Source: Eledone cirrhosa
Taxonomy: Eukaryota
DNA length: 64,000 nt
NCBI GenBank assembly: GCA_964016885.1
Contig: OZ024741.1
Location: 58,652,001 to 58,716,000 of the forward strand
Direction: 5' to 3'
Part shown: one piece after another, positions 1 to 64,000 of the stretch
Position numbering within the stretch: the first letter of the stretch is position 1
Layout: each line of letters begins with the position of its first letter
Made by a program: the position numbers and the translations under genes
Notes under the pieces: generated by a model
Told to the model about the DNA's origin: nothing
The model's database searches: none
The model's input: only the letters and a program-made list of their open reading frames with translations

Positions 1-2459
1 ACAAGGCTGGATCTTTGAATTACAGGTACAGTCCTTCCAAGGGGCTTCCAAACAGTGTCTTCCCAGTTTCACTCACAAGGTACAGGTTTATCTGAGGCTA
101 CAGTAAAGGCTTAATATATCATGCCCTGCTGTGTTCACATGATGGATTAATCTTTTAAAACATAGGTTTTTATCAATCAATATTGTATTATGGCACCAAA
201 TTGACAGATTGCTAGAATATTAGATAGAAGGCTTTGTCATATTTGTTACGGCTCTGCACTCTGAGTTGAAATCCTGCTGAGGTCAATTTTATTTTCAGGC
301 TTTCATGGTCAATTCTATATTTCTTTCTCACTTCCACTCTATCACTCTTTCTCTTTCTTTGGAAGAAATTGACTGTTCCTCTGCTAGGTTTAAAATTCCC
401 AAGACATGGTGTATAACTGTGGTGCACCCATGACTCCATCAGGAGTTATGGGTTCATTCATACATTTATTGTATTGCTAGATCCTTGTCTCAAATAATAG
501 GTGAATAAATCCTGACACGTCTAATGCATTTTAGTCCACAATTTTGTGTGAAGTACAGAATTGTATTTATTATTGCTTTGTCAGAAGGAAGGAGAGTCAA
601 TGTTCATGGCCCTTTTCAAGGACCTTCAAAGGGATAAAGGGTATCCTCAAACCTGACTCCTGGCCTAAATGCAATAGATTAGACTCTAAAAAATACCCCA
701 GTGCTAGGTGGTGGTGTTAAACTAGGCAACTTATTATACCTATCACCCAAGTGTGTTACAGTTGGATTAGAATTGAAGACAGAAGAATGTCTACCTCAAG
801 GCATGTCAACAACAGAAGTGTACTTCATCTTACTGGCCATCATGAAAATATGCAATTTATCTACCAACCTTGCTTTGGGTTTCAAATATTACATAATGAA
901 GCCAAAGTATTATAAACACAAAGTGCGACCTATATATAGTATGTGCAGTAAGCTATTTTTAAATAGCTCATAATGTCATTTAATATCTATTTTCCCTGTA
1001 AGTAGGGCCTGGATGGGTCATCACAGACCCAGTCAGTACTTAATTGGAATCGCTGATCTTTCAGGCAGGCTAGGGGCCCATCTCTCTTACATACATTCCT
1101 AAACTCTATAGTGTGTGTTTTATCATGGCATCAATAGGGAGGTTGTTGTCTCATGACTGAAGGGTCCTCTCAACCTTTGATAATGTTTGTGATGATGATA
1201 TTTTAGCTGTTAACTTTTAAAATCTTTCTTTCATTAAAAATGAAAAATTGATTGTGAAAATTTATGCTCTCATAATTAAGAAGTCATGTTTTGCTATTAA
1301 TTTCATTGTAGCTATATTTAATAGTTTCAGTGGTTTTTCTATTTATTTGAAATTTTCGTTCAAATATTTTGACATTAGGCTTTTTGCTTATTTACTTAAG
1401 TCAGAACCCAACAAATAAATTAGCATCACTTTTACTTACTGCCTTCTAAGTCAACACAGCAAAACTGTATTTTTGCCAAGTTTCTCTGCTTTCTCCTATT
1501 TGATCTGGCAATCATACAGAGTTGGTGATTATAAAAGCTGTAATTTATCCTTAGGCCTACCTAATATTATTCTTAAGGTAATTGCTAGATTCTCCTGTTG
1601 AGTTTGTTTTCAGTATTTCGGTTTATTCATAAAGTTGTAAAAACAACTACAGTATTGAACTCTCATTATTCACATCATTAATACATAATTCATCATCACC
1701 ATAATCATCATCATGCATCTGTTTTCCACGCTGGCAGGGATTGAATAGCTTGTCACATTCAGTGACTTGACAGGTCAGATGGCCACATCTTGCTTATATG
1801 TTTCAGTTTGATGCAATTTCCATGGCTGGATGCACTTCCTAATACCAACCACTTTATATTTTATCATGGTACCAACAGAACCACCTGACAGAGTGGATTG
1901 GGTGCATTTTATTGTGGCACAAGCACTGTTACTTCAAAGAGTATATTGAGTACCTTTTTTTCATGGCACCACCACTATCACTTTATGGAGTGGACTGGGC
2001 ATGTTTTATTGTAATCTCACTTTACAGAATTGGCTAGGTATGTTCTACTACCACTTTACAGAGTGGGCTGAATGCATTCTATAGTGGCCCCAACACTACC
2101 ATTTAACAGTGTACTGGATACATTTTATCACTTGACTAAGTGGACTTAGTGTGTTTATCATGGCATAAGTGCCACCACATGCAGAGTGCATTGGGTATCT
2201 GTTTTAATAATACACATCCCATATACTTGCTTAATTAATGGTTCCGATGTAATCGATGATGCTTTTTGAGAAGCAACATGCTAAGTTTAATAATAATGTC
2301 TTCATTTTTTTGAAAAAAAGTATTCGAGAAACAAGTTTATTTCTTTTTGTTGCTTTTCTATTAATTTCCTACTTTGTCAATTTCCAAATATTTTATAGTA
2401 TTTCCTAAGATAGATATCAACAAATATTTGATAAAATTGAAAAGGACTACCATTCTGAT

Positions 2460-2508
<49 letters not shown>

Positions 2509-3330
2509 TGTCATCATCATCATTTTTAGATCCATTTTTCACACTCACATCGGTTAGATTTGTCCTTTTCAGCACACCATCTTTCTATTTGTCATGTTCT
2601 TCTGTCATCTTCTCTGTGAGTTTCAGCGATTTGATATCATTCAGATAGCAGAAGCTATCAACCACTTTTATGGATCATTCATATGATTGGAAAAGATTTA
2701 TATCACCGATGCTCTTCCTGTTGATTACTCCTCTGCATCTTCTACATTAAAGTCTTCCCTTCCTGTTAGTCAATCTGTTATCCCACTACATCTCTTGTTT
2801 ACCCAAGATTTACATTTTCTACATCATATTGATTTTATGCCTACTCTTTTTCTGCATATAGAGCAGGGCCACTTCCTTGAGGTAATCAGGGTCCTATCTT
2901 CATTTCTACTTTCTAGCACTTTAGTTTTGGCTAAGTTTACTCTCTGGCCTCTGGTGGCCACAACAATAAGACTGAATGGCAGTCTCCAAATCAAGTTTAT
3001 TCCCTGATTATGTTTGCCATAGTCCTGTAATCAATTACTTAATCTTTGCAATCTACACCTGTTGACATCATCAAAGTCTTACGTCATGATCTGATGATGC
3101 AACTAGTTCATAGAAATACGTATTAGGATTTTGCAACATTAACAGAATATTTCAAGTTCAGCTTTCTGTTGTCTTTTGAATAAATATTTAACTCAGTCCC
3201 TTCACAACCAGGAGATACCACATCTATGATGGATGATTTGCCCAACGTCAAGTACTTTAACTTATTACACATCATGCCTTTCTAACTAGAATGACCAGAT
3301 CTACCCATTGGTAAACCATACTACATAAAT

Positions 3331-3360
<30 letters not shown>

Positions 3361-3366
<6 letters not shown>

Positions 3367-3985
3367 TCCTTTTGAGGGAAAAACCTTTGTAGTTAACAGC
3401 AGTAGTAGCTCTCTGAACTTTTTCCATCCTGTTCTCACTCTGACTACAGTACTTTCAGAACACCCATCTCCACTGCTAATTTGGTCGCCTAGAGTACAGA
3501 AACTATAAACTACTTCTACCAATCCCTCGTGGCATATATGTATATTAAGGGAACTACTACCTCTGTTGATAACAAAAAGTTTTTCTCTCTGGTCAACTGT
3601 ATGAAACCTGTGTGCGTGTTGCACGATGTTGCACTATAGCGAGACATGGGCAATGGATGCAGAGGATATGGAGAGAAACAATGCAAGTATGCTCCAATGG
3701 ATGGGCAATATTAATATTCAGGAATGACAAAGCATTGATGAGCTGAAAGAAAAACTGGGTATAAGCGAAAGCAGATGTAGTGTGTGTTGGTATGAACTTG
3801 TGATATGTAAGGAAGGAATTTGTAGCAGGAGACCAAGAAAAGCCTAGGTTGATGTTGTGAAAGCTGATCAGAAATCATTGAAGTTCACAGATGATGGACT
3901 ACAATGAGTAGAGTGTTACTATGCTATAAAAAATAACCTGTCCAACATGCAAGCATGTAAAAGCCAACATAAAATGATGATTGAT
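3361..3985. mobile_element. Decayed RTE 3' fragment with inverted 5' part (about 3361-3622 minus, 3625-3985 plus)
   Basis: Minus: SFCTLGDQISSGDGCSESTVVRVRTGWKKFRELL..KGR. Plus: MLHYSETWAMDAEDMERNNASMLQWM..ELKEKLGI followed by the family tail. Confidence 0.85.
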
Positions 3986-6900
3986 TTATATATGATATTG
4001 AAACAAAATCATCGGAAGAACCGGTGTATCTCCGACCATTGTCACTCACTCAATGCTTTAATTAAGCCAGCATCATTAGGACACCAACCAAAAGGGAAAG
4101 CTTATACGTTAATAGTGTTAACAGTGAGAGAAATGATTTTGTGTGGATAGAGAATTTAATTCTGTGTGTGTGTGTATATATATATATATATAATCATCAT
4201 CAACTCTTCAGTTATGTCAAAGATAACCTCTCTTGTGGCTGCTTCCATGATAAAATGCACTCTATAGAGTCCGGTTACATATGTAAGCAAGATGGTCTGG
4301 CTGTCTAAGTGGTCAGTAGCTTCAATTAAGTACTGATTTGGTCTGTGACAACATATCCAAACTTACTTAGCTGAGAAAATGGATATTAAATAACAATGAT
4401 TTTTTTTTTTCTTGTGGGAAGGGGCATGGCTGTGTGCGTGTACACTATCCATAAACATAGCTTTGTAACAATTTGGTGAAAAAACCAAATGTTATTATTC
4501 TGTTTGTAAAACAATGGATTATATGCTAGTGATGATGATAATAATAATAATAGAAATAATAATAAGCATTCTGTAACTGAGGTGAGAATTTTAATCAGGC
4601 TAAAAGCAGCAATTTTCAATTTGATGCAGTATAACAAGAAAGATGTGGAAGAAAAATAAGACTATAAAATATGAACAAACAACAAAAGTAAAAACAAACA
4701 GATTAAATAATAATAATAATAATAATAATAGTGAAGCTACAAAGTTATTTATTGTCTTATATTTGTATGGTAGGTTTTATGTTTCTGTAAAGTTATAAAC
4801 AAAATACATAGATAATTGATACTGGTACATTGAATGTCTGGTGTTTACAATTTAAGGTACCACTCCTCTCCCCCCTCTCTCTCTCTCAATTATAGACCTG
4901 TACGTAACTTAGTAGTAGTATTTCATCTTCAACTATTGAATAAAGTTGGTTGTTTGTGTGTGCAAGTATGTATGTGTGTACGTGTGTGTATAGAAAGAAA
5001 TGGTTTCCTTTTAATAATTCCATAAACATAAGTAGAAACCATGCCAAATGTGGAACATATGAGCAAGATGAGGTCTCTTCAAACCATTTAGTCTTGGACA
5101 GTGACACGTCAATTATGGAAAGTATAATCAAGATAAAGTCTCTCTGAACAATCTTGTCTTGGACCCTGGCAACATATCCAACCCATGTCAGCATAGAAAA
5201 AGAGTCGTTAAATGATGATGGTGAAGATAAGTGCAGCCATGGCCATTGGTTAGGAAGTCGGTGCTATGAGCAAACAAACGTCTTTCACTACAGACTTGGA
5301 TAAACCAATCATATATGTATGTGTGTATATAATATATATTACTGGTACATTGAATGTCTGGTGTTTACAATTTAATGTTCCATTCCCCCCTCTCTTTCCC
5401 TCCCTCTCTCTCTCTCCTATCTCTCTCTCAATTATAGACCCGTACAAAGATAAAACATAACAGTTATGAGGAATAAAGCTGTCTGACTCTGGCAAAAGTA
5501 TAAGATATATATATATATACATATGGTGAATAGGTGTAATTGTCTAAGTTGTTGATTAATGTATCAACAGAGATGCTTTCAACTTCCACAACCTTACCAT
5601 ATTCCTCCTCTTTGCATCCAACAGCCATTGCCATTTCCCTCCTCCTCCTCTCTTACCCCTACCATTGCCACCACCACCACCCAATCTCCTACCCTCTCCA
5701 TCTTCTACCACAGTAAAATGAGATGAAAATATACCTCTACTAAATAGAAACAATGAGCAAAAGTTCGGAGCTATTCAATGTAGTTTTGCATGCTTTTAAG
5801 AAATTGCTTTAAGTTAAGCTAAAATATATCCATTCATCCATTTGGAATGAAACAGCTTTGGATATAAAGACACTGCCTTCTTTTTATTGTTGTTTTTTAT
5901 CAATTTCATTATTTTTCTTTTCTTTTCTATTTTTTGGTTGTTGTTGTTGTTGTTACTTGGTTCTCAATGATTCCAGCAGACTGCAGTTCCAATAGAGAAC
6001 TGATCACAAGAGAGACTTATTTCCTGCTCTTGTGAATCACAGTAGAAAACAGAGACAAAACCTGTTGGATATGTTAACACACTACACATACTACATACAC
6101 TGCACACGCTACACACACATACACACACACAGTATGTGCACACACACACACACAAAACACAAGTACATACACTTCATGTGTGCATGCATATATATACACA
6201 CACATACACACACTGTATATACACATATAATATATAATGCAGCTGCTTATTGTCAGATAATTTATCATCATTGCATGACATGATATCACCAGAAGCATAT
6301 TATATGTCTAGTCTGAAATGAAAACAATAAAACTAAATGAAATAATAGCTGCCAGATGATATTACAGTCAAAATTTAGATATACTACCATATCATCATAT
6401 ATATATATATAAGGTCTGTATTCAACTTTATTTTTTTTCTGTTGGAAGGCATGATGTTAGGGAGACAAAAGTGTGCAGAGGGGAATTGCATACATTCATG
6501 TGTATGCAGGGTTTTTGACGAGTTTTCTGGATGCGTTTGTCACTGTCAGGCAGCCAGCATGTGAAGTGCCTTACTACTTAATAATCACATTTTCATTTCG
6601 TCTGATACTGCAAAAAAAAAATTCAGAATTTTTAATGTGATATTTTAAAACATATCTATTTGCATCAACAGATTTTAGAATGTCTCACCTTCTGAAGATC
6701 CTTTGAAAAGGTGAAAGCAGAGATTCTCTACTTAAACTTATTGTCTGTTTAAATAATTACAAATATTTGTTCTTGAGTTATATATGTGTGTGTGTGTGTG
6801 CATGTATATATGTATGCATGAATATGTGTGTATAGAGAGAGGGGGGAGGAGGGTCTTCTCCGGATTTTGAACTTTGTACGGATAGATATATTTATATAAA

Positions 6901-8994
6901 TTATACGTGTGGGTGTGCCTATTCATGTTGCTGTTTGTTTATACATCCCCATAGCTTAGCAGTTCAGCAAACCAAAATTGATTAAATAGGCACCAGACTT
7001 TAAAAAATATGGTCAATATGACCAGTTAAAATATGTGATGCTGGTGCCCCAGCATGGCCTCAGTCCAATAACTGAAATCATTAAAACAATGAGTTTCCTT
7101 ATTGTTAAATGTTAATAGATAAACACATTTTTCTTACATAAACATTATTTATTTAATTACAACACCAAATGTCTGCACATCATACAAATTAGAACTCTCA
7201 ATTCGGGTCTTTTTTATAATCTGAATGACAAATATAGTGTTGCTATAGAAATATTCTTCCATAGATGTAATTATTCTATGATGAAGAGACAATAACTGTT
7301 AGAAGTTCAGCATAAGAATAATCTGTTACTTCACGTTGCTCCAGTTCACTCAGCTGTATAATGAGTTGCAGTGTCACTGGTGTCAAGCTGTATTGGCCAT
7401 TGCCTTTCTCTTGGGCAATATTGGTGACTTGGAGCGGAGGAGGCTGGTATGCATGGGAAACTGCTGATCTTCCACAAAACAATCTTTCCCGAACTTGTGC
7501 CTCGGAGGGGAACTTTCTAGGTGCAAATTCCATGGTCATTCGTGACCGAAGAGAGTCTTTACCTAGAGGAACATTTGAAAGTGTTTACCACTTCACAGTT
7601 CATTTACTTTTTTTTTTTACTGTTGAGGCTTCTAATTATAAATCAACAAAATAATTATCAAGCTTGTTAAAAATATGGATTAGGGTTCTTATGATTGAGT
7701 AACTCAAAGCAGTGCTCCAGCATGTTCACACAGTCAAATAACTGAAACCAGTAAAAGAAAGATACTCTATGCTTTTTAATCATCTGGTATTATATTTTGT
7801 TTTTATAAAGTATTCAATTTGTTTTAATTCCCGTTAATTAGCGATTATTTTCTGAGATAAAGTTATACTTTCAAGTTCCGAAAATTTATTTGATAATATA
7901 TATACTTAGCAGTATTCGTTCTGAATAACATCAATTCTTGCTTAAAGCAAATATGTATGCATGTGTATGTACACATGTATGTATATGTGTGTGTGTGTTT
8001 CTTGTTTACTCTTCTTTAAAAGAATTTATTCATTAAAACAACTTAGAATATTAAATTTTTAAAAGTTGATGAATAATGTCTACATAATGACAAAGATAGC
8101 ATAATCAACTTTGTAATATAATCTTAAAGTACACTTATAGAGACAAGCATAGCTAAATGGTTAAGCACTACACTTTGTGAGGTCCCAGTTTCAATTCCAA
8201 TGCAGGATATATGGAACAAGTGTTGTTACCATAGCTGTAGGTTGAAGTCAAGTCTTGTGAGTGAAATTGAGTAGGCAGAAACTGTTTGGAAGCTCATCAG
8301 AGGGATTATACCTGTAATTCAAATGTCCAGCCATATCACATATTGTTATGCTGATATGGTTTGTGAATTAGTATATTTCCCAGCATTGAAGATACTTCAT
8401 GGAAACGCCCCCATTTTTAGTTTAAAAAAAAAATAGTTTAAGCCTATCGCTAATGCAACCCTCAGCCTCAAAGATGCAGAGTAAATTTCCAGACCTATAT
8501 GTCAGAAAAGTTATATTCCAAACACTAGCTTAATAATAAGAAAGTTATTTTACTAAATCCTTCCAAATTCTTGATTTTCTTTTTTGAAAATTATTGGAAA
8601 ATTAGAGGCAATTCCTTTTGAAATACAGTAATAAAAAGGTTATTTATCTAAAAACCTTCTATCATACTTTTATCTAAGAACCTTTATAAAGTAATGTTCC
8701 AAACAGTTGTTCAATAATTATAGAGTTAGTTATATTACTAAATTCTTTTTTATTTTCAAAATAATTTGAAAACCATAGGCAGTGTTTTTTCATTAGAAAT
8801 ATGCTAGTGAAAGGGTTAATTTTCTCAGAAGACTTCTATAAATACTTGTTATTGGCAAGTTTTACTAGTTGTTTCTAAGAAATAATCACTTATTGCGATA
8901 CAACAAGTATTGTTTATCGTAATTTTTGTTGTTTTGAACACTTGTAGATGTTTATGTTGTGAGATTTCAAAGTGTGTGTGTGTGTGTGTGCATG

Positions 8995-9645
8995 TTTTCT
9001 CTTTTTCTCTTAATTTTTAGTTTATTTTTTATCAGCCACCTTCCCAGTGGCAAGGTTGTATAGAAAGGAAATTGTCATTGTCTCTGTTCATTCTTTGAAT
9101 CGTAAGATTTTTTTTCTCCAAATTTTGAAGGTTCTAGATATCGCACCCATTTGTAGCTTATGAATTAAGGAGCAATGTCCTTTCTCCACAAATCTAAGCT
9201 CAATCATACTTTGGTCCAGGCGTGTTGGTATATAACCTGTTGCTCCAATAATGACAGGTATGAAGCTGAATGTGTGTCTTGGATACTGAATCTGCAAACT
9301 CAGTGGTCCATAGATGTTCTTCTCTTGCATTCTTCTTACCATATTGACATCAAATGGGCAGCTGACTTCTACAACAGAGCATGTTTTCAATGTGTGGTCC
9401 CAAACTACAATATAGATCGGTTGTGCTTTAATTTGGTGGCAGTTTTTATTTTTAGGTTCCACCACTATTCCTTTAAGCCATCAGTCTCAACATATTTCTC
9501 TCTATTTAATTTGATTTTCATCTTCCGTAAATCATTCCAGATTGTTTTAGCTATCATATCATTCTGCTTTGGGGGGTAGTAATGAGAATACATTCTTTCG
9601 TAGTTGACAGTAATGTAGCTAACATCTTCAATCTTTGTTTTACAG
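8995..9645 (-). mobile_element. Second, shorter R4/Dong-like RLE copy
   Basis: CKTKIEDVSYI..VVWDHTLKTCSVVEVSCPFD..PVIIGATGYIP. The 3' UTR gccaccttcc..aaggttgta is shared with 32077-32102. Confidence 0.85.
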
Positions 9646-12166
9646 GGAGATGCTGTGTGCATTTTAACATAGCACCAGTACTTTACAGAATGTATTGGGT
9701 GCATTTTATTGTAGCAAAATACTTGAGAGATTGTTATAACCTCACTGCAGTGAGAACAGTGGCAGCTACATATTTGTTTCTAAGAGAGAAAGTGGGGCTG
9801 GAGATAGCAAAAACAAAGGAGGTGGATGTTATTAGGAGCAGATTTGGGGAGATGGTTTGATGGCTGACTACACAGTAGAGGGTTGCAGGCAGTGGGGGAA
9901 TTTCAGTGTTATGTTGCCAGGGTTTCTCTTATTTGATTGCACAACTTTCTTAGAAATGTACTTCACACTTGAAACGACATCGAACAAACAATATGAATTT
10001 CATCTGCAAACACTAATTTCTTTTTCATAATTTCATTTTTATTTTATTCTGTATTCCTGTTATTTCCTGTTGACCATTAAAAACATAAATGGAAAAGAGA
10101 AAAAACAATCTTGTTAATTATAGAACATATAGGCGAACATTGTTTGATTATTATTTTTGCAGATTTTTATGTCTAAAATTATCACTTTGAATATTGTAGT
10201 TGTTTTTGTGAGAGTATTATACAGTTTAACAATGTGCTGCTCAGTTTGAGAGTATCGACTGACTACTATAGATAGAAATATTTTTCTCTATGGCAATTAA
10301 AATCTGGAGATATTTCAACAAGAGCAAAATGAAAATTATTATGTCTACTATCATAATCAATGGACTATTCAGAATACAATAACTAACGAGACACTGGAAA
10401 TAGATTTAACTAGTCTTCGGAAGTGTTCTCAGCACAAATTAATTTCTTTGATAACTATAGAAAAAAAAAGAACAGTTTAATTTTGCCATGTCGTTTACAT
10501 ATCAAAAATAGGTTTTCTGTTTGTTTGTTTGTATGTTTTTTTTTTGTTTTTTTCATGTACTTTAAATATCTTGTTATTGCTATTTTTCATTTGATTTCAT
10601 CATCATCATTCAATGTCAGATTTTCCATGCTAGCATATGTCGAATGGTTCTTCACTGACTAAGTTGGCACCCAATTGAAACTGCTATCTGCACAATGAGA
10701 CAGGGGCCACATCTGGTTGATATATATTTATAAACAGAGTGTACTGGGTGCATTTCATTGTGGCACCAATACTAAGGAGGTTGTTGTGCCTTCAACACAA
10801 CTGAAGAACCCTCTCAACCCTATGTTTAGCAAGTTTTCTACATTATGTTCCTAACACCAATTTAGTTATTCGGAAATTTTCCCTTATTTTTCAAAATAGT
10901 TTTAAAGTTATAGGTACGTTTCTTACATTAGAAATATCTTGACAAAAGAACATTTATGTTCCAAACACCAACTTTGTGAGAAAGTTATACCACTAAATCC
11001 ATTTGTATTTTAATGGTAAACAGGAAATAACAGAAAAACAAAATAAGTTTTTCATCATATTCAGAATTGTTTGAAAATCATAAGGAGTGTCTTTCATCAG
11101 AAATTTGGAAAAGAAAGGGTTAAGAATAATAATTACCAGCTGAAGAACTGTAACCTCAAATAAGACTTAATTGCTCAACTTTTTAAAAGAGAAAGTAATA
11201 AGAAATGTTATTTCCTGATCTACTGTTCATTCCTATCTCTCTTGTGAATAGTGATAATAAATTTTGCCTTCCTTTGCCTGGAAATCTTTAAAACTAAATA
11301 TAGGATAAATTAATGAAACAAGCCCTATGTTTACTCTCTAAAGTATGCTTGTCTTCTAGTTATTTCCGAATTTGCTATCTTGATCTCTAAAGTATTATGG
11401 TATGCCATTTAGAAGAACTAACTAGCCTGTGGATGTGAAATTCCAACTGTGATCTAGAACCAAGATTGAACTTTGCAATCCTTGGAATTCGGAAGAAAAG
11501 AAATGAATTAAAAAAACATCCTCCAAAGTTAAAAAATTTGAAAAAAAAAAGTAAAATAAAATAATAAACTTGTCACTAACTATTGAAATATCTCTCAACT
11601 GGTCATTTTTTTTTTGCAATGTAAATTTTAAGCAGTAAATTCACATTAGCTAGAAGAGATAAAACTAAAGTGGCTGTTAGAGAGGGTTATGTTTATCTGG
11701 TACCTAGATCCAATAGATAATAAACTTGATTATCACCAATAAACACTGTTTAACTTTTAATGTCCTGTACCACAAAACCGCATTAGCAAAGTATTCTTAA
11801 AAAGTACAAAACACTGACTGAATTACATTAAATAATAAAGTCTTTTCTCTAACACACAAAATGTTCACGATAATCTGTCGACTAGTAAAGATACTATTTT
11901 AGAGGTATTTTCAGCTTTTGTTTTTGTTTCAGTTTAAAACCCTTTTGTTACCATATTTCTAATGAAAGATACTGCCTATGATATTTCAAATTGTTTTGAA
12001 AATAATCAAGGAGGGATTATAAATTGTTGATTTTATTTGGAACATAATCTAATAAAGGTTCTTACACAAAATTATGAAGGAAGGTACTGTTTCTTTGTTG
12101 TCAAACTGATGATTTACAGGACACTGACACAAAAACACACACACACACACACATATATATCTATAT

Positions 12167-12320
12167 AGTGGCAGGACACTGGTGGGTTATATCCACAGTA
12201 GTAGAGCACTCGGTCCATGGGACGAGTTTGGTAGAAGTAGTTCCACAACAGTGCTGATGATCAGTTTGAGGTTAAACAAATTGTTCTCAGAAATGGTGTG
12301 CTAACTGTTGTGGAACTACT
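12167..12320. mobile_element. Short Penelope-like terminus family, copy 1 (others at 37961-38116 and 62710-62852)
   Basis: Shared tail ctaccaaactYgtcccaYggacYgagtgctctacYactR in all three copies. Internal inverted repeat agtagttccacaacag/ctgttgtggaactact. CTGATGA at 12254 with a decayed GAAAC (taaac). TA-flanked. Confidence 0.65.
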
Positions 12321-15300
12321 TATATATATAGACACACACACAATGGCTTTCAGTTTCCATCTTGCAAATTCCACTCACAAGGCATTGGTCAATCTGAGGT
12401 TATACTAGAAGACAGTTACCAAAGGTACAATGCAGTGGAACTGGACCAATATCAGATATATTTTTTAATTTTCAAAAATTTCTTTACCTTTATTTTTTCA
12501 CTAAAAAGACATTTTATTTTTAGGACATAACATTAGTGATGGTGATAACGTAAAGTTTTAATAGCAAAGGTAATAAACAAAAATAAAATATGTAAATATG
12601 TTTTATTGAAACTAAAAGGAGAATTTCCTAGAGGACATGAGTTTCATTTTCTTGTAAATTTCTGTAAATAACATATATGTGTGTGTGTGTGTGTGTATGT
12701 ATATATGCATGTGTGTGTGTATGTGTGTATATATATATAAACAAATATGTAACATTAGTGGGGAGGGAAGCCTGACATAAAAAAATAGTTGCTTCCTAGA
12801 ATTAATATTTCAATATTATTATTATTATTATGCAGTTCTTGTGGCAATATAACTTATTGAGCCACACACACACTCACACACAGAGCAAAATAGATATTTG
12901 CTATTTTTAAAGACTTATTAACTTTTAGTGTCACATGATGCAAATAATTTCTATATAATGCATTCTTTATTTTGGGGGGTGGGGGTGGGGCTTGGTAATT
13001 GCTCGATAAAAAGTACTTTATTGCTTAGAATAAGGGTGTATTAAAATTAACGTCTGGCATCACATGATGCAAACAATTTCTTTATATTTAAAATTGAAAT
13101 GTATTCATCCCAATGTAAATGACTATAACACTAGTTGATCATTATAAATGATAAAGATTGCATAAACTATCCCTGGGGAAGGGAAAAAGATACCTCTGTC
13201 CACCTTTTCTTTTTCATACTTTACACGGTTTTGTTATAATTTACATTGAAATGCACTTAACATCCAAAATATGCAGAATTCAATTCCTTGCAGTTATTCC
13301 TGTTGACTTTTTCTATCTCCAGGGCTATTTTACCTGATTTTCCCAATCATTATTTATAGTAATCAACTATTGTCATAATCATTTGCGTTGGGACAACTAC
13401 ATTTCAAATTTCCCCAAGTTTCTTAAGTCAACTGGATGTTTAGTTATATTTCTTTCCTTGCCTGCCCCCATATATATTTTTGGCGAGGGTGTTACTCTCT
13501 TTCCACCTCACCCGATGTAGAATACTTTATTTCTAGAATAAGGGTATATTAAAATGTCTATCTTCTTTGTCCAGGCCCAGAGTGGCATTAGAACATTCTG
13601 GTTGGGCTCTCTAGTATAATTCTAAATCAACTAAATCATGGTCATTCCCCAGTCTTATAAAACTAAACCATTTTCTCAGTTGCTAAATAGATATTTTCTT
13701 TATCTATTGAGGGGTGAGCTGGGGATGGGAGATAGTTTTTATTTTATTTTTTTTTTATATTTCTTTCCTTATTCATGGTTCTTGCTATACTGCCTGGCTA
13801 GGGTGGCAGCTGATTGCAGTTTCAAAACTAAACATAAAATGAAAAAAATGAAAAAATAAAAAAACATAAAAGTATTGCTTAGAGTGAGTTATCATCATCA
13901 TCACGTCCATTTTCCACACTAGCATGGGTTAGATGAGTCATCCCATTTGAAGCAAGTCAAGTAAGGTGGCTCTGTCTTGCTCAAACAGAACTGTTTCTAG
14001 CTTGGTGTCTATGGTTAGATGCCCTTCCTAATGCCAACCACATTTACACTGTGGGCTGGGTGCTTTTTGTTGTGACACCTACACAACCACTTTACAGTGT
14101 TGACTGGGTGCTTTTTTTGTCATGATACCAACAAGACCACTTTACAGTGTGGACTGAGCACTTTCTAAAGTTGATATTTTAAATAGGTTTTATTATAGTT
14201 ACGTCCCTTTACGGTCTGAGTTCAATTCCAGCTGAGGTTAACTTTGCCTTTCATCCTTACGGGGTCGATAAAATAAAGTACCAGTAATGTACTGGGTAAT
14301 TGCTGGCCTTGTGCCAAAAGTAGAAACAATTATTATTATTATTGAGGTGGGAGATTGGCAGAGTTATTAAGACAAAAGAGTTTTGATTTTGTTGAAGTTG
14401 ACTTTGCTGTTCATCCTTCTAGGGTAGATAATATAAAGCCCCAGTTAAGTACTAGGGTGATATAATAGACACCCCACCCCCCTCTCCTCTGCTTGCTGGC
14501 TTTGTGTCAATTTTGAAAGAATTATTAAAGTGAAGAAAGAAAATTGCAATATCATGGGATTACAGCTCTGCAAAAAATTTTTTTTTTTTTTTTTTTTTTT
14601 CAGTTTAGTTTTTAACTGCAAATAACTGTATTTAACTTAAACCATTGATAGATATGGTTTTGTTATTGCCAACATGTAGTTTGAATATGTTGTTATTGAT
14701 AGACAGAAACTAACCTAGAAGGCAACATTCTTCTATGTCACAAAATAATATTTATTTACTACTTTTTGTTTCGTTTTTCTTTTCTTTTTTGCCTAGCTGC
14801 AAAAATAACTACATCAATGACTGCAGAATCTTTGTTTACAACATAAAATGTTATGCAAAATAGGAATACTACTGAGAAGTAGCTATTATATTTAAAGTGT
14901 GATTGTATCAGCATCATCATCACCGTTTAACGTCTATTTTTCCATGCTTGCATGGGTTAGACGAGTTGTTCACTTTATGAGACAAGTTTGGCTAGCTAGC
15001 TGCGCCATACTTTGCTCAAACAGAACTATTTTGGCTGGATGTCCTTCTTAACATCAACCATGTTTTCAGTGTGGAACTGGGTGGTCCCATTATGAGGGAA
15101 GTCTGGCTAGTTGGGGCCATTTTTAAGCTGGGTTTTTACAGCTGCTGGATGCCCTTTCTACTCATTTACTGTAGGACTGGGTGGCACCATTGTGAAGAGG
15201 GTCTGGCCAGTTGGGTGCGCTGTACCCTGCCGACATCGGAACCATAATTTGGGAGCTGGGTGGTTCCATTAAGAGGGAGGTCTGGCCAGTTGGCCATGCC

Positions 15301-15794
15301 ATGCCTTGCTCATAGTGGTGTATGTGTATATATATAACCATCATCACCATTTAATGTTCATTTTTCCCTGCTGGCATGGGTTAGACCAGTTGTGAGACAA
15401 GCCAGATCAGATGACTGTCTTGCTCATACAGAACTGATTCTGGCTTGGTTTCTAAGGCTGGATGCCCTTCTTAATGCCCACCCCATTTACACTATGTACT
15501 GAGTGTTTTTTATCGTGGCACCAAAATGGACTAAGTGATTTTTGCTGTGGCACCAAAACAACTACTTCACAGTGTGGACTGGGCAATTTTTGCTGTGGCA
15601 CCAAAATGACCACTTCAGTGTGGACTGTGAACTGGGATGGGGGATTGGCAAAGTAGATCTAGAATGGAAAAGGGTGGAGTGTAGGGATGTGGGTGAATGG
15701 CAGGGTATTAGGACGTAGATGTATAATAGATGAGGGAGGTTGGGGAAAGTGGTGCTTACTAGATGTATGCTCCAACCCGTGCACATTGGGATAT

Positions 15795-15990
15795 AAATAT
15801 AGAGTGAGAAATGGGTTCTACAGGACTAGAACTGTTTCATTCAAAGAAAATCATCAGGGCTTTCCTGATGATTTCCTTCGAATGAAACAGTTCTAATCCT
15901 GTAGAAGCCATTTCTATTCTAAATTTGTTGTATACACTCTACTAATGTATTGAGTAGCTTACTTACTGTGGTTACCCCTGATTACTCATA
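15795..15990. mobile_element. Penelope-like foldback element with a hammerhead motif on each strand
   Basis: Arms about 15795-15858 and 15864-15925. Plus strand ggctttc-CTGATGA-tttccttcgaat-GAAAC-ag..ct-GTA-gaagcc (15858-15909), with stem I ggctt(t)c/gaagcc. The reverse complement carries the same core. Confidence 0.7.
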
Positions 15991-16334
15991 TATATATATA
16001 CAGATAGTCCTATACGAGCAAGACAACCAATCTTGCCTCAAGTGGGAAAATTCCCGTCCAAACCCATGCAAGCGTGGAAGATGGACGTTAAACGATGATG
16101 ATAATGATGACGACGGCGACGGCGGCGGATATATATATATACATACACATACACACACACACGTCATTGTTATAATATCAATCACTGACCTGTTGGTTTC
16201 AACAAGAATGAGTGTTTCAATTTTCAATCAATGGAATTTCTGGCTCAAGATATTGTGTAAGTGGAAAAGCATTCCACAGACATATGTACCCTTAGTGTAA
16301 TTCTGAGGGAGATACAGTATGACAGTCCATCTGT

Positions 16335-16490
16335 TGGGCTTCCAATCAGTTTCCATCTCTCCAATTTCATTCACAAGGCATTGGTTGTCCTGGGGCTATG
16401 GTAAATAACATTGCCCAAGATGCCATATAGTGGGATCAAACCCAGGACCTATTGATTGTGAAACAAACTCCTTAAACATTCTGCAATGTT
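16335..16490 (-). mobile_element. tRNA-derived SINE, third (old) family
   Basis: gggcttc..cagtttcc..cacaaggcattggt..ggggctat..gcccaag..agtggga..aaccc. Relatives at about 40-130, 8145-8300(+), 12345-12450, 46240-46375, 55730-55870, 60610-60700 and 61870-62010. Confidence 0.65.
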
Positions 16491-17318
16491 GCATCTACAT
16501 TTTCATATATTAAGAAAACTGTATAACAACAATCCTTCCTCTCCCTCTCTCATCAAATAATAAAAACAAACATAGATTACAGACAATTGTCCAATTTAGT
16601 AGCATGACTCATAAATAGATATTGTTTAGTCTTGTTTTACACTCAATAATATTTTTCAAACAATCAATTTTATTTCTGAATATGCATTCATTTTTAGAAA
16701 ATAATTTCATTTGTCTTTTCATTTATTTATTAACACTATTATTAGTTTTATTTGGTTGATTTATTTATTTTTTGTCTTTGAAAAAGAATCATATAAAATA
16801 TTTTTAAAAAAGATTTCTTATATGAAATGAACTTTATTCCAGACAAGTGGCTCCAAAATAAACTGTTTCTGTCTCCAACCAATGAGCTCTTCAAAACTTT
16901 TGTTTCCACCACCTCTATTTTATCATCCTTGCTTCATTTAGTTTTATTGTTATTATTAATATTAGTTCTATCAATCTATTGTATTACATTCATTTACTAG
17001 CTGTGTCTTCTACTTGTTCTACTCCACACTCCATTCTACAACCCCTCTCTTTAAAGTTCCAATACCTCTCACCACTACTCTCTTTAAAGTACCATTACCC
17101 CTCACCACTAACTACCATCCATCAGGAAAAAACTTGATATTAAGCAAAAGCTTGCTGGAGGCCAAGCCAATAAATGTATGTGCACATCTATCCACACATT
17201 CATCTCTATACACACACTCATCCATCTATACACATACACTAACAACAAATATTGTGTGCACTTGCATTTTCAAACTGCTCTTTTGGGTGCTGAAGTAGAA
17301 ATATATAAGTAGCAATAA

Positions 17319-17429
<111 letters not shown>

Positions 17430-18764
17430 ATAGATATAGATGTATATATCTTTTGTTTCTGTGCCTGCCACCAATTTGCTTTCTCTTCATTCATTATCTG
17501 TCCTTAAAAGTTCAATGGTTGTAATTTGATCGCTGCTCCTCTCTAGTGTAGTGAAGAATGCTGGCAATGGTGGCAATGATATTTTTTGTCTCTCTTTATA
17601 TATCAAGAAATAATGGCCTTTAAGGTCTGCCAGTTCACTATACAGAACAACCGATGCATTCATTTGATTTTTTGTTGTTGCTTTTTGGAATTTTTCTTGT
17701 TTTCTGGCTTCATTCTGACTTGTTGCCACCAGTCAAACTGGTTAGCACAATTTTCAAAGGAGGAAAAAGAAAGACGAAAAAATGTTATTGTTGCTGTTGT
17801 TGTTTTTATTGTTATTTTTACGGAAGAATAACATATTTATTTGTGTAGTTTGGGTGGGGATGGGGTCAGATTGTAGTTACAGCAGCAGTATTAAAATCAT
17901 AAACACATGTAGATACACACATAAACAAATGCAAACACACACACAAATCCACAAATACTTTTACTAACACATACACACACTCAAATATATATATAACACA
18001 TACATTCACACATACATATATATAACACATACATACACATACACTGTCAGAGATATTGATATCTTCCTGCTTTCAGATAATTCCAAGTTTCATAATGTTG
18101 GTTTCACTTCCTTAACAAATAAATATATCTATTTTATACTTTTGTTGTTGCTATTTCTTTTACTAACACTCCCACTTCCCCTCTTTCCCAACCCTTTTTC
18201 TCTCTTCTGTCTTCAATATAACTTTGTCTTTAATGCCCCTTCTCTCACCAATCAGCAATATTCAAATCCCGCCTCGGTTGACTTTGCCTTTCATCCTTAC
18301 GGGGTCGATAAAATAAAGTACCAGTAATGAACTGGGTAATTGCTGGCCTTGTGCCTTAAGTAGAAACAAATATTTTTATAACAGGTTATTTTACTGACTT
18401 TAACAAGATTTCTCTTGTAAATAACTTCCTCTATGTCAATGGTTTCATAAACTTATTTTATACCCAGCACACTTTAGAACAAGTAGAAATATTTTGGTGC
18501 ATTTTGTATAAGTTGGAAAATGTATTCAAGATAAGTATTTATACATATTAACTTAGGTATTTATACATATTAGCTTGGGTATTTATACATATTGGCATAG
18601 ATATTTATATATGTTAGCATAACATAAATGTAGAAATATAATTAAGAATAGAGAAAAATTATTTGTACTTCTCTCTTTATTCAATATATACAGTAGACAT
18701 CTACATACTCTGTCCACATGTCCATATATACATTCAACATCTACACACTACGTCTCTCTCTCTC

Positions 18765-18798
<34 letters not shown>

Positions 18799-19034
18799 TA
18801 TGTATAATATATATATATATTCAGAATCTACATACTATCTATCTATCGAATCAACATCTGCACACTATCTATCCAGTCAACATCTACACACTATGTCTAT
18901 ATATACATTTAACATCTACACACTACTTCTCTCTCAAAAATGTTGGTACCCTTGAAATATATATAATAAAATAAAAATGGTTTTATAAAGATAGTTTCCA
19001 TTTATTAATATTATTGATATATATATATATAATC

Positions 19035-22000
19035 ATGAATGTAGGCACCTTAAAAGGCCGCTCTAAGGAGGTTGATGTTTGCTGTATCCAAGAGACCAGG
19101 TGGAGGGGCGGGTCTGCTAGATTCATTGTGGGTAAAAAAGGATGCTATAAGCTTTTCTGGGTGGGAAATGACAATGAGCTGGGTCGGGTAGGAATCGTGT
19201 TAGCAGAAAAATGGGTGGATAAGATAATAGATGTAAATAGAGTGAATGACAGAATAATTAAAATAAGACTTGTTCTAAATAGAACTACTGTGACAGTAAT
19301 ATCTGCGTACGCACCCCAATCCGGACTGCCCGGCACTATAAAAGACAGATTCTATGAGACACTGATGCTCACTACCTCCCAAACAACCAACAGTAACTAT
19401 ATAATTATTGCTGGCGACCTAAATGGTAACGTTGGACAACATTGCGGCGGCTATGACGAAATCCATGGAGGCTATGGGTTTGGTACTAGAAATGAGGAAG
19501 GCTCTAGAATCCTGTAATTGTGTGACGCAAATAACCTAACTATCTGTAACACTAACTTCAAAAAACGAGACAATCACTTGATCACCTACAGATCAGGGGA
19601 ACATACCAGCCAGGTAGATTATATCCTTACCAGAAGACGTGACAGAGTATCTGTTGTAAACACTAAATCCCTCCCCCATGAACAATGCACCTCCCAACAT
19701 AAACTTATAATTAGCGACCTCATAGTCAGGACGAGACGTACTCGACAACAGAAGAGGACTATCCTCAGGAGAAAAATATGGAAGCTAAAGGACCCCACAG
19801 CCAGTAATAAATTTAAAAGCATATTACTTGATGCTTTTGACAGTAAGGAAGAGCAATTAGAGTCGTACAATATAGAGGAACAGTGGGAATTCCTGAAAGC
19901 AAACCTGCTGATGGCGTCAGATGAAGTCTGTGGCTGGAGCAGGCCTATAGGCAGGAGGAGAGTAACGTGGTGGTGGAACAGTAAGGTGGAGGAGTCAATT
20001 AAGGCCAAAAAGCAGGCTTGGAAAGTATGGCGGGATGGGGAAGTAGAGAAGACTATCAAGTGGCCAGGAGGGAAGCTAGGAGCCAAGTGTACTTCGCAAG
20101 AAGGGAAGCAGAGGAAAGAAAGTTCAAGCATGTTCTACAACGTGAGGTGTTCAGGATTGCTAGGCAATGTGTCAAGGAAAACTGTGATATTGTCAGGGAG
20201 AAGTGTGTCCTTAATGATGAAGGTGTACTTGCCATCACTGACACTGATAAGAAGGTATCTTGGAAGTGTCACTACGAAAGGCTACTAAATGAGGACAATA
20301 AATGGGAGAAAGACAGTCTCCCCCACATCGATCCAATAGAGGGACCAGCAGTGTTAGTCGAAGGTAGTATAATAAGTAAGGCAATCAAAGATATGAAGAC
20401 GGGTAAGGCGGCTAGCCTTTCAGAAATAGTTGCTGAAATGCTGAAAGCTTCTGGATCGGTGTGACACACCATGGTCACCCAGATAGTAAACCAAGTCATA
20501 CAGAATGGGGTTGTTCCGAAGGACTCGCGTAGCAGTATCATCATTAACTGCTACAAGGGTAAAGGAGATGCCCTGGATAGGGGTAACTATAGAGGCATTA
20601 AATTAATCGACCAGGTCATGAAGGTCACAGAAAAAGTAATAGCGCAACTAATCAGAGAGCGAATTGATCTAGATGAGATGTAGTTCAGGTTTGTCTCAGG
20701 TAAAAGTACCACAGACGCTCTTTTCAATGTACGACAACTACAGGAGAAGTACCTAGCTAAAAGTAAACCCCTATACTTAGCTTTTGTCGACTTGGAGAAA
20801 GCCTTTGACAGAGTCACCCGTTCCATTATCTGGTGGGCTCTTAGAAAACTAGGTGTTGATGAATGGCTTGTGAGAGCTATACAAGCCATGTATAAAGAAA
20901 CAGTCAGCAAGGTTAGAATTAACAACGAATATAGTGAAGAGTTTAGCGTAAAAGTTGTTCATCAGGGCTCCGTTCTTAGCCCCGTACTATTTATTATTGC
21001 CTTCAGGCTATAACAGTGGAGTTCAAGACCGGCTGCCCATGGGAACTCTTATACGCAGATGATCTAACGCTCATAGCTGAATCAATGGCCGAACTAGAGA
21101 AGAAATTCCAAACATGGAAGCATGGCCTAGAATCAAAAGGCCTTAAAATTAACCTGTCTAAGACTAAAGTTCTAGTTTGTAGGAAGGAAAATAGGGCACC
21201 GATCCCATCCGGGAAATGGCCATGCTCAGTGTGTAGGAAGGAGTAGGCAGAAACTCCATTTTATGTCCCAAATGCAAAGTATGGGTGCATAAAAGATGTA
21301 GTGGGATCACAGGTAAGCTAACTAAGAACATAGATTTTATATGTGGCCGGTGCTCTGGTATAATAAGTAGCAGCAAGTGCCCACAGAATACTAGCTCATT
21401 CCTTTGCACAGATGGTTCTATAGAAATAGTGGACAGCTTCCGTTACCTGGGTGACAAAATCAGCAGTGGGGGGGAGTGCTCTGAAAGTACAGTAGCTAGA
21501 GTCAGAACTGGATGGAAAAAGTTCAGAGAGCTTATACCAATATTAGCCGCTAAAGGGTTCTCTCTAAAAATGAAAGGCAGGCTGTATGATGCCTGCATAC
21601 AAACAGCAATGTTACATGGCAGTGAGACCTGGGCATTGTGTGCAGAGGATATACGCAGACTGGAGAGGAACGAAGCTTGCATGCTCCGCTGGATGTGTAA
21701 TAGTAATATATGTGAACGGCAAAGCATAAACGAACTAAGGGAAAAATTAGAAATAAGAGGGATCAGATGTTGTTTACTCGAGAGAAGACTACGTTGGTAT
21801 GGTCACGTGATGCGCATGAAAGACGACAGCTGTATAAAAAAGTGCAGGGCAATAAAAATAGACGGTAGCCACGGAGTAGGCAGACCCAGAAAAACCTGGG
21901 ACGACTTGATAAATTCCGACCTCACACACTTACACCTCTCCAAGACAATGTCACTGGACTGAGATCTTTGGCGCTACACAGTAATACAGAAGACCCGCCT

Positions 22001-22384
22001 TACCTAAGTACAAAGTGAAACCTACTACAATCAGTAGGCATCTCTAACAAAATACGCCCCCGTCCACCCCATCCACACCACCCCTTTCAATATAATGTTA
22101 TGTTGGTACCACAACATCCAGTCCGAAACAAATGAGGTCGTGTAGGTGTCACGACAAAAAAACACACAGTCCACGCTGTAATGTGGCCGTGTAGGTAACA
22201 CGGTAAAAACCTCCCAGTCCACACTGTAAACGTGGTTGGTGTTAGGAAGGGCATCCAGCCGTAGAAAACCCGCCAGACAGTCCTATGCGAGCAAGACAAC
22301 CACTCTTGCCTCAAGTGGGAAAACTCCCGTCCAAACCCATGCAAGCGTGGCATATGGACGTTAAACGATGATGATGATGATGAT
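19035..22384 (+). mobile_element. Near full-length RTE-clade LINE (APE endonuclease + RT with PHD finger), inactivated
   Basis: APE motifs NVGTL, CIQETRW, SAYAPQ, AGDLNG, SQVDYIL, SQHKL. RT motifs NYRGIKL, DLEKAFD, QGSVLSP, YADD (21052-21063), FRYLG, and C-terminal LRWYGHVMR..GRPRKTW. In-frame stops at 19515, 20462, 20681 and 21960, plus frameshifts near 20036, 20950-21015 and 21240. The 3' UTR ends in (GAT)n. Confidence 0.95.
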
Positions 22385-22838
22385 TCAGCATCTACACACT
22401 ATCTATCTATCCAATCAACATCTACACACTGTGTCTCTCTATCCCATCAGCATCTACACACTATGTCTATATATACATTCAACATTTACATGCTATGTCT
22501 ATATATATATATATATACATTCAACATCTACACACTATTTCTATATATACATTCAATGTCTACACACTATTTCTACACATACATCCAGCATCTACACACT
22601 GTCTATATATACATTCAACATCTACTCACTTTTTGTCTATCTAGTAATCATCTACACAATGTCTCTCTATCCAGTTAACACTTACACACTGTCTCTCTAT
22701 CCAATTAACACTTACACACTGTCTCTCTATTCAGTTAACCCTTACACACTGTCTCTCTATCCAGTTAACACTTACACATTGTCAATCTATCCAGTTGACA
22801 CTTACACACTGTCTCTCTATCCAGTTGACATCTACACC
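22385..22838. repeat. Minisatellite of about 30 bp (ctctctatccagttaacacttacacactgt / caacatctacacact), also left of the RTE at 18720-18925
   Basis: Direct reading. The same unit family flanks the LINE on both sides. Confidence 0.85.
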
Positions 22839-23169
22839 TGTGATTCCCCAAATTGTGGCACACTTTAGAACAAATAACATTTTAGAACAAATAACATTTG
22901 TACCTAAATTCTAAGATTTAATCAAAAGGGACATTTGCACTGCCTTCTTTAGTTAATAAGGGGAGAAAAGTTATCAATGAGAAACTTGCACTTTTTCTTC
23001 TTTTTTCTTTCATTTTTCTCAGGACGTGTCTCTCCATGTGCCTTTTTCCTTTGTTGTCTCCTCTGTAAATTTCATGATCATAAGATCAGCTTTTGCCCCT
23101 TCTGCCCAAGTTATCCTTAGTCTACTCCTATTGCAGCTTCTCTCTGCTTGTTTCTTTCTTTTGTCGTCT

Positions 23170-23460
23170 CCTTTGTGTGGTTAAATATTTTGAGATCAGC
23201 TTTTATCACTTCTGTCCAGGCCTTCCTCTGCCAACTTCTACCACAGCTTCCTTCCACAGGCATCATGTCTATATCAGTTTAATCTTCTCTTGAACCCTAA
23301 ATTTGACTCTTATACCCAGTTTTTTTCTCAGCTCATTCATTGGTCATTTGCACCACTAACTTTCCACATCCAGTGTAGCATGCTAATCTCATTCCTTTCT
23401 AACATCTTCTCTATTCAGTGCTCATGTCTCACTAGACCATCACTGAGAATTTGGAGATAT
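23170..23460 (-). mobile_element. Old RTE C-terminal fragment
   Basis: Minus strand reads KMLERNEISMLHWMW..ELRKKLGIR.., similar to 21650-21770. Confidence 0.65.
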
Positions 23461-24406
23461 CTACTGTTACGAGAAGTCAACAAACATCTTATCCACCACC
23501 CTTCCAACCTCTGTCAATCACCACTCCCACTCCCAACCTAGTCAGTCAGTCACCACTCCATCCTCACCCCTGTCAATCCCCAATCTCCACCCCAATCTGT
23601 TGCAACGCCTCCTACCCACTTTACCATTACTGCCACTCACCCCATTCCACCTACTTACCATCTCACTCACACTAACCCCTAGTCACTCCTCTATTCCTGC
23701 TACCACCATTCACCCCTGTCTCTCTTTAGACATTTGAGAGTTTAGCTATAGGAACTGATGCCATCCAGCTGTAGAAACAACTCTTTATGTGACCTACCAT
23801 ATTTCTAATGAAATACACTCTAATTCTATTAATTATTTCATTACTAAGATAGCAACTTAGCTTGGTTCTTATATAAAATTATGTTGGAAGATTTTTATTT
23901 AAATAGGAACCTTTTAAAATGGGAGGTTTTGTTTCATAGAGCCAGAGATAGTTTTGGTAACAAAAAAGTTAATGGAAACAAATAGAATTAGTTGTACAAT
24001 GAAATGGCAATATTAAAAGTCACTAATTTATCAGTTAATAAGTTAATCTTTTTATCTATTTACTCCCAGTTGCTCTTTCATTTATCCTCTGAAGTTATTT
24101 GAGTTTTCCTTCAGCTAAACAATATATATAACCTTTATAAAAATGTTTTCAATGTAGTAGTTATCGTGCAAAACAAGTCCATTACATACCATTGTATGAC
24201 TCAAGATTGAAGGTGCTTAATATAACCAAACTCTATGTAATCATCCACTGTTATTTATTTTCAATTGGTTTATGTAAAACACTAATTTCATATTTAGTTT
24301 GTCCTCTTTTCAAATTGTTCATTGTTTTGTGGATATTTTGCCTTGTTAGTTATTAGCCATCAGACTACTATAATTTCATTCACATTTAGGCTGCATTATT
24401 ACCATA

Positions 24407-24583
24407 GGGCGGTGGATTGGCCGTATCGGTAGAGGGTCGGACGCGATGCTTTGACGTATAGTTACGTCCCTTGCCATTCTGAGTTCAAATCTCGCCGAGG
24501 TTAACTTTGCCTTTCATCCTTACGGGGTTGATAAAATAAAGTACCAGTAATGCACTGGGTAATTGCTGGTAGAAACAATTATT
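24407..24583 (+). mobile_element. Young tRNA-derived SINE with a Deu/Nin-like central domain and (TAT/TAA)n tail
   Basis: A/B-box-like head, then gagttcaaatcYcgccgaggttRactttgcctttcatccttacggggtcgataaaataaagtaccagtaatgcactgggtaattgctgg. Near-identical copies at about 14195-14345(+), 18259-18372(+), 39597-39790(-), 45763-45950(+) and 57480-57585(-). Older copies at 14345-14525, 39365-39590, 39800-40025, 40320-40470, 47100-47390 and 59630-59710. Confidence 0.85.
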
Positions 24584-26920
24584 ACCATATTCTCTCATGT
24601 AAAATAGAAGAAATTTTAAACAAAAATTAAGAACAAAAAAAGAGGGTCGACTTTTACATAAGTACACATTTTCAGGCATTTTTACTAATCTAAAAAATAC
24701 TTATTTTAAATGGCAAGATTGAGCTGGCTCCAAGTGAATCCACTGTATCACAAACTGACTCTCATTCCATAGCAATTACAGACATCCAACACAAATATTG
24801 TCAGCAATATATAGAAACCTTTATACTAATTTGATTTTGTAATATATATTTTTTTTAATTAATTTTGTATTTTCCCCCCACCCACTTAATTTTTAATAAA
24901 TATTATAATGTTAGTGCCATGATCAAATCCACCTTGTACACTCTGTGAAATAGTAGTGCTGAGGCCATAAAACACACTTTACACATTCTGTAAAGCAGTA
25001 GAGCTGGTTCCATGGTAAATGGCATCCAGTATACTCTGTAAAGTGGTTGGCAAATGGAAATGCATTCAGCTGTAGAAACCATGTCAAATAAGGAATATAT
25101 GAACATGATGTGGTTCCCGAACCAGTCTAGTCTCAGACCATCTCAATCCATCCAACCTATGCCAGCATGGATAGCTGACATAAAAAAAAAATTTTCAAAA
25201 CATTCTGCGCCAATTTCCCAAATAAGATGTTTTAAAATTTCTCCTGTGGCATATTCACAACCATTTATCCTGTATATTCTTATATGCTACCTTTGCCATG
25301 TGCTATGTGAATCTAGTTTAAACCTATCATTACGATATCTCTCATGAAAGATACTGCCTATGATTCTCAAGTCATTTTGAAAATAATTAAAAATTTGAAG
25401 AGATTTAGCAATATAACTAATTTCTCATTATTAAGCTGTTTTTTGGAGCATAACTTAAAAGATTCTTGTATAGAATTATGATGGAAGACTTTTAATAATT
25501 ATAAATACCTTTAAAAATAACAGTTTTATACTATAGAACCAGACTGAGTTTCAAGCAATTTAGTATCAAAAGTCTTAATTTACCATAACAGTATTCAATA
25601 TAAGGATAATGGTTGTGGTGTAATTCTGTCTTCACAATATGAATTAAATTCAACTATTAATGTTGCAATTACTGTTTACATCACAAATGACATATAGAGA
25701 GATATAAAATAGCTTTCCTTAACCATATTTCTGATAAAAGACACTGCCTATGATTTTCAAATAATGTGGAAAATAATAAAAGATTTGGAGGAATTTAGTT
25801 ATATAAGTAACTTGCTAATTATCAAGTTGATGTTCAAAACATAACTTAAAGGTTCTCACATGAAATTATGTTTGAAAGTTTTTAGATAAATAGAACCAAG
25901 ATCAGTTTCAGGTAATTTGGTATCAAAAGAATTAGAATAGCTACACTATATCACTGTCATATGAGGTAACCAAAACTATTGGTGTCATGAAGTACATCTC
26001 GTTATAAAACATTGTGTGAAAAAGAATCTTATGGGGCCCTCATGGCTAACCCCAGCTTTAGCACGGAAAATGGACATAAAACACTTATGTTGTATTGTTG
26101 ATAGTGGTTGCAATTGTAGTTATGCCATAGCTTATTAGCTTTAATAACAGCTGTGCATAAATAAAAGAGTTTAAAACCACACATTTTTTACCTATTAACA
26201 ACTTTTCTCTGTCTTAATTGATTCACTTAGCAGAAAATCGTCAATTTGTTAAACCATTTACTTCTCTCCTTAAAAGAAAAAATACAACAATGCTATCATT
26301 GCTGGTATATCTTAATTCTTTTCATTAATCGAATTAGGAAACCAACCTGATAAACCAAAGTAAAGTATTTTGTATTTATTTTTTTGTAATAAAGAGAAAC
26401 TAAAGGTTTCCAAAGTTTGTTAGTGTTGTTGCTGCCTGATAAAAGTTTTTGAAGGAAGCAGTTATCTTTGTACTTCTACATTTATTTTTCAATGGTTTGA
26501 ACATTAATGGACTGTTTTATAGAAATGGAACATACAGATCCTATTATCATAGTCAAATAAGAATGTGTGTGCATGCCTGCATGTGTGTATGTGTCTGTGT
26601 TTATATATTGAAAAAACGTTTGTAAAGTGATGTGTGTGTGTGTATATATATATATAGTGTGTGTATACAAATATATATGAATCTATATATAGGTGTGTAT
26701 GTGTATATATGTATATATATATGTGTGCGTGTGTATATATAAATATGTGTGTGTATATGAATGAATTATAAAAGTTAATGGAAAACTGATAAGAGGATAT
26801 TAGATTGTAAAGAAAAGAATATAACAAACTTCTGATTTCTTGTGAATGTTGTCTGATTTGTGTTGCATGTTTAACAACAAAATATAATTATGTTTATATC
26901 TACACATATATATATATAAC

Positions 26921-27145
26921 AGGAACAAGTGTGACCCTGACGGCAGAGCTCAAGTCGTTTCGACGGCTAATTAATGTAATAATAAATGGATTAAATCTTA
27001 CATGCAGTTCAGAATTAGCCATCGAAACGGCTTGACCTCTGCCGTCGGGGTCATACTTGTTCCTTTTACCCACTCTACTACCCTAAGTATTGAGTACTTT
27101 GGTGCGTTATGGTCCATCTGGTTCCTTATCACATTTCCTTTGTTA
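26921..27145. mobile_element. Penelope-like foldback terminus: 52-bp inverted arms around a 40-nt host-exon-derived loop
   Basis: Arms 26921-26972 and 27013-27064 have 47/52 complementary positions. Half-hammerhead GAAAC-GGC..GCC-GTC at 27024-27046. The tail cactctacta..gtattgagta resembles 15935-15960. Flanked by (TA)n. Confidence 0.7.
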
Positions 27146-27880
27146 TATATATATATAACAAAAGTAACAAAGATCGCTGGTATAAATACAGCGTCCCCTG
27201 GCCATATATATATAATTATATTTTGTTGTTAAAAATATATACATACGTATAAATTTTTTTATTTGTAATATACATGTGTGTGTGATTATATTTATAATAT
27301 ATTATACCCTATTAAATGTTCAGTCAGGGGCCTTATGCAGCTATTCTGGAATAAAATATAATTTGAATCACTGTGATCAATTATATTTATTATAATAGCT
27401 CACAGTATTATCTTCATATGTAAACTATTTTTTTTTTTGTAACAGTCTTTACAAAATAAGTTAAAGTAGTAAGAGACAGTGTATATATGACTATTGTGAT
27501 ATGTTATATAACTGTTACCTACCATTGGTCACCTGGCCTTGAACAAACAAAACTTTATCCTTGCTGAACATAAGTCAATCTATCTAGTGCTGGTGCCAAT
27601 GGTTAGAGAATGAGCTGAGACAATGTAGAATTAAGAAAACTATTTAGTTTTGTTGAGAACGTAACAAAAACAAAGTAGGGCCAAGAGGACCCTTTAGTCT
27701 TGCTGAAAACACAACCTCTCTTGTGTTGATGTCATGATAAAATGCACCTGATATGTATTTTATCAATTTTTTTTTATCGAACAGCTAAGTTAAAGGACGT
27801 AAATAAACATTAAATGTAAGCATACAGACAAACTTGTTTGAATACTTATTAAAAGTATCATTTTTCTCCTTCTTTTCTAG

Positions 27881-28186
27881 ATTCCGAACTGGTCCCGGAG
27901 TGATACCAAGTAAAGTCCCTAAAAGCACTGAAAATGTGATACTTGTCTTGAATGGACGGGAACCGTCCAAAATAGATTTTGCCAAATTGTGGCTTGATTT
28001 CCTTCCAACGTTAACAAATTTAAAAAATGTGGCTGTGATTTTATTGGGCAATGAACAATGTAATAATGAATGGATTAAATCTTACATGCAGCTCAGAGGT
28101 GGGCCTGTAAAGTTTGTCTTTTTGGTCTATGATAGTCCCGATATTGATGACCAGAACTTCTACCAGTGGCCTTTAGGAGTTGCAAC
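27881..28186 (+). CDS. RXYLT1: Internal coding exon of ribitol-5-phosphate xylosyltransferase 1 (TMEM5/RXYLT1 orthologue)
   Basis: Translation FRTGPGVIPSKVPKSTENVILVLNGREPSKIDFAKLWL...VAVILLGNEQCNNEWIKSYMQLRGGPVKFVFLVYDSPDIDDQNFYQWPLGVAT matches the recalled human TMEM5 segment (ITGPAVIP..NVVLILNGRE..AVVLLGNEHCDNEWI..YDSPWI..FQWPLGVAT). Polypyrimidine acceptor tttttctccttcttttctAG ends at 27880 and donor AC|GTAAGT starts at 28187. Length 306 nt, phase 2 at both ends. Confidence 0.93.
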
Positions 28187-28911
28187 GTAAGTATTTGCTC
28201 ACTTTACACTATTTCATCATCGTATAAGACTTGTATTTGTTGATAAGGAAAACATTTATACGGTTTTATTAATAATCAGGTAATTAATCCATCAATCATT
28301 TTGTTAATTGGGAAGGTACATTCATTAGCCTATAGGTTAGAGGGTTGGACTTATAATCATAAAGTTGTGAGTTTGAATCCTGGACCAGGTGGGATGTTTT
28401 TGAGCATGACTCTTCATTTCATATTGCATTATAGGACTGATATCATTAAAACATCTGAGAAACCTTTGAGATGCAACCTCATAGGAATCCAGCTAAACTT
28501 GCATATGTGTGAGCTGTAAATTTCATTATATTTTTTCATTTCAACTAGTTCATTAGTTGTCAAAGTTTTTTCATAACAGCATCTGATGTTATCAATAGCT
28601 CTTGCTCTTTGTCCACATTTAGACTTTGCTACAACATTTTGTCTGTCTACAAAGTGTAGTGTGTGCAAGCGTATATTTTGATTGGCAGCATGACCCTCTC
28701 AAAGCAACAATTTCTGTTTCAACATATGATTTTACACCAAGGCTCTTGCAAAACAAATACAACTAGCTCAGGGTGGTTTGTTCCAGTTGTGAACATCCCA
28801 TCTTTTTTTCAAGCACTGCATCTAAAACTACATTATCAGGTATGTTCTCTTCTCTTCCCCAGGGTATGCCTTGGTATTAGACACTATCTGCCTGTCCCGC
28901 TGCCTAACTAG

Positions 28912-29338
28912 TAATGGGTACAAGTGAGTAAAAGTCCCAATTAAGAGGAGTAGAAATACATGGACACATAGAAGTAGAATACGTGGAAAAGCACATTAAT
29001 AAAGCAAAGGTATAAATATATAAATAAACCAACAAGAGTGGTGGTGGAGTAAGATGGAGAAATCAAGACATAGGAGAAATACAATATAGTTCAGGTTGCA
29101 GTATTTTTGTTCCCAGGGGGAGACATTCTAATGTCGTGTGCTAATGGGTACACGCGAGTAAAAGTCCGAATAAGAGGAGTAAAAGCTACATGGATGTATA
29201 GAAGTAGAATACGTGGAAAAAACATTAATACAGCAAAGGTAGAAAGATATAAAGATATAAATAAACAAACAAGAGTGGTGGTGGAGTAAATGGAGAAATC
29301 AAAACACAGGAGAAATACAATATAGTTCAAGTTGCAGT
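28912..29338. repeat. Direct repeat pair of about 190 bp (28912-29102 and 29142-29338)
   Basis: taatgggtaca..gagtaaaagtcc..agaagtagaatacgtggaaaa..aacaagagtggtggtggagtaa..aggagaaatacaatatagttca.gttgcagt occurs twice with a spacer of about 40 nt. Confidence 0.9.
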
Positions 29339-29634
29339 CAGATAATACATATAGATGTGGAAATGGGATCAGTGTGTGTTCGAGTCTGAGAATTCAGTGT
29401 GAGTTACGCAGGCCCTGAAGTATAGGGTAGAGAATTTAGTCAATACAGTACAGTACAATACATGTTGTGGTATAATCCGTAGAATTTCGTCAAAGTCTGA
29501 ATATCCTGAAAGGGAAGTAGCAATGTGCCAAATGGGCGGTTGGTAAAAACACCGAGTAGCCAAAATCCGAATGGTGGTTAGATATATTCAGTCACATGCC
29601 GCTGTATGTATATATATATATATATGTATGTATG

Positions 29635-29675
<41 letters not shown>

Positions 29676-29720
29676 ATATATATATATATGTATATATCTA
29701 TATGTGTATATATATATATC

Positions 29721-29849
<129 letters not shown>

Positions 29850-29919
29850 GTATATATATGTATATATATATGTATATATATATGTATATATATATATATG
29901 TATATATATATGTATATAT

Positions 29920-29951
<32 letters not shown>

Positions 29952-30090
29952 GTATATATATATGTATATATATATATATGTATATATGTATATGTATATA
30001 TATATGTATATATATATGTATATATATATGTATATATATATGTATATATATATATATGTGTATGTATATATATATATATATGTATATATA

Positions 30091-30204
30091 CGTTATTCCG
30101 GGTTGAATCGGAGGTAACCACAGTAAGTAAGGTACTCAATACATTGCAGAGTACTGATGATTTTATAAAGAATGAAACAGTTCTAGTCCTGTAGAATCTC
30201 ATCT
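30091..30204 (+). mobile_element. Penelope-like terminus with hammerhead, same family as 15795-15990
   Basis: CTGATGA (30154)..GAAAC (30174)-agttctagtcct-GTA. 30111-30150 is the reverse complement of 15936-15978. Embedded between two long (TA)n arrays. Confidence 0.7.
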
Positions 30205-30249
30205 ATATATGTATATATATATGTGTATGTATATATATATATGTGTATG

Positions 30250-30282
<33 letters not shown>

Positions 30283-30309
30283 GTATGTATATATATATAT
30301 ATATGTATG

Positions 30310-30340
<31 letters not shown>

Positions 30341-30519
30341 GTGTATGTATATATGTATATATGTATATATATATGTGTATGTATGTATATATATATGTGT
30401 ATGTATATATATATATATGTGTATGTATATATATATATATGTGTATGTATATATATATATATATGTGTATATATATATATATATATATGTGTGTGTATGT
30501 ATATATATATATATATGTG

Positions 30520-30550
<31 letters not shown>

Positions 30551-30561
30551 ATATATATATG

Positions 30562-30778
30562 TAATGTGGCCGTGTAGGCAACACGGTAAAAACCTCCCAG
30601 ACCCACACTGTAAATGTGGTTGGTGTTAGGAAGGGCATCCAACTGTAGAAAACCTGCCAGACAGTCCTATGCGAGCAAGACAATCACTCTTGCCTCAAGT
30701 GGGACTACCCCCGTCCAAACCCATGCAAGCGTGGAACACGGACGTTAAACGTTGATGATGATGATGATGATGATGATG
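30562..30778 (+). mobile_element. RTE 3' UTR copy (short truncated insertion); related tails are dispersed through the window
   Basis: Nearly identical to 22178-22384 (ggaagggcatcca..agacagtcctatgcgagcaagacaa..ccaaacccatgcaagcgtgg..ggacgttaaac-gatgatgat). Other copies at about 1700-2200(-), 13892-14165(-), 14912-15790(-), 16001-16110(+), 24910-25185(+), 43788-44110(-), 48850-49272(+) and 58840-59095(+). Confidence 0.85.
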
Positions 30779-30977
30779 TGTATATATGTGTATATATATA
30801 TATGTATATGTGTGTGTATATATATATATATGTATATGTGTGTGTATATATATATATATGTATATGTGTGTGTATATATATATATATATATATGTGTGTA
30901 TATATATATATATGTATATCTATATCGACTTATGCAGCTTCATCAGCGGGTACCACCTAATCAATAACCAATATATG

Positions 30978-31028
<51 letters not shown>

Positions 31029-31101
31029 TTATATATGTATATATGTATTTATATATATATGTATATATATATATACATGCACACATATATATATGCACGT
31101 A

Positions 31102-32019
31102 TCAGTTTACCGAACATTTATTATAATGCTCGGTTTGTTTGTTTGTAAACAAACAAACAGCCCGAATTACGTCGTACAGTGTTTAGGCAACCACGTCACC
31201 TTTTTGTTCAACACTGACACAGGAACGATGTACTAGTTTTCATACTTTACACATGTAATACTTACGTTTCAGGCAGTGTTCTGAGCAAAAAAAATTTTGA
31301 ATTTTCTATGCCCCAGGGACCACGTTAGGCGATTTAGCGATCTTGTTCTATAATTCTTAGTCTTTCTCTTTTTAAATAGATACATACATATAACGTCGCG
31401 CCCTTATAATATCTGTCTGTATGTCTGACTGCCGGTATTACGTCACTTCCTTGAGGATGTTTGTGTGTGTGAGTTTGAATCCCTAAAACTCGAGAAGTAC
31501 CCAACCGATTTTTTTCAAACTTTACATGTGTATTATGTTTCAACTTTTTTTTATCTCCTAGGTGAAAAACTGCATTGTTTAACATTTTTAGGGATTTTTT
31601 GAGGCGTTACATCAGACCAATTTCCTTGAAATTGTAACTATGTATTAGTCAGTCTCTTCTTCATACCGTAAGCAAAGAAAATCCAACTTTCTTATGGCCT
31701 AGGGCCCGTATTAGGTGAAAAACTTCATATTTTCAGCTTTTTAGTGCTTTTTGGAGGCGTTACGTCTAGCCGATTTTCCCGAAATTTCAAGGCATATTAT
31801 GTACATAAAAAAAATTCATTTTCTTGATCCCCTAGGGCCCACATTAGGTGAAAACCAGCATTTTTCCTGCTTCATCGAGGAAAATCTTAAAGATTATCCA
31901 GCCATCAGAGTATTCGGTTTATTTTCTTTACATATTGTCCAGGCATGCAGTTTTTAGGTCTATTGGCGAACCGCATTCCAAAATACCTTATCCCGTGCAA
32001 CGCCGGGTACCACTGCTAG
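31102..32019 (+). mobile_element. Non-autonomous Helitron
   Basis: 3' hairpin cccgtgcaacgccggg (31992-32007), then CTAG|T at 32016-32020. Internal gtttgtttgt/ctgtctgt microsatellites and an accgatttttttcaaacttt motif typical of animal Helitrons. The 5' A|TC at 31101-31103 is tentative. Confidence 0.75.
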
Positions 32020-32034
32020 TATATATATATGTAT

Positions 32035-33255
32035 GTATATCTCTTTCTCTTAATTTCGAGTATATTTTTTTGACCGGCCACCTTCCTGGTGACAAGGTTG
32101 TAAAAGAAAAGAAATTGTCATCCCTTGAATCACAAGAATGTTTTGCAAATTTTGAAGGTGCCAGCTATCGCAGCCATTTGTAGACTATGAATTAGGGAGC
32201 TGCGCTCTTTGTCCGCAAATCCAAGTTCAGTCATACTTTGATCCAAACGCGTTGGTATATAACCCGTAGCTCCAATAATGATGGGTATTAAGCTAAAGGT
32301 TTATCTTGGATACTGGATTTGCAAACTCCTCATCAATGGTCAGTAGATGTCCTCCTTCTCCTGTATTTTTCTGACAACGTTTACATCAAGTGGGCAGCTG
32401 ATCTCCACAACAGAACACGTTTTCAATGTGTGGTCCCAAACAACAATATCAGGCCGGTTGTGCTTTAATTTGGTGGCAGTTTTTATTTTCAGGTTCCACC
32501 AGTATTCCTTAGTGCCATCTGTCTCAATATATTCTTCCTCGTTTGTTGTTAATTTTGTTTTCCGAAGTGCGTTCCAAATGGTTCTAGCTATTCCATCATT
32601 TTTCATGGGGAGGTAGTAGCAAGATGACATTCTTTCGCAGCTGGCAACAATGTGGCTTACACCCTCGATCTTTGTTTTACATAGCCTACATTTGTTGTCA
32701 GCTGATGGCCCTCCCCTTTTGTGCAGCAGATATTTGGTAGGGAGTTCTTGCTCCTGTATTGCATAGAGATATTCCCTCCATGCCAGGCTTTTTGAGTGGT
32801 TTATCCCCTCTATGGTCTGTGTTTTACGTCTCAAGTATCCATGCACAACTTTTTCTTTAAATTGGTCAATTTTTTCATCTTGTTTGAACATTGAATAGGA
32901 TCTTCCTATTTTTCTGGGTGAGAGATTTATATCAGGCTTTATTCCATATCTCTCCTCCAGATCAGTGGCTATTCTAATGATATTTTTTTTTTTCATGCTC
33001 ATAAACCTGGGGAAGATGGTTGCCAACCTTTTTCCTCTGTTGAAGGTGTTGCTTCAGTGTTACTATCCGAGTCTCATATGATGTTAATATGGATTTTAGA
33101 CCCCGGCCACCTCCCTTGCGTGAGAAGTATAGCCTATCCACATCACCATTGATGTTAAAGTTCCCAGTAACACTGAGATGTTTGCGAGTTCTAACATTCA
33201 TCTCACTTAGTTCTTGCAATGACCAGTTCAGCAGGCCAAATATTGGCGTTAGAAT
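32035..33255 (-). mobile_element. R4/Dong-like non-LTR retrotransposon 3' half (CCHC knuckle + restriction-like endonuclease)
   Basis: DVDRLYFSRKGGGRGLKS, YAIQEQEL, CRLCKTKIEGVSHIVASC (CCHC), KHNRPDIVVWD..VVEISCPLD (PD-D/E RLE), PIIIGATGYIP. Frameshifted and flanked by TA/TG microsatellite. Confidence 0.85.
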
Positions 33256-33289
33256 TGTATGTATATATATATGTATGTATATATGTCAG

Positions 33290-33910
33290 GTCACCAGTTG
33301 GTGCTACTGGTAACATGTATCCCAGTACAACCTGTCTCATGGTCGGGTCGTTGGCGACTAAACTGGCAACCCCACCAAGATTTCTTGGTGAGGAGGGTGA
33401 CTTTGGACATCCTGCAGGACTAAAAACAAAACCTGTCAAAGGGCAAAGGAGCTCTTAAGAGTCAATGGCCATCCAAAATCACCGGGAGAGATGACCCCTT
33501 AGCCTTTGTCAAGGCAGAATTCTAGGAGAAGGAAAACTCTGATATAACACCTGCAACCCTGATGGTATCCAATGATGTTGACTTGTTCTTCTTTTTGGTA
33601 AATATCATCTTGGTTAAGAGAGTGGGACTGGCTTTGTGCAGTGCCTTTGCTCACTATAAAAGCTTCACGGCACAGACATTGCTTTATATCTGGAGTTCTC
33701 TCTGCACTTGTCGTTACATGGTACCATGGGCCCAGCACTATGTGTCAATAATTGTCACAAGTGTAGTGTTTGTACCAGAGTTTTCAAGTCGCTGGCTGGA
33801 CTAAAAAATCACACTCGTTCAGCGCATCCGTGGGGGTTCTCCTACATGGATATAAAGTAGTGGCCGTACTCGAAAACGAGTTGGCAGCCACCATGTATGT
33901 ATGTATGTAT
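33290..33910 (+). mobile_element. Non-autonomous RTE derivative (5' UTR-like part joined to C-terminal C2H2 zinc finger and (ATGT)n tail)
   Basis: RTE 5' UTR-like motif ctaggagaaggaaaactctgatataa near 33522. CSVCTRVFKSLAGLKNHTRSAH at 33762-33827, then a stop, a short UTR and an atgtatgt tail. No APE or RT between them. Confidence 0.6.
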
Positions 33911-34315
33911 ATATCATCATCATCATTTTACGTCCGTTCTTCCATGCTAGCATGGGTTACACGGGTTGTCCTGTTGTGGGCAGTGTCTGGTCAGCTGACC
34001 ATGCCTTGCTCATACAGGAACTGATTTTGGCTTGATTTCTACAGCTGGATGCCCTTCCTAACACCAACCTCATTTACAGTGAGTGCTGGGTGCTTTTTCC
34101 GTGGCGCCTACACATCCACTTTACAGTGTGTGCTGGGTGCTTTTTTTCCGTGGCACCTCCACGACCACCTTGCTGTGGGAGGGTGTGGGGGCATATTGTC
34201 TATATGCTTCAGCTTGTACCCATGGGAGGTCGGGTACTCTGTATTACTGCGTGACGCCAGAGGTCACGGTCATGTGTCATCGCCTTTGAGAGGTGTAATT
34301 GGGTAAAGTCGGCTT
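33905..34315 (-). mobile_element. 5'-truncated RTE (ORF end + 3' UTR + GAT tail)
   Basis: [30 protein letters not shown] matches the 21915-22005 C-terminus. (CAT)n on the plus strand at about 33914. Confidence 0.85.
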
Positions 34316-34759
34316 TTATGTATGTATGTATATATATATGTATATATATATATATATATGTATGTATATATATATATGTATCTATATATATATGTATGTG
34401 TATATATATATGTATGTATGTGTGTATATATATATGTATGTGTATATATGTATGTATGTATGTATATATATATATGTATGTATATATATATATGTATGTA
34501 TATATATATATGTATGTATATATATATATGTATATATATATATGTATGTATATATATATATGTATGTATATATATATATGTATGTATATATATATATGTA
34601 TGTATATATACATATGTATGTATATATATATATGTATGTATATATATATGTATGTATATATATATATAATGGAAAATTTGAACAGGAACAAAACAGAGAG
34701 GCAGTACAACGAAGGTTTATTGATTTCACGCTCTGGAGAGTGGGGTGGTGGTGGGGAAC

Positions 34760-34788
34760 GACGTTTCGGGCATAAGCCCTTCCTCAGG
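34760..34788 (-). ncRNA. Minimal type I hammerhead ribozyme in a Penelope-like pLTR remnant (about 34668-34945)
   Basis: Minus strand: c-CUGAGGA-a-GGGC-uuau-GCCC-GAAAC-GUC, with a palindromic ACGU stem III. AATAAA lies downstream (tttatt at 34716-34721 on plus). Confidence 0.8.
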
Positions 34789-35008
34789 TGAGAAGTGTGT
34801 GGGAACAGAGTTCAAAGGGTGTGTAGGGGAGTGGTGGAGAGACATAGCGAAAGGAAACGGTGCGAATGAAATTAAAAATAAAAATAAAGCATGATCAACA
34901 TATACGGAAATAAACAAGTACAGTAACAAAATCAAACAGAAGATATATATATATTTATATATATGTATATATGTATGTATATATATTTATATATGTATAT
35001 ATATTTAT

Positions 35009-35058
<50 letters not shown>

Positions 35059-35071
35059 ATATGTATGTATG

Positions 35072-35102
<31 letters not shown>

Positions 35103-35187
35103 GTATGTATGTATGTATATATGTATGTATGTATATATATATGTATATATATATGTATGTATATATATATATATATGTGTATGTATG

Positions 35188-35218
<31 letters not shown>

Positions 35219-35367
35219 GTGTATGTATGTATATGTATATTAGCCATACTCAAAAACAAGGGTCATGCTGCCAATAAAAACTCGCGCACCTGTTGGTTTT
35301 CGGTTCAATTCATTATAAGTTTCTGGTTGGCTTGTTGGTTCTATAACCAAAAGGTTGTTTATATATT

Positions 35368-35410
35368 GTCAAAGCTCTTTCGTCACACATTCTGTGACCT
35401 CCTTAGTGAC
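35368..35410 (-). ncRNA. Minimal hammerhead motif with a core G-to-A mutation in a Penelope-like remnant (about 35240-35470)
   Basis: Minus: GUCA-CUAAGGA-g-GUCAC-agaaugu-GUGAC-GAAA-gagcuu-UGAC. Stems I and II pair, and stem III contains the palindrome AGCU. Confidence 0.65.
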
Positions 35411-35529
35411 TAAGTTTTTATTTTGTTCTGTCCTACATCTTCTGGCTTAAGGCATACTTTAGTCTTAGATATGTATATATATATATATATACATGTATAT
35501 GTATATATGTGTGTATATATATATATATA

Positions 35530-35586
<57 letters not shown>

Positions 35587-35651
35587 ATATATATGTATGT
35601 GTGTGTGTATATATATGTATGTGTGTGTGTATATATATGTATGTGTGTGTG

Positions 35652-35684
<33 letters not shown>

Positions 35685-36580
35685 GTATGTGTGTGTGTGT
35701 GTGTATATATATGTATGTGTGTGTGTATATATGTATGTGTGTGTGTATATATATGTATGTCTGTGTGTGTATATATATGTATGTGTGTGTGTGTGTATAT
35801 ATATATGTATATGTGTATATATGTATATATATATGTCATCATCATCACCGTGTTACGTCCGTTCTTCCACGCTAGCATGGGTTATATATATATGTATGTA
35901 TATGTATATATATATATGTATTGTATGCATGTACAGTAAATATGTGTATGTGTGTATGTTATATGGTATGTATGTGTGCATATGGTTATATGTATTTATA
36001 TATGGTATGCATGTATGTATATATATATATATATATGCACTAATTTATTCACCCTGATGCCACTATCAAGCAACCTTGTCTATATTTAACTTTGATATTA
36101 AATCACACCTGCTTGCAGACTTTCATGTTTTGTATTCATCTCATTATTTTTTAAAAGCTAGTCTTGTTATACTTTCCATTATTATTCCATATAACATCAA
36201 TATATGTATATATGTGCATGCGTATATAGAGTAAGTGCTTGGGTATTTAGAGCCTTAAGCTACTTCCACAATGTGCACCTCATTCTTTTAAATAAAATTC
36301 TTTCCATTAACTGTTTTGTAAGCTGAGGAACCTAGTTTTTGACACTTCCTGTTCTAACCACACTAAGAAAATTTTTCACTGCACAGTTTTCACACTCACC
36401 TGTGACAAGTCATAACACCATACAACTCTCTCCATCACTTTAGATATTAACACAATACTACTAAGCAATGAAGATGCTTGGTAATTTGTTTATTGATTGT
36501 AGGCAATTATTGTATAAAAACTGTGATCCTTTACACATGCACGCTTACACACACTCACACGTGCGTGCATACATACATAT

Positions 36581-36621
<41 letters not shown>

Positions 36622-37960
36622 CATTAATTGAAAATCATAGTATCTTTCATTTTAGAAATATGGTAACAAAATCGTTAAAGTGTTTATATTTATCTATAAA
36701 CTTTCCATCATAATTCTATGTTACGACCTTTGTTTTCTTAACAAATAAAACTGCAGTTATGTTGCTAAATCCCTTAAAATGTTTTATTATTTTCAAAAAT
36801 TTTAGGTATATGGTAATGAAATGGTTAAATAAAGAACTTAGTATGGAAATAGTGTTCAACTTAATGCAATATCACTAAGCATATAAGTTTCTTATCATGC
36901 AATGTCAGTATGAAAAAAATGAGATACTAATGATAATAGTATTAATGCACCATGGCATTAATGCAACATTTGCACATAATAATACTGTTATACAGTAACG
37001 TTTTCAAACTGAGAAACTGCTTTATGTAGTATACTGCATAATAACCCATTTCTCATATAGTTCATGATAATCACAAATATGATGATTGTTGTGATGGTGG
37101 TTATGGTGGTGGTGTTGAAAATGGTAGTGGTGAAGGTCATGTTGATGATGGTGCTGGTGTTGAACATGGTGCTGATAGTGCTGATTACTGCTGATGTGGT
37201 GACATTTGTGTTCGCATACAAAGAAAATGGAAAATAAAATAGAAAACAAGATTAAAAAAAAAAGAAAAGTCATTTTCTAAACTGATTGATCTTCCCCTGC
37301 CCACCACATCCACCTCACCACTCCCCGCCACATCCATCTTACCCTTACCCCTCTCTACCGCTAACACTGTTAAAATATCTTTACAGACAACATTTAGCAT
37401 GGAAAGAGAGATATATATATACGCACAATACTCATGTAAATACACATTCACACACACAAATACACAACATGCACATATTACAAAATCAATGATTTTAACA
37501 TACACCTAAATGCATGCATAATACACACCTATGAACATACATATATATACACACATTCACATATGATAACTAATACACACACACATGCACATATCAACAA
37601 AATCAATGATTTCAACAAAAGTTTCTTGACATAGAAATAAAAAAAACTATGTGGGATGGAATTATATATATTTATGTGTGTGTGTGCATATGTGTAATAT
37701 TTATGTATATATATATATATATATATGCACACACACACACACACACATATACATACATATAGCCGTTCCCAAAAAATGATGCCACCATCCTCATCCTCTA
37801 TATAGAAATACTGAATAACTACACTAGGAGTCCATCTTTAGTTACAATGAAAGACATCATCACGCATGTGTATTTTTGATCTCTGTGAGCTTCAATGTTA
37901 ACATATTGAGTGATGAATTCAAAGTCTCTCATTCTCTCTCTCTCTATATATATATATATA

Positions 37961-38116
37961 GAAGTGGTTACACAACAGTTAGTTCACCATACCTAGAACA
38001 ATTGTTTCACCTTAGCGGATCCTCAGCTCGTAATGGACATGGTTACTTCTACCTAACTTGTCCCATGGACTGAGTGCTCTACCACTACGGATATTACCTT
38101 CCAGTGTTCTACCACT
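37961..38116 (-). mobile_element. Same family, copy 2, with an intact hammerhead core on the minus strand
   Basis: Minus 38026-38004: CTGAGGA-tccgctaaggt-GAAAC. (TA)n on both sides. Confidence 0.65.
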
Positions 38117-39238
38117 ATATATATATATATATACATACACACACACACACAACTTTAGTTATAACTAATTTAAGAGTAATTTCTAAGATTTACTTGGGAG
38201 TTTAACTCTTAATATCTTGTACCACATGAAATCATATTTGCAGGACATTCTTGAAAAGTAGGAATCAACACTGACCACATCACATTAAATATTAAATTTT
38301 TTGCATTTGTTCACCAGTAAAGCTAGTATAAACATTTCAATTAATAAATATATTTTTTTCATTTTGTATTTTCTGCTAAATGTTAAGAATTAATATTAAA
38401 GTGGTTGGTGATAGGAATAGCATTCTGTGTAGAAATTAGGCCAAAATCAAGAGAAAGGTGAACAGGGGGCGGGGGGGGGGGGTCAAGAGTTGAAACTGGG
38501 AGAGAGAGAGGTTAGTCATGACGCAGTCAGTTTATGGTAGTCCATAAATAAATAGAATCAGGGGCAGTTTCAGTTGGTTTGGTATTAAAATGGTTAAATG
38601 CTTTATACTCAAAATGTAATTATTTGTTTCTACTTTTGGCACAAGGCCAGCAATTATCCCAGTGCATTACTGATGTAATTATTGTCAAGTAAAAGGGATC
38701 ACCTGGAGAATTTGGCATTTGTTTTTACATATGTTGAAGAAACATTTGGCATTTTGAAATTAAATCAAGCAGTCAATGTTGATTTACAGCAGCTAGCTCT
38801 CAAGAAAATCTAATTTCTAAACAAAAGACATGGGCATGAATTATCTTTTATGATCTGGTATAAATCTAGAACGAGTGTTGGGTTGATACTTATGATAAGA
38901 ATACAATCTAGGAGGCTTTTATTTCCTTCTTAATTGTATCATAGCATTTATTATGTTGGACAGTAGTGTTTGGCATGTTGAGTGTGTGCCACCCACAACA
39001 CACGATATTCAATATACAATACAACACAATGCACAATACACAACATTCAATATACAGTACAATATACAATACAAGATATAATACATTATAGAATAGAAAT
39101 AAGCTGGAAAAAGTATTTGTAGGTAAGCAAATTCAATTTCTTTAAATACAAAAGCCTATCATTGGCAAAGCAGATAATTTGATAACTTCATCAAGGAATT
39201 GCTTCTTAGAATTCTTTGTATAATGTAACAAGTTCTAA

Positions 39239-39286
<48 letters not shown>

Positions 39287-40623
39287 CTCTTCATTCTATT
39301 AACACTAGTACTGCACGACCATCAATATTTCTGCTGCTGCTTCTATTACTAATAATACTAGTAATAATTTCTCATTTAGACATAAGGCCAGCAGTTTGGA
39401 GCACAGAAGGAAAAAGTCAAATATATTGACCAACTCTGGTTCTTGACTAGTACTTTACTTTATTGACCTGGTAAGGTTGAATAGTAAAGTTGACCCCAGT
39501 AGGATTTTAAATCAGAATGAAAAGAGCTGTAACTAAATGCTATAAACCATTTTGTCCAATACTCTCACGATTCTGCCAATCAACCATTCTTAATAATAAT
39601 AATTGTTTCTACTTTAGGCACAAGGCCAGCAATTACCCAGTACATTACTGGTACTTTATTTTATCGACCCCGTAAGGATGAAAGGCAAAGTTAACCTCGG
39701 CGGGATTTGAACTCAGACTGTAAAGGGACGTAACTATGCTAGAAAGCATAGCGTCCAACCCTCTACCGATACTGCCAATTCACCGCTCTTAATAATAATA
39801 ATAATGGTTTCTGATTTAGGCATAAGGCCAACAATTTTGGTGGAGGAGATAGTTGATTAAACCCACTCCAGTGTGTTACTGGTACTTTATTTTATCAGGC
39901 GCCCTAAGGATGAAAGGCAAAGCTAACTTCAGTGGGACTTGAATTCAGAATATAAAGAACCCAGAACAAATAATGCTAAGCATTTTATCTGATGATCTAA
40001 CACTTCTGCCAATCTTCCACTCTCCTTAATTATAAGATAACCACATATGAGCATGATATGGTTCCCCAACCCATCTAGGAAGACAATAACTTTGAATAAG
40101 CTCTGACTCTGATGGTGACAACCTGTCCAACCCATGCCAGCATGGAAAGCAGACATAAAATGATAATTAACACCGCTCTACACTCCTCCCTTTCCACAGC
40201 ATCTTCAATAAAACAAAGTACTCTCTCCACTTGATATATTGATTACCTTACTTTAATTATGGTTCCTTTTGGTTCTTTAATTGAAAACCATTCAACCGTA
40301 CACACACACATATATAGAGCGGAAAATTGGCAGAGTTGTTAAAATGTAGGAGAGAATGTTTCATAGTATTCATTCCAGCTCTCTGCACTCTTCGTTCAAA
40401 TACCACCAGGTTCAATTCTACCTTTCATCTGAAGTCAATAAAGTACCAGTACAGTACTGGGGTTGGTTTTTCCTCTATATCTCTTTATCACATCCTATCT
40501 CTTTTGTTTTCTTTTTCTGGAAGGAATCAGCTGTTCAGACCAGGTATAAATGTCACTATCGTGCCTCTATGTCTCAATAAATTGTTACGGGTTAAATGCA
40601 TGGTATAAATATATGTATTCATT

Positions 40624-40661
<38 letters not shown>

Positions 40662-40974
40662 GAATCTCTAACCTTCTGGTATATACTCAATGATAGCAAC
40701 ACTGTTATTATTATTAAAGTTATGTATATATATATATATATTTTGCTTCAGCAAAGCACTCAACTTATTAGGAGCATTTAATTAGAATAAGGCGGTTGAC
40801 ATAACAGGGATGTGCAAATCACACCATGGTCTCTTGGTTGTGAAGCAGATAAAAAGAAGCACTCAACGACCTGTATAAATGGTACAAGATGAAGCATTTT
40901 GGGGAAATTATTAGATTTTTCCAAATTTTAAAGGTTTCTTAGGAACTTTCAATGTTTATTTTAGGTTTTGCCAT

Positions 40975-41022
40975 CTGAAGAGCTCAGGCTATCTGATATG
41001 ATAGTCCTCAGTGAAATATGTA
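40975..41022 (+). ncRNA. Degenerate hammerhead motif in a Penelope-like remnant (about 40760-41062)
   Basis: CTGAAGA-gctcaggctatc-tgatat-gatagtcctcagt-GAAA-tat-GTA. Stem II partly pairs (ctatc/gatag). Lies between TA and CA microsatellites. Confidence 0.5.
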
Positions 41023-41063
41023 TAACGGAGTTTTAAACCAGAGTCAACTCCGATCTTTTATTA

Positions 41064-41114
<51 letters not shown>

Positions 41115-42459
41115 TCCTTGATCCAGCCCACATGTTTATATAACTGCATATTTGTACATGCCTCATAATACTTTTATATAGTTGTTTACAAGGAGGTCTT
41201 GTTCTAGTTTATAGCCATACCACTTCTTTGCATGTTCAATTGTTCAAGTTCAAAGTTTTTACACATTCGTCAATTATTATTATCATCATCATCACTTCGA
41301 TCATTCAGAAATCTTCATTAGGTAATTTAATAAGAGAAGTCATGTGTTTTATATTTATTAACAATATATATTGCTTTAGTAATTGTTTTATGCTATGTTT
41401 ATTTTTTCTGCTGGTAGATAGAAATCTAGTTATTATGAAGCTACAAACTAAAAAAATGAATTAATATTTATGAGCAAAATAGCAAAACAGCAAAATGAAA
41501 ATTCAATCCAATTTATTCTGTGGAGAAAGAAAGTCATAGAAAGTGATCAATTTAAATAGGAAGATAAAACTAAAACACACAAAAGATTTTTTTTTATTTT
41601 TTTTATTTAAAGCTGCCACTAAGAGAAAGAAGAAACATGTCATGATATTGGAATAAAGATAAAAAAAAAAAGAGAGAAAGAGCTGGGATGATGTTAGTGA
41701 TAGGAGAAAACTATCAGTTTCAACAATGTATTATTATTGCTCCACACATATATATAAGTATGTATGTATATATATGTATGCGTGAATTCATGTGTATATA
41801 GGTATATTTATTCATGTTATATGTATATATATATGTGTGTGTATATATATATATATAAAAACACAGAAAAAACTGTATCCTCTGGAGAGTAGTAGGTAAG
41901 GGATGTGTAAAGCAAAACTAAAAGACAAGAGAAAGCAATGTTTTAGCACTTAACACTTAGCTGAGTTTAAAGAGTGTTGGTTGGAAATAAAATTTGAAAC
42001 CAAAGAAGAAAAGTAAAACTAAACACACACACGCACACACACACACTCTCTCTCTCTCTCTCATGCACAAACACTAAAAATTTAATGTAATAATAAAACA
42101 AATACATTAAAGTTACTATGCAAGGAAGAGGCATTTTTAAACTGAAGTTTGCATGCTTCACATGTAAAATAGGAGTAATTACTTCAACATTCTATTAATG
42201 GACTTTAATTTCAACTTCAATAATAGATAAAGTGGTTTACTATGAAGAAAATACAGGTTAAATATGTGTGTGTATACCTAAATACATACACACACACACA
42301 TATATATATATATACATATGCATATTGTTAATTACTGAGTTGCTTATCCGTGAGAGTTGTGTTGAGACGTCTTGTTGATAAACAGGTAGAAGTATTCTAC
42401 ATCAGTTGTACATATCCAGCATTATGATGGCAATTAAACGTGATGGAGTTTCTTTGTAT

Positions 42460-42740
42460 GAATTAATGTTGTGATAGATGTTGTGGTTACATAATTGTAT
42501 TTATTGTATAATACATATTTTAGTGGCACCATTGTACAGTCATTATACCATCATTACATCAGCAACTGGTACCAAGATACTAACATTTGCTTAGTTATCA
42601 TAGTGTTCACATCTGACGATGTCACACCCATGCTAGTTGCTGGTGTAAAGATTGTATAATGACTGTACACTGGTGCCACTGAAATACATATTATGCAATA
42701 AATGATTATGTAACCATAACATATGTCTTAACATTAATTC
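42460..42740. repeat. Long imperfect inverted repeat (arms of about 110 bp, spacer of about 60 nt)
   Basis: tggttacataat..tagtggcaccattgtacagtcattatac..cagcaact pairs with agttgctg..gtataatgactgtacactggtgccact..attatgtaacca. Confidence 0.85.
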
Positions 42741-42789
42741 CTACACACACACACACATGCACAAGCACACATGCACAAGCACACATATC

Positions 42790-43625
42790 AAGTAGTACAG
42801 GATGGTGTCATACACAATAACAAAGGAGTTGCACTAGGGATAGTTGACTACAGAGGCATCAAGTTGATGGATCGGGTCATGAAAGTTGCTGAAAAGGTTA
42901 CAGCACAACTAATTAGGAACGGAATTAAGATAGATGAGCTGTCGTTTGGTTTTATGGCATGTGGATGTATTTCCAATGCTTTTTTTCTGATGAGACAACT
43001 GCAGAAGTACTTGGCTAAGAGTAGGCCACTTTACCTGCCATTTGAGGATGTCGAGAAAGCCTTTGATGGTCCCCCTTGCTCGGCAAGCCATGTGTAGAGG
43101 TGCTACCAGAAAAGTGAATTTGCAGTGCAGGTAATGGCCCATCAGGGCTCAGTCCTTGGTTCACTTTTGATATCATTGTCGTTCACTTTAACTTGCACTT
43201 CATGGGAAATCCTGTACTGATGATCTACTTCTTATAACTGAGTCTATAGGACAGTTAGACAAATTTCCAGACAGGCAAGAAAAATCTAGAATCAAGAGGC
43301 CTAAAAGTAAAACTTTTAACAAAGACTAAATTCTTGATAATAAGTAGGAAAGAACAGGAAGCTGTTACTAGTGGCCTTGTGTGATACATTGGAAAGGGTT
43401 GGGCAGAAACTCTTAAGATGGACACACAAGCATTCTATTTGAATTACAGTCAGGTTAGCAAAGATAGACGTGGTAGATGCACAGAAATGAGCACTGAGAG
43501 CGCATATGAAATAGATTGCCTTAGTTGCCCAGAGATTCCTAGAAGTCGTAGACAGCTTTGTTACGGCAGTTGGGTGGGGGGGGGGGGGGGGTCAGACTTT
43601 TTACACCACAGAAACTTGAATCCAC
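42790..43625 (+). mobile_element. Degenerate RTE RT fragment
   Basis: DYRGIKLMDRVMKVAEKV..QLQKYLAKSRPLYLPFEDVEKAFD, and catcagggctcagtccttgg (HQGSVL). Heavily deleted. Confidence 0.85.
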
Positions 43626-44221
43626 TAGATGTAAATTAGACATAATTATAACTGAATGGTTAAGAATTTGCTTTACAATTTTGAGGTGCCATATTTTGCA
43701 GAAGGGAAGGTTTTGAGTGAGCTGCATAATCTTTAAAGGGCCTCAAATGTATTTATGCATGCATTCATATATGTATTTACATATATATCATCATCATTTA
43801 ACATCCATTTCCTATGCTAGATTGGGTTAGACAAGTAGTCCCGTTGTTAGACATGTCAGATCAGGTGACCAAGTCTTGCTCATACAGAACTGTTTCTACA
43901 GCCAGATGCCCTTCTTAATGACAACCTTATTTATAGCATGGACTGGGTGCTTTTTATCTTGGCACCAAAGCAATTAATTGACAGGTTGGACTGGGAACTT
44001 TTTCATTGTGTCACCAACATACCACTTTACAGGGTACTTTTTGTTGTTTTACCAACACAACCAAATTACAGTGTTGATTGGGTGCTTTTTGTCATGTCAC
44101 CAACTTGACCACCTTATATAATATATAAATATTTATACACATGTATCCTAACCAACCCATGCAAATGTGGTAAAACGGACGTAAAAGCTACAATGATGAT
44201 GTGCGTGTGTATGTGTGTGTA

Positions 44222-44279
<58 letters not shown>

Positions 44280-44607
44280 GGCGTATGCATACACTAGAAT
44301 ACCATGTACAGATATATGTATGTGTGTGAGTAAATCAGTTAGAACTCCATATTCTGAGTATGTATAATCAGTGTTTTGTTTCTTAAAAGATTAATACACT
44401 ATTGCTTTTGTTTTGGTGGGGTATTTTGTTTTGTTTTTCTATAAATTTATCTTTGATCATTGAAACATTTCTGTTTTTTGTTTTACTTCCTCCGCAGACA
44501 TCACTTTCATGTGACCACTAAAGAAATTCTTTTTTATCCCAATACTTTATTGAGATTTCATGTTCTTTCAAGATACACTGATATTTCACCACCATCAAAA
44601 GTAAAAC

Positions 44608-44648
<41 letters not shown>

Positions 44649-44751
44649 GTGTATACATAGAGCTGAGTAAGATATTTAAGTAGTATATATTATACATAGA
44701 GCTGAGTAAGATGTTTAAGAGATATATATAAATAGAGCTTAGAAGTTTAAG

Positions 44752-44801
<50 letters not shown>

Positions 44802-45052
44802 ATATACATATATATGTGTGTGTGTGTATATATATCGACAGTCGATCGACTTTCATCAAATCGGACCTAGGAAACAATGTTTCCGTTGGTCTTTCCAATT
44901 GCTAATACTATGTATCGGTCGCAACTCCAGGTAGAAGGAGCAGTGTGAAATAAAGTGTCATGCTCAAGGACATAACGCATCACCTGGTCCAGGAATCAAA
45001 CACACAACCTCACGATTGTGAATCCAATTCTCTAACCACTCAGCCACGCGCC

Positions 45053-45087
<35 letters not shown>

Positions 45088-48000
45088 CAAACAGCTGAGT
45101 AATAACTTTGATATATATATATATATACCATATATACCTTTTTGACATCAATTCAATGAAGCAAAGCCACCCATTTTAAAGAGTTCTAACTTAAATAAAA
45201 AATCTTCCAACATAATTTTATATAAGAACCATGTATTGAGTTACTATCTTAATGAAGTAATTAGTAATTTTCATAAATCCCTCATTAATCAATTGAAATT
45301 GTGTACTTCTTTAGAAATCCAATCATGAATGGGTTATCTCTTTTGATATCAAACTGCCTGAAGCCGCCCCTGGTTCTATGATAAAAAGCTGTATATTTTA
45401 ATGTGTTTATATTTATTTAAAAACTTTCCATCGAAATTTTATGTAAGAACCTTTATGTTCCTAACACCAGCTTAATAATGAGAAAGTTCCTGATTATTTT
45501 CTAAATTAATTGTGGCAGTATCTTTCATTAGAAATATAGTATTAAAATGTTAAGCTGTACATTCATAGAACATGGAGAAAATGTTTCTTTTCAATCAAGA
45601 TGTCTTGGTTATTATGGATACCATTAACTCAGAAATTAGTGGAACTCTAAAAATGTATTTGATTCCATTTCAAGCTACGACTATTATTATTATTGTACTT
45701 TACAAAACTATTTTATTAACTCTATATCAAGTTACTAATATTATTATTACTCTGTGTAATAATGAATTGGCAGTATCGGTAGAGGGTTGGACGCCATGCT
45801 TTCCAGCATAGTTACGTCCCTTTACGATCTGAGTTCAAATCCCGCCGAGGTTGACTTTGCCTTTCATCCTTACGGGGTCGATAAAATAAAGTACCAGTAA
45901 TGCACTGGGTAATTGCTGGCCTTGTGCCTAAAGTAGAAACAATTATTATTACTCTGTGTGTGTGTGCATATAGGAGAAGAAACATTTAACTTTACCTGAA
46001 GTACACTTTACAGAAATACATTTGTATTAACTTCATTTCAAGCTACTAATATTGTTCTTCATTCTTTTATTGGTCTCAGATTGTGACCATGCTGGGGTAC
46101 CACCTTGATTTAGTCGATCATATTGGCTCCAGTCATTTTTTACTGCTTTCAGTGATTAGAATGTGGCCATGCTGGGGCACCGGCTTGATTTACATCAATC
46201 ATATTGAGCCCTGGTCCTTCTTTTGTTGAGCACACACATGTACACAATGGACTTCTGCAGTTAGTTAACCTGAGCTATAGTAGAAGTCACATTTCCAAGG
46301 TGCCCCACAGCAGGACTTATCCCAGAACCACATAGTTGCAAAGTGAACTCCTTAACCACACAGCCTTGCCTGCTCCTATTACTGTATATGTGTGTGTGTG
46401 TGTGTAGGGAAAATATTTAACTTTATCTTAAGTGTACTTTACAGAAATACATAAATAACATTCTCATTAACTTCTTTTCAATAATGAGAAACTTTGACAC
46501 CTTTTCATAGCTTCACTAGTTTTGATAGTTTTAGTAGTTTTTCTACAACAAAAGTTTAGCAGCTGTAAGCAGACTGTTGCTACTTTTGAGTGTAAAGACT
46601 AAAAATTGGTTTCTGTAAAAATCTATATGAATAGTCTGCAGTTCCTATTGTGCATTGTTTTTGACTAGGAATTCTATACAGTGCGAGTTAGTTACTGCTA
46701 TAATAATAGTTTGATGTATTTCTGTATGTGAGTATGCATTTGTGTATACATGTGAATATGTATGTATGTTTCTATAATTGTGTATATATGTTTGTATGCA
46801 TGTAAATATGAATGTATGCGTGTGTTTATGTGCCTATATGGAAGTACATAGGATTTTCTTCTCAGATTTTCTAGAATTGAGGAAATAGTTTATAGATGGA
46901 ATGACATTAACTCTCAGGAAATTCTTTAACGTCTTCATCAAATCTTCAGAAAAACTCATTCAAAATTTCTTTTGCTTATTATTATATATATAAAATGTTA
47001 AGATAGTTTTCAGCTGTAACAATCTGATTAATTAGGTTATCATTATTTTCGTTTTTGATGGGCATGAAAGAAATTGTAATGACTTGTGGTTTTATCAGTG
47101 GTTAAATCAATTCCAGTATCTGACTGGTACTTTATTTGAACAACCCCGGGGGATGAAAGGCAAAGTGAGATGTGAACTCAGTCTCAAAACAAATACCACA
47201 TAGCATTTTGTCCAGTGCTCTAAACAATTTGCCAATTCACTGCCCTTAATTAAAAATAATGGTTTCTAATTTAAGTGCAAAGTCAGCAATTTTGGTGAGG
47301 AGAGAGCAAAGTTCATTAAATCAACCCCAGTACTTGACTTGTACTGTGAAAGGATGAAAAGCAAAATTGACTTTAAGATTTGAACTCGCCAAACTGTCTG
47401 ACTCCGACCCTAGTTCTATGATACAAAGCTGTTCATTTTAAAGTGTCTATGTATCTAAAATGCTACCATCATAATTTTATGTAAAACCCTTTAAGTTATG
47501 TTCCAAACACCAGCTTAACAATGAGAAAGTTATTTTACTAAATCCCTCCAAATTCTTACGTTTTCAACATTATTTTTAAATCATAGGTAGTATCTTTCAC
47601 CAAAAATATAGTATGAAAGTGTTAGTAAATGTTACCACAGCACCATACCTCCTTTATTTGAGGCAGCTTCCCAATTCTTTTTTTAGTGTTCAAAATGCTG
47701 CTATGTGTGCTCTGTCTATTCTACTCAGATTTTTCTGTAATGTGGTTGGATTAATTTCGAATATGCTCTTTTTATTCCATTAATTCTTATTTAACGGAAC
47801 TCTTATTTTCACACATCTGTATCTCCTGCTCCAGTCGGTTATCCTCATTAGTACATACACATATTTTTCCCAGCTTATTTTCATCTCAAGTTTTTTCTTT
47901 TTATATTTTACCACTTGTCAGTATTTATTAGTCTGCTTCTAACAGTTCCCTTGTCTGTTGAATAACAGTAAATGTTTGCACTGAAACTTCAACCTCACCA

Positions 48001-48239
48001 CACTTCACACATTTCTTTCTCTTTACACTCAGTTCTCAGTGTTTGCTATACTGCATACAGATGTTACAGGATGAATCATCATCATCATTTTACGTCCGCT
48101 TTTCCCTGCTTGCAAGGGTGGGACATATATATATATATATATGTGTGTGTGTATGTATGTAGGTGTGTGTATATAGATGTGTATGCATGTATTATGTAGA
48201 TGTGTGTATTTGTATACATGTTTGAAATGTAGTTATCTA

Positions 48240-48585
48240 AATGCTATAGTGTTAGTCAATCAGGTAAAATAGCCCCGGAGAAAGAAAAATAGACAGAGGC
48301 ACCTGTGAGGAATCAGCTTAAGTCAACCAGATATTCACATTTCTAGCTATGAGTATAAAATCTTCTAAAATGATAGAATTTGTGGCCAGGGTCTCTTTAG
48401 GTTACTAGTTAATGCACTTGTCTGGCATCTAAGAGATGCAGAGTTTGATTCTTCACAGGTGTCTCTATCCACTTTTTCCATCTCTAATGATATTTTACTT
48501 GATTTTCTCTATTATATATAGTGGGACTATTATTATAGCTACTTATGTTAGGACGACTACATTTCAAATTTTCCAATGCTTCTTG
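48240..48585. mobile_element. tRNA-head repeat with an inverted and permuted duplication; colinear relative at about 13250-13455
   Basis: Arms about 48258-48314 and 48447-48504. tRNA-like segment 48389-48462. The body gacRactacatttcaaattt and cttaagtcaac are shared with 13392-13435. Confidence 0.6.
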
Positions 48586-51109
48586 TTTATCTTGATAAGG
48601 AAATAATAATTTTAGTAAATGCTTTGTTAATTAATTCAAATATTGTGGGGTTTATTAGAAATATGGTGATGAAAGAGTTTGCAAATCAAACAAGCTGTCT
48701 ATCACCCTGTCAAATCACACCACAGTTACCATAACTCCATGCTTATCTCTCTTTTCCTATCACTCTCCCCTCCAGCCCCCACTGGGCAGAGAGAACTCTT
48801 CCATTGGGAAAAGGGCCAATAATCTTTTTAGCATTAACCATGCCTAAAAAGAGTTGAGAGGACCCTTCAGTTGTGTCACGGCACGGCACGACAACCTCTC
48901 TAATGTTGGGGATCTACACAATACACACACCCAGTATATGCTGTAAAGTGGTTTGTGTTAGGAAAGGCATCTGACCATAGAAAGCTTGCTAAACAAAGAA
49001 TTGAGAGAACCCTTCAGCTGTGTCAAGGACATGATGACCTCCCTAGAGTTGGTGATCTACATGATAAATGCACTCAGTACACACTTTAAAGTGGCTGGTG
49101 ATAAGAAGGGCATCCAGCCAAAGGGTTAGGAGGATCCTTTAGATGTGTTAAAGAGATGACAACTTCTATTGTGCTAGTGCTCTTGGTAGAACATGAGACT
49201 ATATGTAAACTAGCTGCAGACCCATCCAACTTTTGCTAGCAGGAAAAGTGGACATTAAACTATGATGATGATGTATGTATTGTATAAAAGAACTAGTCAT
49301 ATGGATGAGAACAAGGTTCCTACTTGTTGATCTGTTGCACAATCATAAATTATTCCTTCCTGTTTCAACAGAATGGAAATTTTATTTGAGAGGAAATTGC
49401 TATCCATTTTTTCTTTCTTTATATAGTCTTATTTCTAAGTGCAGTTTGTAATGAAGAAGAGCCTTTAAATCTTGGCATTAGTGAGAAGATAAAGGTTGAT
49501 GTTTCTTTAGAACTCTTAGGGGTTATTTACTAATCAGAAAGGCAAGAAATGCAGTAAAAACAGTCCTAAAGTAGTGGTGGGGGGGATAGGAGAATATTAT
49601 GTATTTTCTTTAATGAAAGAAACAGATAAAATATGTGTATTAAGTGGGGTTTGCATCGAAGCAGATAAAGTATGAGTATTGAAGCTGGGGGAGGTTTAGA
49701 AACAAGGAAATTATACTTTGATCGTGCCATGCAAGTCTAAACAGTCAGATATTGCAGAACAATAAAAGCAGTTGCCTTTTAATGCAAAGCAACAAGGCTC
49801 AAGTGCTCAAATAATTTTCTATAAGAGATTTATTTTGTATATAGTGGGGAGGGAGGTATCTGGATTTGAATTTAAGATAATGATTTTGAAATTAATCAAT
49901 CAGAAAAAGAAATAGCTTTTTAATGTGCAGCATGTTTTAAAATGTAGGCATTTGTAACTGAAAGATTGGGACAAATGAAAGAATTAATTCCTATTTCAGA
50001 GTAGAAACAGATTCCTGCTGTGGCAGAGATAAGACACTGCTAATGTAAATCTAATGACTGGCTTTTAAAGAATATTTTAAAGATAACAGAAAATGACAGG
50101 GTGTATAGTAAAAAAAAAAATATTTAATTTAATAATTCCTTAATTACAACATTCTATGTGAAGATGCTTGAATCCAAAGTTACTCTTTGCTTTCATAATT
50201 TTTAATCTACTGCTATCACCTCCAATACCACTATCAGTCACCCCCCTCTCATCAGAAGCTCATCTTCCTGATCTCATTGGCTTCAAATCAGACTGATTGC
50301 CTAAATCATGACCATTAATGGAAGCTTGGGGTGGGGGGGGGGGGGTCAGGTGGGGGGGGGGGGGGGGGGTCAGGTGAGGTTAGGTCCTTTTCATCACTTA
50401 CTCTCTCTTCCTCCTCCTTCATGCTAAGGAATCTCCATCTTCATCACCCATGTCCCTCTCCCATAAATCATGGCACTTCTCTCACACATGCAGTATTCAT
50501 GTTTCCCTTCAGTTTCAGCTACAGCAACATTCCAACCTCATTGGCACACCACTCAGTTTCTGGAACGTTTTCTATGTACACCTCACTCTAGATACTATCA
50601 CAGAATTTGATCCACCTTTTCCATTCAACGTGTATCCAATTCAAAATAAGTACACTATATCTCTGCATGTTGTAAGTAGTAACTAAAGGATTTGGCACTA
50701 GGTAGGGCATCCGGTCATAAAACATTGCCTCAAAAACAGCCTCATGACAAGTATAACATGGCTATACATATATTCTATAAAAACCTTACACCTGTACCAA
50801 ATCACTATTTTAATATATGCTTCATGAGAAACTACTCCAAATAAAATATGGAATATAGAAAAGAGTGAATTAATAATATGTCAGTTCTTTCCTCTACGAT
50901 AATTGATCAGGTTCCTGTAATGGTAAAGTGGAAAACCATTTTATGTGGATTTGATCAATCATGGAGATGAAATAAAATAGTTTTCCAAATATATATATAA
51001 AAAAAAATAGTTCCACCTGTGTTAGGAAAATGTCTCCAGGGATAAAGACTGAAAAAAATCAAGATTAATTTCCTTCTCTTCATACATATTCAACACCATA
51101 CACTTATTC

Positions 51110-51560
51110 ACACACAGCCATCAGCATACACACACACAGCCATCAGCATACATACACACAGAGCTATCAGCATACACACACACAGAGCTACTCACCATAC
51201 ACACACACACAGAGCTATCAGCATACACACACACAGAGCTATCAGCATACACACACACAGAGCTATCAGCATACACACACACAGAGCCATCAGCATACAC
51301 ACACACACACACACACAGCCATCAGCATACATACACACAGAGCTATCAGCATACACACACACAGAGCTACTCACCATACACACACACACAGAGCTATCAG
51401 CATACACACACACAGAGCTATCAGCATACACACACACAGAGCCATCAGCATACACACACACACACACACACAGTCATCAGCATACACACACAGCTATCAG
51501 CATACACACACACAGCCATCAGTATACACACACACAGAGCTATCAGCACACAGACACAGA
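51110..51560. repeat. Minisatellite of about 24 bp (cagcatacacacacacagagctat) with higher-order duplication
   Basis: The variant unit gagctactcaccat occurs at about 51185 and 51364, marking a higher-order repeat of about 180 bp. Confidence 0.9.
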
Positions 51561-51791
51561 GCTAACACACACAGCCATCGCCACACCTGCACACAACTAT
51601 AACCATCACAACACATGCAGTCATCACACACAGCTAATACAATGCACATACAGTCCATCAAATACACACACAACCAATACCAATATGTACAGGTTCTTAC
51701 TCTCTCTCACTCACTCTGTCTCATCTCCTTTTTTCACCCTCTCTCTCTGACCTCCTCTTTTTCTCTTCCTTGTATTTAAAAAAAGCAGCAT

Positions 51792-51829
<38 letters not shown>

Positions 51830-52097
51830 CACACACTTGTATTTAAAAAAACCCACCATGCTCCCTCTCTGTCTCTCCTCTAATCTCTCTGATATTTAAA
51901 GAAATCAGCATGTATTGAGCAATGATCTATTACTATATTGATCTTAGTTATCAGGTAGTCTTCATAGCACCATGGAATTTCTCAATTTCCTTGTAAACAT
52001 TGATTCCTAGGTTTATTTGGTCATAAATTTATTTCACACATGAAACAAAACAAAAACAAAAACAAAATTGGTATTTCTGTATTGTGGATATAAAACT

Positions 52098-52144
<47 letters not shown>

Positions 52145-52659
52145 GCTAGATATCTTGACATAATGTATAGACATAACACTAAGCAGTGAATGAAAGAAAG
52201 AGAAAAAATATAAATTTTTATTTAAAGAATATTTGTTTCCATTTAAATTTGAAAAATATAAATTCTCTTTGCTAGAAATTTTTCCTATCACAATATGATA
52301 ATTTGATAACATTATTTGAACAACAATCTTAATTTCCTCTATATGAAAGAAAGAAATGTGTTATTGTTACTGTCTTCATGGAAACTCAGAATAAATGAGT
52401 AAATTATTGTTTTATATGTCATAGTACTTAATACTAACTCTTTCAAGTCAGTGAATTGTCAGAATGGTTGTTTTATTGGTTATATAGTTTATAGTTGTGT
52501 TTGTTTTTTATATATGAAATAACTTTAATATATGTATAAATGAATGTATGTGTGTATGTAGTAGCCAATGGTAACAGCATGGATCAGTTGATGAAAAGTT
52601 GTCACCCCCCCCCCCCCCCCCCCCTCCTGTTTATTTGCTCTGCTTCTCCCACATGCAGA

Positions 52660-53100
52660 ACCCCTGGCGCATGTTGTTTCAAGGCTCCAGCAGACAGAAT
52701 AGAGAAAAGCATTAGTTACCTTGGAGTATAGCAAGGAAGATATGCTAAAAGAGCCATTCCAACTCTCAGGGTCCACTACCGTAGGTGGCCAAATTTGTCC
52801 CATTAATAGTGATTAGGTAGGTGGTTCGGAGACCCAGAATGCCAGAAGTTTCCACTGCTATAGGTTCAAGGATAAAACTATTAGAAAGTGGCCAGTATTT
52901 CAACAGCTTGTGATCTTCAGCTTGCTGGGCAACAAGACCTGCATCTGTTACTGAATTCATCAATTTATCAGATTGCTGGTGGAAGGCATACCAAAGTGGA
53001 ACAGACAGATTGTGATACCATCTGGCCTTTTGCTGTCCTTTCAGTCTAACCCCCACCAGTTTGAACTTTTTGATATGACAGTAGATCCACAACAGCATTT
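52660..53100 (-). mobile_element. CRE-like RLE non-LTR remnant
   Basis: Minus strand has RPDGITI and AQQAEDHKLLKY..FILEPIAVETSGILG, typical of the CRE-clade RLE C-terminus. Confidence 0.7.
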
Positions 53101-54169
53101 AGTATTTTGGACATCCAAATAAGCAAATGAGATGTTTTTTCAAACATACCTTAACTCTTTTGATAAAACTAGCCCTTGTTCTACAAGACACAGTTATTTA
53201 AACTTTCCATCATAATTTTATGTTTCAAACACCAACTTAATAATGAGAAAGTTAGATTACCAAACCCCTCCAGATTAAACCCCTTGATTATTTTCAAAAT
53301 GATTGGTAATTAATAGGTGGTATCTTTCATTATAAATATGACAATCTACTTGAAACTTAGCAGTTCATCAAAGAATAGATGAATGAAATAAGTACTAGAC
53401 TTGAAAAGATAAGTATTGGCATTGATATGATTGACTAAATCAATGCAATACTCCAGCATGGTTGTAGTCTAATGTCTAAAACCAGTAAAAGAATAAACGA
53501 ATATGAATTAACTTCCACAGGTTAAGTTTAACAAGTTTCTTCTTCAAATATTGTAGTGAATTATATTGTGATAGGGAACTTTTGGCAGAGAATTATATTT
53601 TTCAGCTCTTGTTCCATGAAATAGAACCACCCGTTTTAGAAGATTAACTATTTAAACTAAAATCCTCCAACATAATTTTAGCAATGGAATAATTAATAAC
53701 TTTATTAAGCCCCTCAACATTTTTTCATTAACTCTTAACGCCCTGTATCACATGAAATCATATTCTTTAAAAATACAACACAGTACTATGACTGCATCAC
53801 ATTAAAAATTAAAGCCTTTACTGCAAATTTTCACAACAATCTGTCCACTTGAGCAAACTACCACCCTCAAGCCACATGTGACTAGCAATGTTTGTTATTG
53901 CAGCCCGGATACCTTTTTGCATGATGTCAATTTGTGCTTATCCAGATATTATCACAGAATAATGTGGCCAAACAGACACAAACTTGTACAGATTAGTAGG
54001 GAACAATTGCATAAATCTCATTAAAAGTTTGAGTAACTGTTCAATAACATTTATGAAGCAACTTAGTATTAAGTTCAATTCAAACAGTTACTTTCTTTGT
54101 GTTACAAATAATAATTTTGTGTGACAAAAAACCCTGTTATTTTGTAAATTCAGAGTTTTGTCTGAAGTC

Positions 54170-55275
54170 AGATACTAGCTTAACCCCCAAAGTCCTCCCA
54201 TGTCTTAACTTAGCTTGCCTTTACTGTCTCTGCTGCGATTTTTCATGCCTGCTTGTACTACAATTGCAAGAAGGAGGACTTATTTCCAACCCAAACTTTG
54301 TAGGACTCCTTCTTTGCTCGGATATCATCTTTGACCGTTTGATTGAACCATCCTCCTGCCATCTGGCGCCACAACAAGCCTCTTTCACCCGCAGTATTTA
54401 ACAGCTGAAGCAGAAACTGCTGAGATGAACAATCTCCACTTTGTCTCAATGTCCTCAATTTGCTCGAGTAGTTCTCTGAATTTGGATGCAATAGTATCTG
54501 CATGCCTGATCCTGACTTCTTTATTCACAAATGCTTCCCACTATATCCTGTAGCTCGCCCACGACCTGCCAGTTTTGTGGTCTTCTTTGGCTTTAGGTAG
54601 TCTTAAGTTGCAGATAACTAGATGGCAATCAATTGACAACTCAGTCCCTCTCTAAACACGAATATCCAGCACAGAATTAAAGAGATCAGAGACAATAACA
54701 AAATCAATTATTGATATCTGTCCCTGATTCCCCTTATACCATGTATATTTATGGATGTCTCTGTGCTGGAAGGTGTTCATAATAGAGAGTCAATTGCAAG
54801 AACAGAAGTCTATTAAGGCCTCTTCATTCAGTATTCATGCCAAGCCTTCCCTATGGTTATGACTCTTGGGTAATGACCGGAAGAATATGATCACAAATAC
54901 AAGCGACCAAAATGGGGTTCCTCCAAAGGCTCTTTGGAGTTATGTTACTAGATAGAGTGCATAGCTCACAGATCAGGGAATCACTTCAGGTAGAGCTGCT
55001 ACTCAGAATTGAGAGATCACAGCTCCGATACTATGGGCATGTGGTTAGAATGTCTCAGGAAAGAATCGCTGGACAGATTTTACAGACAAAACCAACCAGC
55101 AGGAAACCCATTCGCTTGGGGATCCAGCTGGATCAGTTGGAGACGGTTGCTTCTGACAGGAACTGCTGAAAGGAGTATTTGAGGACTCTTCCCCCATGAC
55201 TCTCTCAGGAATAAGCTGGTGAAGAAGAAGAGTTTTGTCAAATGTGACCCTTGAGGAGAAAGTTTACTCATCCAT
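54170..55275. mobile_element. Second RTE family (Expander/Rex3-like) remnant with inverted 5' part (about 54170-54835 minus, 54836-55275 plus)
   Basis: Minus: APE end (IMNTFQHRDIHKYTWY..SIIDFVIVS..DCHLV) and linker WFNQTVKDDIRAKKESY. Plus: YGYDSWVMT..MGFLQRLFGVMLLDRVHSSQIRESLQVE..IERSQLRYYGHVVRM. Confidence 0.82.
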
Positions 55276-58200
55276 CCTTTATATAAAGTTAACTGTTATT
55301 AATATACTGCATTTTGAGAATTTTTACCTCTATATACAGGTAAAATGCACCCAGTCCTTTCAGTAAATTGGTCATACTAGTGCTTGGATAAAATGCACCC
55401 TGTCCCCTCTCTAAAGTGGTAGTGCTGGTGCTATGATAAAATTCACCAAGTACACTCAGTGAAGTGATGGCGATCTAGCTGTAAAAATGTATGAGCAAGA
55501 TCAGGTTTCTCTAACCCATTTAGTCTCAAGTGTCAACCCATCCAAACCATGGCAGCAGAGTATGTGAATGTAAAATGGTGATGGTGGTGATGATCATGAT
55601 GCAAGTAATTGCAACAAAAGAACTCTGTAATATTGAAATTTCTACATAAAATTCATAAAACTGAAATTTTGCATGTTTATTTCTAATGTTTTGATATTCA
55701 ATTATGCTTGTTTAATTAGGAAATGTGTTTAGGGCTTCTGCAGTTTCTGGCTACCAAATTCCATTAACGAATCATTGCCTGTTGCTATAGAAGACACTGG
55801 CTCAAGATTCCACTCAGTGTGACTGAACCCACTACCACATGGTTATAAACACCTTAACCACACACCCATGTTTGTGCAACACACACACTCACACACACAG
55901 ATATATCATGATTTAATGCATCTTTTCCCTGCTAGCAAGTGTTGGACATGTTATCACAGACCAGGCCAATATTCAAGTGAAGCTACTGACTATATATATA
56001 TATACATATATTTGACAGGCTATAGTAGAAATCACTTGCACAAGGTGCTTTGCAGCAGGAGTGAATCCAGAACTATGTGGTTGCAGGCCATCCTGTGCAT
56101 ATATATATAATATCCGTATGTAAATATACATAAGTTCATGGAACATTTTAATTTTTTTTCAATTATTTCAATTATTTTTTAATATTCAGTTATAGTTGTT
56201 TAATTATGAAATGACTGTGACACAGGATAAAAGTTAAAGCAGACACTTAAATGTGGAAGTATCCTCAAAAAATCAATAGAATATGATCATTACTAAAGCC
56301 ATGAGCAGTCAACAGGATATTGATCTGTAATTTAAGGAGACAGTAAGATAAAATTCCCACTTGCATATGTGTGATATGTGTGCAATAAAATTTATGATGT
56401 ATGGCTTGGTGGTGTAGTGATGCAGCTGTGTGGGTGTGGGAATGGTTTTTGAATTGCAGAAAGAAAATCAATTATGATGATGTAAAAGATATGACAGCTC
56501 AACTCTAGCATCTCTATGATAAGAATAAATATTGCATCAACTGATATTTAAAGCAGTTGTCAAATAGATAGTTGGAACACAATCCAAATGATAGTATATA
56601 TTTTTAAATAGCAATGGATGTACTTCAAGTTAGCTATGAAGTTTCACTCTTTTACTGGTTTCAGTCATTAGACAGTGGTCATGCTGGGGCACCATCTTGA
56701 AGGGATTTAGTTTATCATACTTTCTTTTTTCAGGTCTGGTGCTTTAGGGTTAGAATTTATCAATATCTTCTTTGTTCAACCATTGAATTTTGGAACATGA
56801 ACACCAGACACACTCGCACATCATAATTTTACATCTGCTTTTTCATGCTTGCATGGGTTAGATAGGTCATCTCCAGTACAGCTTGCCTCCAATCATTGCA
56901 TTCCTTCATCATCACCTCAGTGAGGTTCAGCACTTTGAGACCAGCTCTCACCCTTTCTACCCAGTTCTTTAATAGGCCCCACACTGTTGCAAGGCCTGTA
57001 GTCTATTGAAAACTTCTTCCCCTCCTATCAGTAATCTCAGAGGCTCTGAAACATTTCATGGGCATTGTCCCTCTTCCTCTAATTACGTGAAAACATCTTT
57101 GATTAAATTGAAGTAAGATTTCCTGGTTAACTTGCAATATCTTGTAATGATTTAGAAGTAAACCGTTTTAAAAACATGTTTGTTAATTGAAATGTTTGTT
57201 GTATTTTTAATTGCGGACAGATATTTGTAAAAATTTGCAGTATTAGAATAAAGACTTCGGTTTTTAATGTGATGTAGACACAGTCCTGTTTTTTACTTTT
57301 CAATAAATAAACTCTTACTAATGTGGTTTCACATGGTTTGTTAATTCAAATGTTTATAGTACCTTTACTAGAGAAAAAATTGCAGTATCTTAACTACAGT
57401 AAAGAAAGAAGTGCAGGACTGCGTCCAGAATATATATTTTTACCCTGTTTGTAAAATAAGTTGGATTATTTTGAATAAATAATTGTTTCTACTTTTGGCA
57501 CAAGGCCATAAATTACCCAGTGCATTACTGGTACTTTATTTTATCGACCCCGTAAGGATGAAAGGTAAAGTTAACCTCGGCGGGATAAATAATGAATGAA
57601 TATTAAATAATTTATGTGCTAAATTTCGTGGCTATTGATTAAATATATTTTATAATTTATTTAAAGATTCACTTCTTTAAAATGTTCAAATGTTAACACT
57701 TATAAAAATATCGCATATATTTCCGTCGCTAATTTTCTTCTAGTGCAGTTTATATATAATATCGTCTTTTTTTAAATATATCATGGATTACTTTACTGAT
57801 TACAGAAGACAGTGTAACACAGACTTCGTTCAATTTCTGTGTATATTGTCAATTACAATTTTATTTGATGTATCATATCTACATGCATATATAATGTGGT
57901 ACAGGACATTAAAGAGTTTTAATGTTGATATGTTGATGTCATGGTTAGACAGATTTAGATATTTTAATGCATTTATATTTTATTTGGGAATTTAAAACAT
58001 TGAGACAAATAGAGATAAGAACCAGTTTGGCTCAGCAAAGATTAAAATATTCTTTAATTATATATAGTTTTGTTCTGTTTTTTTAGAACTAGCTGCAAGC
58101 ATATATTTCTCTCTAAGAATGCAATTATTTAAAACATTTCTCTGTTCAAGTATATAAGTGAAATTGCAAAATTGCAAAGCTTTTTTTTTTTTCTTTTATT

Positions 58201-60249
58201 AAAAGAATATAGTGAAATAAGTAATAAAATAGGTTAATATTAAATCGTTATTTTTTACATTTCCTCCTAAAGCTCCTTCTCCATGATATCAATAGATAAT
58301 TGCGGAATGGAATGAAATGGACCTCTATCAGTTTTGACAATGAGTGTTCAAGGTGCTCAATCAATAGCCTGCCCATGAAATTAACATGTAAGTGGCTGAG
58401 CATTCCACACACATATGTACCCTTAATGTAATTCTTAACCATTCAAATATGATGTGTCTGCAATTGTAGAGTATAATTTAAAACCTAGGGCATCCAGCCA
58501 GAAAACATTGTCTCAAAAAGGACCTTAGACTGAGTATGAAACCTGTCATGAGGCTAAGCCCTGCTTTAAAAGGGAAATTGGCCTTAAAACATTTGTTGCA
58601 GTAAAGTTACATGCTAGGTTTTCACATAAAATTTCCAAAGAAATATATGTGACATATATACATTTCTTTCCTTGAAAATTTGATGTGAAAACCCAGCATG
58701 TATATGGTGCTGACTGGTGATATACCATAATACTAAAAACCTATCTGCCAGTTCAAGCATTGCAACACTAAAATTAAACCTCGTGAGAAACCAGTATCGA
58801 CAGTGACTGACAATTTAACAGACACACTACAGGGTAAAGAGGACTCTTCAGTCTGGACAAGCATATAGTAGCCTCTCTAGTTCTGGTGCCACAATAAGAT
58901 GCTCCCACTACATCCTGTAATGGCAGTACTGGTGCCATGATAAAATGCACCCAGTACACCCTGAAAAGTGGTTGGAATTAAGGGCATCCAGTTGTAGAAA
59001 CCATGTCATAATATGGAACGTCTAGTTTTGGACAGTCATGCCATCCAACCCATGCCAACAAAGAAAGCAGACGTTAAATGATGATGATGATGATCGAACA
59101 TATTTTGCAATTAAATACAGCACCACAATGCCCAGTGTGTGTGTGTGTAAAAAATATCTATTCTCTTCTGTAGTCTGAAATTCCATACATTGAGAAATAT
59201 TTCCTCACGTAAACACCATGTATTGTTTAAAAAAAAACCTTTTGTGCATGTTAACGTGACTGAGTGTGAAAAGGAGAGAGCAGGCAAGATTCTTTCAACA
59301 CACCTTCAATATAATAGCTCAATTGTTGTGTGTCTGTATAATTGTGCGAGTGTGTGTGTGTTTTCTTCAACTTCACTGTTACACATGAAATAATGTCTGG
59401 CTGTGTCTCTAATATATTATATTTTCATGGACATATGTGAAACTTCAATACAAAAGTTTGCTTTCTGTTTTATTTTTAGTTTCATCACTTGTGATGTCAA
59501 TGCTCACTAACACTGAAACAATGTAAACAAACCAATTGTACAACACTACATTTTTTATTTATCATCAGCTAGTTATTGGCAGTCATTAGGCTGCCTGTCA
59601 GATTAAATGCTCCCATATTTGTTCAAGCTCACTGTGTTGTCCTAAGTTCAAATCCTGCTGAGGTCAACTTTGCCCTTCATCTTTTCAGGATCAATAAAAA
59701 TAGTACCAGTCCAGAGGTGGTTGATTGGTGGAATTGTTAAGAGTCAGATGGGATGTTTTGTGGTATCTGATTCAGCACTTTGTGTTTTGAGTTCAAATCC
59801 TGCTTCCTTATGCCAGGAGTTCCGATCAACAGATAGTATCAACAATGGAAAGACCAATAGTAATATTGTTTCCTTTATCCAACCTGACAATTGGCTCCTT
59901 TACTTTTCTATCATCCAAGAAAACCACCCAGACTATTTTTCGTTGTTGTTATTGCTGAAAAGTTCTTTAAATTCCTCTTTTGTCAGTCAATCTTCATACA
60001 GTCCAAAGTCTCCTTCTTCATTTCTTTTTTGGTTTCACTGTCTGTTCACAAGATGACTGTACAAGGACTCTTAAAAAGAGTATTGTATGGAGGGACAAGA
60101 CTACTTCTGAGCACTTGCATTCCTCTCAAAAATTCAAGGTGGGTGAGAGGGTCTTTTAAGAATTGGCATCAAATATTTGCAGCTGCCTCAAGGCTCTCCA
60201 GGCTCTGGGCTGCTCCTTCTTGTAGGCTTTGACAGCACCAGCTATTTAA

Positions 60250-60559
60250 CACTTCAAACCTTTTGATAGCAAACCACCTGAAACTGTCCTTGGTTCTACA
60301 ATTCTATGCTGTTTATTTTAGTCTTTATACTTTTCATAATTTTATGTTAGAACATTTATGTTCCAAACACCAGCTTTATAATGAGAAAGCTAGCTATATT
60401 AACAAATACTAACCCGACTGCACATGTCAATCTGTTCATGAAAGTAATAAACAGGAGAGGTGACAGTACGCACCCTTGGCAAACTCTGACTCCCATATTG
60501 AATGGTTTTGATTTAACACCATTGTTTTTCATTAGAAATATGATAATGAAGGGGTTAAA
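60250..60559. mobile_element. piggyBac-like MITE family (TTAA-CCCTT termini), many decayed copies
   Basis: Ends aaaccttttgat..gaaggggTTAA, with shared internal motifs ttatgttccaaacaccagctt..aatgagaaag and tttcattagaaatatg. Copies at about 8400-8819, 10815-11123, 11935-12080, 23790-23975, 25330-25575, 25720-25930, 36620-36830, 45160-45550, 47390-47625, 53150-53345 and 60748-60960. Confidence 0.6.
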
Positions 60560-62709
60560 CTAGGCAACAAATTAAGCCTACCATCCACTAACAAGAGCAG
60601 TACAGCTTCCATCATATAGAAATAAATTTCACTTACATGGCTTTGGTCAGCCTGGGGCTATGGAGAAAACACCTAAAGTGCAAAACTGGGAATTAACATG
60701 AAACCACAAAGCTCTTATTTAACAGCTTGGAAAACTGTTTTTTGGTATTAACCCTTTTCGTGCCAACCTGGTCAAAACAGATTTGATTCTATTAAAAAAA
60801 AAACCCATTATAAAAGGTTCCTATTTATGTAAATATCTTCGAACTTGAATTATATAAGAACCATATATTAAGTTACTATGTCATGAAATATTTAATAAGT
60901 TTAATAAATTCCTCAAAATTCTTCATTAATTAATTGAAATAGAATATATTTCATTAGAAACTTTCTTATTGTGGGATTAGAATTAAATTATAATAGCACT
61001 TTGTTGTGTATTTGAAATGATACAGAATTAACCCAGGCATTTCTATGTATTCAATATCATTTCATATGTACATATTAAAATTATCTCCTGGAAATCTTAT
61101 AAATTTTGTTATTTATTCATTCTCTCTGGCTATCTGGGAATGTTACATGCATATGTACATACATATATATACATAAAACATATACACATGTATATCATCA
61201 CCACTGTCCACCACCACCACCATCATCATCATCGTTTTTATGTCCACTTTCCACTCTATTATATTTTTACAATGGGTAATTTATGCAAAATCACACATCT
61301 TGTTTTGACATTATCCCAGAAATTGAGATGCTTTTTTTAAAACCATTATATATAAATCTTGTAAATATCTCCTTGAATTATGACAGAGTATGTAGGTATC
61401 TATTTATGTTTGTGTGGGATTATATATGCATACCATCATCTTCATCATCATACATTTGTTTTTTTCATGCTTGCATGGGTTGGACAGGTCTTTTGCTACA
61501 CAGCTTCCTTCCACTGGTATCTGGCACCCAAATATATCACATCTATGCTATTGCAATCTTTTATACTCACACACACACACACTTTGATTGGTTTCAGTTA
61601 TTAGACTGCGACCGTGCTGGGGCACTGTCTTTAAGGGATTTAGTTAATTAATCAATCCCAGTATGTATTTTCTCAAGTTTGGTAATTATCTTATCAATTT
61701 CATTTTGTCAAACTGCTGAGTTGTGGGACATAGATAAATGGTAAACACACAAGTACATGAACAACCTGATCAAAGACATTTATCTGGACTGTGGCCAGGA
61801 CCTCAAGGTGGTGATGTTAGACTAAGACATGGCAGAGGATCTTTGTCGCTGTGGCCCAGGTTGACACATACAGTTTCTGTCTACCAAATACCATGTGCAT
61901 GACATTGGTCAACCACATGCTATAGTAGAAGCCTGTTGCTTAAAATGTCATGCAGTTGAACTGTACCTGAAACTATATGATTAGGAAATGAACTCTTTAA
62001 CCACATAACCGTATCTGAAGCTGTATACATATATCATTTTTACTTCTGCCTTACTATGTATACACAAAACAAAAAGCATTACCTTAGGTTTCAAGGGCCA
62101 GTTAACATCTCTTGCTACCGTTGATATATGGTCTGGACTCTTCAAGTATCTTGCAAGTAATTTTATATGGGACTCCTTTATCATTTAATTTCCAAACTCT
62201 TTTTGCCAGGACTGTGCTTCTTTCACTAACTGCAGAATTTTCTGTGTGTAATGTCTGCATCATACACAATGGATTTTATATTACATTTCTATTGCAGAAA
62301 GCAGTTCCCCTTAATCCTACAAGAGCAACTTACATTTACATCAAGTTTGTTCTCTGCAATAACTTTAGGTCTCATACACACCACAGGAATAGGATATCTT
62401 CATGGAATTCCGATTGAATATTTTACTGTATCTATGTTACTCTGATTATATGTGAATGGGTTTATATACCCATCAAATACATGTTTCCTTGTGGTCGATT
62501 GGGGGTCCAATTAGATCCAAAAATCGATTAAGGATGTTTATAATTTTTTTTACAATTTACAAGGAAATTCATGTTTACATGCCTACATATTAGATATGTG
62601 TATATACTTATACACATTGGTGCAGTCTCAGTTACTATGTATTTATACAGATTTAACTTTTTCATACACGTTGGCTGCTATCACACTTCTTGCTATATAT
62701 AAATATATC

Positions 62710-62852
62710 TGCCAAGCCGATAATCCATATAAGATGAAACAATTGTCCTCGACAATGGTTAATTAACTGTTGTGGAATCACTGCTACCAAACTTGTCCCA
62801 CGGACTGAGTGCTCTACTACTGCAGATATAACCTACCAGTGTTCTACCACTG
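62710..62852 (+). mobile_element. Same family, copy 3 (decayed core ccgataa..gaaac)
   Basis: gaaacaattg..taactgttgtggaa..ctaccaaacttgtcccacggactgagtgctctactac, followed by tatata. Confidence 0.65.
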
Positions 62853-62889
62853 TATATATATACATACTTTTTCTGAAGTGAAAGGTGAA

Positions 62890-63030
62890 GGCGCATGGCT
62901 TAGTGGGGTTAGAGCATTGGGCTTGCAATCGAATGGTTGTGAGTTCAATTCTCGGACCGGGTGATGTTGTTTCCTTGAGCAAGACACTTTATTTCACGTT
63001 GCTCCAGTTTACTCAGCTGTAGAAATGAGA
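62890..63030 (+). mobile_element. tRNA-derived SINE, second family (tccttgagcaagacacttta core)
   Basis: A box tggcttagtgg and B box gagttcaattc, then the core. Relatives at 44930-45055(-) and 28315-28430(+), and a body fragment at 7325-7565(+). Confidence 0.75.
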
Positions 63031-63149
63031 TGATAGGACTGGAGTGTCAATCATTAAATTACCCAAGACACCTCCAACAAGATACCTTGGAGGAGGCCAG
63101 GTGTGATCTGTCACACACACACACTTTTCCTATATATATATATATATAT

Positions 63150-64000
63150 ATATATTTTACTCAACGCCTACGACAGTAAAGAAGAACAGATAGAGACATT
63201 CAATGTAGAAGAGCACTGGGAGTTCCTAAAAAATAACTTACTAGAGGCGACGGATGAGATCTGTGGCTGGAGTAAGACCACAAGCAGGAGGAGAGTGACT
63301 TGGTGGTGGAACAATAAGGTAGATGAGGCAGTTAAGGCCAAGAGACAGGCATGGAAAGAATGGAAGAATGGGGGAAGCAGGGTACATTACATAGAGACCA
63401 AGAGGGAAGCTAGGCGACAAGTATACTTAGCTAGGAGGGAAGCAGAGGATAGAAAATTCAAGCATGTTTTGCAACGTGAGGACCAGAAACAGGAGGTGTT
63501 CAAGATTGTGAGGCAGTGTGTCAGAGAGAATTGTGATGTCATTGGAGAGAAGTGTATCCGGAATGATAAAGGTGAGCTTGCCCTCACAAGTGCTGAGAAG
63601 AAAGATGCATGGAAGAGCCATTATGATAGATTACTAAATGAGGAGAATGCATGGGAAGAAGAGACCCTACCCCAAGTATACCCTATAGTGGGGCCAGCAG
63701 TACAAGTCAGCAGCAGTGTAGTAAGTAAGGCAATCAAAGATATGAAGATGGGGAAGGCAACCGGTCCATCGGGTATAGCTGCCGAGATGCTGAAGGCATC
63801 TGGGTCTGTAGGTCACACTATAACCACACGTATTGTTAACCAGGTAATACTAGAAGGTGTCATACCAAAAGATTGGTGCAGTAGCATCATTGTCAACTGC
63901 TACAAAGGTAAAGGCGATGCACTAGATTGAGGAAACTATAGAGGTATAAAGCTGATGGACCAGGTCATGAAAGTAACAGAAAGAGTTATAGCACAGTTGA
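63150..64000 (+). mobile_element. 5'-truncated RTE LINE copy of the same family, running off the window end
   Basis: ORF 63103-63930 aligns by eye with 19830-20600 (WWWNNKV, GKATGPSGIAAEMLK, CYKGKGDALD). TGA at 63928 replaces R in DRGNYRG, consistent with CpG decay. It begins right after a (TA)n tract. Confidence 0.92.

Follow-up and report, generated by a model that had tools for sequence, protein, structure and literature searches.

A Penelope-like foldback element in an RXYLT1 intron of Eledone cirrhosa carries a captured piece of the neighbouring exon at its inverted junction

The window analysed here is a stretch of 64,000 nucleotides of the Eledone cirrhosa genome (contig OZ024741.1, positions 58,652,001 to 58,716,000). 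It holds a coding exon of RXYLT1, the product of which is 95% identical to an Argonauta hians protein, and one contig of run X4 covers only this exon and looks spliced. Upstream, about 72 kb separate it from the previous RXYLT1 exon; downstream, the distance to the next one is 39 kb. Hence, the small foldback element upstream of the exon is located in a 72-kb RXYLT1 intron. The element extends from 26917 to 27145 and is longer than the arms as first described (26921-27064). Its features are listed in Table 1.

Table 1. Features of the foldback element and of the captured exon in the window.
Feature	Position	Strand	Remarks
Left (TA)n target remnant	26904..26918	.	From sequence; family copies as a rule have (TA)n on their flanks
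Short inverted arm	26917..26972	-	Piece of the pseudo-LTR, from the short outer end inward, without 7 inner bases
Captured host sequence, 33 nt	26973..27005	+	32/33 identical to exon positions 28057-28089
Inner end of long arm (fixed truncation point, likely RNA +1)	27006..27013	+	
Long arm, 3' half of hammerhead-like fold	27006..27065	+	
80-nt one-sided tail	27066..27145	+	Lies between the outer ends, at parent-unit positions +60 and +140
Right (TA)n target remnant	27144..27158	.	From sequence
RXYLT1 coding exon	27881..28186	+	Pfam RXYLT1_N, E 1.4e-41
Capture source (28057-28089) plus microhomology (28090-28097)	28057..28097	+	Inside the RXYLT1 exon

The arms are near-perfect inverted repeats (z about -12), and the 5 mismatches that the earlier note gave for the 52-bp segments 26921-26972 and 27013-27064 were confirmed. 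The long arm contains the 3' strand of stem II, GAAAC, stem III, GUC and the 3' strand of stem I of a hammerhead-like fold. In the left arm, 7 inner bases that most family copies retain are gone. Judged by its sequence, the feature derives from a young Penelope-like element (PLE), of which it is a 5'-truncated copy in head-to-head arrangement. Like other copies of the family, which lie in (TA)n, measure roughly 200 bp and have one short arm and one long arm with an 80-nt tail, it has (TA)n on both sides. Further repeats surround it. An A/T-rich inverted repeat (26867-26899 and 27204-27236) flanks the element, a short piece of another repeat (27161-27205) follows directly 3' of the right (TA)n, and positions 27142-27205 are matched by contigs of a relative's run (X5).

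The loop between the 52-bp arms (26973-27012) matches exon positions 28057-28096 at 38 of 40 nucleotides, on the same strand and about 1 kb away, as had been claimed. In contrast, the proposed loop bounds and the proposed 1-nt microhomology on the right had to be revised. The family arm reaches 7 bases further inward than the right arm first described; these bases, 27006-27012, read AGTCCAG in the family arm and occur as an AGTTCAG variant in other copies. Consequently, the capture measures 33 nt, the T at 27008 derives from the element, and the junction microhomology is 8 nt with one mismatch (27006-27013 against exon 28090-28097, 7/8). The 33-nt core scored 29 against the surrounding 10 kb, whereas none of 2000 letter shuffles reached this score (best 15), so that the match is not due to chance. 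The 33-nt capture and the exon differ by one G>A change, which lies in the copy; at this position, sequence from a relative's run agrees with the exon. No clean microhomology was found at the left junction. The 20 nt upstream in the parent element loosely resemble the exon at the capture site, a likeness in sequence that may have helped annealing. That RXYLT1 was the captured gene is most likely incidental.

A DNA search gave 4,555 first-look candidates, and 1,070 matches with longer upstream sequence led to a frame with a GIY-YIG endonuclease. The parent's relatives are young (98% identical), and many have an open frame of 784 codons. The parent consists of 3,531-bp units in partial tandem arrangement (L182, L184), which forms pseudo-LTRs that hold both the arm and the tail. 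Its single open reading frame encodes a protein of 717 aa from the ATG, with the reverse transcriptase (RT) motifs FDIESYY and YRDD and a C-terminal YIGLT..FK.R endonuclease, as read from the translation. A Pfam search of this protein returned no family; 2,049 relatives were found, mostly unnamed, of which the best carries PF01541. Furthermore, inverted 5'-truncated copies had the tail on exactly one side in 115 of 120 fetched foldbacks, a non-random sample. The Penelope-like origin suspected for the arms is thus supported by a parent with intact RT and GIY-YIG domains, whose pseudo-LTR contains the arm. A tandem array of intact, near-identical 3,531-bp PLE units is present at L182 (G000:C1:437198000-437207900). 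As far as sequence can tell, this array and the genome-wide copies with 784 codons point to a family that is active now or was so very recently.

The parent shares DKT, the CxCX5C linker, the CxxC and CxH of the endonuclease and insertion into (TA)n with the Hydra clade, as described in the accessible text of PMC8557442. That clade has RWK, a length of generally <3 kb and a canonical hammerhead, whereas the parent has RWR, a unit of 3.5 kb and the core YUGAGAA. In view of these differences we call the element Hydra-like, an assignment set by motif description, without filing it firmly in the clade. The Hydra families in the supplements of PMC8557442 may include the present family. An origin as MITE or Pack-MULE was rejected, because the arms are pseudo-LTR pieces of an RT element, the tail is asymmetric, and the cargo maps to each copy's own neighbourhood.

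Folded without constraints, the pseudo-LTR is predicted to form a three-way junction around unpaired YUGAGAA, GAAA and GUC. Of 42 distinct parent copies, 20 have the core CUGAGAA and 17 have UUGAGAA, both of which depart from CUGANGA; a U3-A8 pair is a working hammerhead variant. Rfam gave no hammerhead match in the window or in a parent-like copy. Comparison with the parent supported the view that the arms are limited to the 3' half of this hammerhead-like fold. The window copy is no ribozyme, since its stems I and II are without their 5' strands and the core is missing. The exon copy had been placed where the CUGANGA half would be expected, but the parent core starts about 45 nt upstream of the arm. 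The exon copy therefore replaces truncated sequence and does not sit at the core position. A parent with a canonical CUGANGA core was sought as well and rejected: 12 matches lay just before the arm, and by eye none was such a parent, most being foldback centres and two chimeras. In chimeras at L032 and L035 (around 1500), other hammerhead-bearing repeat families are joined to the family arm, at L032 at the homologous place in stem II, which suggests template switches between different PLE RNAs. The window itself contains a second small foldback family (15795-15926) with a canonical CUGAUGA...GAAAC core, folded back just 5' of the core, and pieces of this family also flank L031 and L041.

We counted at least 9,531 foldbacks in the genome, 9,037 with a centre of 6-35 nt and 494 with a centre of 36-66 nt; the counts rest on exact patterns, which leave out diverged copies and favour young arms. 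Most centres are tiny, A/T-rich or derived from the arms. The short arm ended at the same base in 93 of the 120 fetched foldbacks. In an unselected set, consisting of the first 50 sites with short centres on contig 1, none reached the parent sequence upstream of AGTCCAG, and 37 had centres of at most 11 nt. The inner-end point reads TTAGTC or TCAGTC, which resembles the initiator consensus. In the tandem parent it is located 231 nt before the ATG, with the outer ends at +60 and +140. Given this truncation point and the initiator-like sequence, the fixed inner end is likely the 5' end of the RNA; no downstream promoter element was evident by eye at the putative start site. An internal promoter in the pseudo-LTR has been described for Drosophila Penelope, according to the available part of PMC2377424. 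The base that follows the inner end was C in 38 and T in 5 of 191 arms, where all 61 parent-like copies predict A. This excess of C fits copying of the cap G; full-length L1 is reported to carry an additional, cap-derived G (PMC11702581). Alternatively, the C could have been added without template in the ordinary way and then been selected because it pairs with G.

In the 48 hand-picked centres described below, the tailed arm had the fuller inner end in 23 cases and the short arm in 13, and in 12 cases the two arms did not differ. The ratio of 23 to 13 leans to the tailed arm, the direction expected of snap-back, but is not different from 50:50 (p 0.13). Among 114 longer centres the corresponding numbers were 27, 25 and 62. 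Because the fuller inner end occurs on both arms, neither arm is always a copy of the other. The two arms of a foldback mostly share subfamily markers, which fits one template molecule, under twin priming or snap-back. Two of 118 centres consist of antisense parent sequence (+191-220, 30/30 identical, and +332-358, 26/27). Both parent segments lie downstream of the tail, and neither was found in the local DNA. These antisense centres imply that jumps onto the element's own transcript occur; such sequence would be supplied by a transcript running from the pseudo-LTR into the ORF. Two foldbacks 44 Mb apart (G000:C2:305478729 and C2:349972839) have one complex centre in common, which may reflect duplication or a foldback that moved again. 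Another foldback, L185 (G000:C3:345710000-345719900), lies within a 5.4-kb tandem unit with long asparagine-coding triplet repeats. N-rich segments adjoining Penelope copies are noted in the available text of PMC3846280.

To the window we added 47 other sites, picked by eye for foreign or partly foreign centres, and fetched 10 kb around each. Local capture was defined as a piece scoring at least 20 within 5 kb and beating the score of the same piece in all 47 other loci. By this definition, 23 of the 48 centres contained a local capture, i.e., the window and 22 of the 47 other hand-picked loci. Hence, loops are locus-specific and locally derived at other sites too, and the templated filler is not the one-off of the simplest reading in the earlier note. 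The captured pieces were 20-78 nt long and originated 188-4,617 nt away (median 687), 16 of 23 within 1,250 nt (p 1e-5 against a uniform distribution). Relative to the element, 11 of 22 were in direct orientation, a measure independent of the transcribed strand of the host, and 11 of 22 came from the tail side. The remaining 25 of 48 centres failed the local test; some were derived from the element, some were of low complexity, and a few had shorter local matches. One of them, L152, had a 20/21 match at -1,176 nt with a score of 17, below the threshold of 20. The centres of L134, L146 and L150 had no source within 25 kb on each side.

Among the first 50 sites with long centres, four passed the local test, with 10-kb context examined for eight and the others judged by eye as arm-derived or A/T. 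This extrapolates to about 40 of the 494 long centres, near 0.4% of the counted foldbacks. Most capture sources were microsatellite, repeat or other non-coding sequence. A Pfam scan covered 49 open frames from 18 loci, the other five loci being without an open frame of 45 aa over the source, and recognised only the source in the window. Loops were thus not enriched for exon sequence, since Pfam recognised a coding frame at no more than 1 of 23 sources. The mismatch between filler and source (2.5%) was similar to that between the arms (2.2%; rho 0.43, p 0.054), and the arms were identical in 10 of the 23 capture loci. The like age of fillers and arms, together with the 23 local sources, upholds the view that the loop was copied from local host sequence, probably during integration. 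Among filler mismatches the A>G class was in excess (9 vs 3), which was not significant (p 0.07), and the mismatch of the RXYLT1 capture itself is of the opposite kind, G>A. One further site, L127 (G000:C3 near 248802737), was excluded from the 48 because it is without a short arm; there the tailed arm runs to the fixed point and is followed by about 60 nt of the adjoining host flank, duplicated in inverted orientation.

We consider the loop very probably a by-product filler of PLE insertion, whichever polymerase and template produced it. In the mechanism that we propose, a transcript would start at the A of AGTCC in the 5' pseudo-LTR, and the protein would cut both strands of (TA)n and prime internally at +140 and +60 from the two DNA ends. 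By analogy with PMC11167929, as far as its available text goes, the mini copies would arise by this internal priming on the 5' pseudo-LTR. Both cDNAs would then extend to +1, giving two identical 3' ends unable to anneal. The ends would be joined by pairing of 1-3 nt after untemplated additions, by arm stutter or by a template jump, either onto the element's own RNA or onto host sequence within a few kb, and the product would be an inert filler. In the window, the strand to be copied by the long-arm cDNA is the RXYLT1 sense strand. There is about an even chance, in our estimate, that the RT, after running off its RNA template, used the 8-nt microhomology to jump onto this sense strand, probably a nascent transcript. 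Strict snap-back from the tailed arm as the only route was rejected, as 13 of 36 asymmetric junctions have the opposite polarity; junctions with the fuller short arm are impossible by snap-back from a tailed first strand and possible by two-strand priming. Self-priming may still make a share of the inverted junctions, and rotifer junctions of this type are read as self-priming in the accessible part of PMC3846280. More broadly, the foldbacks might be a genome-wide fossil record of two-strand priming at two internal sites near the 5' end of a capped transcript, run-off at the cap and bridging of the cDNA ends by jumps onto host RNA nascent within a few kb, a tentative and rather doubtful proposition. 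If it is true, the captured loops preserve nascent germline transcripts as cDNA, some of it with A-to-I edits fixed in the DNA.

The filler may instead have been copied from local DNA, resected or invaded, by end joining of the polymerase theta type or by the RT on DNA, a realistic possibility that falls short of an even chance. The fillers combine A/T runs, arm fragments and local pieces into patchworks of the kind described for polymerase theta (PMC12426944), their sources lie on both sides and both strands and thin out with distance, and the inverted duplication of the adjoining flank at L127 is a DNA-templated event. Moreover, the accessible parts of the cited studies describe R2 cDNA ends that can prime on nearby rDNA (PMC11371274) and templated genomic insertions of L1 (bioRxiv 2024.08.27.596794; PMC11702581). 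However, the captures here are 20-78 nt long and come from 0.2-4.6 kb away, whereas theta insertions are said to measure mostly <25 bp and to derive from the flanks, and in the L1 cases the template is no more than 15 bp from the site. In addition, the two antisense centres derive from the element's transcript and not from local DNA. The transcript-derived centres, the kilobase reach, the sense polarity in the window and the weak excess of the A>G class favour an RNA template; against the RT jump we count that no filler is shown across a splice junction and that clean microhomology is missing on the left side of the window copy. We slightly favour the RT jump over DNA copying. A later origin of the centre, in which a clean palindrome was inserted and its middle rewritten after cruciform cutting and repair with a local patch, is improbable. 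The near-perfect inverted arms inside (TA)n would suit such a centre-break mechanism, and mixed arm polarity would follow. Yet captures occur in the youngest copies, including those with identical arms, fillers and arms have diverged alike, duplicated insertions retain the same centre, and centres with the element's downstream transcript sequence require that RNA was present.

An assembly artefact, with exon bases pasted between repeat arms, is barely credible. The aligned contigs, which were swamped by family copies, included none bridging the loop, but the copy differs from the exon at one base, joins the arms at exact family positions with microhomology, and has parallels at 22 other loci on several contigs. 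The earlier note had also speculated on a regulatory role. Cephalopods are known for heavy A-to-I editing, the arms form a long duplex, and the loop, if transcribed in antisense, would bind the exon at -55 kcal/mol, so that the loop could be a selected antisense guide (siRNA precursor or ADAR-recruiting hairpin) for RXYLT1 mRNA. We regard this as very unlikely, since in the pre-mRNA the loop has sense orientation and little pairing with the exon (-14 kcal/mol), the captured sequence has diverged from its source, nearly all captured sources are outside recognisable exons, and captures are confined to a minute share of the foldbacks. The regulatory reading is therefore not supported, and we interpret the loop as a junction filler of a recurrent but rare kind rather than as part of a guide system.

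As far as their available text goes, published PLEs (PMC8557442; PMC3846280) share several features with the present family, namely inverted 5'-truncated copies, head-to-head pseudo-LTR copies with a one-sided tail, junction palindromes, partial tandems and microsatellite targets. In the same portions, the tail is 30-40 nt instead of 80 nt, and the host DNA spacer of rotifer Pen1 measures 0.9-1.5 kb instead of 20-78 nt. Unlike those published PLEs, both copies end here at one fixed point, in at least 9,531 copies, and the host piece, whose source is less than 5 kb away, occupies the inverted junction. Anole Poseidon PAc, studied in vitro (PMC11167929, accessible text), likewise has two internal RT starts that define the tail, both target strands are cut and extended, and uncleaved hammerhead RNA serves as template, matching the mechanism proposed here. 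The second-strand and junction steps were left unvalidated. PAc belongs to a different clade, and the available text reports neither a fixed 5' stop nor host capture.

In L1, near-site host sequence is also copied into the junction, with one case of co-inserted local pre-mRNA, and twin priming similarly uses two DNA ends primed on one RNA (available parts of bioRxiv 2024.08.27.596794; PMC10191854; PMC11702581). The L1 templates in these sources typically lie within 15 bp of the site, in contrast to the kb range here, and twin priming yields adjacent, non-overlapping RNA parts, where the foldbacks contain two copies of the same 5' segment. Snap-back in R2, where the cDNA 3' end primes on itself or on nearby target DNA (PMC11371274), and the patchwork fillers with minimal pairing of polymerase theta (PMC12426944) are comparable as well; relative to the accessible descriptions of both, the foldbacks differ in kilobase reach, longer pieces and a position between two inverted cDNA ends. 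The literature searched, mainly open-access, described no fixed-end PLE mini-foldbacks in cephalopods and no kilobase-range capture at PLE inverted junctions.

The route by which PLEs produce inverted, tailed insertions is stated to be unresolved in the available parts of PMC11167929 and PMC8557442. The present family, a young one with intact copies, offers more than 9,500 junctions that are short and alignable, have one fixed inner and two fixed outer ends and contain mappable fillers. Given the whole genome and its annotation, twin priming versus snap-back, cap copying, and RNA versus DNA templates thereby become testable by counting, so that the foldbacks are useful mainly as a large natural record of Penelope integration. 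Their thousands of near-perfect duplexes of 50-60 bp across the genome are also a plausible supply of substrates for editing and small RNAs. Elsewhere in the window, broken endonuclease and RT frames, which we take to be LINE-like, occur at 19518-21959 and 63154-63995, with a second partial copy. Finally, the intron after the RXYLT1 exon contains a direct duplication of about 230 bp with 86% identity (28912-29338).
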